64,000 nucleotides of DNA from positions 5,877-69,876 of the forward strand of contig CAWFLT010000007.1 in assembly GCA_963816795.1 (NCBI GenBank), given 5' to 3'. Position numbers and translations under genes: made by a program. Of this stretch, positions 1 to 64,000 are shown piece after piece; positions within the stretch are counted from its first letter, which is position 1; every line of letters begins with the position of its first letter. The stretch is from an uncultured Acidobacteriota bacterium (GTDB taxonomy: Bacteria > Acidobacteriota > Vicinamibacteria > Vicinamibacterales > SCN-69-37). The notes under the pieces are model-generated. The model had not been told where the DNA came from. It made no database searches and worked only from the letters and a program-made list of their open reading frames with translations.

Positions 1-1766
1 CCCCCACCTTGTACGTGGGTCTGCGTGCGGGGTATTTCACGAACAATCGCCTGACGGAGAACGTGATCGAGCAGCCGCTGTTCGTCTTCATGAGGTCCAA
101 CATCGGCTATCTGGACGTGCCCGTGTCGCTTCAGCAGGTGGGTGGGTTCCAGACGGATCTGTCGAACGACGTCAGCCGGATCGATCGGCAGTCGCGCGTC
201 AATGCACAAGCCGACGCGACCTACTTCGGGACCCTGGCCGGGCGACACGCGCTCAAGGCAGGCCTGCAGATCGACCGACGCAGCAACGACGTGGACAAGG
301 GCATGAGCGCCAACCGCATCAACCTGTTCTGGGACGCCGCGATCGCCGGTCAACGGGGTCGCTACGGCTACTACCGCGTGGCCAGCAATCCAATCGAACC
401 CAAACGCGGCCAGCTCACGTTCGGCGAGGTGAGCGACACGACCGTTGGCCTCTTCCTGCAGGACGCGTGGGCCGTCTCCAACCGGCTGACCGTCAACGTG
501 GGCCTGCGGACGGAGAACGAGACCGTGCCGTTCTACAGCTCGGCAGGGGTGGCGGGCGTCGAGCCGATCCACTTCTCGTTCGGCAACAAGCTGGCCCCGA
601 GAGCGGGGGCCGCATGGGACGTCGCTGGTGACGGCCGGTGGAAGGTGCATGGCAGCTGGGGTGTCTTCTACGACATCTTCAAGCTGTCGATGCCCCAGTC
701 CGCATTCGGAGGCCTCAGGTTCACCATCTACTCCTTCAATCTCGAGACATACGACTGGCCGAGCCTGGTCAGCAGCCCCGATTGTCCTCCGGCGTGTCCC
801 GGTGGCCAGGCGCGGGTTCCGCTGCAGTTCGACCCCTCGTTCGGGAACATCGACCCGGATCTCGAGCCCATGCGGTTGCAGGAGCTGACGCTCGGAATCG
901 AGCACCAACTGTCGCCGCATGTCGCGGTCTCGGTGCGGTTCGTTCACAAACAGCTCGACAAGGCCGTCGAGGATATCGGAGCGGTCGATCAGGATGGGGT
1001 CGCGACATACGTGATCGGCAACCCCGGGTACCACCGCGCGATCGAGGCGATTCCCGGTGTTCCCTACCCCAAGGCCGTTCGCGACTACGATGCCGTGGAG
1101 CTGGTCGGGCGGAAGCTGCTGGATCGCAACTGGGCGCTCACGGCGAGCTACGTGTGGAGCCGTTTGTACGGCAACTACTCGGGGCTCTCGGAATCCGACG
1201 AGAACGGGCGCACCGATCCGAACATCGGGATGACCTTCGACGCTCCGCTGGCGCTGTTCGCTGGCGACGGTCGCGCGCTCTACGGGCGGCTGGCCACGGA
1301 CCGCCCGCACCAGGCCAAGGCGCAGCTGGTCTACACCGCACCGTTCGGGGTCAACGTCGGCCTCTTCCAGTCGGTGGCCAGCGGGCTGCCAGTGAGCCGG
1401 TGGGCCGTGTTGTCGCCGGGCATCGCTCCGGTCTTCTACGCGGGCCGGGGCAGCGATGGCCGCACGCCGGTGCTGTCGCAGACCGATCTCAGCGTCCAAT
1501 ACGTGGCGGCCCTCGGCGGACGCAGGCGGCTGACTCTCGGACTGAATGTGCTCAACCTGTTCAACCAGGCCAAGGGTGTGGGGCGCTTCAGCTCCGAGAC
1601 CGACCAGGGCGCCCAGGTCAGGGTCGATGAGGCCGACTACTACGCAGGACGGGTCGATGTGGGCGCGGCCATCGACGACCAGAAGTTGCGCGATCCCCGG
1701 TTCCTCAAGTACGGGTCCTTCCAGGAGCCCATCAAGGCCCGGGTCATGGTCAGGTTCAGTTTCTAG
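1..1766 (+). CDS. TonB-dependent outer-membrane receptor, C-terminal beta-barrel portion (5' end outside the window)
   Basis: The frame is open from the window edge (track ORF 9..1766). It shows a long alternating beta-strand pattern, an LNVLNLFNQ motif and a terminal ...KARVMVRFSF aromatic residue typical of TonB-dependent barrels. Confidence 0.7.
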   Translation, partial: PTLYVGLRAGYFTNNRLTENVIEQPLFVFMRSNIGYLDVPVSLQQVGGFQTDLSNDVSRIDRQSRVNAQADATYFGTLAGRHALKAGLQIDRRSNDVDKGMSANRINLFWDAAIAGQRGRYGYYRVASNPIEPKRGQLTFGEVSDTTVGLFLQDAWAVSNRLTVNVGLRTENETVPFYSSAGVAGVEPIHFSFGNKLAPRAGAAWDVAGDGRWKVHGSWGVFYDIFKLSMPQSAFGGLRFTIYSFNLETYDWPSLVSSPDCPPACPGGQARVPLQFDPSFGNIDPDLEPMRLQELTLGIEHQLSPHVAVSVRFVHKQLDKAVEDIGAVDQDGVATYVIGNPGYHRAIEAIPGVPYPKAVRDYDAVELVGRKLLDRNWALTASYVWSRLYGNYSGLSESDENGRTDPNIGMTFDAPLALFAGDGRALYGRLATDRPHQAKAQLVYTAPFGVNVGLFQSVASGLPVSRWAVLSPGIAPVFYAGRGSDGRTPVLSQTDLSVQYVAALGGRRRLTLGLNVLNLFNQAKGVGRFSSETDQGAQVRVDEADYYAGRVDVGAAIDDQKLRDPRFLKYGSFQEPIKARVMVRFSF

Positions 1767-1810
1767 ACACCACGGCGGCGCTTCCACAGCGGCCGCTCGA
1801 TCCGCCACGA

Positions 1811-4021
1811 CTATCGAAAGTTCTCGATCATCATCAAGTCGGCCCCGGAACTGACAGTCCGACTGTAGAGGATGGTCTTGCCATCCGGCGAGACGGCGAA
1901 GCCTGCCGTTAAGAGACCAACGTGATACTGCTCCAGCTTCCCGACTTCGCGGTCCTTGCCGGTGCCGGGATCCATCACGCGTACGGACGTCTGGCCGGGC
2001 GCAAAGCCGGCAGAACACGGCACGTAATAGATGCCGCTGTCGGTCACTGCCACCGCGGTGCCGATCACGCACGCGATCAGTGTGGCGGGTGCGCCCCCGG
2101 CAAGTGGCTGTGCCATCACCGGCGAGGTGCGCAGCGCCGGTTGATACAACAGCGTCTTCCTGTCGGCCGACTCGCGCCCCACGTACCCGCCGCCGCCGTG
2201 CGTGACTTGCTCCATCGACCCCTTGCGCACCCGCGTCCGCCAGATGTCGCGCTGCCAGAAGTCGCGCGCATTCGCCTGTTTCCACGAGAAATAGATCCAG
2301 TCGCCGTCGTGCGACCACGTCGGCATGTTCTGGTCGCCAGGCTCCGCAGTGATCTGCTGCTGCATACCGCTCTGGATGTCGACTGTCCAGATATGCCAGC
2401 TACCGTCCGCCGCCCGCGACTCGAACGCGATCTCCCGGCCGTCGGGTGACCATGCGGGCGAACCCTGCCATCGCCCCGGGCCATGGGTCAGCTGCGCTGG
2501 TTCCGACCCGTCCGCACCGGCGATCCAGACTTCTACCGCCTCGCCTGCCCGCGCCGAGGAGAAGGCAATTCGCCGGCCATCCGGAGAAAACTGCGGGCTC
2601 CCGTCGAACACCGAAGACCGTGCCACTGGCTGAGGCGATCGTCCCGGTTCGAACCGGTAGATATCGTCGTCATCGACGAGACGCGCAAAGACCAGGCGAT
2701 CGCCGCCAGGGGCGATCGAAGGAAACATCGCACCGGCGCCCGCCATTTCGATTCGTTCAGGCGGCCGCTGGCCATCCACTCCGACGCGCCACAGGTAGTT
2801 GACGCTCAGCTCTTCGGCGCCATAGATGAGGGACTTCCCATCTCTGCTCCAGGCAAGACCCAGGATCGTCGTGTCTGGAACCTGAGTCACTTGCCTGGGC
2901 GGCCCGACCGCAGCGAATGCCGAGTCCACGTCCAGAACGTTGACATGGCAGGCTGTGCGGATGCTCGGGCCCGCGCACGAGACATACGCGAGGCGACGGC
3001 CGTCAGGCGAAAACGTCGGCGTCCGGTCCGCTCCCGGTGGAGGCGGCTGCGTGAGGCGGCCGCGGCTCACCGCCCTGCACGGGTATCAGATAGAGGCCAT
3101 TGCTCGGGTGCGTCGCGTCGGGCGGGGCCGCCCGTCCGGCAACAAGGTAGCGATCGTCCGGAGACCACGCGGCTGGCACGGAGACGAGGAAGTCGCTGAC
3201 CTGCCGATCAGAACCCCCGAGCGACGACATCACCCGGACGTGACCCGAGAACGGGACCGGCCCACGACGAACGTACGCGATCTGCCTGCCGTCGGACGAC
3301 CACATGGGCGCCACGTCATCTGAGGGATCCGTCGTGAGCGGGTGAGGGTCGGATGATCCGACCACCTGAAGGTAAATGTCCCGGTTGGACTGTCCTTCGC
3401 CTGTCCACTCGAACAACACCTGGCGCCCATCCGACGAAAGCCTCCCAATCTCGGAGCCGCTCAATGCGGTGAGTTGGACCGTTCGCATCGCCGCCTCTGG
3501 CGCGGTCGCAGTTCGAGACGTGCGAAGCAGCCACAAACCGGCCAGCGTCAACATGACGATGCCTGTCACGCCAACGGCGATCCAGCGCAAATGCCACCGA
3601 TGAGACGTGGGCGTGTGAACCCCATTTGCGCCACTGGGTTCGAGACGCTCTCCGGGATGACGGGCGCGGTCATGGCTGCCGACCCCGGGACGATTTCCTT
3701 GACGCGTGCCATGAACCGGTAGCCGTGTCCCGGAACCGTCACGATGTATCGCGGCTGCTGCGCCGTCTCTCCGAGTGCCTTGCGGATCAGGAAGATCTGC
3801 TGCGTCAGGTTTCCTTCTTCAACGATGACATCGGGCCAGACGACTCGGAGCAGTTCGTCCTTTGTCACCACGCGATCGCGGTTGTCGACCAGGAGGACCA
3901 GCGTATCGAACGCTTTCGACATCAAGGGCACGGGCGTCCCGTCGCTGACCAGGAGGCGCATCTCCTGCAGCAGGGTGAATTTGTCGAACTCCCAGCTCGC
4001 ACCCGTGGGGACTCTGAGCAT
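1811..4021 (-). pseudogene. Membrane-anchored OmpR/CadC-type winged-helix regulator fused to a periplasmic TolB-like (PD40) beta-propeller; frame broken twice (or assembly indels)
   Basis: ORFs 3566..4021, 3003..3590 and 1811..3070 overlap head-to-tail and read as one protein. It has a wHTH (ELLRVVWPDVIVEEGNLTQQIFLIRKAL..VTVPGHGYRF), a TM helix (WIAVGVTGIVMLTLAGLWLL) and repeated PD40 motifs (SSDGRQIAY, SPDGRRLAY, SPDGRRIAF, SPDGREIAF). Frame switches are at approx 3598 and approx 3060 (..VQGGEPR | RLTQPPPPG..). Confidence 0.75.
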
Positions 4022-4494
4022 GACTTCCGAGACCGGATCTTACCGCCTGCCGCCATCACAGCCGTTCGCGGAGTGGAATTAATCGCTTTGCGAGGGCTTC
4101 TGAGGATTTCGTGAGACCCACGAACCGGCCGCGCAGCTCTCGAGACAATCGGCGAGTCGAGCCGCCGCGTTCATTCAGAGCGGAGGGAGACGGGCGCAGA
4201 TCATGTCTCACTCGATTCGCGTGAGAGTGTGCGTCGTTCGCTGCCTGGCGCGAAATGGAATCGTACGCCGCGATTTTTCTCGGCCTCCGACGGTTGATTG
4301 GGACCACCGGCGAATAGCCGTCGTGGCCCCGCTCCTGGCGCAAACATGTAGCTGTAGTACCTGGGCGTGAAGGTATAGAGGCTCAAGTACGGCGGGGTGG
4401 CCCCGCGCGGCACTCGCTCGTTTTCTAACCGGTGAACGGACTCCTTGAGTCGGGATAAAATCGCGCAATCTCAAAGATCGCCAGGGAGGGGACG

Positions 4495-5764
4495 ATGCGG
4501 GTATCCATGTCTTGCACGGCAATCTTGACGTGCGTGGTTATAGGCCACTCGCCGCCAGCTTTGGCACAAGTCGATCAACAGCGCGCCGAACAGGTACTTC
4601 AAGGAAGCACAGACTCTCTGCGAGCGCGACGCCGGCCGTCTCTGGGGCGTGTCGCTGTGCGGTCCGATGGTGATTGCGGACGCCGCCACCGGGACGATCG
4701 CCACGAGTCAGCCGGCGCCGGCTGGTGAGCGTCCCCGTGCGCTCGGCTTCGTGAACGCCCCGCTCCAGTGGGGCGGCGTCACGTGGTCCGCGTACGACTG
4801 GCAGTCAATCCCCAAGGATGATCAGGGGCAGCGCGGACGGCTGTTCATGCACGAGCTGTTTCATTGCGTCCAGCCCCGCCTCGGGCTGATGGCTCCGGGC
4901 GCTGGCGAAAACATCCACCTCGATTCGCTGGAGGGCCGCTACTGGATGCGCCTCGAGTGGCGGGCCCTCGCGCGGGCGCTTGGCGCCTCTGGCGCGGCGC
5001 GCACGTCCGCCATTGCAGATGCGCTGGCGTTTCGCGCGGCGCGCCACCAGCGCTTTCCCGGCGCCGCGGCGCAGGAGCACGCCATCGACATCAACGAGGG
5101 GATCGCGACGTACACGCAATACGTGACCGGGTCGGACAGCGCGCAGGACGCGATCCGGCACGCCACGGCCACCCTGGCGGGCTCGGAGGCGAGCACATCT
5201 TTCGTCCGGACGTTCGCGTACGCGTCTGGTGCCGGCTACGGGCTGTTGCTCGACGCGTTGTCTCCGGGCTGGCATCGGAAGATCACAGCGGCGAGCGACT
5301 TGGGCCAGCTGCTCTCGGCAGCGGCTGGAGTGACTGCGGCGCCGGACGCTGCCGCCGGCGCTGCTGCGCGGTATGACGGCGCATCGCTGCGCGCTGACGA
5401 AGAGCAGCGCGATCGCGAGCAGCAGGCGATCATCGCCGAGTTACGGCGCCGCTATGTCGATGGACCAGTGCTCATCGTGCCAAGAGCCGGGAGCGGCAGC
5501 ATCAACACCATGGGTGCCACGGTCATTCCCGGCGCGGGCACGGTCTTCCGGACGATGGCGAACAAAGGCGCATGGGGATTTTTCGATGCGAAGGGCGGCG
5601 CGTTTGTTTCGGCCGACGGCGAGACGATATCGCTGCCGGCGCCGGTCGTCGTCGATGCGACGACGCTGAAGGGTGATGGCTGGACGGCGACCGTCGGTCC
5701 GGGGTGGACCGTGCAGCCGGGCCCACGACCGGGCGACTACAAAGTCGTCCGACAGCAGCCATGA
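4495..5764 (+). pseudogene. Secreted HExxH-motif protein (putative zinc metallopeptidase), apparent frameshift just after the signal peptide
   Basis: The main ORF 4649..5764 contains LFMHELFHCVQ (HExxH). Its frame is open upstream to 4544 without any start codon. ORF 4495.. in another frame has a GGGAGGGG Shine-Dalgarno and a signal peptide (MRVSMSCTAILTCVVIGHSPPALAQ). The two join plausibly near 4590. Confidence 0.55.
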
Positions 5765-5808
5765 GCGGCACTCGCTGCGTTCGTCGGTCCCTTCCAACCT
5801 GAGCTGCG

Positions 5809-8251
5809 TCACTCACTCCGCAGCGCGCTGATCACATCCACGCGCGCCGCCCGCGCCGCCGGCGTGACCGACGCCACAATCGCGGCCGCGATCAACACGC
5901 CCGCGGCCGCGGCAATCGGCACCACGCCGGGCATCTGCATGCCGGAGACGAAGCTGCCGGCGAAGCGCGCGAGCAACCATCCGCCGGCCGCGCCGGCGAC
6001 GATGCCGGTGACGCCGATGGTCGCGCCCTCGCGGAGGACGCGGGTGAGCAGATGTCGCGGCGTCGATCCAAGCGCGAGCCGCACGCCGAACTCGCGCGTG
6101 CGCGCGCTCACCGAGAACGCAAGCACGCCGGCCACGCCGACCACCGCGATGAGCAGCGCGACGCCCGCGAAGCCGCTGAAGACCAGCGCGTTCACGCGGT
6201 TCGGCGACAGAATCTCCGATCGGATGTCGTCGAGCGTCGCGGCACGCTCCACGGGCTGATCGCTCGCCAGCTCGCGGATGATCTTCGTCACGGGCGTCAC
6301 GAGCGTGTACGGATCGACCTTCGCGTGGATGAACAGCCGCCCGCCGAACATCTCCTGGTCCAGCGGGTGGTAGACCGTCATCGCCGGCTCCGGCACGAGG
6401 TTCTCGTCGTCGATGTCCGCCGCCACGCCGATGATGCGCCGCGGCTCGGTGCTGATGCCGATGAACTTGATCACCGGATCGGTCCACATGAGCTTGCGAT
6501 TGACCGCGTCGAGACTCGGGAACATCCGCTTCGCGACGCTCTCGCTGATGATGACGACCCTCTCGCCGTCGCGCCGGTCGCTCTCGTTGAACTCGCGACC
6601 CGCGATCATCCGCACGCCGAGCGCTTCGAAGAAGCCCGGCGAGATCGTGCGGAACCGGGCCCGCGGATCCTCCTCGCCGTTCGCGCGCTGGTATCCCTCG
6701 GCCGTGAACTGCGCGGCGAAGAACCCGGGATCACGCCACGGCACGACGGTGCCGAGCGCCACACGGTCCACGCCGGGAACCTGCGAGATCCGGCGGATGG
6801 CTTCCTTGTAGAAGCCGGCGATCTCTTCCGGCTTCCGCTCGTACGACACGACGGGCACGTTGATCGCCAGCACGTTCCCGCGGAATCCCGTCTGCTGTTT
6901 CTGCAGCGCGAAGAGTGTCGTGATGAGCATCCCCGCGCCGGCGACCAGCACGAACGACGCCGCGATCTGCGTGATGGCGAACGCGCGCAAACGACGGTTC
7001 GTGCCCGATGTGAGCCGGAGACTGCGGCCGCCGAGGCCCATGCCGTTCGTGGCCGATGACGAGGGCAGCCGCGGGATGAAGGCGAGGATCACGGCGACAG
7101 CGAGCGCCAGGCCGCCGCCGACCCAGAGCAGCGTCGCATCCACGGTGACGTCGTGCGCGCGAACCGAGAATCTCGCTGCGTAACTCGCGAGCACGGCCAC
7201 GGCGGGCTGGGCCACCGCGATGGCGAGGATCGCGCCGGCGCCGCAGAGCACCAGACTCTCGGCCAGAAGGGTCCGCCGCAGCGCGCCCGTGGTCGCGCCG
7301 AGCGCCGCGCGAACGGCCAACTCACTCTCGCGACGCACCGATCGCGCCAGAATCAGATTCGCGACGTTCGAGCACGCGACGATGAAGACGAGGCCGGAGG
7401 CGGCGAGCAGAATCCACAGAATCGTGCGCGCCGGCGAGATGATCTCGTCACGCAACGTCCTCGCTTCGATGCCGAACCGTGCCTGCGACTGGATACGCCT
7501 CGGGATGCGCGGTCACCATCGTGCGATGCACGGTCTCGAGTTCCACGCGCGCCTGCTCGAGCGTGGCGCCCGGCGCCAGACGCCCGAACAGCTCGGTCAT
7601 CCGATGCACGCGTCCCTCGACCATCGTCGCGTCCAGGTGATGCGGACTCGTGACGACGTTCGCGATGATCTCGGTCTCCTGCGGATAGGGAACCGACGGC
7701 TCCAGGACGCCGACGACCGTCGCGGGCCGGTCGCTCAGGGTGATCTTCTTGCCGATGACGCCTTCGTCGCCCTTGAACGCGCTCATCCAGAAGCGATACG
7801 TCAGCACCGCCGCGCCGTCCGCGTTCTTGCCGTCGTCGGGCGGGCCGAGCAGCCGGCCTTTGACGGCGCGGAGTCCCATCACCTCGAAGTACGAGCCGCC
7901 GACGACGCCGGCGCGCACTGAACGCGGTTCGCCCAGGCCGAGCATCGTGAACTCGACGGTCGAGAAATCGCCGAAGGCGCTCAGGGTCTTGACGCCGCGC
8001 TGAAGGTCCTTGAGCTCAGGGACCGAGAAGTTGGCGTTGTCCGTGCCGGCGCCTCGCGCCGTCTGCCGGATGTAGATGAGGCGGTCCTGGTCGCGATTGA
8101 CCAGCGGCCGGAGCAGCACGCCCCGGACGACGCTGAAGATGGCGGCGTTGGCGCCAATCCCCAGTGCCAGGGTCAGGACGACGGTGATCGCCAGGCCCTT
8201 GGCCCGGCCGAGCGATCGGAGCGCGAATCTGAGGTCAGTGAGCAGCTGCAT
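5809..8251 (-). pseudogene. ADOP-type duplicated MacB/FtsX ABC permease, one frame break
   Basis: The N-terminal ORF 7448..8287 (MQLLTDLRFALRSLGRAKGLAITVVLTLALGIGANAAIFSVV) and the C-terminal ORF 5809..7455 (..LVFIVACSNVANLILARSVRRESELAVRAALGA..ISALRSE) are consecutive parts of one permease. The frame switches near 7478 (..YPVAGT | FGIEARTLRDEII..). Confidence 0.8.
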
Positions 8252-8362
8252 ATCTTTACGTCGATCCAGACAGGCAAATTTCGACATTAGAAGCCGGGAG
8301 GACCAAAAAAACCAAGAACCCTTCTGGCCTCGCCTATCACCCTGGGCATCCGGAGCAAACGT

Positions 8363-9430
8363 CTACTTCCAACTCTCGCGCAGGAATCTGACGAAGTTGC
8401 CGTGCGCGATGGCCGCGACGTCTTCGTCGCGGTAGCCGCGCGCGGCCAGGATCGCCGGAAGACGGGACAGATCGGCGATGGTCTGGACGTCGGCAGGACA
8501 CTGTTCGCGGCCGAAGCCGCCGTCGAGGTCGGAGCCGATCATCGAATGCCGGGCGTTGCCGGCGATCTGACAGACGTGATCGATGTGATCGACGACGGTC
8601 TCGAGCGTGACGCCGGCGGCCTCCGGCGTCGATGCTCCCCGGACCCACCCGGGGGCGAGCATCCAGGCGTCGAAGGCCGCGCCGATGACGGCGCCCCGCT
8701 GAATGAGCTCGCGGATCTGCTCGTCCGAAAACTGGCGATGGTGCGGCACGAGCGCGCGACAGTTGGAGTGACTGGCCCAGACCGCCCCGCGAAAGTGATC
8801 CAGGGCGTCGCGGAAGCTCTCGTCGCACAGATGCGTCGCATCCAGGATCATTCCCAGCCGCTCCATTTCGCGCAACAGCTCGCGGCCCCGCACGCCGAGA
8901 TCTCCAGACGCGTCCGTCCCTTGCGCGTAGACGCCCGGCCCATAGTGGCCGGGACCGACGGCCCGGAGGCCGTCGGCATACGCCCGCTCGAGGTGCGCGA
9001 GCGTGACGAGTGAGTCAGCGCCTTCGAGACTCAGGATGTAGCCGATGGGCCGGTCGGCCGCGCCGGACGGCTCCCGCGCGTCGAGGTGGCGATCGAGGGC
9101 GGCGCGATCCCGAATCTGCACGAGCTCGCCGCGCGCTTCCATCGCGCGATACCACGCGAGCTGGCCCTGCGTCATCGCCCACGCCTGCTCCTGCGACCGC
9201 CAGCCCGGGAGCGGGTTGTCCGCGGCGACGTACCGCGCGATCTGCGTGGCGACGCACAGCTCGACACGGCCCCGGCGCATTTCGGCGAAGGACAGGGTTC
9301 CACGGCCGCGATCGGGCTTGTCCGTGAGCAGCCGCTCCCGCGCGCGGATTTCGTCGATGGGCCGCGTCAGATCGCGGTTCCACTCGAGCGCATTCATCGA
9401 GAGGTCGAGGTGCGCGTCGACGATGAACAT
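8363..9430 (-). CDS. Membrane dipeptidase family (peptidase M19-like) protein
   Basis: The real start is MFIVDAHLDLSMNAL.. at 9430. The C-terminal part (GSDLDGGFGREQCPADVQTIADLSRLPAILAARGYRDEDVAAIAHGNFVRFL) resembles the renal-dipeptidase family. The upstream 160 codons of track ORF 8363..9913 are Arg-rich out-of-frame overlap with the GntP gene. Its ATG overlaps the GntP stop (TGATG). Confidence 0.75.
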   Translation of the reverse strand: MFIVDAHLDLSMNALEWNRDLTRPIDEIRARERLLTDKPDRGRGTLSFAEMRRGRVELCVATQIARYVAADNPLPGWRSQEQAWAMTQGQLAWYRAMEARGELVQIRDRAALDRHLDAREPSGAADRPIGYILSLEGADSLVTLAHLERAYADGLRAVGPGHYGPGVYAQGTDASGDLGVRGRELLREMERLGMILDATHLCDESFRDALDHFRGAVWASHSNCRALVPHHRQFSDEQIRELIQRGAVIGAAFDAWMLAPGWVRGASTPEAAGVTLETVVDHIDHVCQIAGNARHSMIGSDLDGGFGREQCPADVQTIADLSRLPAILAARGYRDEDVAAIAHGNFVRFLRESWK

Positions 9431-10776
9431 CAGCCCGCGACCAACGCCAGGAGCAGCACGCCGGCCAGGCCGGCGACCGAGATGATGGTCTCCATGACCG
9501 TCCACGTGGCGACCGTCTGCCGAACGCTCATGCTGAAGTACTCCTTGACCAGCCAGAAGCCCCCGTCGTTGACGTGCGAGGCGATCAGCGAACCGGCGCC
9601 AATCGCGACGACGAGCAAGTCCCGATTGACGCCCGGCGCCGCGGCGATCACCGGCGCCATGATGCTCGCGGTCGTCACGCACGCGACCGTGGCGGAACCG
9701 ACCGACAGCCGCAGCAGCGCCGCGATCAGCCAGCCGAACACGAGGGGGGAGAGCGTCAGTCCGCCCATGACCTGCGCAATCGCCGTGTCGACGCCCGCCG
9801 TGTCGAGCACGCGGCCAAACCCGCCGCCGGCGCCGACGACGAGCAGCACGCCGGCGATGGGCGGCAGCGACTCTTCCGCGAACCGCAACAGGCGGGCGCG
9901 ATCGAAGCCGCACGCGCGGCCGAAGGCCCGCATGGCGAAGACCGTCGTGACCAGCAGCGCGACGAGGGGGCTGCCCGCAAGCCCGAGCCCTCGCCGCAGG
10001 CCGCCCTCCGGCAGGATCGCCTGCGCCAGCGCCGCGAGCATCATCAGCCCGACCGGGAGCAGGATCGTGAAGAGGGTGATGAAGAGCGACGGCGCGCGCG
10101 CCGTCGTCCGCGTCGCGGTGAGCTGGTGCGCAAGCGCACCGAGATCCACGTGAACCCGGCGGCTCACGAAGCGGCCATAGACCGGACCTGCGACGATCGC
10201 GATCGGCAGACCGACGACGATCGAGTAGAACAGCGTGCGGCCCGTGTCGGCGCCGAGCCGCTCGATGGCGGCCAGGGGGCCGGGGTGCGGCGGCACCAGG
10301 CCGTGCGCCGCGGACAGCCCGGCCAGCAGCGGGATGCCGAGCCGAATCAGCGGCGTCCCGGTCTGACGGGCCAGCGTGAACAGCACCGGCGCGAGCAGCA
10401 CCAGGCCCACCTGGAAGAACACCGGCAGGCCGATGATGAACGCCGACAACACGACCGCCCAGTCCAGCCGGCGCTCACCCAGCGCGCCGGTCAATGCCCG
10501 TGACACCACTTCCGCGCCACCCGACTCAGCCAGCAGCTTGCCGATGATCGTCCCGAGCGCGATGACCATCGCGACGAACCCCAGGGTGTCGCCAACGCCC
10601 TGCTGAAAGGCGCGGGGGATGTCGGCGAGCGGCATCCGCGCCGAGAGACCGACCACGAGCGATCCAACCGCCAGGGCGATGAACGCCGGAAGCCGAACCC
10701 AGGTGATGAGGATCACCACCAGCGCCACACCAAGCGCCGTGACGACGAGCAGCGTGACGGGATCGGGAACGCCCAC
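9430..10776 (-). CDS. GntP-family (gluconate:H+ symporter-like) permease
   Basis: The polytopic membrane protein has GntP-like blocks (LGFVAMVIALGTIIGKLLAESGGAEVV.., GLPVFFQVGLVLLAPVLF, AAHGLVPPHPGP). I chose the GTG start at 10776, just downstream of the ADOP stop at 10805. The longer track ORF to 11187 overlaps the ADOP C-terminus out of frame. Confidence 0.8.
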   Translation of the reverse strand: MGVPDPVTLLVVTALGVALVVILITWVRLPAFIALAVGSLVVGLSARMPLADIPRAFQQGVGDTLGFVAMVIALGTIIGKLLAESGGAEVVSRALTGALGERRLDWAVVLSAFIIGLPVFFQVGLVLLAPVLFTLARQTGTPLIRLGIPLLAGLSAAHGLVPPHPGPLAAIERLGADTGRTLFYSIVVGLPIAIVAGPVYGRFVSRRVHVDLGALAHQLTATRTTARAPSLFITLFTILLPVGLMMLAALAQAILPEGGLRRGLGLAGSPLVALLVTTVFAMRAFGRACGFDRARLLRFAEESLPPIAGVLLVVGAGGGFGRVLDTAGVDTAIAQVMGGLTLSPLVFGWLIAALLRLSVGSATVACVTTASIMAPVIAAAPGVNRDLLVVAIGAGSLIASHVNDGGFWLVKEYFSMSVRQTVATWTVMETIISVAGLAGVLLLALVAG

Positions 10777-10804
10777 GCGCGGTGAGCTTACCTTGCCGGG
10801 CGGC

Positions 10805-13617
10805 TTACTCGCTTCGCAACGCTTCGGTGGGATCGATGCGAAGGCCACGTCGGGCAGGACCCAGCGACGCGAGGACGCCGACGAGCAGCATGAACGCGGC
10901 CGCGCCGGGGAGCACGCCGGGAATCGGCAAGCCGCCGACCTGCTCGATCGGCACGTACCGACCGACGAGGTACGCGGCGAGTATCCCCACGGCCGAGCCG
11001 GCACCGATCTGCCAGAAGGCGCGCCTGAACACAGCCGCCAACAACTGGCCCGGCTGGGCGCCCAGGGCCGAACGGATACCGATCTCACGCCGGCGCTGCG
11101 CGACCGTGAACGCCATGAGCGCGTACAGGCCGGCGGCCGAGAGCAGCAGTGCGCTGCCGGTGACCGCGCCGATGATGATGGCGCCAAGGTTGTCGCCGAA
11201 GCGGTGGTCGCGATAGATCTCGGCCAACGTGCGGACCTCGTCGACGTGCAGCGCCGGGTCGACGCCCGCGGCGACGTCGCGGAGGCGTTCCGCGAGACCG
11301 GCCGGACCGCCTCTCAAGCGAAGCTGCAGGTGGGCGGGATGGATCTGACCCGGGGCGACCGGATGGTACGCCACCCGTGCGTCGGTCGTCACGGGCAGAT
11401 TACCGACGACGCCGACCACTTCGTACCAGCGGTCCGCTTCCGGGCCGTGCAGCCACTCGCCGTCCATCGCACGGACGTACCGGAAACGGCGTCCGAGCGC
11501 GTTGCCGCCGGGGTCGATGGTGTCGGCGAAGTTGCGGTTGACAATGACCGCATCGGGCTCCGCCGCGACGTCGCCCTCGGCGAATCCGCGGCCGATAAGG
11601 GTCGGCACCTGATACATCTCGAAAAAGGAGCCATCGACCTGGTTGAACCGGGCGGGGAAGCCCGGCAGCCGCCCGTTGAGCGCCTCGGTCGGCACGTCGC
11701 GGCCCTCGATGTCGACGAACACCCAGGGTTCCTCGCCGGGCGGGCGCAGGGCGGCCGCGACGTCGAGAATGCCCGGGTCGACCAGAAGCCGTCGCGCCAA
11801 CTCGCGCTGGCGATCGCCAAAGAGCGCGGCGCGTTGTCGGCCATTGAGCACGACCCGGCCCTCTTCCAGCGCGACACGTGCGGTCGCAAACTCCTCGGCG
11901 GCGAAGCCCGGGCCGACGATGCCGGTCCGCAGCGTGCCCCAGGCGAGTTCGGCGGCCAGTGGCAGCACGCCGACCGAGAAGGCGACCTGCGCGATCACCA
12001 GCGTGGTCCACGTGGCGCCCAGCCGCAGGCTGGTCCGTCCGGCGAGCGCGCCGGCGCCGAGCCGCGCCAGGCGCCCCGTGGCCTGGATCGCCGGCACGAG
12101 GCCGGACACGGCGGCCCCGGCCACGGCCAGTCCGGCGACGAAGAGAAGCGTGCGGTACGAAATGTCGAAGGTCATCCAGAACGGCGGGCCACCGGGGAGG
12201 TCCTGCAGGCGCCCGGCCACCGCTACCGACACCACGCGCAGGATCAGCAGGGCGACACCGGCGGCCGCGGCCGTCAGCACGAGCGCCTCGATGAAGAGCT
12301 GCCAGACGATCCGCGCGCGGCTGCCGCCGAGGGCGTGGCGGGCGGCGAACTCCTGCTGCCGCGTGACGGTGCGCGCGTAGCTCAGGATCGCGATGTTCGC
12401 GCCGGGCGGCAGCAGCAGCAATACGAGTGCGAGACTGGACAGCGACCAGAGCAGGCCCAACTCGCCGCGTTCGAAGTCCCCCGTGAAGGCAAACGTGTAC
12501 GGCACCACGCGCGGTCCGGTCCCTCCTTCGGGCTGCGCGCTACGGAGGGCAGGCCTCCTTCGGGCTGCGCGCTACGGAGGGCAGGCCCTCCTTCGGGCTG
12601 CGCGCTACGGAGGGCAGGCCCTCCTTCGCGTTGCGCGCTACGGAGGGCGGGCGGGAGGATCCCGAGCGCCGAAACCTCCGCATGCGCGCGCGCGAGCGTC
12701 GCGTCCGGCGTGAGCCGGCCGAAGACGACGCCTTCGGGACCGGCGTTGCGCAGCATCTCGTCGGCCCCGCGCCGCAGCGGAACCCAGTACCGGAAGTTGT
12801 ACGGGAACTGGAAGCCGTCCGGCATGACGCCGACGACGGTGTGCACGGCCTCGCCGAGCCGCAGCTCGCGTCCGATGACGTCTCGCGCACCGGCGAAGCG
12901 CCGCTGCCAGACGTCGTGGCCGATGACGATGACGGGGGCGGCGCCGGGCGCCAGGTCGGCGTCGACGATGACCCGGCCGATGAGCGGCGGCACCCTCGCC
13001 ACCCGGAACCCGGCGGCCGAGATCTCGGCGACCGCCACGAGCTCGACCGATCCGTCGGCCGTGATCACGTTGCGCCGGATCGTCTGGAAGGCGCCGACGT
13101 CATCGATCGATTGCAGGCTGGCGCGCCAACGCTCGATGTCCTGCCACGCCGTGTCCCGCCGCTGACCGGCCTCGCGGTCCCAGATCTGGATGGCGACGAT
13201 CCGGTCGCCCTCTTCGAGCGGAAGCGGAGTCCAGAGGAGGACGTCGAACGCGGCGAACACGACCGCCGCGATGCCGATCGCCACGGACATCGCCAGCCCG
13301 CCGACCAGCGTCAGCCCCCAGTTGCGGACGAGCAGGCGGAGCCCGACCCTGACATCGAGCCACGACGAGGCGAGCCAGGGCAGGCCGCGCCGGTCGCGCA
13401 GCGCTTCGAGCGCCTGGATGCGGCCGCCGGCGGCGGCCCGGGCGAGTCGCGCCGCGTCGTTCGGCGCGTGGCCCTGCCGACGAAGCTCGTCTTCAGCGAG
13501 GGCGAGGTGTCCGGCAAGCTCGCGCTGCAGGTCATGGTCGGTCCGCCGGCCGCTGAGCGCGCCCCAGACCCTCCGTGTCCACTCCCGAAGCGAGGAAAGC
13601 ACCCCGGGGGGCGTCAT
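10805..13617 (-). pseudogene. ADOP-type duplicated MacB/FtsX permease carrying an internal 4 x 33-bp tandem repeat; frame broken by a 1-bp shorter repeat copy
   Basis: The start ATG at 13617 overlaps the PadR stop (ATGA). The N-terminal part lies in ORF 12382..13752 (MTPPGVLSSLREWTRRVWGAL..LVRNWGLTLVGGLAMSVAIGIAAVVF). The C-terminal part lies in ORF 10805..12508 (..REIGIRSALGAQPGQLL..IDPTEALRSE). The two frames join exactly across the repeat at 12521..12651. Confidence 0.8.
12521..12651. repeat. Tandem repeat, 4 copies of a 33-bp hairpin-forming unit (CCCTCCTTCGGGCTGCGCGCTACGGAGGGCAGG) inside the ADOP coding sequence
   Basis: The units are 12521-12553 (33 bp), 12554-12585 (32 bp, CC instead of CCC at its start), 12586-12618 (33 bp) and 12619-12651 (33 bp, variant). 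Each unit has CCCTCC...GGAGGG inverted ends. On the coding strand each copy reads PALRSAQ(P/R)EGG. Confidence 0.9.
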
Positions 13618-13961
13618 GCCGGATCCTCGAAGAGCGTGTGCATGACGGACACCATCTGATCCCACGCCTTCTTCTCGGCGGCGAGCCGCCGGCGTCCGGC
13701 GGCGGTGATGGCGTAGAAGCGCGCCTGGCGGTTGTTGTCGGTGACGCCCCACTCGGCTTTGACCAGGCTCTGCTGCTCCAGCCGCATCAGGCCCGGGTAC
13801 AGCGTGCCCATGTTCAGCGTGAGCGCGCCCGACGAGACCCGCTCGAGCCGGGCGCCGATGGCGTAGCCGTGCTGCGGCCCCAGCGCCGCGAGCGTTTGCA
13901 ACACCATCAAGTCGAGCGTGCCGCGCAGGACTTCCGCCTTGGAAGGCTCTTTATTAGACAT
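13614..13961 (-). CDS. PadR-family transcriptional regulator
   Basis: The 115-aa ORF has a typical PadR wHTH (LRGTLDLMVLQTLAALGPQHGYAIGARLERVSSGALTLNMGTLYPGLMRLEQQSLVKAEW). It is translationally coupled to the downstream ADOP permease. Confidence 0.9.
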   Translation of the reverse strand: MSNKEPSKAEVLRGTLDLMVLQTLAALGPQHGYAIGARLERVSSGALTLNMGTLYPGLMRLEQQSLVKAEWGVTDNNRQARFYAITAAGRRRLAAEKKAWDQMVSVMHTLFEDPA

Positions 13962-14100
13962 CCCAATGGACTCTATCCATGTTCCATTCGGAAGTCAAAT
14001 GAAGACGCATTGTGCACGCCGCTCCCACCGCCAAGGAGTGCAGGTGCCGTGCATCGAGCGGTCCGCCTTCGGGGCCGTCAAGGCCTGGACACGGCAGCCG

Positions 14101-14949
14101 CTAGTACGCCTTGAGTCCGGCTTTCCGCAGCACCTCGCAGGCCTGTTCGGCGAGCTCCACCGACGGGGGTTCAACGTTCGCGAGCTTGTAGGCGAGGCCG
14201 AGACGCTCCCACTTGTATCGGCCCATCTGGTGGAACGGCAGGACTTCGACGCGCTCGACGTTGCCGAGCTCGGCCGCAAACGCCGCCGTCTTCGCCAGGT
14301 CGTCCAGGTCGTCGGTCAGACCCGGCACCAGCACGAACCGGAGCCAGATCGGCCGGCGCCGCGCGGCGAGCCGGCGAGCGAAGGCGAGCGTCGGAGCCAC
14401 GTCCATCCCCGTCAGCGCCAGATGACGCGCAGGATCCCACGTCTTGAGTCCGAGCATCACCAGATCGATCGTGTCGATCTCGGCGTCGGACAGCCGATCA
14501 CCGAAGAAGCCATTGGTTTCGATGGTCGTGTGGATGCCCATCCCTTTGGCGGCGGCCATGAGCTTGGCCGCAAAGCGGTGCTGCATGAGCGGCTCGCCAC
14601 CGCTCAGCGTGAAGCCGCCGGACATGGCCTTGAGACCGTGCCGGTACTTGCCCAGTTCCTCCGCGGCCTTCGTCACCGACACCGGGAGACCATTGCTCAT
14701 CGTCCACGTGTCCGGGTTATGGCAGTACTGACAACGCCACATGCAGCCGGTCGTCCACGCGACCACGCGCACGCCCGGTCCGTCCACCGCCGAGCCGGTC
14801 GTAAACGAATGGAGGAACCCCATGTCTCCCGTCGCGAGCGCCTCCCGCACGCTCTGCTCCGGCACGGCGTCGCCCAGGTGGACCCTGAGCTCGTACGGGC
14901 TCTTGGCTTCCAACGCAGCGGTTTGCGCGTCAGGCATTGGCCGCTCCAT
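14101..14949 (-). CDS. pflA: Pyruvate formate-lyase activating enzyme (radical SAM)
   Basis: It has a [14 protein letters not shown] radical-SAM cysteine cluster, [11 protein letters not shown], and lies directly downstream of pflB. An alternative start MPDAQT at 14937 has GGAG upstream. Confidence 0.9.
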
Positions 14950-17203
14950 GGAAGGTGCGATTGATGACGTCCATCTGCTGCTCGCGCGTCAGGCGCACGA
15001 AGTTGACCGCGTAGCCAGAGACGCGGATCGTCAGGCTCGGGTACTTCTCCGGATGATCCATCGCATCGATCAGCGTGTCGCGGTTCAACACGTTGACGTT
15101 CATATGAAATCCTGTCGCCGTGAAGTAGGCATCCAGGATGTTCGTGAGGTTGTTGATTTGGTCTTCAGGAATCCCGGCCGAGCCCGGACGGCACCAGCGT
15201 CGACGTGAGCGAGATGCCGTCGGCCGCGTCGCGATACGGGATCTTGGCCACCGACGCCGCGGACGCATGGATGCCGTGGGTGTCGCGCCCATGCATCGGA
15301 TTTGCGCCGGGCGCAAACGGCTCGCCGCGACGGCGCCCATCCGGCGTGTTCCCGGTCGCCTTCCCGTACACCACGTTCGAGGTGATGGTCAGAATCGACT
15401 GCGTGTGCAGGGCGTTCCGGTACGTCGGGTGTTTCCGCAGCTTGTTCATGAAGGTGCTGACCACCCAGGTGGCGAGTCTGATCCACGCGGTTGTCGTTGT
15501 TCCCGAAGAGCGGGAACTCACCCTCGGTCTGATAGTCGGTGACCAGGCCGGTCTGGTCTCTGACCACCTTGACCTTCGCGAACTTGATCGCCGAAAGACT
15601 GTCGGCCACCACGGACAACCCCGCCATGCCGAACGCCATCGTCCGGACCGGCGCATAGTCATGGAGGGCCATTTCGATGCGCTCGTAGGCGTACTTGTCG
15701 TGCATGTAGTGGATGACGTTCATGGCGCTGACGTAGACGCCGGCCAGCCAGTCCATCATCTTCTCGAACCGGACAGCCACGTCGTCCAACTCGAGATACT
15801 CCCCTTGGACCGGTTCCGAGACCGGCCCGACCTGCTTGCCGCTCACTTCATCGCGGCCGCCGTTGATGGCGTACAGGAGGCACTTGGCCATGTTCGCCCG
15901 GGCGCCGAAGAACTGCATCTGCTTGCCGACCAGCATCGGCGACACGCAGCACGCCACGGCGCCGTCATCGCCCCAGGTGCGCCGCATGATCTCGTCGCTT
16001 TCGAACTGCAGCGAACTGGTGTCGATCGCGACCTTGGCCGCGAACTTGCGGAATCCTTCCGGCATGCGCGCCGAATACCAGATCGTGAGATTGGGCTCCG
16101 GCGCCGGGCCGAGGTTGTAGAGCGTCTGCAAGCATCCTGAAGCTGGACTTGGTCACGAGCGATCGGCCGTCATCGCCCATCCCGCCGATCGACTCGGTGA
16201 CCCACGTCGGATCGCCGGCGAACAGATCGTCGTACTCCGGAGTCCTGAGGAACCGCACGATGCGGAGCTTGATGACGAAGTCGTCGAAGATCTCCTGCGC
16301 CTGCTCTTCGGTCAGGCGGCCTGCCTGCAGGTCCCGCTCGAAGTAGATGTCCAGGAACGTGGAGCAGCGGCCCAGCGACATGGCCGCGCCGTTCTGCTCC
16401 TTCACCGCCGCCAGGTACGCGAAGTACAGCCACTGCACCGCCTCGCGAGCGGTCCGGGCCGGGCCCGAAATGTCGTAGCCATAACTCGCGGCCATCGCCT
16501 TCAGTTCCTGCAGGGCTCGCGCCTGTTCGGAGAGTTCTTCGCGATCCCGGATGATCGGTTCCGAGGACGGCTCGGAATCGAGGGCCAGCTTCTCCTGTTG
16601 TTTGTGCGCGATCAGGCGGTCCACCCCATACAGGGCGACGCGCCGGTAGTCGCCAATGATGCGGCCGCGGCCATACGCGTCGGGCAGGCCCGTCAGCACG
16701 TGCGAGCTCCGGCATTTCCGGATGTCCGAGGTGTAGGCGTCGAACACGCCTTCGTTGTGGGTCTTCCGGTACTTGGTGAACGCTTCCACGACGTGCGGGT
16801 CCGGCTGGTGGCCGTACGCCTCCAGCGCGTTCAACACCATGCGGAGACCGCCGTTCGGCATGATGGCGCGCTTCAACGGCGCCTCGGTCTGGAGCCCGAC
16901 GATGATTTCGAGGTCGCGGTCGATGTAGCCAGGCGCATGCGCCGTGATCGAGCTCGGCACCTGTGAAATGTCGAGCACGCCCTTCTTCCGCTCCTCGACG
17001 AAGAGCGTCGTCAGCTTGCCCCAGACGTTCTTCGTCCGCTCGGTCGCCGGCGCCAGGAATGCCGAGTCGCCGTCGTAGGGCGTGTAGTTCAACTGAATGA
17101 AGGCGCGAACGTTGATCTCGCGCTGCCACAACGCGCCGTGGAATCCATCCCACGGAGACTCGACCGCGGCGTCCTGCGGTTGCTTCGATGCGGTAGTGCT
17201 CAT
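14930..17203 (-). pseudogene. pflB: Pyruvate formate-lyase (formate C-acetyltransferase), three frame breaks
   Basis: Four ORFs (15965..17203, 15100..16131, 15165..15662, 14930..15340) are colinear with PflB as I remember it. Matching blocks are ..SSFRML | [49 protein letters not shown] | [48 protein letters not shown] | [18 protein letters not shown] (glycyl-radical motif). The frame switches near 16130, 15480 and 15165. Confidence 0.85.
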
Positions 17204-17227
17204 GTCAGGCTCCTGGAGTAGCGATCG

Positions 17228-18424
17228 TCAGGGACGACGGCCGGAAATGCCGAGCAGAGCGCCCGTATGCCGGGCGATCATCAGTTCTTCGTTGGTCGGA
17301 ACCACCCAGACCGAAGGCCGGCCGGTGGACGTGGAAATCTTCGGTCCGTGCGACTGATTCGCGGCGGGATCAACGGTCACGCCGAGCCATGCCGACGCCT
17401 CGCAGATGCGCCGCCGGATCTCCACCGAACGTTCGCCGATTCCGGCGGTGAAGACGAGCGCATCGATTCCACCGAGGACCGCTGCGAGAGCGCCCATGTG
17501 TTTGGCCACCTGGTAGACGAAGTAGTCGACGGCCAGCCGGGCGGACGGACTCGCATTGTCCAGGAGGTCGCGCATGTCGTTGCTGATCCCTGAAATGCCA
17601 ATGAGCCCGGACTGCTTATAAAGGATCGACTCGACCTCTTTTGCCGATCGGCCCATCGTCTGGAAAAGATGTAACACCACGCCGGGATCGACCGATCCCG
17701 GACGAGTGCCCATGCAGAGCCCATCGAGTGCGGTGAAGCCCAACGTGCTGTCCACGCTCTTCCGTGCCTTCATCGCACAGAGGCTGGCGCCGCTGCCCAG
17801 ATGCGCGACGATCACGCGGCCATCGGCGATCTCGGGCGCGACGGACGGCAACGCCGACGCGATGTACTCATACGAGAGTCCGTGGAAGCCGTAGCGCTGC
17901 ACGCCGGCGTCACGAATGTCCTTCGGCAGCGGCACCAGCTCCGCCACCGCCGGTTGGCCGCGATGGAAGCTGGTGTCGAAGCAGGCCACCTGCGGCACGC
18001 CGGGCATCTGGTCACGCACGGCCTCGATCGCGGCCAGGTTGTGGGGCTGATGGAGCGGCGCCAGCGGCACCAGTGTGCGAAGGTCCTCCAGGACTTCCGG
18101 CGTGACGATGCAGGGGCCGGCGTATTTTGCGCCGCCATGCACCACGCGATGGCCGACGCCCAACACGCGCGCGCCGGCGTAGCGCTTGCGGAGCCATCCG
18201 GCGAGGACACCGAGCGCCGCGCGCCCATCACGAACGGATGCATCCAGCGCGTCGTCCGCCAGCTTCGTGCCCGCGTCGTCCTTGGCGGTGAGCCGGGGCG
18301 AGGTGCCAATCCCGTCGATCTGGCCCCGCGCCTCCAGACGCCAGACGTCTTCGGCGGGCCGTCGATACACGCAGAACTTCAGGCTCGACGAACCGGCGTT
18401 GAAGACGAGTGCGTAGTCGTCCAT
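17228..18424 (-). CDS. ackA: Acetate kinase
   Basis: The 398-aa ORF has the N-terminal ALVFNAGSSSLKF motif, HRVVHGG and YGFHGLSYEY. It is adjacent to pflB. Confidence 0.9.
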   Translation of the reverse strand: MDDYALVFNAGSSSLKFCVYRRPAEDVWRLEARGQIDGIGTSPRLTAKDDAGTKLADDALDASVRDGRAALGVLAGWLRKRYAGARVLGVGHRVVHGGAKYAGPCIVTPEVLEDLRTLVPLAPLHQPHNLAAIEAVRDQMPGVPQVACFDTSFHRGQPAVAELVPLPKDIRDAGVQRYGFHGLSYEYIASALPSVAPEIADGRVIVAHLGSGASLCAMKARKSVDSTLGFTALDGLCMGTRPGSVDPGVVLHLFQTMGRSAKEVESILYKQSGLIGISGISNDMRDLLDNASPSARLAVDYFVYQVAKHMGALAAVLGGIDALVFTAGIGERSVEIRRRICEASAWLGVTVDPAANQSHGPKISTSTGRPSVWVVPTNEELMIARHTGALLGISGRRP

Positions 18425-18485
18425 GTGTCCTCGCGTCTGTTAGCGCGGCTGGCGAAAATGCCAGCCGACATCGTATCCTTTTGGC

Positions 18486-19451
18486 ATGCCCCGCGGCGTC
18501 GCCATGTTATTCGGTTGGCTGGTGGCGGCTCTGTCTGTCGTTCTTCCCGCTCAGGAACGTTCGACCTTCCGGTCTGGGATTTCCACCGTTCCAATCTATG
18601 CCACGGTTCGATCCTCAGACGGCCGGCTCGTTCCCGGCCTGAGTCGGGAGGATTTCGAGATTCGCGACAACGGCGTCATCGCGGACGTGGCTCACTTCTC
18701 CAGCGAGATCGTACCAATCACGGTCACGATGATGCTCGACATGAGCGGCAGCCAGGGGGCGGGCGTTGCGTGGATGCGGGACGCGGCGGGGGCATTCGTC
18801 GATCAACTCAAGCCCGCCGACCGTGCCCGCATCGGGACGTTCGGGATCGAGATCGCCATCAGTCCCAGGCTGACCGGCGACCAGCGCTATCTCCGGCGCG
18901 TGCTCCAGGAGGAGCTCTGGTCCGGTGGCGGCACGCCGCTCTGGGACGCGCTGGATGAAGCGATGTCGTCGCTCGGCCAGGAGGAAGGCCGTCGCGTGAT
19001 TCTTGCGTTGACCGACGGTTTTGACTCGGGCTCCACGATGACCGGCCCCTGGTCACGCCCTGGGCCGACAGGATCGCTCGGCGCCAACGGTAAGCCGCTC
19101 ATGGGCGAGGGGTCGTCCAGGCGCCATGACGCCGTCAGACGGCGGGCGATTCGAGAGAACTTCATGATTTACGCCGTCGGCCGTTACATACCGCCCGGAC
19201 TGTTGCTGGGTGCCATGAGCACCGAGATGAAGGCCGTGGCCGTAGACTCCGGCGGTGGCTTCCGGATCTTCCCGCCACGGCAGGATGCGCGAGCCGCGAT
19301 GGCCGAGGTCGCCGACGAGCTGCATCATCAATACCTGCTCGGCTTCGCGCCAGCGACGATCGACAACAAGCTTCACACGCTTGACGTTCGAGTGAAGCGG
19401 GCTGGCATGTCGGTCCAGTCGCGCCGGAGCTATCTCGCCGACGGTCGATGA
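18486..19451 (+). CDS. VWA-domain protein of the acidobacterial VWFA-related type, secreted
   Basis: It has a signal peptide, then FRSGISTVPIYATVRSSDGRLVPGLSREDFEIRDNGV..ITVTMMLDMSGSQ (MIDAS-like DxSGS) and TPLWDALDEAM. This matches my memory of the TIGR03436-like family. Confidence 0.75.
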   Translation: MPRGVAMLFGWLVAALSVVLPAQERSTFRSGISTVPIYATVRSSDGRLVPGLSREDFEIRDNGVIADVAHFSSEIVPITVTMMLDMSGSQGAGVAWMRDAAGAFVDQLKPADRARIGTFGIEIAISPRLTGDQRYLRRVLQEELWSGGGTPLWDALDEAMSSLGQEEGRRVILALTDGFDSGSTMTGPWSRPGPTGSLGANGKPLMGEGSSRRHDAVRRRAIRENFMIYAVGRYIPPGLLLGAMSTEMKAVAVDSGGGFRIFPPRQDARAAMAEVADELHHQYLLGFAPATIDNKLHTLDVRVKRAGMSVQSRRSYLADGR

Positions 19452-19455
19452 CGCG

Positions 19456-20301
19456 ATGACGATGCGCGCGAGAATTGCCGGCGCCATCTCGACGGCGTGG
19501 CTCGCTGCAGTTGCCGGATCGCAGACCACCGATATCATCTCGATCTACGTTGACGATCCGCCGGTCTCGAGCGGTGCGCGACCGGCCGCGTACCAGCTCG
19601 CGGTGGACGGGGTGTCGGTGCCGATTGCCCGGGTCGTGACTGGTCCGCATCCTGTTTCCGCGGTCGTCCTGTTCGACGCCAGCAGCAGCGCGGCGACCGT
19701 GTCCGCGTCGGACGCGGCCCAACGGCTTGCCGGAGGCGCTCGCGACGGCGATGCGATCCACGTCGGCACCTTCGCGAAGAAGATTCTGTTGTCGCAGCCG
19801 TTCGGCCAGTCCGCGGCGGCCGCGACCGCGGCGGCCAGCGAAGTGGACCAGCGGGGCGGCCCCTCGCCGCTGTGGGACGCGATTGACGCGAGTGTCACTG
19901 CGGTGGCCGGTTCTTCCACCGGCGTTCGTGCCGTGCTCGTCTTCACGGATGCCATGGCGACGGGCAACGATCGCGGATTCAGCGACGTCGAGGAGGTGGT
20001 CGCCACGTCTGGCGTGATCGTCTCGGCCGTTGGCGTCGGGGACGCCGCGTTGCCGGCGAGCATGCGCGCAGTCGGGAGGAACGATGCGATTCGCCGGCTC
20101 GTCGAGGGATCGGGCGGCCTGTACTTCGAGTTGGAGAAGCCATCCGATTCGCCGATCGATCGGCTGACTGGCATGCTGGACCAATTGCGGAAGCGCTCTC
20201 GAATCGATTTTGTCCCGCCCGTGCGCGACGGCGCCGTGCATCGGGTCTCACTGACGCTGGCGGGCCGCCCAATTCGCGCGACGACACGCATTCGATACTG
20301 A
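19456..20301 (+). CDS. Second VWA-like domain protein (degenerate MIDAS), same operon
   Basis: It starts 4 nt after the previous stop. It contains VVLFDASSS, PSPLWDAIDASV and AVLVFTDAMATGND blocks that parallel the upstream paralog. Confidence 0.65.
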   Translation: MTMRARIAGAISTAWLAAVAGSQTTDIISIYVDDPPVSSGARPAAYQLAVDGVSVPIARVVTGPHPVSAVVLFDASSSAATVSASDAAQRLAGGARDGDAIHVGTFAKKILLSQPFGQSAAAATAAASEVDQRGGPSPLWDAIDASVTAVAGSSTGVRAVLVFTDAMATGNDRGFSDVEEVVATSGVIVSAVGVGDAALPASMRAVGRNDAIRRLVEGSGGLYFELEKPSDSPIDRLTGMLDQLRKRSRIDFVPPVRDGAVHRVSLTLAGRPIRATTRIRY

Positions 20302-20320
20302 GATTTTCCAAACGCGTAGC

Positions 20321-20372
20321 GCGGATTGGGCTGCAATCCGCGTGCAGTTGGCGGGCCCCAACCCGGCCCGCC
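20321..20372. terminator. Two GC-rich hairpins between convergent genes (possible bidirectional terminators)
   Basis: GCGGATTG-ggctg-CAATCCGC (20321-20341) and GGCGGGCC-ccaaccc-GGCCCGCC (20350-20372) both have perfect 8-bp stems. There is no clear U-tract. Confidence 0.4.
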
Positions 20373-20378
20373 CTGACG

Positions 20379-21614
20379 TCACTGCCGCGGGCCAGCCTCA
20401 TCAGCCGTTTGGAGCAGGCGCCAGGTCGCGTACAGCAGCAGCACGTTTCTCAACACCAGGACGAGCGTCCGTCCGAGATCGAGACCGCTGTCGAACGTCG
20501 CACTCGGAAAGAAGGCGGGCACGAGGAACGTACTGAAGAAGATGCACCACAGGGCGCCAGTATCGACCCCGGCGTCCGGCCGGCGCCGGCCGAGCAGCGA
20601 CAGGGCCGCCAGCGGCGCGAGCCAGAGATGGAATTGCGGGCTCAGCACGAGGCTGAACGTCACGAACGTCGTGACCGGCAGCAGCAACAGCGTGGCCGTG
20701 ACCGAGAGCGAGACCGTAGCGGCATCGTCGCCAGAAAACGGCCTCTGGCGCCAGGCGGCCCACGTGGCGAGGGCGACGCTCCCCAGCGTGGCGGTCACCC
20801 ACACGATTCGGGCTGGCGTGATGAGACCTTCCGCGACGGGACCGGTGACTTCAAACCAGCCGATCACCAGTTCCCACGTCGCGGGCACGCCGACGAAGTG
20901 AGACAGCCAGAGCACCGATGCCCACAGCGATTCGGCTTCCAGGCCACGCCGGGTATGAACGGTCGCGAAATTCCACCACGGCACTGACCACGACAGGGCG
21001 ATGAGCGGCAGCAGACCGGCGGCCACGCCGATCGCGAACCGCCTGGCATCGCGCCGGCTTCGGCGCCAGGCCACTACGGCCAGCACGGGCACGAACACGG
21101 CGGGGTAGACCTTTGTCCCCATGGCGACGGCGGCCATCAGGCCGGCGACGCCGGCCCGCCCCGCCGAGAGCGCGATCACGGCGGCGACCGAAAGCGCCGA
21201 GGGAATCACGTCATAACGCTGCAGGAGAATGTGACCGACAGCGGCCGTCGCCAGGGTGTACATGACAAACGGCAGCGCATCGGGCGGGCGATGGCGGTCG
21301 CGAAAGCCGGTCCAGAGGAGCGCGGCCTTGACCAGCGCGTCCAGGCACAGAATGAGCAGACCGAAGAACAATCGGAATTGGGGGAGGTCTCCGGCCAGCA
21401 TCGCCGGCCCGGCCAGCCACGCAAGGACGTACGGCGGGTACTCGAAGGGCACGTCGACGTAGATCCGCTGGCCGTCGAGCAAGGCGTTCGCCGACAGCAT
21501 GTAGTGCTTGAGATCGCTAGACGTCCACCCCCTGAACAGCCTGGTCAGGAACGGAAGGGTTCCAAGCGACCAGAGTGCCACGCCAAGTAACAGTCGACCG
21601 AGACTTGAGCTCAT
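20379..21614 (-). CDS. Polytopic membrane protein, GT87/DUF2029-like glycosyltransferase
   Basis: The 411-aa ORF has many TM helices, and the N-terminal loop DGQRIYVDVPFEYPPYVLAW resembles DUF2029-type mannosyltransferases. Confidence 0.6.
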   Translation of the reverse strand: MSSSLGRLLLGVALWSLGTLPFLTRLFRGWTSSDLKHYMLSANALLDGQRIYVDVPFEYPPYVLAWLAGPAMLAGDLPQFRLFFGLLILCLDALVKAALLWTGFRDRHRPPDALPFVMYTLATAAVGHILLQRYDVIPSALSVAAVIALSAGRAGVAGLMAAVAMGTKVYPAVFVPVLAVVAWRRSRRDARRFAIGVAAGLLPLIALSWSVPWWNFATVHTRRGLEAESLWASVLWLSHFVGVPATWELVIGWFEVTGPVAEGLITPARIVWVTATLGSVALATWAAWRQRPFSGDDAATVSLSVTATLLLLPVTTFVTFSLVLSPQFHLWLAPLAALSLLGRRRPDAGVDTGALWCIFFSTFLVPAFFPSATFDSGLDLGRTLVLVLRNVLLLYATWRLLQTADEAGPRQ

Positions 21615-21747
21615 GCGAAGCAGGCCGTCGGCCTGCCCGCTGTCGGGCGGTAGGCATCTCCTGTGCGGAATGTTGAACTTGTGATGGACATGAGAGTCTC
21701 GCTTCTAGTCTAAAGGAGGCAAGGGTAAACTCCTGACTAAGCAGTCC

Positions 21748-22338
21748 TAAGACGCGCAGTACGGCGGCGCGATCTTGACGTCGCTCGAAGCGCTCGTGAT
21801 GTTTCGTGCAGGACCGTGAAGCCACTTCCACCCGCACCACGGCGGCCATTGCGCTTGAACAGCGCCCCGAAGTACGGCCGGAGCGGCAATCATCGCGTCG
21901 TTCCTCCACGTGAGACCTGCCGGCGCGCTCGTCCGGCCCTCGATCGTCGCGACGAGATGGATGCACGTCCGCGGGATGTCGTGGATGTGCCGACAGGTCG
22001 AACGCGCGAGCATGACCAGGACTCTCTGGAACACGCGGGAATCGAGTCGCTTGCCCGGCGTGCGGCCCACTTTCACTCGGCTGAGGCTGGAGATCTAAAG
22101 CGCAAGTCTCATTCCGCAGGGGCGTGCGGACGAGGTAAGCTAGGTGCATCAGATAGACGCCAGAGGCAGTGACGTCACTGTGGGTTGACTCGAACCAGGT
22201 CGGCGAGAGGCCGCGTCGGTTCGATGGTTGGCCCACGGGATGCGGCCGAACTCGCGAGATGTCGTGGGGTTTGTGCGACGGGTGCTCGTGAAAGGCCGCA
22301 TTGAAATAGACCTCGTGTACCATCTCCGCACACGGCAC
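21748..22338 (-). pseudogene. Possible degraded tyrosine recombinase (integrase) C-terminal remnant
   Basis: Neighbouring minus-strand frames give LAYLVRTPLRNETCALDL (compare TGLRxxE box I), then a stop. They continue VKVGRTPGKRLDSRVFQRVLVMLARSTCRHIHDIPRTCIHLVATIEG (compare GKGxKxR and HxLRHT) and GLTWRNDAMI (compare LLGHxxxxT). Catalytic residues are partly lost. The region has lower GC and no intact ORF with a plausible start. Confidence 0.3.
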
Positions 22339-22479
22339 GCGGTCTGCAAGGTCGGGCCGTGCCAGCTGGGGTGATCGCTAGGCCATGTGTGTCCGCGGGC
22401 CCGCCTCGAGCGGCCTGCCTGTCTGTCACCGCTCGGCGAAGGGACGAAGGCACGTATCTAAGGCGGGACTAGTAGGAGG

Positions 22480-23037
22480 ATGAATATGAGAAGGCTGGTT
22501 GTAGGAGTCGGTGCAGCGGTCGTTCTGGTGTCCATGGCGGGGATTGCCATGGCCCAGTCCAAAACCTTCAACTCGGAGATGAGGACGGAGGCGGGCACCG
22601 TCGAGGCGATCGAGTCCGCGAGCCGGATGGTCACGATCAAGAAAACGGATGGGACCTACGTGCAGGTCACCGCCGGGCCGGACATCAAGCGGTTCGCGGA
22701 GCTCAAGGTCGGCGACAAGATCAGCGCCCGGTTCTACGAGAACGTCGTCGTCCGGCTGAAGAAGCCCGGCGAGCCGGACGTGAATACCGGCGGGAAGGCC
22801 ACGACGCCTTCCGATCAGGTCCTGCCGGGTGGCACCAAAGCCGTCCAGCGGACGATCACGGCCACGATCACCGCCATCGACATGAAGATGCCGACGATCA
22901 CGTTCACCGGACCGAACGGCTGGAAGTACACCTCGAAAGTGCAGGACACGGAGTCACTCGCCAAGCTCAAGGTCGGCGACAAGGTCGACATTGTCTGGAC
23001 AGAAGCGGTGATGGTGTCGGTCGAGCGCGACAAGTAG
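22480..23037 (+). CDS. Secreted hypothetical protein with two tandem roughly 70-aa repeats
   Basis: It has an AGGAGG SD and a signal peptide (MNMRRLVVGVGAAVVLVSMAGIAMAQS). The internal duplication is ..VEAIESASRMVTIKKTDGTYVQV..LKVGDKISARFYENVVV versus ITAIDMKMPTITFTGPNGWKYTS..LKVGDKVDIVWTEAVMV. GC is visibly lower than in neighbouring genes. Confidence 0.7.
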   Translation: MNMRRLVVGVGAAVVLVSMAGIAMAQSKTFNSEMRTEAGTVEAIESASRMVTIKKTDGTYVQVTAGPDIKRFAELKVGDKISARFYENVVVRLKKPGEPDVNTGGKATTPSDQVLPGGTKAVQRTITATITAIDMKMPTITFTGPNGWKYTSKVQDTESLAKLKVGDKVDIVWTEAVMVSVERDK

Positions 23038-23052
23038 GTGCCTGGGTGACAG

Positions 23053-23079
23053 CCGGGGCGATCCGCCGGATCGCCCCGG
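23053..23079 (+). terminator. Perfect 12-bp stem hairpin after the 22480..23037 gene
   Basis: CCGGGGCGATCC-gcc-GGATCGCCCCGG lies 16 nt after the stop codon. Confidence 0.5.
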
Positions 23080-23144
23080 CCGGTCGCCGAGGTGCTGCCT
23101 GACCGACGGGTGTCGCTCGATTTCAGTCAGCAAAGGAGTCCGCC

Positions 23145-23840
23145 GTGTTCCCTAAGCTTGCCGCGGAGTTTATCGGCACGTTCTGGCTCGTCCTCGGTGG
23201 TTGCGGCAGCGCGGTCCTCGCCGCTGCGTTTCCCGCCGTCGGCATCGGATTGCTCGGAGTGTCCCTGGCCTTTGGTCTCACGGTGGTGACCGGGGCGTAC
23301 GCGCTCGGCCCGATCTCGGGCGGTCACTTCAATCCCGCGGTCTCCGTCGGCTTGTGGGCGGGAGGTCGCTTTCCTGCCGCCTTGCTCTTGCCGTACAGCG
23401 TGGCGCAGGTCCTCGGCGGCATCGTCGGCGCCGGCGTGCTGTACTTCATCGCCAGTGGCGTCCCGGAGTTCAGCGTGGCCGGGGGATTCGCGTCCAACGG
23501 CTACGACGCGCACTCACCGGGCAAATACAACATGGCCGCAGCGCTCGTGTGCGAAGTCGTGATGACGTTCATGTTCCTGATCATCATTCTCGGCACCACG
23601 CACAAGCGCAGTTCCGCCGCACTCGCCGGTCTCGCCATTGGTCTCGGACTCACCCTGATCCATCTGATCAGCATCCCGGTGACGAACACCTCGGTCAATC
23701 CGGCGCGCAGCACCGCCACTGCGGTGTTCGTGGGGGGCTGGGCCGTTCAGCAGCTCTGGCTGTTCTGGGTGGCTCCGGTGATCGGCGCCGCACTCGCAGG
23801 CTTCGTGCACAAGGCAGTGCTCGAAGCGCCAGTCGAATAG
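23145..23840 (+). CDS. aqpZ: Aquaporin Z
   Basis: [27 protein letters not shown].., with two NPA boxes (HFNPAVS, SVNPARS). It has a GTG start with AAGGAG upstream. Confidence 0.9.
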
Positions 23841-23880
23841 AACCGCCGATGACCGGACGCGCTCGTTCGTAGTTTGAACG

Positions 23881-25751
23881 CTACGGGAGCTCGACGTCGT
23901 ACGCGGTGACTCGCCAGGTGCCTTGTTCCCTGCGCCAAAGTAGACGCAGGACCGCGCCCTCGCCGCCCTGAGTGAGGAAGCGGAACGTCATGCTGAAGGC
24001 TTCTCCGTATTCGAGCGGCAGAGGATCTGGCGGCACTGCGCCGCGGGCGCGAGCGTCACACTCGACGACGTCGCCGAGGGCCGTGGGAAGGCTGCTGAGG
24101 CTGAACATGCGCGAGTACGGCTGATCCATCACACGAATCGACGAGTGGAGGGGCTCAGCCGCTTCGACGATCGTCTCCAGATTGCGCGATTTGCCCACCC
24201 ATTGGCCGATGCGTTCAAGACTTGCGCGGATCTTCCGGCCCGCATCGTCGAGAGATGTCGACGGCGGAGCGTCAGGACCGCGCACCAGGTCGTAGCAGGC
24301 GTAGCTTTTCGTCGAAAGGTATTGAAACGCCTGATCGTAGTTCTTGCGAATCAACCAGGCGTCCACGAAGCCCTTCGCCGCGTTCACGAGAACGAGGTCC
24401 GCCTTGATCCGCACGAGCTTTGGTTCGGGCGGCGCCGGTGGCACCGGCGTCTCATCGGGCGTCGGCGCCGTCTGCCAGGAGACGATCTTCCAATACCCGT
24501 CCTCCTTGGCCCACAGTAACGCGATCGAGGCGTCCTTCCGTGGCCCGGCGATGCGGAACGTCGCACCGACGTAGCGGCCGTACCCGTGCGATCGATTCGC
24601 CGGTGCACCCGGCCTCAACCGGTTCTCGCAGTCGAACCCGGCAGCGATGTCGTCGGGCACGTCGTAGAGAGCGAACTGGGCCTGCAGAGGGTGCGTCACG
24701 GCGCGCAGCCGCGGCATGGCGACGGGCACGCCGATCGTCAGGCCAGTAAGCGAGTCGTGCTTGCCTAGCGGCGTCGTAGGCGGCTTTCAAATTGACCAGG
24801 ATCTGAAACGGCGCCAGGCCGCGGTCGAAGGCGGATGGGTCGGGCCTATCCTGCGCCAGGCACGCGTAGGACCGTTCCGAAACATACCCCATCGCGGCCA
24901 CCACATCGCCTTCGAGGAGCCACGCCTGCAAGAAGTCAGGCACCATCACCTTGATGTCCTTCTTGCCCGCACGCGGGACTTTCGGCAGGGCCAGGGCGGA
25001 GGCTCTCCGGGGCGTCGGGCGTCTTCTCGAGGCGGACACCGAGGAAGCTTCGCCACCAGTTCTGAAATCCTGCCCACTGCGCGGCGTGCCGCTCGGCATT
25101 GTCGCCGGCGCGGACGTCCGAGTTCGACGCGCTCAAGTGTCCGTTGAACAACATGACGGGGAAGCTCGACGATCGATAGTCGACGTCGACATCGGCCAGA
25201 CGACCGTCCAGCGCAATTGAGAGCTGAATCGACGGCGTGCCTCGTTGTTCGCGGTAGTTGATCGGGTAGCCCTTGTGATACACGGCGTTGTCGACACCAC
25301 GCTTGAACTCCTGCGAGCGGTCCAGCATCTCGCGCGCGTTTGGCGTCAATCGGACGTACATCCGGAACTGGCGATCGCTTCGCGTGCCTGAGAGTTCGCC
25401 CTTGACGGTGTCAACGCGCTCGATGAGCGCCAGGCCGTCACCGAACTTCTGTTTCGACGCGTCGGTCAGCGCCGTCGTCATCAGGGCATGCGTGACGGCG
25501 TCGAACGTCGTTCTCGCAGAGAGGCTGAGGACGTCGTCATAGAACGAACGAGCATCCAGGGTCTGACCGGTCACCTTGGTGAATCGCCCCACCCAGTCAG
25601 CGACGAGCTGTTGACGCCGTGCGTCAAGCTCCGCGTACGCCCCGCCGAAACGTTGCACCGGCTGCTGGGCCAGGAGGATCTGAATGGCCAGGCCGCTGAA
25701 GAGCACGCTCCCAACGATCCCATACGTTCTCCGGAACCTCAGCAATGACAC
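23881..25751 (-). pseudogene. Large secreted hypothetical protein (about 620 aa when joined), two frame breaks
   Basis: ORFs 24936..25751 (N-terminal hydrophobic segment, presumptive signal peptide/anchor (MSLLRFRRTYGIVGSVLFSGLAIQILLAQQ)), 24452..25099 (middle part ..LALPKVPRAGKKDIKVMVPDFLQAWLLEG..) and 23881..24729 are consecutive. The frame switches near 24995 and 24766 (..NLKAAYDAA | LGKHDSLTGLTIGVPVAMPRL..). I recognise no family. Confidence 0.6.
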
Positions 25752-25870
25752 GATAGTGAATCCCTCTCTGCGCAGAATGCGCCAGCACTGCCGGGAAGCA
25801 ACCTCCGTGCCAGTATCCAGACGGAAGCCGCCGTCGACGCCGATGTCCGGTCGGGCGCTAGAATGCGAGC

Positions 25871-26515
25871 GTGCTCCGGTACCTTACGCCCGTCATCATC
25901 CTGGCGCTCTGGACGATTCGACCCGGCGCGCCCACGCCGCAGGCGGCACCGCAGCCGGACCTCACCGACGTCACCTCGTTCAACGAGCAGGCGCCAGAAA
26001 CCTACCTCGCCCGGTTCGAGACGAGCGTCGGCATTTTCATCGTGCGCGTCACGCGCGAATGGGCGCCGCATGGGGCCGACCGATTCTACAACCTCGTGAA
26101 GCGTGGCTTCTACGACCAGTGCCGGTTCTTTCGCGTGGTCAAGGACTTCGTGGCGCAGTTCGGCATCCACGGTGATCCGGTGGTTGCAACAGCCTGGAGC
26201 AAAGCCGCGATTCGACCCGACCGCGCAACGCGAAGCAATACCCGCGGCCGGGTGACGTTTGCAATGGCCGGCCCGGCGGATCGGACGACGCAGGTCTTCA
26301 TCAACTTCGCCGACAACTCCCGGCTCGACATCAACGGCTTTGCGCCAATTGGGGAAGTGATCACGAGCTTGCTGCTGGTCGAACGGCTCTATCACGAGTA
26401 CGGCGAGGGCCCGGACCAGGGCGAGATCGAACGAGGCGGCAACGCCTTCCTCAGCCGGTTTCTCCCCCGGCTCGACTACATCAAGACCGCGCGGCTCATC
26501 GCCGCGGGCAACTGA
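25871..26515 (+). CDS. Peptidyl-prolyl cis-trans isomerase, cyclophilin type (secreted)
   Basis: It contains RFYNLVKRGFYDQCRFFRVVKDFVAQFGIHGDP, GRVTFAMAGPADRTTQVFINF and GFAPIGEVI. Confidence 0.85.
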   Translation: MLRYLTPVIILALWTIRPGAPTPQAAPQPDLTDVTSFNEQAPETYLARFETSVGIFIVRVTREWAPHGADRFYNLVKRGFYDQCRFFRVVKDFVAQFGIHGDPVVATAWSKAAIRPDRATRSNTRGRVTFAMAGPADRTTQVFINFADNSRLDINGFAPIGEVITSLLLVERLYHEYGEGPDQGEIERGGNAFLSRFLPRLDYIKTARLIAAGN

Positions 26516-26518
26516 GCC

Positions 26519-26770
26519 ATGACGGACCAGCCGGCACCTCTCAAGCGCTACGACTACTACAAGGGCCCCGAGCGGCTCGGTGACGAGTGGACGCTGAGCC
26601 GGGGCAACCTGACGATGCGCTGTGTGCTTTCGACAAACAAGCTCGGCTGGGAACTGCGGCTCACCGCGGGATCGAGCTTTTCCCGCTCGCAGGTGTGCAA
26701 GAGCGAGGCGGACGTGCGCACGACGAGTGCGGCGTGGGCTGCCGAGGCTCGCGCGAAAGGCTGGGCGTAG
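26519..26770 (+). CDS. Small hypothetical protein (83 aa)
   Basis: It starts 4 nt after the cyclophilin stop, has high third-position GC and a non-repetitive sequence (..YDYYKGPERLGDEWTLSRGNLTMRCVL..). Confidence 0.5.
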   Translation: MTDQPAPLKRYDYYKGPERLGDEWTLSRGNLTMRCVLSTNKLGWELRLTAGSSFSRSQVCKSEADVRTTSAAWAAEARAKGWA

Positions 26771-26814
26771 CGCGTGGGCTTTTTCCGCGACTGTGGGTCT
26801 CGTCGCGCAGGACG

Positions 26815-27687
26815 TCAGCGCTTCCCGCAGATGTCTGACGGCCTGACGCCGTAGCGCCGCCGAAACGTCGTCACGAAGTGGCTGAGCGATCCGAACCCGA
26901 CGGCGAAGCAGGTGTCGGTGACGCTCGCGCCGTCACGAAGGTGGGCGCTGGCGTGTACGAGGCGGACGTCCGTCAGGAAGCGATGAGGCGGGCGGCCTTC
27001 GAGCTCCGCAAAGATCCGCGCGAAGTGAAACAGGCTCATCCCCGCATCGCGCGCCAACATCGACAGTGAGAGCGGTTCGGCGTACTGCGCCTCGATCAGC
27101 GCCTTCGCTCGATCGAGGCGCGCGGCGTACCAGGCCAGGCGATCGGGTCGGAACAGCGGCTGGCGTGATGCCTGCCCCGACAGCGACCACAGAACGGCGC
27201 CGCCGAGCGCCTCGGCCCGCGCCTCATCCCCGGGCCCGCATGTACGGAGTGTCAAATGAAGATAGGCGTGACGATTCCGGAGCGTTCGCACGGGTGATGT
27301 GCCGATCGTCATCAACGATCGCGCGCTCTCGACGGCCTCGTCCGAGTACGACACGGAGAAGCAACAATCGGACGGCACTTCCTCGTCGTGCGCACACGAG
27401 AACTCGAGCCCTGGCGTCGTCATGAAGAGCGACCGTGGTGACACTTCATGCCAGGCGTCCGTCGTTCGGATGCGAAACGATCCCGCCTCGACGAAGTTGA
27501 CGCCGTAGCCGAGGGCGCGCTCGCGTTCCGGATCGTGATGCGGCACGCCAGGCGGGTGGTCGAAGCGCTCGAGCGCGACCGCCTCCGTGCGGACGAGTTG
27601 GGCGGCGCGAATCATCGACCGTATGGTCGCACACTCCGTCGGTGGCGAGCGGCTGGACGTGGAGTGGAAGTTCGCAAGAAACCGCAA
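26815..27687 (-). CDS. AraC-family transcriptional regulator
   Basis: The C-terminal double HTH reads LSMLARDAGMSLFHFARIFAELEGRPPHRFLTDVRLVHASAHL..VTDTCFAVGFGSLSHFVTTFRRRYGVRPSD. A more likely start is MIRAAQLVRTE at 27615. Confidence 0.85.
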   Translation of the reverse strand: MRFLANFHSTSSRSPPTECATIRSMIRAAQLVRTEAVALERFDHPPGVPHHDPERERALGYGVNFVEAGSFRIRTTDAWHEVSPRSLFMTTPGLEFSCAHDEEVPSDCCFSVSYSDEAVESARSLMTIGTSPVRTLRNRHAYLHLTLRTCGPGDEARAEALGGAVLWSLSGQASRQPLFRPDRLAWYAARLDRAKALIEAQYAEPLSLSMLARDAGMSLFHFARIFAELEGRPPHRFLTDVRLVHASAHLRDGASVTDTCFAVGFGSLSHFVTTFRRRYGVRPSDICGKR

Positions 27688-27822
27688 GCCGCCGCAGGCG
27701 TCTCCCCGATAGATTCCGACCTGGAGGGCCTATGGGAACGTTTGGAGCGGCGGCATTGGGTGGTTGGCGTCACCCTGCTCATTCCGGTGACAGGCGCATC
27801 ACCCAGGGCGCCGGTCACGCAG

Positions 27823-28206
27823 ATGGAGATCGACAAGGAACTGCTTGCGGCGCGGGAGCTCGCCTGGCGCGCGTATTTCGCTGGCGATGTGAAGGCGCTC
27901 GGCGATCTGCTGCCGGACGAGTTCATTGGCATCGGGATGAACGACGAACCCTTCGCCGACCGTGCCAAGACGCTCGAAGACGCCAGGGCGTTTCGTGATG
28001 GCGGCGGACGCCTGATTCGCCTGACGTTTCCCGAGACACGCGCGCAGCGGTTCGGGGAGGCCGTCGTTCTCTACGGCCGTTTCGACGTGGTCATCTACTC
28101 CGGCGGCGAGGAGCGCACGCTCCGTGGCCGGCTCACCGAGATGTTCGTCCGGCGCGGGGGCAAGTGGCTGCACCCCGGCTGGCATCTCGACGTGATCGCG
28201 AAGTAA
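27823..28206 (+). CDS. SnoaL/DUF4440-like (NTF2-fold) small protein
   Basis: MEIDKELLAARELAWRAYFAGDVKALGDLLPDEFIGIG..RLTEMFVRRGGKWLHPGWHLD. It is divergent from the AraC gene. The 5' end is uncertain, since the track ORF starts at 27448 antisense to AraC. Confidence 0.6.
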   Translation: MEIDKELLAARELAWRAYFAGDVKALGDLLPDEFIGIGMNDEPFADRAKTLEDARAFRDGGGRLIRLTFPETRAQRFGEAVVLYGRFDVVIYSGGEERTLRGRLTEMFVRRGGKWLHPGWHLDVIAK

Positions 28207-28312
28207 CGCCGCCCCGACCGGCGGCTGAGGGCGTCCCTCCACGGCCGGCCGATGCCGTGATACCCTTCCGCGTTCAGGTCAGAGTACCCGGCCGTCCAGA
28301 TAGGCAGGCGCA

Positions 28313-30816
28313 ATGTCGGCCAAGCGGTCTTCGAGTTCGACCAGCAAAGTCACCTACGCGGCCCGCAAGCACGCCGGCCGCAGCGCGCCGGTGCGAGCGG
28401 TCTCCCGCGTCTCCCGCACGGCGCCGGCTCCAATGAGGAAGCACGCCGTGGATACCAAGAACAATCGACCCCAGCTCCCCAAGAACACCGCCGATGCCAA
28501 GGGCCTGCCGGCCGACGACGCCGGCGGCGGCAACATCGACAAGGTCCGCGACATCCTGTTCGGCGGACAGATGCGCGACTACGAGCGGCGCTTCAGCCGG
28601 CTCGAAGAGCGCCTGGTCCAGGAGACCGCCGAGCTCAAGGACGACGTCCGCAAGCGCCTCGTCGGCGCTCGAGCAGTTCGTCAAGCAGGAGACCGCGTCG
28701 CTCGCCGATCGCATCAAGACCGAGCACGACGAGCGCACCGACGCGACCAAGGATCTCTCGCGCGAAGCGCGCGAGAGCGCCAAGGCCTTCGAGAAGAAGA
28801 CCGGCCAGCTCGACGACACGATCGGCAAGGTGCAGCGCGAGCTGCGCCAGCAGCTCCTCGAGCTGCACCAGCGCATGAGCGACGACATGCGGCAGAAGGT
28901 CGACGAAGTGCTGGCGCGGCTGAATCAGGAATCGGCGGAGCTGCGCAACGACAAGACCGACCGCGCGACGCTCGCTGCGCTCCTCACCGAGATGGCGATG
29001 CGGCTCACCAACGAGCTGATCGATCCCCGGCGTCGACAATGGTCGGCATGGGTGATCGCGTCGCGCCGCCTCAGAACGACGAGGCGCGGACCGGATCGCG
29101 CGATCCCGACCCGGACGACGAGATCGCGTCGCTGCGGGCGATCCTGGTCGGTCCCGAGCGCGCGGCTTGGCCGCGCTGCAGTCGCGCCTCGACGATCCGG
29201 AGCGCCGCGCGCCGACGACGTCGGCGCCGTGCTGCCGCAGGTCCTGCTCCGGCACGCGCACGATCCCCATTTCACGCGCGCGCTGACGCCGCCGCTCGAA
29301 CAGGCGATCACGACGTCGGTGCAGCGCAACCCCAAGCCGCTGGCCGACGCGCTGTTCCCGGTGATGGGTCCGGCGATTCGCAAGGCCGTCGCGGCCGCGC
29401 TCGCCGGCATGGTCGAGTCGCTCAACCGGACGCTCGAGCACGCGGTGTCGTGGCGATCGGTGCAGTGGCGGCTCGAGGCGCTGCGCACCGGCAAGCCGTT
29501 CGCCGAAGTCGTCCTGCTCGAAGACGCTGCTCTACCGCGTCGAACAGGTCTTTCTGATCGATCGCCGCACCGGCCTGCTGCTGCAACACGTGCAGGCGGG
29601 CACCGCCGGCGTCCAGGACGCGGACATGGTGTCGGGCATGCTGACGGCGATCCGCGACTTCGTGCAGGATTCGTTCCATGTCGCCGACGCCGACTCGCTC
29701 GAGGCGTTGAAGGTCGGCGAGTTGTCGGTGTGGATCGAGGCCGGCCCGCACGCCATTCTCGCCGCGGTGATTCGCGGCACCGCGCCGCGCGATTTCCGCA
29801 CGCCGCTGCAGGACGCGATCGAGACCATCCATCTGGAGTTCGGCGAAACGCTCGAGTCGTTCAACGGCGACGCGAGCACGCTCGACGCCGGCGCCGGCCC
29901 ATCGCTCGAGGCGCTGCTGCAGACGCAGTACCGGGCCGAAGAGCGGCGCCCGCGGACGCTGAGCACGTGGATCCTCCTCGGCGTGATCGCGTTGCGGCGC
30001 TCGCTCGTGTGGGCGGGCTTCGCGTATCGCACGCGTGCCCGAGACGCCCGCTACCTGGACGCGCTGCGGGCCGAGCCCGGCCTTACCGTCGTCTCCGCCG
30101 CAACGCCGTGGCGGACAGCTCGTCGTGTCGGGTCTCCGCGATCCGCGCGCCCGCGACCCGCAGACCTTCGTCGAACCGGCGGGGCTCGCCCCGACCGCGG
30201 TGCAGGGTCGATGGGCGCCGTACTACGCGCTCGACCCGCCGATCATGCTCGCGCGCGCGCACGACGTGCTGCAGCCGCCGGCCGGGACGACGCTCGAGCT
30301 GGCCGACGGCGTGCTGTCGCGCACGCGGCACGCCGCCGGTCGCCTGGGTGGCCGAGGCTCGCCGGCTGGCGCCGCTCATCGCCGGAATCACGAGGATTCG
30401 ACGCCGTCAGCGTGCTCGACGAATCGGCACGAGCCGTGATCGCGCGGATCGAAGGGCAGGTCCTGCTGTTCGTCAAGGGGGCGGCGCGCCTCGTCGCCGG
30501 TCAGGACGATGCCGTGCAGCAGATGCAGCGCGATCTGCGCGAAGTCGACGCGATTGCCGGCGCGACCGGACAGCGGTTCCGTATCGAGATCGTCGGTCAC
30601 ACCGACGCCGATGGCCCGGCGGAGTCGAATCTGCCGCTCAGCCGTGCCCGTGCTGCCGTGGTGCAAGCCGCGATTGCGTCGCGGCCTCTCGTCGCGCCTC
30701 GAGGTCGTCGTCGACCGGTGTCGGCAGCGGCACGCCGGTGGTGGCGAGCGAGGACGAAGCAGGACAAGCAGAAGAATCGGCGCGTCACCATTCGGGTGAC
30801 GCGTCAGGCCGGTTGA
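28313..30816 (+). pseudogene. Large envelope protein with coiled coil, conserved Roadblock-like block, TM helix and C-terminal OmpA/MotB-like domain; about 11 frame switches
   Basis: Joined from frames of ORFs 28313.., 28494.., 29590.., 30035.. and 30509... Blocks are NIDKVRDILFGGQMRDYERRFSRLEERLVQETAELKDDVRKRL | SALEQFVKQETASLADRIK..LARLNQESAELRNDKTDRATLAALLTEMAMRLTNELI | ..DDEIASLRAILVGPERA | LAALQSRLDDPERRA | DDVGAVLPQVLL..FPVMGPAIRKAV..FAEVVLL | TLLYRVEQVFLIDRRTGLLLQHV..DMVSGMLTAIRDFVQDSF..SVWIEAGPHAILAAVIRG.. They continue TWILLGVIAL.. | RGGQLVVSGLRDPRARDP.. | ..VAWVAEARRLAPLIAGI | FDAVSVLDE..RFRIEIVGHTDADGPAESNLPLSRARAAVV.. | RGLSSRLEVVVD | GVGSGTPVVASEDEAG | KQKNRRVTIRV. Switches are near 28661, 29020-29090, 29165, 29208, 29523, 30106, 30320, 30392, 30679, 30716 and 30763. 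The start could be 28313 or 28433. Confidence 0.7.
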
Positions 30817-30829
30817 TGGACCAGACGCC

Positions 30830-31327
30830 ATGATTCAGAAGAAGATCTGCATGCTGGGCGCGTTCGCGGTCGGGAAGACGAGCCTCGTCGCCCGGTACGT
30901 GAGCAGCCTGTTTTCCGAGAAGTATCTGTCGACGGTCGGCGTCAAGATCGACAAGAAGCAGCTGACGGTCGACGGACGCGACGTGACGCTGATGCTCTGG
31001 GACATCTACGGCCAGGACGACTACCAGACCGTGCAGCCTTCCCACTTGCGCGGGATGTCAGGGTACCTCCTCGTCGTTGACGGGACGCGCCGGGCGACGC
31101 TCGACGTTGCCCGGCAGTTGCAGACGAAGGCGACCGCCGCCGCCGGGCAGGTGCCGTTCATCCTGCTGCTGAACAAGGTGGATCTCGCGTCCGACTGGGA
31201 GATCGACGAGCCGCTGTTCTTCAAACTGGTGGAGCAGGGGTGGCGCGTCATCCGCACGAGCGCGAAAACGGGTGAGGGGGTCGATGAGGCCTTCCATCAG
31301 CTCACGAAAGCGATGCTCCAGAAATAG
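30830..31327 (+). CDS. Ras-superfamily small GTPase, Rab/Ras-like
   Basis: All G motifs are present in a 165-aa ORF: G1 GAFAVGKT, switch I YLSTVGV, G3 WDIYGQ, G4 NKVD, G5 TSAK. It starts 13 nt after the OmpA-like gene. Confidence 0.85.
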   Translation: MIQKKICMLGAFAVGKTSLVARYVSSLFSEKYLSTVGVKIDKKQLTVDGRDVTLMLWDIYGQDDYQTVQPSHLRGMSGYLLVVDGTRRATLDVARQLQTKATAAAGQVPFILLLNKVDLASDWEIDEPLFFKLVEQGWRVIRTSAKTGEGVDEAFHQLTKAMLQK

Positions 31328-31345
31328 GCCTTCCTCGAGGACACC

Positions 31346-31939
31346 ATGAGCGACGCCTTCCTCTCCAGCGTAGTGCGCGCCCTCGACCTCGCGGTGGTCG
31401 AGCGACTGCCCAACTCTGCGTTCCACCTGGTCACGCCGGCGCCCGGTTGGCTGGCCGATGTCTTCGAGACGGCGCCGACCGGCGCGCAACGGACCCTCGG
31501 CGGCGCCCTGCCGTTTCTCGATGATTTCCTCGTGCAGGCGGACGTCGCCTGGCGCGATGGCCACACCGCGTCCTCCGGGCCGTTCGCCGCGACGGTGGGT
31601 GGGACGGAGCACTTGCTGCGGGCGACCGCGCTCACGGTGGAGCAGCGCAAGCTGATGGTGCTCGAGCGGCTGAGCGGCGAGGCCGATACCCGTCCGATCC
31701 TGCAGAAGGCGCGCGAACAAATGCTCGAGCACGAAGAGCTCGTGCGGCAGATTGTGGCCGTGCACGAACCGGCGTCGCGCATCGACCTCGGGCTGAAGCA
31801 ACTGACCGAGACGTCGCTGACGCCAGCGCAGCACGACGTGCTCGAGCGCGTCAGCCGCGCCAGCGCGGAACTGCAAGCGGCGCTCGCGCCGCTGCCGTCG
31901 CTGCCACCACGCTTGAGGCGGCAGGCGCGTACGGTCTAA
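31346..31939 (+). CDS. Hypothetical protein (197 aa), third gene of the GTPase operon
   Basis: It starts 18 nt after the GTPase stop and is an intact ORF with high GC3 (..LPNSAFHLVTPAPGWLADVFE..PFLDDFLVQADVAWRDG..LMVLERL..). The C-terminal half is predicted helical. I recognise no family. Confidence 0.6.
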   Translation: MSDAFLSSVVRALDLAVVERLPNSAFHLVTPAPGWLADVFETAPTGAQRTLGGALPFLDDFLVQADVAWRDGHTASSGPFAATVGGTEHLLRATALTVEQRKLMVLERLSGEADTRPILQKAREQMLEHEELVRQIVAVHEPASRIDLGLKQLTETSLTPAQHDVLERVSRASAELQAALAPLPSLPPRLRRQARTV

Positions 31940-31957
31940 CGAGCGCAGCCCTGGGTG

Positions 31958-33247
31958 TTACTTGGCGCCGCCGATGAGTTGCTCGCGCTCCGCGAGCGCC
32001 ACCACCCGGTCGCGGCCGGCATCTTTGCCTTCGTACAAGCGGCGATCGGCGATCCGAACGAGATCGTCGGCGGTCTCGACATCAGCATCCGCCGGATAGG
32101 TCGCGATCCCGATGGTGGTCGTGATTCGGCCCCAGGGGTAGGGTGGCGACGCGGTGAGGCAGCGGTCCTGAAGACCAGCGCGAAATCGCTCCGCGAACGC
32201 CCGCGCGTCTCCGGCGCCCGCCCGGATCAGGATCACGAACTCGTCGCCACCGAAGCGGCACGGCGTGTCGGCGCTCCGCGCGAGCGACGCGAGCGTGTCG
32301 GCGATCAGCCGCAGCACCCGGTCGCCCTCCATGTGCGAGAAGCGATCGTTGATCGTCTTGAAATTGTCGGTGTCGATCATCAACAGACTCAACGGCTCGT
32401 CGTAGCGCTGGGCTTGCGCCAGCGCTTGCGGGAGGGTTTCATCGAGGTATCCGCGGTTGAACAGGCCCGTCAGCGAATCCCGCACGAGCCGCTCCTTCAC
32501 CTGCTCGTACTTCTGCCGGTAGGTCAGGGCCTGGAAGACGTCGGCCACGTCGCCGCCGCCCACCACCACGGTCTGCGGCTCGACAAACCGTAAGTACGTC
32601 CAATAGATGCCGGTGTAGAACAAGGCCGCGACCGCCTTGCCGATGAACCCGACGAGCATCTGGTTCCAGAGGTTCGGACTGCTCCAGTGCAAGAAGAGGG
32701 TGAAAAAGAAGTTGTCGAACGCGACGATCGCCACGAGCGAGGCGTAGAACCGCAGGAAGAGGTGCGACGTGAACCGGCTGATGAACTCGTAGATCAGGAT
32801 GATCCCGAGGACGTCGATGAGCAGGAGCGTCGTGCCAACGGTGGCGATCTCCGCCGTCGTCCAGAAGCCGGCGCGAGACACGTCCTTCATGGCGCTGCCG
32901 GGTATCCCGAGGTGCAAGTACACCAGCAGGGAAAGAATCGAGACGGCGGCGTTGGCCAGGACGAGGCCGTACAGCAGCTTCCGTGCTTCGATCGCGTCTT
33001 CCTTCACGTAGATCAGGAGCACCGTCACAATCGTGGCGGTGAACAGCACGGTCGACGCCGGCATGATCGAAATCCCGTCGGCGATCTCGACCTTGAGACT
33101 GAGCGTGGCCTCCAGATACTGAAAGCCGCCGAGGACGATGTAGAGGGGGGTCAGGCCGAGTTTCGAGCGCAGGCGAAACAACACCAGGATGATGACGGCC
33201 ATCACCGTGGCATCGAGCGCCAGCATCCCCATTTGGAGCGCATGCAT
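31958..33247 (-). CDS. Diguanylate cyclase (GGDEF) with a multi-TM N-terminal sensor domain
   Basis: The C-terminal part reads LTGLFNRGYLDETL..LSLLMIDTDNFKTINDRFSHMEGDRVL..RFGGDEFVILI. The N-terminus has about 7 hydrophobic helices. It is convergent with the GTPase operon, with stops 18 nt apart. Confidence 0.85.
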   Translation of the reverse strand: MHALQMGMLALDATVMAVIILVLFRLRSKLGLTPLYIVLGGFQYLEATLSLKVEIADGISIMPASTVLFTATIVTVLLIYVKEDAIEARKLLYGLVLANAAVSILSLLVYLHLGIPGSAMKDVSRAGFWTTAEIATVGTTLLLIDVLGIILIYEFISRFTSHLFLRFYASLVAIVAFDNFFFTLFLHWSSPNLWNQMLVGFIGKAVAALFYTGIYWTYLRFVEPQTVVVGGGDVADVFQALTYRQKYEQVKERLVRDSLTGLFNRGYLDETLPQALAQAQRYDEPLSLLMIDTDNFKTINDRFSHMEGDRVLRLIADTLASLARSADTPCRFGGDEFVILIRAGAGDARAFAERFRAGLQDRCLTASPPYPWGRITTTIGIATYPADADVETADDLVRIADRRLYEGKDAGRDRVVALAEREQLIGGAK

Positions 33248-33401
33248 GACGAGCTTGCCGGCGTCAGCCTACCACGCCGGACACCACGGCAGGACTGAGG
33301 GCATCCGGCTGCCGGAATGATCCCGAGTCGCCCGGTCGGGCCGGAAAGAACATCGATTCAGGCGGTTTGACCGGCCGGGCGCTGCCTACTATGCTCCGCG
33401 T

Positions 33402-33992
33402 GTGACCGACACTTCAGAGTCACGCCAGGACATCACCGATCTCCTCCAGCGGTGGCGCCGCGGAGATCGCGAGGCTCTCGAAAGCCTGGCCCCGCTCGTG
33501 TACGAAGAGCTTCGCCGGATCGCGACTCGCTACCTCTCACACGAGCGCTCCGATCACACCCTCCAGCGTACCGCGCTCGTGCACGAGGCCTTCGTCCGGT
33601 TGGTCGATCAGCGGCGGGTCGAATGGCAGAGCCGCGCGCACTTCTATGGTGTCGCCGCTCAGGCGATGCGCAGGATCCTCGTGGACCACGCGCGGCGCGC
33701 CGGTCGGATGAAGCGCGGTGCCGAGGTCGCGAAAGTGGGCCTGGACCTGGCCCCAGAGGTGGCCGCCTCCGCTCCGCTCGACCCGGCGGATGCCATCGCG
33801 CTCGACGACGCGCTCCAGAAGCTCGAGACCTTCGACCCGTTCCAGGGCCGGTTGGTCGAGCTGCGCTTCTTCGGGGGCCTGACCGTCGAAGAGGCCGCCG
33901 AAGCGCTGGAGACGTCGCCGACGACGGTCAAGCGCGAGTGGGCGATCGCGAAGGCGTGGCTCTACCGCGAAATGACCGGCGCGCGGCCCTAG
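33402..33992 (+). CDS. ECF-type RNA polymerase sigma factor
   Basis: DITDLLQRWRRGDREALESLAPLVYEELRRIA..LQRTALVHEAFVRL..RFFGGLTVEEAAEALETSPTTVKREW (region 4 HTH). It has a GTG start. Confidence 0.85.
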   Translation: MTDTSESRQDITDLLQRWRRGDREALESLAPLVYEELRRIATRYLSHERSDHTLQRTALVHEAFVRLVDQRRVEWQSRAHFYGVAAQAMRRILVDHARRAGRMKRGAEVAKVGLDLAPEVAASAPLDPADAIALDDALQKLETFDPFQGRLVELRFFGGLTVEEAAEALETSPTTVKREWAIAKAWLYREMTGARP

Positions 33993-34657
33993 CTCTTCTC
34001 CGTGACCTCGCTCTTCCCCCGCCGGTGACGCACGAACTCGACCACCATGGGAAGCAGCGACACCGCGACGATGAGAATCGTCACCAGCGAGAAGTTGTTC
34101 TTGATGATCGGGATGTTGCCGAGGAAGTAACCGGCGCCGAGACACAGCGTCACCCACGCGATCGCCCCGACTGCGTTGTAGAACACGAACGATGCCGGCG
34201 ACATCTGCCCCGCACCGGCGACGAAGGGCACGAACGTGCGGACGATGGGGACGAACCGGCCGAGGATCAGCGCCTTCCCGCCGTAGGTCTCGAAGAACGC
34301 GTGGGCGCGTTGCAGATGCTGCCGGTTCAGCAGTTTGTGCGTGATGCCTTGTGAATCACTCGCGCGGAAGACCCGCGGGCCGATCGCACGGCCGATGGCG
34401 TAGTTCACGGCGTTCCCGGTGAACGCGGCCGTGACGAGCAGCACGTAGCACAGGAACGGATTGAGGCCGTCGTCCTGCGCCGAGAGCGCGCCGACCGCGA
34501 ACAGCAACGAGTCGCCGGGGAGAAACGGGGCCACCACCAGCCCGGTCTCCGCGAAGATGATGCCGAACAGCAGTCCGTAGACCCAGGGCCCGTAGGCCCG
34601 GACGAGCTCGGCCAGATACTGGTCGAAGTGAAGGACGAAGTCGATGACAGCCGACAA
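33989..34657 (-). CDS. DedA-family (VTT domain) membrane protein
   Basis: IIFAETGLVVAPFLPGDSLLFAVGAL..GRFVPIVRTFVPFVAGAGQMS. Confidence 0.85.
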   Translation of the reverse strand: MSAVIDFVLHFDQYLAELVRAYGPWVYGLLFGIIFAETGLVVAPFLPGDSLLFAVGALSAQDDGLNPFLCYVLLVTAAFTGNAVNYAIGRAIGPRVFRASDSQGITHKLLNRQHLQRAHAFFETYGGKALILGRFVPIVRTFVPFVAGAGQMSPASFVFYNAVGAIAWVTLCLGAGYFLGNIPIIKNNFSLVTILIVAVSLLPMVVEFVRHRRGKSEVTEKS

Positions 34658-34663
34658 GACGAA

Positions 34664-35086
34664 CTAGCGGGGCGGAAGGGCCGGGGAGGACTCCGGCGTG
34701 GCCGGGGCCGCGGGCCGGGCATCCTTGATGATCACCAATGTCTCTCCAGGGCGGATCAGCCCGAGATCACGTCGGGCCGCCTCTTCCAACGCCGCCGGAT
34801 CGGTGTTCAGCCGGTCAACCTCCTGCAGCAGCCGGGTGTTCTCGGCCCGCACGTGGTCCAGGGCCGTCAGCAGTGAAACGTATTCGCGGCTCGCCCGCAA
34901 CGTGGCCAGATAGCCGTTGTCGCCGACGACCGCGTTCACCATCAGCACCAGTGATGCCGCGAACAGGGCAAATCCGAGCCATCGACGCCGGCGCGATCGG
35001 ACTTCGTACGCCGGACGCAACCGCCGCGTGGACCGCGGCCGTTCGAGAGCCGCCTCTACCGGCGCATCCGGAATCATCTCGGGCAT
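34664..35086 (-). CDS. ftsB: Septum formation initiator (FtsB/DivIC-like)
   Basis: The start is MPEMIPD at 35086. It has a single TM helix (WLGFALFAASLVLMVNAVV), then a coiled coil and ..AALEEAARRDLGLIRPGETLVI. The longer track ORF to 35362 is antisense to cutA. Confidence 0.7.
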   Translation of the reverse strand: MPEMIPDAPVEAALERPRSTRRLRPAYEVRSRRRRWLGFALFAASLVLMVNAVVGDNGYLATLRASREYVSLLTALDHVRAENTRLLQEVDRLNTDPAALEEAARRDLGLIRPGETLVIIKDARPAAPATPESSPALPPR

Positions 35087-35131
35087 CTTTGTATCAGGTT
35101 TTCGGCGCCTGTACAAGCGCAAAATAGGGTC

Positions 35132-35464
35132 ATGAGCGACTTCGTGATGGCGATGACGACGATGCCCGGAGACTTCGACTCGGCGCCCCTGGCACAGGAA
35201 CTGGTCGGCGCCGGTCTCGCCGCCTGCATCACGATTTTCCCGGCCGTCAAGTCGGTCTACACCTGGAAAGGCGTTCCGACCGTCGATGAGGAACAGCAAC
35301 TCCTCATCAAGACCACGGCCGACAACGTCGACGCGCTCTGGGACGTGCTTCGCGCCCGCCACCCGTACGACGTCCCCGAATTCATCGTCATCCCCGTCGT
35401 CGATGGCAGCCAGGACTATTTGCGTTGGATCGAGCAGAACGTCGGGCCGAAGAAGGAATCGTGA
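35132..35464 (+). CDS. cutA: Divalent-cation tolerance protein CutA
   Basis: The 110-aa ORF reads ..LVGAGLAACITIFPAVKSVYTWKGVPTVDEEQQLLIKT..HPYDVPEFIVIPV. Confidence 0.85.
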   Translation: MSDFVMAMTTMPGDFDSAPLAQELVGAGLAACITIFPAVKSVYTWKGVPTVDEEQQLLIKTTADNVDALWDVLRARHPYDVPEFIVIPVVDGSQDYLRWIEQNVGPKKES

Positions 35465-35467
35465 AAA

Positions 35468-35499
35468 GTGCTAGGTGCTAGGTGCGGGTGCTAGGTGCG
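35468..35499. repeat. Short tandem heptamer run (GTGCTAG GTGCTAG GTGCGGG TGCTAG GTGCG) in the cutA/PLP-enzyme convergent spacer
   Basis: Seen directly. It is followed by a CCGTACC CTCCGTACC run. Confidence 0.7.
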
Positions 35500-35531
35500 T
35501 CGTCCAAATGCCCGCCGTACCCTCCGTACCC

Positions 35532-35552
35532 GCGGCTCGAAGGTCGAGCCGC
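35532..35552. terminator. Hairpin with a perfect 9-bp stem, 2 nt beyond the stop of the minus-strand PLP enzyme gene
   Basis: GCGGCTCGA-agg-TCGAGCCGC lies between convergent genes. Confidence 0.5.
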
Positions 35553-35553
35553 G

Positions 35554-36720
35554 CTACGACAGTGCCTGATCAAGATCCTCTTTGAGATCGTCGATGTCTT
35601 CGACGCCCGCGGAGATGCGGATCATCGTGTCGGTCAGGCCGATCTCGCGGCGGCGATCGGGGGGGACTGACGCATGCGTCATCGTCGCCGGATGACAGAC
35701 GAGCGTCTCGACCCCGCCGAGGCTTTCGGCGAGCGCCATGAGCTTGAAGCCGTTCAGGACGCGCGTGGCCTCGTCGAGCGTGGCGACTTCGAACGTCAGC
35801 ATGCCGCCCCAGCCGTTGGGCATTTGCCGGCGCGCCAGCGCGTGCTGCGGATGAGTGGGGAGGCCCGGATAGTAGACGCGCGTGACGCGCGGGTGTTGCT
35901 CCAGGAACTCGGCGAGCGCCAGGCCGTTGGCCGAGTGCTGCGCCATCCTCAGTGTGAGGGTCTTCGTGCCCCGCAGGACGAGCCAGGCGTCGAACGGGCT
36001 CAGGATCGCGCCGGCGCCATTCTGGATGAACCGCAGCCACTCGATGTCTTCGTCGCGCGTCGCGACCACGACACCGCCAATCGAGTCGGAATGGCCATTC
36101 AGGTACTTCGTCGTGCTATGGACGACGAGATCGGCGCCGAGCGCCAGCGGTTGCTGCAGGACCGGGCTCGCGAACGTGTTGTCGACGCACACGAGCGCCC
36201 CGTGCCGATGGGCGAGCGTCGCGACGGCGGCGATGTCCGTCAGCCGCATGACCGGATTGGTCGGCGTCTCGATGAAGACCAGCCGCGTGGCCGGCGTGAT
36301 GGCGCGCTCGGTGGCGGCCAGGTCCGACGTATCGACGTAGCTGAACGTGAAGCCGTATCGCGTGAGCACTTTGTCGAACAGCCGGAACGTGCCGCCGTAC
36401 GTGTTGTCGGTCACGACGACGTGATCGCCGGTCTCGAGCCGCGCCGTGATGGCGCTGATCGCAGACATCCCGGACGCGAACGCGAATGCCGCCTGGCCGC
36501 CTTCGATGGCGGCGAGGTTGCCTTCGAGCGCGCTGCGCGTGGGATTCTGCGTCCGCGCGTATTCGAACCCTTTGTGCTGGCCAAGCGCCTCTTGCACGTA
36601 GGTCGACGTCTGATAGATGGGTGTGATGATCGCGCCAGTGGTCGGATCGGGTTCCTGTCCGGCGTGAATGCAGCGCGTCGCAAAGCGCGCGTCCTTCGGA
36701 AGCTTCACCGCGGGTCTCAC
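35554..36720 (-). CDS. Cys/Met-metabolism PLP enzyme (cystathionine gamma-synthase/gamma-lyase/beta-lyase family)
   Basis: The 388-aa ORF has the STTKYLNGHSDSIGGVVV PLP-lysine motif, ..YARTQNPTRSALE.. and ESLGGVETL. Confidence 0.85.
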   Translation of the reverse strand: MRPAVKLPKDARFATRCIHAGQEPDPTTGAIITPIYQTSTYVQEALGQHKGFEYARTQNPTRSALEGNLAAIEGGQAAFAFASGMSAISAITARLETGDHVVVTDNTYGGTFRLFDKVLTRYGFTFSYVDTSDLAATERAITPATRLVFIETPTNPVMRLTDIAAVATLAHRHGALVCVDNTFASPVLQQPLALGADLVVHSTTKYLNGHSDSIGGVVVATRDEDIEWLRFIQNGAGAILSPFDAWLVLRGTKTLTLRMAQHSANGLALAEFLEQHPRVTRVYYPGLPTHPQHALARRQMPNGWGGMLTFEVATLDEATRVLNGFKLMALAESLGGVETLVCHPATMTHASVPPDRRREIGLTDTMIRISAGVEDIDDLKEDLDQALS

Positions 36721-36838
36721 GATAGTCTGTTATCATGCGTTTTGCAATTTGCAGAATCCCGTGACTCGGTGGTTGGGACGCCAACAACGCACGTCGTCCT
36801 CTCCTGACGACGGGTCCCCTCTCGCCGCTGCCGGTGGC

Positions 36839-38885
36839 ATGACGCCGCCGCCGACTGAGCTCCGATTCTTCCGCACGCTGCCCGGCCGGTTGTTCCTGCT
36901 GTCAGGCGGGTCCCTGCTCCTGCTCCTCGCCGTGCGCCTGGTCGTGCCGCTGCCGGAAGTGCTCGAGATGTTTCGCAAGGTCGTCTCGGTGGCACTCGTC
37001 GTGGCGATCGTCTGGCTGGGCGCCCTCGCCGTCATCCACACGCGTCAGCAGTTCCTCTGGCGGGTCCGCCGGAAGCTGATTCTCTCCTACGTCTTCCTCG
37101 GCTTCGTGCCGGTGATTCTCGTGATGGCCTTCGCGCTGGCGGCGAGCGTGGTGCTGTACATCAACGTCACGGCGTACGTGTTTCGCGGGGGCTTTGGCAA
37201 TCTGATCGACGACGTCTACCAGTTCGCGGAGACGTCGGCCGGCGAAATCGGTCGCAACCCCGCTCTCACCCAGACCGCGCTCACGCGGAAGTACGAGAAC
37301 CTGGCGAAGCAGTACCCGGCGCTCTCGCTCGCCGTCGTGCCCGCCGCTGATGACGAGACGCCGGCCAATGGACCGGCCAAGGCGCTCGAGCGGTCGGTTC
37401 GCGCCGGTCCGTGGCGTCACCTCGCGGCTCCTGCCGAGGCGCCGCGCTGGCTGGTCCGATCGAGCAGCGGCTTCTCCGGCGTCGTCGCGTATGCGTCGCC
37501 CGACGCCCCGGACGAATGGCATCTCAGCGTGCGGGCCGTCGTGCCGACGCCGGATCGAAGACGCCTGGTCATCGCGGATCTGCCCGTCGATACCGACCTC
37601 GTCGCGCGACTCGCCGACCGCACGACCGTCAGGATGGGCGCCATCACCGTCCCCTCCGACTGCGGCGGGCCCGGACCTTCGCCAGCCGGCGCGCGCCGCG
37701 GCAACGTGCTTTCGCTCTTTCGCGAAAGCGTCGCGTTCATGGACTGTGCGAACTGGGCGACGGGGCAGGTCGGGCGCGTCACCGTCAGCCTGAACTCTCC
37801 GGTGCGCCGTCTGTACACGCATGTCGTCGCCGGACAATTCCAGAGCGTGGCCAATGCCCCTCTTCTCATCCTCGCCGTGCTCGGCGTGTTGTTGCTGGTG
37901 GTGCAGGGCGCCGCGCTGTCCTGGGGAGTCGCTCTGGCGCGATCGATCACCTCAGCGGTGCACGAGCTCTTCGAGGGCACCGAGCGCGCGCGCCAGGGCG
38001 ACTTCGGCTACCGGATCAACATCGCCTCGCAGGACCAGCTCGGGGACCTGGCGACGTCCTACAACCTGATGAGTGGCAGCATCGAGCATCTGCTCCACGT
38101 GCAGCGCGAGAAGCAGCGGCTCGACGACGAGCTCCGGATCGCGCGAGACATCCAGAAATCGCTCCTGCCCGTGGAGCCGCCGCGCCTGCCGGGCGTCAGC
38201 ATTGCCGATCTCTGCGAGCCGGCGCGGCAGGTGGGTGGCGACTACTACGACTTCTTCGACCTCGGCGAGGGACGGACGGGTGTCCTGGTGGCGGATGTCT
38301 CCGGCAAGGGGACGTCGGCGGCGCTCTATACCGCCGAGCTCAAGGGGCTGCTGATCGGCCTCAGTCACAACGAACGGTCGCCGCGCCAGCTGCTGATCGA
38401 CGTCAACCGCCGGTTGTCGGACCACCTCGACAACCGCAGCTTCATCACGATGACGTACCTGATCCTCGACATGCACGCCCGCACGTTCACCTGCGCGCGC
38501 GCCGGCCACACGCCGTTGATCGTCGTCTCCGGCGGACGGAGCGAAGTCCTGGTGCCGGCCGGCATGGTGCTCGGCCTCCGGCTGCCGGGCGCGGCCGGCC
38601 GATTCGAGGAGCTCCTCGAGGAACACACGCAGCCGATCCACGACGGCGACGTCATCGTCCTCTACACTGACGGCATCACCGAAGCGATGGACGCCGACGG
38701 CGAGCTCTTCGGCGACGACGCCCTGGCGCGCGTGGTCCTGAGCCACCGGCATCTTGACGCGGCGGGCATCCGGGAGCGAGTCTTGCGCGAGGTCAAAGCG
38801 TTTGTCGGGCGACGCCGAGCCACACGACGACATGACGATGGTGATCCTGAAGTTCGAGCCGGAAGGCCCGGCAGCGGCAGCCTGA
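36839..38885 (+). pseudogene. Membrane HAMP plus PP2C/SpoIIE-type serine phosphatase; frame break about 25 codons before its stop
   Basis: It has TM helices, a HAMP domain (SITSAVHELFEGTERARQGDFGYRINIASQDQLGDLATSYNLMSGSI) and a PP2C domain (IARDIQKSLLP..GGDYYDFFDL..VADVSGKGTSAAL..LYTDGITEA). After ..REVKAFVG the expected end DAEPHDDMTMVILKFEPEGPAAAA-stop is in the +1 frame (switch near 38809). That stop TGA (38883-38885) overlaps the rnc ATG. Confidence 0.75.
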
Positions 38886-39856
38886 TGCGGGAGCGTCAGC
38901 GGGCGAATCCTCCGCCAGAAGAAGTGTTCCGGACGCCGTCGTCCGTCGAGGCAGAAGTGGTCTGCGGATTGCTCGACGCCCACGAGATCGAGGCGGCGGT
39001 CGCGTCGGTGCTCTCGCCGACGCTGTTTCCGATGCGGTTCGGGCAGGCCGAATTCTGCATCACCGTGTCCAGCGCGCTGGCGGCTCGCGCGCGCGAACTG
39101 ATCGCCTCGCATCTCGACGAGGCCGCGGCGGCGGAAATCCGCCGGCTCAGCGACACGCTCGGCCCGCTCGAGGAACGGATCGACTATGAGTTCCGCGACA
39201 TCGGCCTGCTCGAGCACGCTCTGACGCACCGGTCGCGCGCACACGAAGACGCCTCCGGCGGCGTGATCGACAACGAGTCGCTCGAGTTCCTGGGGGATGC
39301 GGTGCTCGGCTTCGTGATCGCCGACTTGCTGTTCACTCGTTTTCCGAAACACAGCGAGGGTTACAAGTCCAAGGTGAAGGCCGGCATCGTCTCCTCGGCG
39401 TCGCTGGCCAGGCTGGCGGAAGATCTCGATCTGGGCCGCTACGTGCTGCTCGGGCGCGGAGAAGAAAAGACCGGCGGCCGGCACAAGCACGCGATTCTCG
39501 CCGACGGGTTCGAGGCGCTCATCGCCGCGGTCTATCTCGACGGCGGCATCGAGGCGGCGCGCGATTTCATCCTGTCCAAGTTCGAGCCGCTGGTCGAGTC
39601 GGCCGGCGACCGCGCCGCCGAAGCGGCGTTCACCGAAGACTGGAAGTCGGCGTTCCAGGAGTGGCTGCAGGCCGAGGGACGCGGCCTGCCGCACTATCGC
39701 ATCGCCTCAGCCGACGGCCCCGATCATCGCAAGCGCTTCGACGTGGAAGTGATCGTCGGCGGGCAGGCCGTCGCCCGCGCGACCGGACGATCCAAGAAGG
39801 AAGCCGAGCAGCAGGCCGCCAAAGCCGCGATGGCGACGCTGAAGCCATCGTCATAG
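38885..39856 (+). CDS. rnc: Ribonuclease III with an about 85-aa N-terminal extra domain (DUF2007-like)
   Basis: RNase III signature NESLEFLGDAVLGFVIADLLF, ..LADGFEALIAAVYLDGG.., and a C-terminal dsRBD (DWKSAFQEWLQ..GPDHRKRFDVEV..GRSKKEAEQQAAKAA). There is no in-frame ATG/GTG/TTG between 38885 and the catalytic domain. The N-terminal part reads FRTPSSVEAEVVCGLLDAHEIEAAVAS... Confidence 0.8.
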   Translation: MRERQRANPPPEEVFRTPSSVEAEVVCGLLDAHEIEAAVASVLSPTLFPMRFGQAEFCITVSSALAARARELIASHLDEAAAAEIRRLSDTLGPLEERIDYEFRDIGLLEHALTHRSRAHEDASGGVIDNESLEFLGDAVLGFVIADLLFTRFPKHSEGYKSKVKAGIVSSASLARLAEDLDLGRYVLLGRGEEKTGGRHKHAILADGFEALIAAVYLDGGIEAARDFILSKFEPLVESAGDRAAEAAFTEDWKSAFQEWLQAEGRGLPHYRIASADGPDHRKRFDVEVIVGGQAVARATGRSKKEAEQQAAKAAMATLKPSS

Positions 39857-39876
39857 GGAACAACGATCTTTCAGGC

Positions 39877-40032
39877 AGATCTTTCAACACGAAGCGCACG
39901 ACGGGCACGAAGAGGACGAAGACCACGAAGCGAGATCTCAGGGGAAGACTGCGGATCGGAACGCTTTTCCATTCCAACCCTTCGCGTCCTTCGTAAACCT
40001 CGCGCCTTCGTGGGCTTCGTGGTGAAAGATCT
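39877..40032. repeat. Long imperfect palindrome built from ACGAAG/CTTCGT oligomers between convergent rnc and the ATPase gene
   Basis: The outer arms are AGATCTTTCAACACGAAGCGCACGA (39877-39901) and TCGTGGGCTTCGTGGTGAAAGATCT (40008-40032), complementary at 23 of 25 positions. The interior is rich in CACGAAG on the left and CTTCGT on the right. Confidence 0.8.
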
Positions 40033-40040
40033 TTTGACCG

Positions 40041-41183
40041 TCAATCAATCTCGATAATGCCCGATCGCTCGCCGTCCGATGGCCGGTCGATGGTCACCAT
40101 CGCAGGCTGAGCGCTTTCCTCTGCGGCGCGAGGCAGCCGGGTCTGCGCAAAGTGGCGAACTTCGCGCACGACGTCGTCGTCGGTGGGCGGGACGGGGCGT
40201 TCGTGGAGGCGCACGTAGAGGCGGAGCATCGGATCGTCGAACGTGTAGCGCTTGCCCTGCGAGCGAATGAGGTCGACGTCCTCGAGCCACGAGAGATAGT
40301 CCTTGGTCGAGCCCGGCGTCCGGCGGAGGTGCTGCGCGATCTCGGTGAGATTCAACGGCTCGTCGTCGGCGAGGATGCCGAGAATCGCCTTGAGGGCGCC
40401 ATAGCCGCGCGCGCGGTGCAGGCGGAATTCGTAGCTCTCCCGGCAGCGGGCGGCCAGCCGGCCGTCCGGAGCGAGCAGGGCCGCGAGCGCCGCCACCGGA
40501 TCGATCGCGGGTCCCATCGTCGCGAGCGCTTCGAGGAGCAGATGCACGTAGGCCGCGCGTCCGGCCGACAACGCGGCGACCGGCGCAGCGATCTGCTCGG
40601 CCCAGTCGCGGCGGCCCCCGTCGATGAGCAACGCGAGCGAGACGATCTCGACCGTCTGGAGCGGTGGCACGTGCACGACTTCGAAGCGCGCCGGCGCATC
40701 GCGGAGCAGCCGGTGCGCGCGTGCCGTGAACTTCGACGCCAGGACGAAGCTCGACGGGCTCGCCGCCAGGCGCGCGACGACTTCGCGTTGAACGTGCCTG
40801 AGTCCCGGGAAGCTCTCGAACGTCCGGATGTCGAGGGCTTCATCGAGGAGAAACATCGGGGCGGTGCCGTCGGCGCCGAGGGAGCGATCGAAGAAGCCCA
40901 TCCACTCTTCGAACGCCGCACGCGTGTTCGCTGCCGGAACATACGGGCCGCTCGGCGCAGGCCGCAGGCGGCTGGTCAGCCTCGTCGTCGCCAGGCACCG
41001 TTCCGGAGTCGTCGCCGATGCGGCGAGATTCAGGTACTGCGCCCGCTCCGCGCCCAGCAGGCGCTCGATCCGCAAGAGCAGCGACGTGCGGCCGGAACCG
41101 CAGCCACCGAGGACGACGGGAATCCGGCCGGCATCGGTCGAGGCCAGGATGCGGTGCTCCAGCGCCGGCCGCTCGATGATCAC
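40041..41183 (-). CDS. P-loop ATPase with a C-terminal winged-helix (archaeal-ATPase/DUF234-like)
   Basis: Walker A reads [14 protein letters not shown], Walker B-like MFLLDEALD, and the C-terminal w[33 protein letters not shown]. Its start overlaps the hutU stop by 4 nt. Confidence 0.65.
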
Positions 41184-42859
41184 GACGAGGACTCCGTCGG
41201 ACGGCCGAGCATCGGGATCCGGACGCCGCGCTCGCGCGCCGTCTCGATCGCGAGAGGGTAGCCCGCGTCGGCGTGCCGGGCGACGCCGATGCCGGGATCG
41301 GACGTGAGCACACGCTCGAGCTTCTCGTCGGCCTCGCGGGAGCCGTCGGCGACGACCACCATGCCGGCGTGGAGCGAGTAGCCGATGCCGACGCCGCCCC
41401 CGTGATGCACGGACACCCAGGTGGCCCCCGATGAGGTATTCAGGAGGGCATTCAGCACGGGCCAGTCGGCGATCGCGTCGCTGCCGTCGAGCATCCCCTC
41501 GGTCTCGCGATTGGGTGACGCCACCGATCCCGTATCGAGGTGGTCGCGGCCGATGACGATGGGGGCCTGCACGACGCCGCGACGGACCAGGTCGTTCAAG
41601 GCCAGGCCAAATCGCGCGCGCTCGCCGTACCCCAGCCAGAAGATTCGTGCCGGCAAGCCTTGAAACGCGACTCGTTCACGAGCCATCCGGATCCACCGGC
41701 AGAGCGCCTCGTCGCCGGCGAACATCTCGAGCGCCAACTGGTCGGTCGCGTCGATGTCCGCAGGATCGCCGGAGAGCGCGGCCCAGCGGAACGGCCCCTT
41801 GCCCTCGCAAAAGAGCGGGCGGACGTACTCCGGCACGAAGCCGGGGATATCGAAGGCGTTGGCGACGCCGGCCTGCTCGGCCTGGGCGCGCAGGTTGTTG
41901 CCGTAGTCGAACACCACGGCGCCTCGCGACTGGAGCGCGAGCATGGCGCGGACGTGCGTGGCCATGGCGCGCATGGCCTCTGCCACGTACTCGTCCGGCG
42001 CGCGCGCGCGCAGGCGTGCGGCCGCCGCGAGCGAGTGGCCGTTGGGCACGTAGCCGAGCAGCGCATCGTGCGCGGAGGTCTGATCGGTGACGATGTCGGG
42101 CGTCACGCCCCGAGCGACGAGCTCGGGCAGGACGTCAGCGGCGTTGGCTTCGAGGCCAATCGAGCGGGCGACGCCCTGCCGGCAGCAGTCGGCGGCCCGC
42201 GCCAGCGCGGCGTCCAGCGAGGGCGCCGTTTCGTCGAGATAGCGTGTCGCCAGCCGTCGCGCGATCCGCGCCGGATCGACGTCGACGACGAGCGCGACGC
42301 CGCCGTTCATCGTCACCGCGAGCGGCTGGGCGCCGCCCATGCCGCCGAGACCGGCGGTCACCGTGAGGCGGCCGCGAAGCGACCCGCCGAAATGGCGGCG
42401 CGCCACCGCGGCGAGGGTCTCGTAGGTCCCCTGCAGGATGCCTTGGGTGCCGATATAAATCCACGATCCGGCGGTCATCTGTCCGTACATCGTCAAGCCG
42501 CGATCTTCGAGATCGCGAAACTTCTGCCAAGTCGCCCAGGCCGGAACCAGCAGGGAATTGGCAATCAGCACGCGCGGTGCCCACGCGTGGGTGCGGAAAA
42601 CCGCGACGGGTTTGCCCGACTGGACGAGCAGGGTCTCGTCGTGATCGAGCTGGCGGAGCGCGTCGACAATCGCATCGAAGGCCGGCCAGTTGCGCGCCGC
42701 CCGGCCCGTGCCGCCGTAGACGACCAGATCTTCCGGCCGTTCGGCGACGTCGGGGTCGAGGTTGTTCATCAGCATGCGCAGCGCCGCTTCCTGCGGCCAG
42801 CCCTTGCAGGAGAGGGTGGTCCCGCGTGGTGCGCGAATCGTGCGCGTGGCGATCGACAT
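41180..42859 (-). CDS. hutU: Urocanate hydratase
   Basis: The 559-aa ORF reads [60 protein letters not shown]. Confidence 0.9.
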
Positions 42860-42966
42860 TGCGATACTGGTGAGCAGGTCCGCAGTCTAGGGAAGTCGTC
42901 ACTGTAAAGAACGGCTTCCACCGTGTCAACGATTGACAACTCGTGCCGTTCCAAGTTGGAACGGCT

Positions 42967-45875
<2,909 letters not shown>

Positions 45876-45882
45876 GAAGAAC

Positions 45883-45938
45883 GAGGGCACGGAGAAGAGC
45901 TAGAGGGCACGGAGAAGAGCGTTCACCTCGCTCCGTGC
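45883..45938. repeat. Direct repeat GAGGGCACGGAGAAGAGC x2 followed by a partial inverted copy (CTCCGTGC)
   Basis: The copies are at 45883-45900 and 45903-45920, with CTCCGTGC at 45931-45938 complementary to GCACGGAG. The element lies in the spacer between convergent purA and the bacilliredoxin gene. Confidence 0.8.
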
Positions 45939-45966
45939 TGGACGTTGCCTGTAGCTCGCCGCCGGA

Positions 45967-46428
45967 TCAGTGGGCGCTGGCCGCCGCTGGCGCGCAGAAC
46001 TTGTCGAACGCCATCGTGAGCAGGTCGGAGATGCCCTGCGCGGATCGCTGCTCGATGTCGCGCCGCTCGACCATGTAGATCAGCTTGCCGTCGCGCATCA
46101 GCGCGATCGAGGGCGACGAAGGCGGAAACCCGGTGAAGTACTGGCGCGCACGGTCGGTCGCGTCAACGTCAGCGCCGGCGAACACGGTCGCCACGGTATC
46201 GGGCCGATTGGCGTGCTGCAACGCCATGGCGATGCCGGGTCGGGCCTTGCCTGCGGCGCACCCGCACACAGAGTTGACGACCATCATGGTCACGCCCGGC
46301 GACGTGAGCACGGTGTCGACGTCAGCGGCAGTGCGGCACTCGCGCGCGCCAACAGAGACCAGTTCTTGACGCATCGGAGCGACGAGATATTCGGGATAAG
46401 GCAAAGCAAAACCTCCAGGAAGCGACAC
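45967..46428 (-). CDS. Bacilliredoxin-like (BrxA/BrxB, DUF1094) thioredoxin-fold protein
   Basis: The 153-aa ORF has the VVNSVCGCAAG redox motif and reads ..FAGADVDATDRARQYF..PSSPSIALMRDGKL. Confidence 0.75.
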   Translation of the reverse strand: MSLPGGFALPYPEYLVAPMRQELVSVGARECRTAADVDTVLTSPGVTMMVVNSVCGCAAGKARPGIAMALQHANRPDTVATVFAGADVDATDRARQYFTGFPPSSPSIALMRDGKLIYMVERRDIEQRSAQGISDLLTMAFDKFCAPAAASAH

Positions 46429-46524
46429 CGGCGTTCTGACGCCGGCACTGCGATCAATTATAGAGGACGACGACCGGCGATTCCTCGCTTGAGTCGACCC
46501 TGCTCATGTCCGACGTCCGCGCTG

Positions 46525-47499
46525 GTGCTGTTCGACCTCGACGACACCCTGTTCGACCATTCGCACGCGACCGAGCGGGCCCTTGCCCGGCTGCGCCGGG
46601 CCGAGCCGGCGCTCGCGGCCTGGACGAGCGAGGAGCTCCAGACCCGCCACGGCGCGGTGCTGGAGACCCTCCACCAGGAGGTGCTGGCTGGCGCGCTCTC
46701 GATCGACGCGGCGCGGGAGGAGAGATTCCGGCGCCTGCTCACGGCGGCGTCCTCCAGTGAACTGGCCGCGCGCCGGGCCGCCGTCGTGGCCGCTCTGTAT
46801 CGCGACAGCTACGCCCGCGAGTGGCGCGCCGTGCCCGGCGCTGTCGCCCTGCTCGAGGCGCTCAAGCGCGCCGGCGTCGGCGTGACGGTCATTACGAACA
46901 ACCTGACGGCCGAGCAGCGCAGGAAGATCGACGGCGTCGGCCTGGCGCCGCTCGTCGACCACCTGATCACCTCAGAGGCGGTCGGGGTGAAGAAGCCGGA
47001 CGCGGCGATCTTCCGGGCGGCGCTCGACGCGTCAGGTACCAGGGCCAATGAGGCGGTCGTGCTCGGCGATGCCTGGCCGATCGACATCGCGGGCGCGCAG
47101 GCGGCCGGCATCCGCGCGGTCTGGTTCAATCGGACCGGCCTGCCGAGCCCGGATGCGTCAGTGCCGGAGCTCCGATCGCTCGAGCCGATCGAGCACGCAG
47201 TGTGGGCTGCTGCTGACAGGAGCCTAGAAGGTACGAGGCGCGTACCGCGTTCTTACTTAGGGCGCCGTGTGGGACCTGGTGTGGAACCCGGCGGCCTCGA
47301 GCTCGCCTCTCAGCTCGTCGAAGATCTTTCGCGCTGCCGCGGCATCGCCGGTCAGCTTCAGCAGCCGGTCGACGCCGAACATCCTGAAGCGGATGGCTTC
47401 CATGTGAAACGCCGCGATCGCGCGCTGGAGCGCCTCGGCGGTCTCCAGCAACTCAGGGGTGTGTTCTGTCGTCGGCAGCGCGCGCAGGGCGATGAGTAA
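46525..47499 (+). CDS. HAD-superfamily hydrolase (subfamily IA-like); both ends uncertain
   Basis: It has VLFDLDDTLFDH (motif I), VITNN (motif II) and KKPDAAIF..VVLGDAWPIDIAGAQAAGIRAVWF (motifs III/IV). HAD similarity ends near 47220, but the frame stays open to 47499, antisense to the convergent ORF 47257..47541. The ATG at 46506 (MSDVRA..) is one frame off and may be the true start. Confidence 0.6.
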   Translation: MLFDLDDTLFDHSHATERALARLRRAEPALAAWTSEELQTRHGAVLETLHQEVLAGALSIDAAREERFRRLLTAASSSELAARRAAVVAALYRDSYAREWRAVPGAVALLEALKRAGVGVTVITNNLTAEQRRKIDGVGLAPLVDHLITSEAVGVKKPDAAIFRAALDASGTRANEAVVLGDAWPIDIAGAQAAGIRAVWFNRTGLPSPDASVPELRSLEPIEHAVWAAADRSLEGTRRVPRSYLGRRVGPGVEPGGLELASQLVEDLSRCRGIAGQLQQPVDAEHPEADGFHVKRRDRALERLGGLQQLRGVFCRRQRAQGDE

Positions 47500-47541
47500 G
47501 GCGTCGATCTTCGCCAACGACGCCGCGGTCTTCTCTGACAT
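47257..47541 (-). CDS. Small helical hypothetical protein (94 aa)
   Basis: It has very high GC3 and a non-repetitive sequence (MSEKTAASLAKIDALLIALRALPTTEHTPELLETAEALQRAIAAFHMEAIRF..). Confidence 0.5.
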   Translation of the reverse strand: MSEKTAASLAKIDALLIALRALPTTEHTPELLETAEALQRAIAAFHMEAIRFRMFGVDRLLKLTGDAAAARKIFDELRGELEAAGFHTRSHTAP

Positions 47542-47571
47542 CGGACGCTATTCTGTCATACAGACTGTTTT

Positions 47572-47906
47572 CAATGGGTAATGGGTAATCGGCAATCTGC
47601 AATGGCAGAGACATCGGCAATCGGCAATCCCGATGGGCAATCGGGAAATCGACAATCTGTGGATGGGGAAAGTGAAATGGGGAATGTTTCGATGGGAAAT
47701 GGCAAATGGACAATGGGCGCCCATTGTCCATTACCCATTCTCCATCGGTGTTGTCCGTTGCCGATTATCCATTGTCGATCGGCGTTGTCCGATTGCCGAT
47801 TACCCATTGTCGATCGGTGTTGTCCGATTGCCGATTACCCATTGTCCATCGGGATTGTCCATTGCCGATGTGTTTGCCATTGCAGATTACCGATTGCAGA
47901 TTATCG
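47572..47906. repeat. About 330-bp imperfect palindrome made of CAATGGG/CAATCGG-type oligomers, with a 35-bp tandem duplication in the right arm
   Basis: A perfect 24-bp palindromic centre TGGACAATGGGC|GCCCATTGTCCA lies at 47707-47730. The outer arms AATCTGCAATGGCAGAGACATCGGCAATCGGCAATCCCGATGGGCAAT (from 47594) pair with the reverse complement of 47840-47888 at roughly 90 percent by eye. The 35-bp unit ATTGTCGATCGG(C/T)GTTGTCCGATTGCCGATTACCC is repeated at 47771-47805 and 47806-47840. Confidence 0.9.
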
Positions 47907-47911
47907 ATGAA

Positions 47912-48766
47912 CTACTTCGTTCCATGCATCCGCTCGAGGCGGCGGGTGGTGAGCCGGGCGAAGATCGAGCAGGCGAGGACCAGGGTCACCAACACGAGCG
48001 CGCCGGCCCACGCTTGACGGTGCCAGTCGTCGTACGGCGCGATCGCATAAGTGAAAATCTGGACCGTGAGCGACCCCATCGGTTCGGTCAGGCTGGTTGA
48101 CCAGAAGCGGTTGCTCAGTGCGGTAAAGAGCAGCGGCGCTGTCTCACCGGCGATCCGGGCCAGGGCCAGGACGATTCCGGTGATGATGCCTGGGAGGGCC
48201 GCCGGAAGCACGACGGTGAACACCGCACGGCCACGAGTCGCGCCGAGGGCGAGCGCGCCTTCTCGCAACGACATCGGCACCAGTCGCAGCAGTTCTTCGG
48301 TCGTGCGCGTGATGATGGGAATCATCATGATGCCCAGCGCGAGACTCCCTGCCAGCGCCGAGAACTTTCTGAAGGGCAGGACCGCGACGGCGTACACGAA
48401 GACGCCGATGACGATCGACGGGACCCCGTTGAGCGTGTCGGCAGCGAACCGAACGGCCGACGCAAAGCGCGACCCCTGATACTCGGCGACGTAGATGCCG
48501 CTCATCACGCCGATCGGCACCGCCCACAACGCGCCGATCGCGCACATGATGAGCGACCCGATGATCGCGTTCGCCATGCCGCCGCCGACTTCGCCGACCG
48601 GGCGGGGCACTTCGGTAAAGAACTCCAGATTCAGCGCCTGCACACCCTGCGAGACGACAAAGAACAGGATGTACGCGAGCGGAATGAGCGCAATCAGCAC
48701 CGACAGCGTGGCGAGCCCCGTCATGAAGGCGGAGACGACGCGGCGACGGAAGTCACGGCCCGTCAT
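47912..48766 (-). CDS. pstA: Phosphate ABC transporter permease PstA
   Basis: The start MTGRDFRRR.. at 48766 overlaps the pstC stop (ATGA). It reads ..GGMANAIIGS..REGALALGATRGRAVFTVVLPAALPGIITG..ARIAGETAPLLFTA. Confidence 0.9.
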   Translation of the reverse strand: MTGRDFRRRVVSAFMTGLATLSVLIALIPLAYILFFVVSQGVQALNLEFFTEVPRPVGEVGGGMANAIIGSLIMCAIGALWAVPIGVMSGIYVAEYQGSRFASAVRFAADTLNGVPSIVIGVFVYAVAVLPFRKFSALAGSLALGIMMIPIITRTTEELLRLVPMSLREGALALGATRGRAVFTVVLPAALPGIITGIVLALARIAGETAPLLFTALSNRFWSTSLTEPMGSLTVQIFTYAIAPYDDWHRQAWAGALVLVTLVLACSIFARLTTRRLERMHGTK

Positions 48767-49719
48767 GTCGGCAGCGCCTCGGCGGCTGGTGGAGCGGCCT
48801 TCGCCGCGACCGGCGGCCGCGTCATCCGCCAGATCAGCAACCTCGACGCGAAATTGACGACGAGCGTGATGACGAACAGCACGAGGCCGATCTCGACGAG
48901 GGCGTGGAGGTGCAGTTCTTCGACGGCCTCGCTGAACTCGTTGGCGATGACCGCGGCCATCGTGTACTGCGGCGAGAAGAGCGACCAGCTCACTTTCGGG
49001 GTGTTCCCGATGACCATCGTGACGGCCATCGTCTCCCCGAGAGCGCGACCGAAGCCGAGCATGATGGCGCCGATGATGCCGGTGCGCGCGTAGTGGAGGG
49101 CGACCTTCGTCGCTTCCCAGCGCGTCGCGCCAAGGGCGTAGGCGCCTTCCCGTTGCGCCGGGGGCACGGCTTTGAGCACTTCTCGAGCGACTGATGACGT
49201 GTACGGCACGACCATCACGGCGAGAATCAACGCTGCCGCCAGCATGCTCACCCCAACCGGCGGGCCGCTGAACACCGGGAGCGCCCGCATCCAGTCGGGC
49301 ATCGAGGTCTGGATGGAACGCACGAGCGGGACGAGGACGAACACGCCCCACAAGCCGTAGACGATCGACGGAATGGCCGCCAGCAATTCGGTGAGGAAGG
49401 TAAGGGGAGTGCGCACCCAGGTCGGGCTCGTCTCCGTCAGGAAGATCGCGATTCCGAGCGCGATCGGCGTCGAAATGAGCAGCGCGAGGATCGACGAGTA
49501 CAGCGTGCCCCAGATAAATGGCAGGGCGCCGAAATCGCCGGACACGGGATCCCACGTCGAGGTTCGCCAGAAGTTGAAGCCGAACTGGCGGATCGAGAGC
49601 ATCGACTCGAGCGCGAGCACCACGCCGATCGCGAAGACGGCGCTCACGAGCAGAAACGCGAACGACCCGGTCGTCAGCCGAAAGCCCAGGTCGCCCGCGC
49701 CGCGTCGGAACCAACTCAT
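48763..49719 (-). CDS. pstC: Phosphate ABC transporter permease PstC
   Basis: The start MSWFRRG.. at 49719 overlaps the pstS stop (ATGA). It reads ..GALPFIWGTLYSS..REGAYALGATRWEATKVALHYARTGIIG..GRALGETMAVTMV. Confidence 0.9.
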   Translation of the reverse strand: MSWFRRGAGDLGFRLTTGSFAFLLVSAVFAIGVVLALESMLSIRQFGFNFWRTSTWDPVSGDFGALPFIWGTLYSSILALLISTPIALGIAIFLTETSPTWVRTPLTFLTELLAAIPSIVYGLWGVFVLVPLVRSIQTSMPDWMRALPVFSGPPVGVSMLAAALILAVMVVPYTSSVAREVLKAVPPAQREGAYALGATRWEATKVALHYARTGIIGAIMLGFGRALGETMAVTMVIGNTPKVSWSLFSPQYTMAAVIANEFSEAVEELHLHALVEIGLVLFVITLVVNFASRLLIWRMTRPPVAAKAAPPAAEALPT

Positions 49720-50756
49720 GACACTTTGATCTTCTTCAGCGCTTCCAGTTCCATCTGCACGACGTTCGCGGGCAACGGTGAATACCCGAGATCCGTCGCG
49801 AACTTCTGACCGTCGGTCAAGGCCCACTTCATGAAGTCGACCATCGTCTTCGCGGCCGTCTTGTCCTTCGGCACTTCATAGAAGAGCAGCCACGTGAACG
49901 ACGAGATGGGGTAGGCGCCCTTTCCGGGAGGATTGGTGATCGACACGCGGAAGTCCGCCGGCATCTTGCCCGCCGTCGCCGCGGCGGCGGCCGTGACGGC
50001 CTCCGGCGACGACTTGACGAACACGCCGTCGGAGTTCTGCACGGCGCCGAAGGGCAGCTTGTTCTGGTTCGCGAAGACCGGTTCCATGTAGCCGATGGCG
50101 CCGGCGGTTTGCTTGACCAGCCCGGCGACGCCTTCGTTGCCCTTCGCGCCGACACCTGCCGGCCAATTGACGGAAGCCGCCACACCCACGCGCTTCAGCC
50201 ATTCAGGCGAGACCTTGCCGAGGTAGTCCACCCAGACGAACGTCGTGCCGCTGCCTTCCGACCGGTGAACGACGACGATGTCCGTGCTCGGGAGGGTGAC
50301 GCCGGGGTTGACCTTGGCCAGCGCCGCATCGTTCCACTTCGTGATCTTGCCCAGGAAGATGTCGGCCAGGATGGGGCCCGTGAACTTGAGCTCCGCCGTG
50401 ACGCCGGGCAGGTTGTACGCCGGCACGACCGAACCCAGCACGCTCGGGAAGTGCAGGATTCTGGCGGGCGCCGCGGCGAGCTGATCGTTCGTCATCGGCG
50501 AGTCGGTGGCGCCGAAGAAGACCGTCTGATTGGTCAGCTGACGGATGCCGGCGCCCGAGCCCAGGGACTGATAGTTGATCTCCACGTTCGGGTGGAGCTT
50601 GTTGTATTCGGAGAACCACTTCGAATAGATCGGGAACGGGAACGTGGCCCCGGCCCCGTTGATCTGAACCTTCTGTGCCACGACGGTCGCGCCGAGCGCG
50701 ATCGCGCACGCGCTCGCGGCGGCCACCTGCCAACGTGATGAGTTGCGTCCTCTCAT
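49716..50756 (-). CDS. pstS: Phosphate-binding protein PstS
   Basis: It has a signal peptide, then INGAGATFPFPIYSKWFSEY and ..VVHRSEGSGTTFVW... Confidence 0.9.
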   Translation of the reverse strand: MRGRNSSRWQVAAASACAIALGATVVAQKVQINGAGATFPFPIYSKWFSEYNKLHPNVEINYQSLGSGAGIRQLTNQTVFFGATDSPMTNDQLAAAPARILHFPSVLGSVVPAYNLPGVTAELKFTGPILADIFLGKITKWNDAALAKVNPGVTLPSTDIVVVHRSEGSGTTFVWVDYLGKVSPEWLKRVGVAASVNWPAGVGAKGNEGVAGLVKQTAGAIGYMEPVFANQNKLPFGAVQNSDGVFVKSSPEAVTAAAAATAGKMPADFRVSITNPPGKGAYPISSFTWLLFYEVPKDKTAAKTMVDFMKWALTDGQKFATDLGYSPLPANVVQMELEALKKIKVS

Positions 50757-50798
50757 TGCCTGCTCTCCTTGGGCTCGTCGGCCCGGGCGCTGAGCCCC

Positions 50799-51905
50799 CT
50801 AGAAACTGATCAATCCCTGCAGCATGATTCGCTGTTCCTTGGTGCCGGTGACCCGCGCAAACGTGACCTGCTCGTAGTCGAGCAGCAGCGCCGCCGTCGC
50901 GTTGCCACCGGGATGCGGGAACCAGTAAGCGGCGCCGGCGATCAGACGGTTGCGGCGCCCATCGACATCGGCATTCGGCCGAAACGAGTCGTAGCGAATG
51001 AGCGCCTCGGGGCCATCGCCCTTGACCTTGAAGAACGGCGTCACCCAGAACGAGTAGCCATCGACGTCGACCTGCGGGTTCGTTGGCAGCGCCTGGTTGA
51101 CGCCGGTGAGGTAGTCGAAACCGGCGTTGAACCACCGATGTTCGACCATGGTGTTGAAGATGAACCGATCGCGCTCGGTGTCGGCCACCGCGGCGTCGTT
51201 GTTGTAGAAGGCCGTGAAGCGCACGCCGCGCAGGAAGCCGTTGGCCGTCGCGAACGGGCGCGCCGTACCGCGAATCTGGAACGATTTCTGATCGTTGGTC
51301 TCGGCTTGCGAGTAGCCGTCGCCGTTGTAGAGACCAACATGAATCTCGCCGTAGTTGTTCGGGATCAGCGTTCGGAACGAGATCCCCGCATCCGCCGAGC
51401 TCAACCCGCCGTCGCGCTCGGCGAACGTCGTCCCCTGAAACCGATACCGGTAGACCGCCTCTGTGGAGTCGATGAACAGCGTCTGCTGAATCCCGAACCG
51501 CGCAAACGACCCGCGCCACATCCAGTCGTCCAACGCGAACTGCGCGTAGCCGTACTTCATGCGGAACACATAGCTGCCGCGCAGCGACGAGCCGGTGCCG
51601 GTTTCGCGGGAGACGTCGGGCGTGATTCTGAACGAGACGATGTGCGAGATGTTGCCGGTGACGTTGACGTACGCGCGCGGCACGTTGAACGACGAGAGCG
51701 ACACCCGGTTGCCTGCGGCGTCGGTGACTTTGGGCTGCTTCAAATAGGTGTAGTCGTAGAAGACCACGGCGCCGATCCTGATCGCCTGTGTGTCGTCGGG
51801 CGGCGTGTAGCCCGCCGTCGGGGTGACCTGCGCCGCCGCGTCGTGGGAAACCATGAGGAGGAAAGCGAAGAAGACTACGAGACTGAATCGACCGACCGAA
51901 CGCAT
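50799..51905 (-). CDS. Phosphate-selective porin (OprO/OprP-like) outer-membrane protein
   Basis: The start MRSVGRFSLVVFFAFLLMVSHDAAAQ at 51905 has AAGGAGG upstream. The sequence is beta-barrel-like and ends ..LQGLISF. It lies immediately upstream of pstS. Confidence 0.7.
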   Translation of the reverse strand: MRSVGRFSLVVFFAFLLMVSHDAAAQVTPTAGYTPPDDTQAIRIGAVVFYDYTYLKQPKVTDAAGNRVSLSSFNVPRAYVNVTGNISHIVSFRITPDVSRETGTGSSLRGSYVFRMKYGYAQFALDDWMWRGSFARFGIQQTLFIDSTEAVYRYRFQGTTFAERDGGLSSADAGISFRTLIPNNYGEIHVGLYNGDGYSQAETNDQKSFQIRGTARPFATANGFLRGVRFTAFYNNDAAVADTERDRFIFNTMVEHRWFNAGFDYLTGVNQALPTNPQVDVDGYSFWVTPFFKVKGDGPEALIRYDSFRPNADVDGRRNRLIAGAAYWFPHPGGNATAALLLDYEQVTFARVTGTKEQRIMLQGLISF

Positions 51906-51960
51906 CCGAAGCACACCGCCTCCTTGGCGTGGGCGACCCACGAGCCGCCGTCCCTCAGAG

Positions 51961-52013
51961 CGTAAAGCGCGGGAGTTACACGTGCGGGTCACCCGTGTTA
52001 CATCGACGTAAAC
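51961..52013 (-). promoter_or_regulatory. Candidate Pho-box-like array: 11-bp-phased direct repeats upstream of the porin-pst operon
   Basis: On the minus strand the array reads TTTACgtcga TGTAACacggg TGACCCgcacg TGTAACtcccg cgcTTTACg. The hexamers are in 11-bp phase and lie 56-108 nt upstream of the porin start codon. Confidence 0.3.
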
Positions 52014-52053
52014 TCGCCGGGGCAGGGCCTCGAGGCCCCGCCCCGGCGCGTCT

Positions 52054-55000
52054 CTAAAACCTGACTTTCACCCCGACCTGCATGACACGGGGCCCACCCA
52101 GCGTATCCGTAATCAGGCCAAAGTCGGTGCCAGGGTCGCCGATGACGTTGTTGGGCAACGCGTAGTTGACGGTGTTGAACAGATTGAAGATGTCCCAGCG
52201 CAGTTCCACGCGTGTCCTGCCGGTGGCAAACTCTTTCGACAGGCCCAGGTCCACCCGCCGCTGCCACAAGCCTCGGAGTTCGTTGCGGCCAAGGTTGCCG
52301 AACCCGCGGTTGTCCGGGTAGCCGCCAGCCGCAGAAAGCGGCGAGCAGAGCTGCGTGGCATCAAACGCGCCTTCCCACGGATTGTCGTCAGCCTGACGCA
52401 GCTGATCGAGCGATCCGCAAAGGCTCGGGCGGCCGAAGGCCAACCGGTAGAGTCCACCTGAACCCAGCCGCAGGCCGCTCGGGCCGGTATAGTTCGCGAC
52501 CGTCTGCGCCTCGGGCTCGGCTGAGAAGATCGAATACGGCAGCCCGGACTGCAATTGCACGAAGCCAGACACACGGATGCCGCGTGCGATTCCGCCCCAC
52601 GGGAGCTCGTACACGAAACTGCCACTGAACCGGTGCGGCCGATCGAAGTCGGAGAGGGCATAGTTGGCGTCGAGTATCCAGCTGGTTACCCTGGACCGCG
52701 AAGCCGGCGTTGGGAATGTCAGGCTTGCCGCCGCCCGCCGTGCTGCCGGGATCAGCCGAGCTGGTGTCCTTCGACTGCGAGTACGTATACGAGAGGTTGA
52801 ACTGTAACCCGCTCGACATCCGCTTCAGGAGGTTCATCTGGAGCGAGTGGTACCGCGACCGGCCGGTGTTACCGAGCAAGACGGCCTCAGGGTAGTTGAA
52901 CCCGAGGATCGGCGCCCGCGACTCGAACCCGATGACATTGCCGGGGGCCGCGTTGCTGAGGTTGTAGTCGGTCATCCCGCCCAGCGCCGAGTTCGCAAAG
53001 CCAAACGCCCGCCCGAATCCACGCTCGCGAGCCGTCGCCCCGGCATTCAGTGCACCGTTGGGCGAATTCCGCGTCGACGTACGCGCGATTGAATCGCTCG
53101 TAGATGTAGTCCGGCGTCGAGGGATCGTTGAGGTCGTACGGTTGGTTGAACGCGCGCGACTCGAGAAGATCGTGTCCCCGGCTGCCGACATAGCGCACCT
53201 CGAGCAGGAGATTTGGTTTGAGCTCCCGCTGCACGCCGATGCCGAACTGCTCAATCCACGGCGTCTCGAGATCCCTGGAGATCGCGCGGAACTCGAACGT
53301 CTCCGCCACGTTCCCAAGAATGGGCTGGCCGGTCAGCGGATCCGTCCGGTTGGGCGTCCCATCGGCGCCGCGCGTGACGCTCGTGCCGTCGCGGATTTCA
53401 TAGGTACCGGTCGCGCCGATCGCGCGAACCACTCGATTGGGCAGGTAATTGTTGAAGCCGAGCTGCGGATCCTGCTGTGACCAGGCAGAGTTCATCGGCA
53501 CCGCCCGGGACGGGAACGTGACTTCCTGCTCGCGCAGGAACGGGTAGTTGCTGAACACCGTGTTGATGAAGGCCGATGACGGGCGATCGTAGAACATCCC
53601 GTAGCCGCCGCGGATGACGGTCTTGCCTGTGCGATCCGCCGTCCACGCAAACCCGAGGCGGGGCGCGACGTTGTTCCAGTCCTGGCCCTTGAGCGTGTGG
53701 CCGTTTTCCACTTTCGCCGACGCGCCAATCGCCTGGTCGATCGCGGAGAAGCCGGTCAGATTGACGTTGTTCGGGCACGATGAACCCGGCGACGGGGTTG
53801 TTCGGATCGGTGATCTTGTCGAAGTCGATGTTGCCGATCCGTCCGTCGAGCTCTTCCGGCAAGCCGAAGAACTCGTAGCGCAGGCCGAAGTTGAAGGTCA
53901 GCCGGTTGGACAACCGCCAGTCGTCCGCGACAAAGCCGTTGAAGTCGTTGAAGCGGAACCGTTTGCTGGTGATCCCGAACTGCGTGTCACCTTCCCGGGC
54001 GAGTCCGCGGAGAATCATCGTGAAATTCTCGAACTTCTCGAACTCCGTCGCCTGCTCCTCCGGCAGGTTCGTGTCGAAGGCGTTCCGGCGGTACTCGCCG
54101 CCGAACCGCACGGCGTGCTTGCCCTTGGTCCAGGTCAGCGTGTCGCCGACAGTGATGGTCTGTTGCTTGTCTCTGGTTGAACGTGTCGTTCGGTCCGCCG
54201 AACGAAAACCGCTCCATCAACGTGCCGGGGGCGCCGATGTAGTGACCGAGCCGCAGCGTCGCGTCCGAACTGTCGAAGAACGTGGCGGGATTGGGGACGC
54301 CGACGCCGGCGTTCGTGAGCGACATGAACGGGATCGTCCAGCCGGCGCGAGTTATCGAGCTGGAACACGCCGATGCGCATCTCGTTGATGGCATTGCTGC
54401 CGAACATCATCGTGTCCGAGATCGCCAGCGTGCCGTTGCGATCCGCGCGGCGGAGCGTGAACGGCGACGCCAGGCTGGACGGATCCGGGAAGGGATCGAG
54501 CGCCGGGAACTTGGAATAGAAGCCGACGACCGAGAGCCGGTGCGAGCCTGTGAACTGGGTGTCCAGCCGGGCCGTGAACTGGTCTTGCGCAAACTCGGCG
54601 GGCTGCACGTTGCGCTGCCGCACCAGCGGATTGCCGCCCACCGACGGCCCCGCCGCGATGTCGACGCCGACGTTGGCGAGCCCGGCGCGTGGCGCCGGGA
54701 TGATGTAGTCACCGGTCACCGGGTTGCGCAGTGAGAACAACGCGAATCCGACGTCGGTGATGCAGGCCGTGTCCGCGGCGCTGGCGCACTGGGCCTTCGG
54801 AATCGAGTTGAGGATGCTCGGATTCAGCTGGGCAAAGGCCGCGAGCAGGTTTTCCTTGGTCCGATCGCCTTGAACCAGCCTCAGCGCCGCTGGGAGCGCC
54901 GTGATGCTGTTCGCGGTCGGCACGAAGCCCGTTTCAGCCTGGGTCCGCTGATACGCGCCGAAGAAGAACACTTTGTTCTGCCGGATCGCGCCGCCGGCCG

Positions 55001-55874
55001 TGAACCCCCCTTCATTGCGCCGAGCCTTCGGCTTCTCGATGCCGTCGAGGTCGTAGAAGAAGTCGTTGGTGTTCATCTTCTCGTGCTGAAAATCGAAATA
55101 GCCCGTCCCGCGGAACTCGTTGGATCCGCCGCGAGTCACCAACTGGAAGTTCCCGCCGCCGGATCGGCCGGTCGACGCGTCATAGAGACTGGTCTGCAGC
55201 TTGACCTCTTGGAGGGTTTCGGGAGCTGGAGCGATGTTGTCCGAGAGCGACCCCTCATTTGAGGTCAGATTCGTCGCATCGATGCCGTTGAAGAAGAGAC
55301 TGGTGCTCGTGGTGCGGGTGCCGTTCACTGACGGCGAAATGTTGCCCGTCCCATTGATGAGAGATGGGGGCAGATCGGCGCTCACTCCGGCTTCCGACGA
55401 CAACAAATGCGTGAAGCTGCGCGTGGTGGTGGGGATCATCGTCAGATCGTCCGCACTCAACCGCCGAAACGTCGTCGCCGTCGTCGCGGCGAGCAAGTCC
55501 GCGCCGACGCTCACCGTGATCGACTCCGAGACGGCGCCCAATTCCAGCGTGACATTGACGCTGCGGGGCACTCCTGACTCGACGACGACACCGGGCCGGA
55601 CGAGCCGTTTGAACGACGCCAATTCGAAGGTCAGCGTGTACTCGCCCGGCGGGAGGGTCGGTAGCGTCCACTCGCCCTGACTTGCCGTGACACTGGACCG
55701 CACCAGACCAGTCGCAGGTTGTGTTGCGGTGACGGTCGCGCCAGGCAGAACGCCGCCATCTGCGTCCCGCACGACACCTGTCAGCGTGCCCGTCGCCGTG
55801 CTTTGTGCCCAGGCTGGCCAGGCGGCCAACGTCATGAGCAACCCAAGTACTCCCGCCGCGCGTATCTTTGACAC
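52054..55874 (-). pseudogene. TonB-dependent receptor with a carboxypeptidase-regulatory-like N-terminal domain; about five frame breaks
   Basis: The N-terminus (GTG at 55874, GGAGG upstream) reads MSKIRAAGVLGLLMTLAAWPAWAQSTATGTLTGVVRDADGGVLPGATVTATQ... Colinear pieces lie in ORFs 54135..56021, 53987..54394, 53398..54111, 52887..53711, 52388..53317 and 52054..52614, ending ..VMQVGVKVRF. The frame switches near 54347, 54168, 53775, 53068 and 52670. Confidence 0.8.
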
Positions 55875-56071
55875 TCTCACACCTCCGCAAATACCAGGCA
55901 GTGTGGCGGCGCGCTGCAACCGTCGGGTGTCAGGTGTGTAACAAGTGGGTGTACTTGCCAATCGGCGGGCCTTTTGCGCGGACACCACCCGACGCCCCTG
56001 TTTTTCGGGCGTTTGACGCATACTGTGGGCGAGCCGGCACGGTGTGCCGGCAGGTCTTGAGGAGGATCTAG

Positions 56072-56443
56072 ATGCACCGAGTCAAATTGCTCGCCTTGGG
56101 CGTGGCCGCGGTCTTGTTCGCCGGGGCCGGCGTCGTTGCTGCGGCAATGCAGCAGGAAAAGACGGCTGAGTCCACCTGGACCGGGAAGATCTCCGACAGC
56201 ATGTGCGGCGCCGATCACAAGGCGAATGGCGGCACGCTCGAGAAAGATCACGCCTGTACGCTCGACTGCGTGAAGACCCACGGCAGCCAGTACATCTTCG
56301 TCAACACCGCCGACAAGAAGATCTACAAGATCGGCAACCAGAAGCTCGCCGGGCTGGAACAGCACGCCGGACACAACGTCGAGATCGCCGGCACGATCCA
56401 GGACGACACGATTACGGTCACGAAGGTGACGATGAAGAAGTAA
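56072..56443 (+). CDS. Secreted Cys-containing hypothetical protein (123 aa)
   Basis: It has GAGGAGG upstream and a signal peptide (MHRVKLLALGVAAVLFAGAGVVAAA), then ..KISDSMCGADHKANGGTLEKDHACTLDCVKTHGSQYIFV... Confidence 0.65.
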   Translation: MHRVKLLALGVAAVLFAGAGVVAAAMQQEKTAESTWTGKISDSMCGADHKANGGTLEKDHACTLDCVKTHGSQYIFVNTADKKIYKIGNQKLAGLEQHAGHNVEIAGTIQDDTITVTKVTMKK

Positions 56444-56453
56444 CGCGTCATTA

Positions 56454-56542
56454 GCAATGAGGCAATGGGGCAATGAGGCAATGGGGCAATGAAGCCCTTC
56501 TGTCATTGCCTCATTCACCCATTGCCTCATTGCCCCATTGCC
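56454..56542. repeat. Hairpin built from GGCAATG(A/G)GG oligomer repeats between convergent genes
   Basis: The left arm GCAATGAGGCAATGGGGCAATGAGGCAATGGGGCAATGA (56454-56492) and right arm TCATTGCCTCATTCACCCATTGCCTCATTGCCCCATTGCC (56503-56542) form the hairpin. The right arm supplies the last codons of the amidase ORF (..QWGNEAMGE). Confidence 0.85.
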
Positions 56543-58137
56543 TGATGCGCGGTCCACGCCGGTGCCTGGTCGCCTGTTCGTAGGCGTAGGCGAGTTTGAT
56601 CAACGTCGCCTCGTCCCAGGCGCGTCCGAAGATCGTCATCCCGGCCGGTAGTTGGCCGTTGCGCGTGTACCCCATCGGCACGCTGATGGCCGGGAACCCT
56701 GACGTCGGCGAGAACCGCTGGCTGTTGTCGCCGTGCGGCGACTGCAGGTCGCCGATCGTCCGTGGCGGGTTGCTCCAGGTCGGATAGACGAAGGCGTCGA
56801 GCTTGAGCGCGTCCATCGACGCGGTGACCGCGGCCCCGAACGCTTCGCGGTAGGCCGCGTCGGCTTTGCAGGCGTCGCTCTCGGGTCCCTGCGGCATCGA
56901 CTTGCCGTTCTGGCGCAATCGCTGCTGCACGCTCTCTGGCAACTGCGTCATCTGCGGCGACGCCAGGATCTCGTCGAGCGTGTGCACCGGCGCCTTCTGG
57001 CCGCGCGCGGCGAGGTACTCGTCGATGTCGTACTTGAATCCGCGGCAGGTGCCGCCTCCGCCGCCCTGGCGCGAGGGCAACTCGACCGTGATCGGGTCGA
57101 TGATTGCCGCGCCGGCCGCTTTCATGTCCTCGAGCGCTTTCGTGAAGACGCTGACAATTTCGGCGTCGGTGGTCGGCGTTTCGTACGCCTGCCGCAGCAC
57201 GCCGATGCGCGCGCCCTTCAGCCCGCCGCTGATCAGCGACTTGGCATACGCCGGAACCGCGCGGCCGCGGCTGCGCGCGGTCATCGGATCGTCGGGATCC
57301 TCGCCGACGATCACCTGGAACACCGCCACCGCGTCTTCGACCGTCCGCGCCATCGGCCCGGCGATGTCCGCCAGGTAGCTCAGCGGGATCACGCCGGCCC
57401 GGCTCGTCAATCCCATCGTCGAGCGAATGCCGACGAGGGCGGTGTGCGAGGACGGCCCGCGGATCGAGTTGCCGGTGTCGCTGCCAAGCCCGACGGCGGC
57501 AAAGTTGGCGGCGACTGCGGCCGCGGTCCCGCCGCTCGATCCGGCCGGGACGCGATCCGGCGCGTACGGGTTCCGGGTGTGGCCCTGCAGCGAGTTCAGC
57601 GTCTCGTACGGACTGAAGGCGAACTCGGCCATGTTCGACTTGGCGATCACGATCGCGCCGGCGGCTTTGATCTTCTTGACCTGAAACGCGTCGCGGTCGG
57701 AGACAAAGCCCTTCAGGATGACGCGAGCCCGCCGCGCTCTGCAGGCCGATGGTCTCGAAGTTGTCTTTGACGACCATCGGGACGCAGTGCAGCGCCGGCA
57801 GCGCGCCGCCCCGCGCCCGCGCGCGATCCATCGCGTCGGCCTCGATCAAGGCGTTCGGGTTCACCTGGGTGATCGCGTTCAGCGCCGGCCCCTGCTTGTC
57901 GTACGCCTCGATACGCTTCAGGTACTGCTCGACCAGACCGCGGCAGGTCAGCCGCTTGGCGCGCATCGCCGCGTGGATCTGGGCGATGGTGGCTTCTTCG
58001 ATCTGGAAGGGGGCCTGGGCTCCCAGCCCACCGGCCAGCGACATGAAGGAGATGAAGGTGCTGAAGAACATGAAGAAGATCAATCCGGGTTTTTGATGGC
58101 TTTTCTTCATGAGCTTCATCCCCTTCATTCCCTTCAT
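56511..58137 (-). pseudogene. Amidase-signature (GatA-like) amidase, secreted; one frame break
   Basis: The N-terminal piece lies in ORF 56527..58137 (..KKSHQKPGLIFFMFFSTFISFMSLAGGLGAQA..VPMVVKDNFETIGLQSAAGS). It continues in ORF 56511..57650 (ILKGFVSDRDAFQVKKIKAAGAIVIAKSNMAEFA..PAGSSGGTAAAVAANFAAVGLGSDTGNSIRGPSS). The frame switches near 57721. The start is ambiguous among four in-frame ATGs at 58137, 58128, 58119 and 58110. Confidence 0.8.
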
Positions 58138-58194
58138 GTCCCGAGGCCGATGCGCGACAGGATAGCCCGGCGGTCGCGAGGCGCCAAGCGGCGT

Positions 58195-58743
58195 CTACGA
58201 GCGGCGGCGCGCCGCCGTCAATCGGTTCCGAAAGGTCGCGAACTTCGCGGCCGCGCCCTCGCCTTGACTCCACCGCGAGATCAGACGCAAATCGACGCGT
58301 CGGCGGGCGGCGATGGCAACGGCGGCGTCGAGGGCCTGCACGTCGTTCCAGTGGTAGTAACCGGTCAGTCGGTCGCGGCAGGAGTCAGTCGCCGAAAGCG
58401 CGGGAATCGTGATGTGGCGCACCCGCAATGGCACTGGCGTAATCTGAAGGTCGGCGCCGAGCCCCAGGGGCCCGGCCGGAAACTCGACCCAGAAGCTGCA
58501 GGTGGGATGGACGTAGTGGTCCCGTCGGCGGGAGAAGCCAGCCGCCGCCATGGCCCCATCCAGATCGGTCTGGTCGACCGCCGACTGCAGAATGAAATCG
58601 ACATCGAAGGACGTGTACGCGCCACCGCTGTAGAGACTGGCGCAGGCGTCGCCAGTCAGGACCGCCCGAATCCCACGATCCTTGAGCGCGCGACCCACGA
58701 CGGCCACGACCTCCGGCAGTGAACTGGTCGGATCGAGACTCAC
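58195..58743 (-). CDS. Nucleotidyltransferase-fold protein (putative toxin/effector of a two-gene module)
   Basis: The GTG start at 58743 overlaps the upstream stop (GTGA). ..AVLTGDACASLYSGGAYTSFDVDFIL.. resembles the minimal NTase G-x-x...D-x-D pattern. The protein is 182 aa. Confidence 0.55.
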   Translation of the reverse strand: MSLDPTSSLPEVVAVVGRALKDRGIRAVLTGDACASLYSGGAYTSFDVDFILQSAVDQTDLDGAMAAAGFSRRRDHYVHPTCSFWVEFPAGPLGLGADLQITPVPLRVRHITIPALSATDSCRDRLTGYYHWNDVQALDAAVAIAARRRVDLRLISRWSQGEGAAAKFATFRNRLTAARRRS

Positions 58744-59078
58744 AGTGGCTTCCCGGTCATCCTCGGCCGGCGGCGCAGGCTGGCGGCGCGTCGGAACAGC
58801 TCCGGATCGGCGTCCGCGAGACGCGCGAGATAGGCGTCGAGCTCCTTGAGGGCGAAATATCTGGGGTTCAGCCGGAACGCGCGCGTGCGCCCGACCGCTT
58901 GCGCGGCGACCAGGGTGTCGCGTTCGAGGCCGCGGAGGGCCTTCTGGACGACCGACACCGAGCGGCTCAGGAGCCGGCTGAGCTCGCGCGGGTAGGACGA
59001 TCCCAGGATTCTGAGCAGCAGCAGGACGCGCGTCCGGACGTCGGTGCCGAACGGGGTCGATCGGCGTTTGACCTCCAC
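58740..59078 (-). CDS. Small winged-helix DNA-binding protein (MarR/ArsR-like), putative antitoxin/regulator
   Basis: The 112-aa ORF reads TDVRTRVLLLLRILGSSYPRELSRLLSRSVSVVQKALRGLERDTLVAAQAVGRTRAFRLNP. It is coupled to the NTase gene. Confidence 0.6.
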   Translation of the reverse strand: MEVKRRSTPFGTDVRTRVLLLLRILGSSYPRELSRLLSRSVSVVQKALRGLERDTLVAAQAVGRTRAFRLNPRYFALKELDAYLARLADADPELFRRAASLRRRPRMTGKPL

Positions 59079-59160
59079 TGGAGAACATATGACCTCTTTT
59101 CGAGGTCGTTGTCAACGCGACCGGGCGCAGGTCTGATATCGTGGTTCGGTTCGACCGAGC

Positions 59161-59235
59161 GTCCCCATCGTCCAGCGGTCAGGACGCGGCCCTTTCAAGG
59201 CCGAGACCCGGGTTCGATTCCCGGTGGGGACGCCA
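59161..59235 (+). tRNA. tRNA-Glu (anticodon UUC), CCA encoded
   Basis: It folds by hand as acceptor GTCCCCA/TGGGGAC, D stem GTCC/GGAC, anticodon stem CGGCC/GGCCG with loop CTTTCAA, and T arm CCGGG-TTCGATT-CCCGG, with discriminator G and CCA. It is close to E. coli tRNA-Glu as I remember it. Confidence 0.93.
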
Positions 59236-59646
59236 CACCCAAGGTAACAAGTCGCAGGAAAACAGGCCCGAAAGCGTCGCGGTCCCGCTGATCGTCTCGC
59301 GGCCGTCCTTCGTCAGCGTCAGGCCCCGCTCGTCGTTACCAAGGTCCACGATCTCGACGAGGCCCTGCTCGTGCAGGTGTTCACGGGTGTTGTGATCGAG
59401 GTCGAGGTCGTGTTCGGGCACGACCCGGAAGGCGCCAACGGCGGCCAGCGTGCGGCTGTCCTCGCCGTCCACCTCGTAGACGTGATCACGGACGACGACC
59501 AGCTCGCGCTCCTCACCGCGCGGCAAGTCAAGGTCCCTCATCAGGCCCTCGCGCGGGTCGTCCTCCCGATCCCGCTCGTCGTACACGCGCTCGCGCCCGT
59601 CCTCGCGCCCGTCACGGTCGCGCGCGTCATCTCGCGGATCGAACAT
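59179..59646 (-). CDS. Acidic hypothetical protein; its 3' end runs antisense into tRNA-Glu
   Basis: The start MFDPRDDARDRDGREDGRE.. at 59646 has GGGAGGA upstream. It reads ..VVRDHVYEVDGEDSRTLAAVGAFRVVPEHDLDLDHNTREHLHEQGLVEIVDLGNDERGLTLTKDG... The frame also stays open upstream to 59961. The last 19 codons overlap the tRNA on the opposite strand. Confidence 0.4.
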   Translation of the reverse strand: MFDPRDDARDRDGREDGRERVYDERDREDDPREGLMRDLDLPRGEERELVVVRDHVYEVDGEDSRTLAAVGAFRVVPEHDLDLDHNTREHLHEQGLVEIVDLGNDERGLTLTKDGRETISGTATLSGLFSCDLLPWVWRPHRESNPGLGLERAAS

Positions 59647-60006
59647 GGTCGTCCTCCCGACATGGCGTTGCGTAGGGTTGGTTCGAGCAGGCGCCCCGGC
59701 GGTTGCCGCGAGGGGCGATTCAGGAATGCGCTGAGCGTCCGGGGCGTTGCGCCGCGCGGCGTTCAGGGCGTGGTCGTGTGCGTCCCTGGCTCGGTACCGC
59801 TGCGGCGACCGAGCGATGGGGCTGGCCCGCGCGTGCTTCAGCACGGCGAAGGGCCGACAGTAGACCTGGAACTGCTTCGCGCAGTATACCTCCGCGGTGC
59901 GGAATTCGACCTCCCACCATCGATCAGGTCGGCCCTCGCGGGTTGCTGCAGTTCGGCACAAGGGGCGCTCATACGCTGACCGGGGTTCCTTCTCTGGCGA
60001 AAATAG

Positions 60007-62688
60007 CTAGTCCGCCCGCAGCGCCTCCATCGGTTGGATGAGTGCGGCGCGGCGAGCAGGCAGATATGCAGCGATCCCCGCAACGGTGACCAGGGTCGTC
60101 ACCGCTGCCGCGAGCGCGAGCGGATCCCACGCCCCAACGCCCGGCAGCAGACCGGAGACGCGCAGCGTTGCAAACCGCAAGAGCGCCACACCCCCAGCAC
60201 CGCCGAGCGCGACGCCAGCGAGTACCAGCGTTAGTGCTTCTCCTAGAATCATCCGCGCGATGTCCTGTCGTTCGGCACCGAGCGCGACTCGCAGGCCGAT
60301 CTCGCGCGTTCGTCGGACCACGATGAAGGCGACAAGACCGTATAGGCCGACGCCGGCAAGGAGCAACGCAAGCAGGCTGAAGATGGTCCCCAGATTCGCG
60401 AGCAGCCGCTGACGTATCAGAACGGCGTCGAGCTCATCGGCCAGCGTCTGAATCGCAAACTGTGGCGCCGTGGGGTGCGCTCGCTGCGTCTCGCGTCGGA
60501 TCGCGGGGACGATCGAGTGCGGATCGTCGGACGCTCGAACATGCAGCACCATCATCCCGCGATTGGTGTCGGTCTGGAGGAACGGCTGATACATCGTCGC
60601 GACGATGTCGCCAGCGACATCGGCATACGGAGAATCCCGCACCACGCCGACGATCTGACATGGCAAGGCGGAATCGGTTGCCATGACTCGACAGGGCTGC
60701 CCGACTGCCGACGTCTGGCCGAAGAACAGGTGTGCGAATGTCTCGTTGACGATCGCCACCGGCGGGGAGTTCTCCTGCAGATCGCGAGGAGCGAAGTCGC
60801 TGGCCCTCGACAAACGGAATCCCCATCGTCGCGAAGTAGGCAGGGTAAATCATCGGCTGATGAAGCTGGACCTCGGTGCCAGACGGCGTTGCCACGCGTC
60901 GGTAGATGCCTCCCGGGTTCGCCGGAGAATACTCGGCGAGGCTCGCCGAACGAACACCCGGAATGGCGTCGATGTGATCAAGTAGAGTCTTATAGTCGCG
61001 GTCGAGGCGAACGAGCGTCGCTGGCGGCCGCCTACGGCTGTAGCTGCCTGGCGGGTTCCACACGGGCAACGAGGATCTGGTGTTGCGCACTGTCCTCCTC
61101 CGCGACCATCGAGAGACGCCAGACCGCGGACAAATAGCGCCGCGCCGATCAGCATCACGAGTGACAGGGCAATCTGCGACACTGCCAGGAGCCGCTCTGG
61201 TATCAACCCCAGACGCGAGCCGCTGCGGGCCGTCGGCGCTCTCAGTGTGGGCATCAGGCGGAGGCGGGATGCGCGCAATGCCGGCGCAACTCCGAACAGA
61301 ATGCCGGTGAACACTGCACACGCGGCTGTGAACACAAGCACAGGCACGTCCGGGGTGACATTCAGCACGACCGGCGTCTGCCCCCGCGAGATGAAGATCA
61401 CCAGTAGTCGCGTTGCCCAATACGCCAGCCCGACGCCTACTACCCCTCCGAGCCCGGCGAGCACGAATGCTCTCGACGAGCACCTGCTGAGTGAGCCGCC
61501 ATCGACTCGCACCGAGCGCGAGCCGCGTGCCAAATTCGGGCTGTCTGGCCGCCGCGCGGGCCAGCAGCAGGTTCGACGTGTTGGCGCACGCGATCAACAT
61601 GAGGATCCCCACACCCACCATCAGGATCATCAGGGGCCGGGAGAATTCGTCGCGGATATTCGAGAAGCCGTCGCCGCCGGGCTCAGTTCCGGCCAGAGGT
61701 TGACGCCCTTGAGTTGGGCGCGCACGCTGTCTCCGAAGCGCGACAGATTCGCGCGTCCGCCCATTTCGCTCTCGAGCCAGCCATGGACGCGCCCTTCGAG
61801 CGCTGCCGTCGCCTGGGCCGCTGTGAAACCAGGACGCAGCCGCGCCAGCACCCGAAACTGACCGGTGATGAGGCTGGGCGGGTTCCCGAGGACCGGCATA
61901 ACGGTGGGCTGCATCAGAATCGGAACGAAGAGGCTCGGAGCGGTGCCGACTTCGATTCCAAAGAAACCGGGAGGGGTGACACCGACGACGGTGAAGGGCA
62001 TGCCGGAGATCGCGATGACTCGGCCGATTGCCGACGGCGCGCGACCGAATCTGCTCGCCCAGTACTCGTCGCTGAGCATCACGACCGGGTGCCCGTTTGG
62101 CGTGCGGTCGTCGGCGGGCTCGAGCGCCCGGCCGAGTGCGGGTCTGATACCGAGCAGGCCAAAGTAGTTGCCAGACACAAGCTGCCCGTCGATCGTCGGC
62201 TCCGGCGCCCCGTCAATGCTGATGTTCAGCCGCACCCGGCCCGCCGCTGCGACAGCGGCGAGTACCGCCTGATCGCTGGCCAGTGCGCTGAATGCGGCGT
62301 AAGGATACTGGTCGCCAACCTTCCACAGCCCCTCCGGATCCTCGACGGGCAGGGGACGGAACGCGACCGCATTTAACAGGCTGAAGACGGCGGTATTCGC
62401 TCCGATGCCCAGCGCCAGAGATAGCACAACGGCGGCGGTAAACACCGGCGTGCGGCGCAGGAGCCGCAGTCCGAAGCCGACGTCCTGAAGCAACTGCTCG
62501 AGCCAGACACGATGCCAGAGTGCGTGCACGTCCTCTCTCACGATGGCAACGTTGCCGAACTTGAGCCGCGCCAACCGGCGGGCCTCCTCCGGCGCGACCC
62601 CTCTGGAGATGTGGTCGTCGGTCTCGTGCTCGATGTGTGTCTGGAGCTCATCGTCAAGGCCGGCCAGTGGCCGTCGCTTGCGCCACAT
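60007..62688 (-). pseudogene. ADOP-type duplicated MacB/FtsX permease downstream of PadR; about five frame breaks
   Basis: The start MWRKRRPLAGLDDELQTHIEHETDDHISRGVAPEEARRLARLKFGN.. is at 62688. Colinear pieces lie in ORFs 61630..62853, 60434..61630, 60850..61533 and 60007..60813, ending ..REIGLRVALGAERQDI..IQPMEALRAD. The frame switches near 61680, 61465, 61115, 61048 and 60800. Confidence 0.8.
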
Positions 62689-62693
62689 CGTGC

Positions 62694-63047
62694 TTACTCC
62701 TGCGAGACCGGGTGCAGCAGCCGGGCAATCGCTCCCGCCAGCCGCTCCCACCGATTGGTCTCGATGACGAGCTGCTTCCGGCCTTTGGCCGTCAACCGAT
62801 AGAACTTTGCGCGGCGATTGTTCTCGGACGTGCCGTCCTCGAACGTGATCCACCCGCGCTTGATGAGGCGATGGAGGGCCGGGTAGAGCGAGCCCTGTTC
62901 GACCTGCAGAACCTCGTCGGACCCGCGTTGGATCGCCTTAGCAATCGAGTGGCCGTGAGCCGGTCCCAAGGCGAGCGCACGGAGAATGAGCATGTCGAGC
63001 GTGCCCTGGAGGAGCTCGATACGCGCGCGAGACGATTCGGTAGACAT
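62694..63047 (-). CDS. PadR-family transcriptional regulator
   Basis: [61 protein letters not shown]... It ends 5 nt upstream of the ADOP start. Confidence 0.9.
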
Positions 63048-63088
63048 TCTAGGTGAGCGGTACGATATCGCTCGCTCACCTAGAATGT
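63044..63088. promoter_or_regulatory. Perfect 16-bp inverted repeat overlapping the PadR start codon (candidate PadR operator or 5' mRNA hairpin)
   Basis: ACATTCTAGGTGAGCG (63044-63059) and CGCTCACCTAGAATGT (63073-63088) are separated by a 13-nt spacer. The PadR ATG is the complement of 63045-63047. Confidence 0.5.
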
Positions 63089-63248
63089 CAAGGTGGGTGT
63101 ATCTTGCAGGGATGGCGGCGATCCTGGCTCATGCCGCTCGACGGAGGGCATCGAGTCCCGTGAGAAGCGTGCGGATGAGGTTCCAACTGGCGTAAATTGG
63201 GGACGCCAACGCTTTCGCCGCAGCGTTCTCCTTGAAGAAGCGCGACTT

Positions 63249-64000
63249 CTATCGTTTCATGACGCGGAAGGCGTTCAGCGTCCTGCCGGTCGCAACCAGA
63301 AGGAGCGGCCCGTCCGCGTCGTTGCTCGTCACCCAACCCACTTCGGGGTCTGGGCCCTGGTTATGCACACTCGCGATAATTTGGCCTGTGGCGAAATCAA
63401 CCACATGCACTTGTCCGCCGTTCATTCCCACGGCCAGCCACGGCTTGCCGGGGGCCACGTAGGCGGAGCGAAGATGCGGTCGGGTACCGGCAGGTAATTC
63501 CAAGGACCATCTCTTGGTGCCGTCGCCCGAAAGCGCGGCCACGATGGCGAGATTCTGGACAGCGCGGCCGCCGAGTGACGTGCCGGCCACCAAGATCGTG
63601 GCGGCCTTGTCTTGTCCTGTCAGTTTCCCGATGCGCACCATTGAGGCATAGAGTCCTGCGCTGAGACCCTTCAGCTTCTTGCCGTCACTGCCGAAGACGT
63701 GCACACTTCCGTTGGCTGAAGTCGTCACGACCTGGGACTTGCCCTCGCCCAGCACATCGCCTGCACAGACATGCCAGACGTTGCCGATGACGGCCGATTT
63801 CCAGAGAAGCTGGCCCTTATTGTCGAGGACGTGCAGTCCGGTGTCTCCGTTGAACCCTACGATCACTTCGTCCGACCCGTCGCCATCCAGGTCGCCAGCC
63901 CAGACGTCATCAATGCCGCTGGCGCGGGCATAGCTCCATAGCTGCTTGCCGCTGAGGTCGTATACCTTCAGCTCGTCCCGCCAAACGCTGAAGTTGAGCA
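63249..64000 (-). CDS. FG-GAP/beta-propeller repeat protein, C-terminal part (5' end outside the window)
   Basis: The frame is open to the window edge. Repeats read ..WAGDLDGDGSDEVIVGFNGDTGLHVLDNKGQLLW.., AGDVLGEGKSQVVTTSANGSVHVFGSDGK. GC is lower than the window average. Confidence 0.6.
   Translation of the reverse strand, partial: LNFSVWRDELKVYDLSGKQLWSYARASGIDDVWAGDLDGDGSDEVIVGFNGDTGLHVLDNKGQLLWKSAVIGNVWHVCAGDVLGEGKSQVVTTSANGSVHVFGSDGKKLKGLSAGLYASMVRIGKLTGQDKAATILVAGTSLGGRAVQNLAIVAALSGDGTKRWSLELPAGTRPHLRSAYVAPGKPWLAVGMNGGQVHVVDFATGQIIASVHNQGPDPEVGWVTSNDADGPLLLVATGRTLNAFRVMKR

Follow-up and report, generated by a model that had tools for sequence, protein, structure and literature searches.

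The locus lies in a 64,000-nt stretch of DNA from an uncultured Acidobacteriota bacterium, and we refer to this whole stretch as the window. Gene content, namely OMP_b-brl_4 and CarboxypepD_reg receptors, would tentatively point to the same phylum. On the minus strand, the order is a porin-like ORF, pstS (49716-50756), pstC, pstA, a long palindrome, and p94, with a HAD hydrolase gene convergent with p94. The palindrome fills the pstA-p94 spacer from 3 nt past the pstA stop codon to 30 nt ahead of the p94 ATG. The features of this segment are listed here in the direction in which the genes are read; L201 is a related contig introduced further below.

47912..48811, minus strand: pstA, last gene of pstS-pstC-pstA (Pfam BPD_transp_1, E = 3.9e-22; 99.6% identical to L201).
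47719..47911, minus strand: pstA-proximal arm of the palindrome, the 5' arm in the transcript; 193 nt, GGCAATC/GGGTAAT-type heptamers on the minus strand, pairing with 47572-47718 in the RNA fold.
47723..47869, no strand assigned: higher-order 35-nt unit in 4.3 copies, the length-variable part (Tandem Repeats Finder period of 35 and alignment with L201).
47705..47732, no strand assigned: perfect 28-bp central palindrome without a spacer, AATGGACAATGGGC directly followed by GCCCATTGTCCATT.
47572..47718, minus strand: distal arm, the 3' arm in the transcript; 147 nt, with one base different from L201.
47542..47571, minus strand: 30-nt spacer from the hairpin to the next start codon; holds TGACAGAAT (47558-47550), an extended -10-like motif ending 8 nt before the ATG.
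47257..47541, minus strand: p94, the gene after the hairpin, which encodes a conserved hypothetical protein of 94 aa.

Positions 47572-47911 form a single imperfect inverted repeat of YAATSGG heptamers, 340 bp in length, with CAATGGG... at one end and ...TTATCG at the other. A preliminary description of this DNA had placed a heptamer palindrome of about 330 bp directly downstream of pstA, and the structure was borne out well beyond chance. GGCAATSGG occurs 11 times (1.5 expected), a 20-nt heptamer pattern is matched 10 times when as many as 2 mismatches are allowed (0.01 expected), and 20 of the 29 intervals between AAT/ATT triplets are 7 nt long. Tandem Repeats Finder resolved the left arm into 12.7 copies of CAATCGG (47572-47657) and the right arm into 21 copies of TTGCCGA (47758-47902), each with a period of 7. 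In the right arm only, as described previously, five heptamers make up a 35-nt unit that is itself tandemly repeated (4.3 copies, 47723-47869; 87% matches). Aligning the reverse complement of the left arm with the right arm gave 117 matching positions, 25 mismatches, and 56 columns of gaps, which correspond to the surplus 35-nt units. Two earlier measurements required correction: the perfect center extends over 28 bp (47705-47732) and not 24 bp, and the complementarity of the outer arms, put at about 90%, is 82% over 74 nt and 89% over 55 nt. Irregular stretches that depart from the heptamer pattern pair between the arms as well (GGCAGAGACATCGG with CCGATGTGTTTGCC), showing that the arms are copies of each other arising from inverted duplication, not two independent arrays.

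The RNA fold, a check proposed at the outset, consists of one hairpin of -163.5 kcal/mol, compared to -103.5 kcal/mol for shuffled sequences (z = -12.3). Its first paired base lies 3 nt beyond the pstA stop codon (47912-47914), and the DNA fold is likewise stable relative to controls (z = -9.6). The GC content of the palindrome is 49%, versus approximately 66% for the window and genome. GGG tracts appear irregularly spaced by eye, with CGG and GGG units alternating, and runs of four such tracts are few; a G-quadruplex is unlikely. The palindrome carries no coding signal, and the ORFs across it, previously dismissed as not credible genes, represent read-through of the repeat, one of them also overlapping pstA on the opposite strand. 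No Rfam family matched the palindrome at gathering score, and assignment to an Rfam RNA family was rejected on that basis; the sole match in the whole window was one tRNA. The hairpin is, as had been noted, far larger than a terminator. An intrinsic terminator scan of 47100-48100 returned no site, and the sequence following the stem (AAAACAGUCUG) lacks a U-tract, for which reason identity as an intrinsic terminator was also rejected.

A perfect center with no spacer, together with short-read contigs that break within the repeat, might point to a fold-back introduced during assembly. L201, a 108-kb contig from a separate ENA assembly of another sample, encodes a p94 that is 97% identical, and over 20 kb it aligns collinearly with the window at approximately 92% identity; across porin-pstSCA-p94-HAD, the flanking genes are 96.8 to 99.6% identical. 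It carries the palindrome between the same two genes, pstA and p94, in a form 76 nt shorter (about two 35-nt units fewer), and this copy likewise forms a single clean hairpin (-140.9 kcal/mol; z = -12.7). Short-read contigs from soil run X2 also cover 47450-47738 with no more than 3 differences per contig, extending from unique flank through the left arm and center. Among the sequencing runs listed as containing the locus, none was an RNA or Nanopore run. Because an independent assembly shows the same structure and flanks with a biologically sensible difference in unit number, and because the X2 contigs cross from flank to center, we regard an assembly fold-back as extremely improbable.

Comparison of the two copies also indicates how the palindrome changes. 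The 76-nt indel falls wholly within the 35-nt array of the pstA-proximal arm, while the other arm differs by one base. The whole palindrome differs by 6 substitutions in 264 aligned nt (97.7% identity). Given that the same site is occupied in an independently assembled relative by a shorter copy, the palindrome is real and inherited, and it changes mainly by gaining or losing whole repeat units through slippage. Its substitution rate (2.3%) lies within the range at third codon positions of the neighboring genes (1 to 6.4%); we see no sign of special constraint or of selection for the structure, and six changes are too few for a test of compensatory change. The idea that the palindrome is more conserved than the genome average (98% versus 92%) was rejected, since the whole pst region is locally 97 to 99.6% identical. 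The arms measure 193 and 147 nt in the window versus about 115 and 147 nt in L201. They are unequal in opposite senses in the two genomes, and exact pairing is therefore not maintained.

Downstream of the hairpin, p94 is a real gene, with a GC3 of 0.87 and 1680 homologues, but it has no match in Pfam, NCBIfam, or PDB. In many relatives p94 is linked to pstSCA, HAD, disulphide isomerase, and purA. A motif, GTRTGnCAnAATA, ends 8 to 10 nt before the p94 ATG and is kept in six orthologous loci whatever the upstream sequence (the window, L201, L202, L221, L222, and L223). It resembles the extended -10 element of a leaderless p94 mRNA, and we infer a promoter from this likeness. A simple promoter scan did not call the p94 motif; it returned a single weak promoter-like site, inside the repeat.

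The palindrome had first been described as lying where pstB is expected, but this expectation does not hold for the lineage. No ABC ATPase P-loop occurs anywhere in the 64 kb, and pstB is missing after pstA in 16 of the 18 nearest pstA relatives (at least 71% identity and enough downstream sequence). Among 80 metagenome loci with a related pstA, pstB comes after pstA in most loci below approximately 68% pstA identity. Its absence from 16 of 18 near relatives indicates an ancestral trait of the lineage that the palindrome did not cause. A pstB remnant within the palindrome was rejected, as the window holds no P-loop.

In three relatives (L221, L202, and L122; p94 identity of 80%, 74%, and 58%), the gene directly upstream of p94, in the slot after pstA, encodes an EamA-type transporter, and in L122 and L202 this gene lies between pstA and p94. 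A tblastn search with the L122 EamA protein found no match in the palindrome, and an EamA remnant there was rejected. In a further group (L203-L208), p94 is inverted and convergent with pstA, with CAGTCTG/CGGTCTG heptamers right after the stop codon. L187 has tandem 8-mers and 7-mers immediately after the pstA stop, and relatives have GC-rich hairpins of 20 to 60 nt, or none, after pstA. Among the relatives' loci compared, the palindrome is present in the window and L201 only. This restriction, together with the EamA gene in the slot of more distant relatives, shows that the palindrome is evolutionarily young and arose in the slot after gene loss. In the scenario we favor, two inverted YAATSGG arrays would have arisen locally and then been inherited vertically, with one arm gaining or losing 35-nt units as replication slippage would produce.

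The palindrome is one of five hairpins in the window built from short tandem units, with periods of 7, 8, 9, 9, and 11. The other four are as follows.

39877-40032: hairpin of CACGAAGNG 9-mers, directly after the RNase III gene and between convergent genes; absent in L201 (17464-17504).
43976-44074: hairpin of 11-mers (GGGGTCAGACC twice, plus complement), in frame inside hutH; in L201 the sequence is different and 49 nt shorter.
56454-56546: hairpin of 8/16-mers (GCAATGAG/GCAATGGG 8-mers) between convergent genes, -68.7 kcal/mol; L201 (921-1141) has 220 unrelated nt in its place.
58040-58140: hairpin of ATGAAGRAG 9-mers overlapping the ATG predicted for an amidase-like ORF on the minus strand (56527-58137); outside L201 coverage.

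The locus at 56454-56542 had been singled out as sharing the oligomer vocabulary of the palindrome. The structure there is real, but its period is 8/16 nt, and only a GCAATG core is held in common. In a more distant relative, L148, positions 3856-3925 form a hairpin of the same CACGAAG 9-mer type as that at 39877-40032, and other contigs from relatives carry similar hairpins made of other units.

Several repeats in the window are of interest in their own right. Rickettsia palindromic elements insert in frame into genes, and the hutH hairpin behaves like them: this near-perfect structure of about 99 nt (RNA -93.2 kcal/mol; z = -14) lies in an ORF on the minus strand (42967-44565) whose product, histidine ammonia-lyase, matches Pfam Lyase_aromatic end to end despite the hairpin. 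The translated arms at 58040-58140 read MKGMKGMKLMKK...IFFMFFSTFISFMS, resembling a signal peptide. A MacB periplasmic core ORF (12382-13752, minus strand) contains, in the C-terminal portion where an FtsX domain is expected, a 33-nt unit in four tandem copies (12521-12652), each of which forms a small hairpin (CCCTCC...GGAGGG). Just past the purA stop, at 45875-45920, a 20-nt unit occurs twice and is conserved in L201, unlike the hairpins.

To place the heptamers in a wider frame, 185,579 species genomes (596 Gb) were scanned for exact matches to three consecutive YAATSGG units, yielding at least 120 loci. Since a degenerate 20-mer should match approximately 70 times by chance in 596 Gb, weight was put on extended arrays, not on the count. 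The matches listed include Cyanobacteriota, Acidobacteriota, Planctomycetota, Verrucomicrobiota, Chloroflexota, Bacteroidota, and others; among them, most loci have arrays of 4 to 33 units, approximately 28 have a facing array within 800 nt, and some taxa have 2 to 3 loci per genome. In L096, a metagenome-assembled genome (MAG) contig, a heptamer hairpin (GATTGCC / GAAATCT; 134-200 and 800-870) lies in frame in an apparent aminotransferase gene, and in an Acidobacteriota MAG (L074, 1620-1740) a one-armed CAGATTG/CCGATTG array abuts the RNase P RNA gene.

The preliminary description had suggested a dispersed element family or a shared generating mechanism, a view that the data support in part. 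In its favor are the five window hairpins, heptamer arrays at several loci per genome in other phyla, and the soil metagenomes, where arm-like sequence (31- to 49-mers) is 10 to 25 times deeper than single-copy flanks and adjoins several different neighboring sequences. Against it, neither the window nor approximately 430 kb of relatives' sequence yielded a second copy of the heptamer array, and each hairpin has its own unit. Such depth and varied flanks, along with the long inverted arms, the low GC content relative to the genome, and the presence or absence of other hairpins between close genomes, are what a nonautonomous, MITE-like mobile element transposed into the pstA-p94 spacer would produce. 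However, no direct repeat of at least 4 nt that could be a target-site duplication exists at any boundary within 47562-47580 and 47900-47918, and no transposase lies nearby. The internal tandem structure and the change in unit number point to slippage, and a distinct unit and period for every window hairpin is unlike a MITE family. Lacking a target-site duplication in these intervals and a second copy in the window or the relatives' loci, MITE identity was rejected, and we consider transposition highly unlikely as the origin. That each hairpin has its own unit favors, on the sequence comparisons made here, a shared generating process of slippage and inverted duplication at gene ends over one mobile family.

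Taken together, we favor the reading that the repeat hairpin was generated locally and stands at the 3' terminus of pstSCA transcripts, where it may act as an exonuclease barrier or RNase III site before the next gene's own promoter; we assign this reading a probability of roughly 0.5. Because it begins 3 nt after the pstA stop, the palindrome would form the last part of the pstSCA mRNA and there pair into a double-stranded, imperfect stem of some 150 bp. Lacking a U-tract, this stem would not be a classical intrinsic terminator, but it would block 3'-to-5' exonucleases and could stall RNA polymerase. It should also be a natural RNase III substrate, and the organism encodes RNase III (rnc, approximately 39200-39856). 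The pstSCA transcript would thus end in, or be processed at, a stem set precisely at the junction of this transcription unit with the promoter of the next, and pstSCA expression would be separated from that of p94, which seems to be served by an extended -10 promoter of its own. The position of other window hairpins at convergent or codirectional gene ends supports a gene-end role, as do the transcription of most Xanthomonas heptamer repeats and their scarcity between divergent genes (PMC4692102). Against it, relatives manage with short hairpins or none after pstA, and other such hairpins come and go between the window and L201, a pattern that fits neutral turnover equally well. Any benefit is probably small, and the sequence seems tolerated, not finely selected.

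A purely neutral origin is a serious rival, which we hold to be possible but not probable. The palindrome would then have no RNA or DNA role and would be what slippage and fold-back errors of replication have left behind in a lineage prone to such structures, tolerated because nothing at the site is disrupted. Of the other four short-unit hairpins, L201 (approximately 92% identical overall) lacks one, has unrelated sequence in place of another, and carries a different version of a third, the fourth being outside its coverage. The silent-site-like substitution rate of the palindrome, its unequal arms, and its 49% GC in a 66% GC genome with no coding or Rfam signal are all in keeping with neutrality, and heptamer repeats of Xanthomonas have been tested with no function found (PMC4692102). 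Nevertheless, the palindrome was kept across the split between the window and L201 while other hairpins were lost. The hairpins also lie at the ends of genes instead of in divergent promoter regions, albeit in a small sample, and an mRNA stem of about 150 bp can hardly escape RNase III and exonucleases. These points argue against neutrality.

Tracing the palindrome's units in other genomes revealed a regular association of heptamer hairpins with genes for 23S rRNA intervening-sequence proteins (IVPs), which we consider the part of this work worth following. In loci picked by the heptamer pattern, IVP genes (PF05635, TIGR02436) lie exactly between inverted arrays of GGCAATC/GATTGCC or GGGCAAT units (L024, twice, with one copy truncated; L035; L063; L073; L076; L081; and L116, twice). 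An IVP gene not selected by motif (L049) has CTTTGTR arms. We also examined 12 plasmid IVP genes from five phyla, chosen by protein similarity alone (L209-L220). Nine of the 12 have flanking inverted repeats (cutoff, z of at least 5; z of 5 to 21 versus shuffled controls), all nine with a period of 7 or 14, and start and stop codons often mark where the arms begin. The units of these hairpins differ from locus to locus. The association is seen also in MAG loci of further phyla. Seven of the plasmid genes (L209, L211, L212, L213, L214, L217, and L220) lie within or beside defense operons, with neighbors that include DUF1156 and Swt1-HEPN, drmD and MmeI, a helicase and an N6-methylase, hsdS and hsdR, and cas2 and cas1; in L214, the IVP gene is just upstream of cas1.

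These observations raise the question of whether the palindrome is itself an ORF-less member, or a landing pad, of a cassette family in which a heptamer stem encloses a small IVP ORF. The very same units flank IVP genes in the pattern-picked genomes, and neither the CTTTGTR arrays of L049 nor the nine periodic plasmid repeats were selected by motif. The Coxiella 23S rRNA intervening sequence (IVS) has variable tandem GACAGAT heptamers and a 28-bp stem that RNase III cuts, and its loop holds an S23p ORF (PMC4990558); the truncated L024 copy shows that the ORF can decay inside its arms. However, the IVP profile had no match in any frame of 47500-47960 or in window ORFs of at least 60 aa, and no IVP gene was found in the relatives' loci searched, a part of the approximately 430 kb. 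Among the at least 120 heptamer loci, most of the arrays listed are solo or paired with no ORF, and the link consists of common architecture and units, not homology. An IVP remnant in the palindrome was rejected, none being detected, as was p94 as a hidden IVP relative (hhalign probability of 0.1%). Since the palindrome holds no such gene or remnant and p94 is unrelated, we do not claim cassette membership, which we think rather improbable.

For the repeat class at large, the common architecture points to heptamer hairpins and IVP genes being parts of a single phenomenon. An IVP ORF (four-helix-bundle, Avd-like) occurs in the loop of a heptamer stem across at least five phyla. Heptamer-periodic hairpins may conceivably be the noncoding shell of a very widespread selfish cassette whose best-known case is the 23S rRNA intervening sequence, the ORF-less gene-end and in-frame hairpins being decayed cassettes or homing targets; we offer this proposal tentatively, as a minority possibility. 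If true, it would tie together the cyanobacterial STRR and Xanthomonas heptamer repeats, rRNA intervening sequences, and the IVP family. In the literature, we found the association of heptamer hairpins with IVP genes stated for the single Coxiella IVS only, never as a general rule.

We conclude that the palindrome is a member of a known, functionally unexplained repeat class and is not a gene, an artifact, or a stand-in for pstB. This heptamer repeat class has reportedly been known since 1990, when Mazel et al. (cited in PMC4692102) are said to have described the cyanobacterial STRR heptanucleotide repeats. The palindrome adds a further, unusually long example of facing heptamer arrays from an unstudied soil lineage, and its comparison with L201, where entire 35-nt units of the array were gained or lost between flanks that are 97 to 99.6% identical, provides direct evidence of how such structures evolve. 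For annotators, no pstB is to be expected after pstA in this lineage, and no ORFs should be called across the repeat.

On every feature tested (tandem heptamers, gene-end position, facing arrays, and length polymorphism), the sequence of the palindrome fits heptameric simple-sequence repeats in convergent pairs. Summaries in two earlier reports rank heptanucleotide repeats as the most overrepresented long simple-sequence repeats in bacteria and propose polymerase slippage as their source (PMC4679880, PMC4692102). In Xanthomonas campestris, Rehm et al. (2015) described 186 GGGAATC arrays, 70 of which are convergent pairs able to form stem-loops, and 70 to 75 loci per Xanthomonas genome have a plus-strand array facing a minus-strand array (PMC4692102). 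Those repeats are mostly transcribed, underrepresented between divergent genes, and variable between sister species, with no function found (PMC4692102). Like them, the palindrome consists of tandem heptamers with a G-run and an A/T-rich part, is intergenic and near ORF ends, and differs in length between close species at the same intergenic site. Unlike them, its arrays are fused into a continuous 340 bp with a perfect center and a 35-nt higher-order unit, its units are YAATSGG, and it belongs to a different phylum, in a soil bacterium of 66% GC. The cyanobacterial STRR and TAACTGA repeats (PMC4679880) are likewise intergenic tandem heptamers, often at start or stop codons and dispersed over many loci, and many cyanobacterial loci are among the matches listed for the YAATSGG pattern. 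In contrast to the palindrome, cyanobacterial arrays are mostly one-armed and direct, inverted pairs being rarely mentioned in published descriptions.

Other systems share the form of the palindrome more than its units. The 23S rRNA intervening sequences of Coxiella and Leptospira (PMC4990558) also have a long stem, flanking inverted repeats, and heptamers that vary in number between strains, and they are processed by RNase III; they sit in helix 45 or 25 of 23S rRNA with an ORF in the loop, whereas the palindrome lies in an mRNA spacer and has no ORF. REP/BIME sequences (PMC3733652) are extragenic palindromes at gene ends credited with mRNA stabilization and termination, but REPs measure 20 to 40 bp, are marked by a GTAG or CGTC tag, and require RAYT transposases; the palindrome is ten times longer, built of heptamers, and has no such tag at the ends of its 340 bp, and REP/BIME identity was rejected. 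Correia elements (NEMIS) are hairpin-forming, 100 to 150 bp long, and cotranscribed, and they alter adjacent gene expression; in Neisseria mRNAs, they are bound by RNase III and are cut or protected (PMC2649163). Unlike the palindrome, they are a true MITE family, with conserved sequence, a TA target duplication, and hundreds of copies. By analogy, Correia elements are nonetheless the best model for a possible mode of action of the hairpin that follows pstA.
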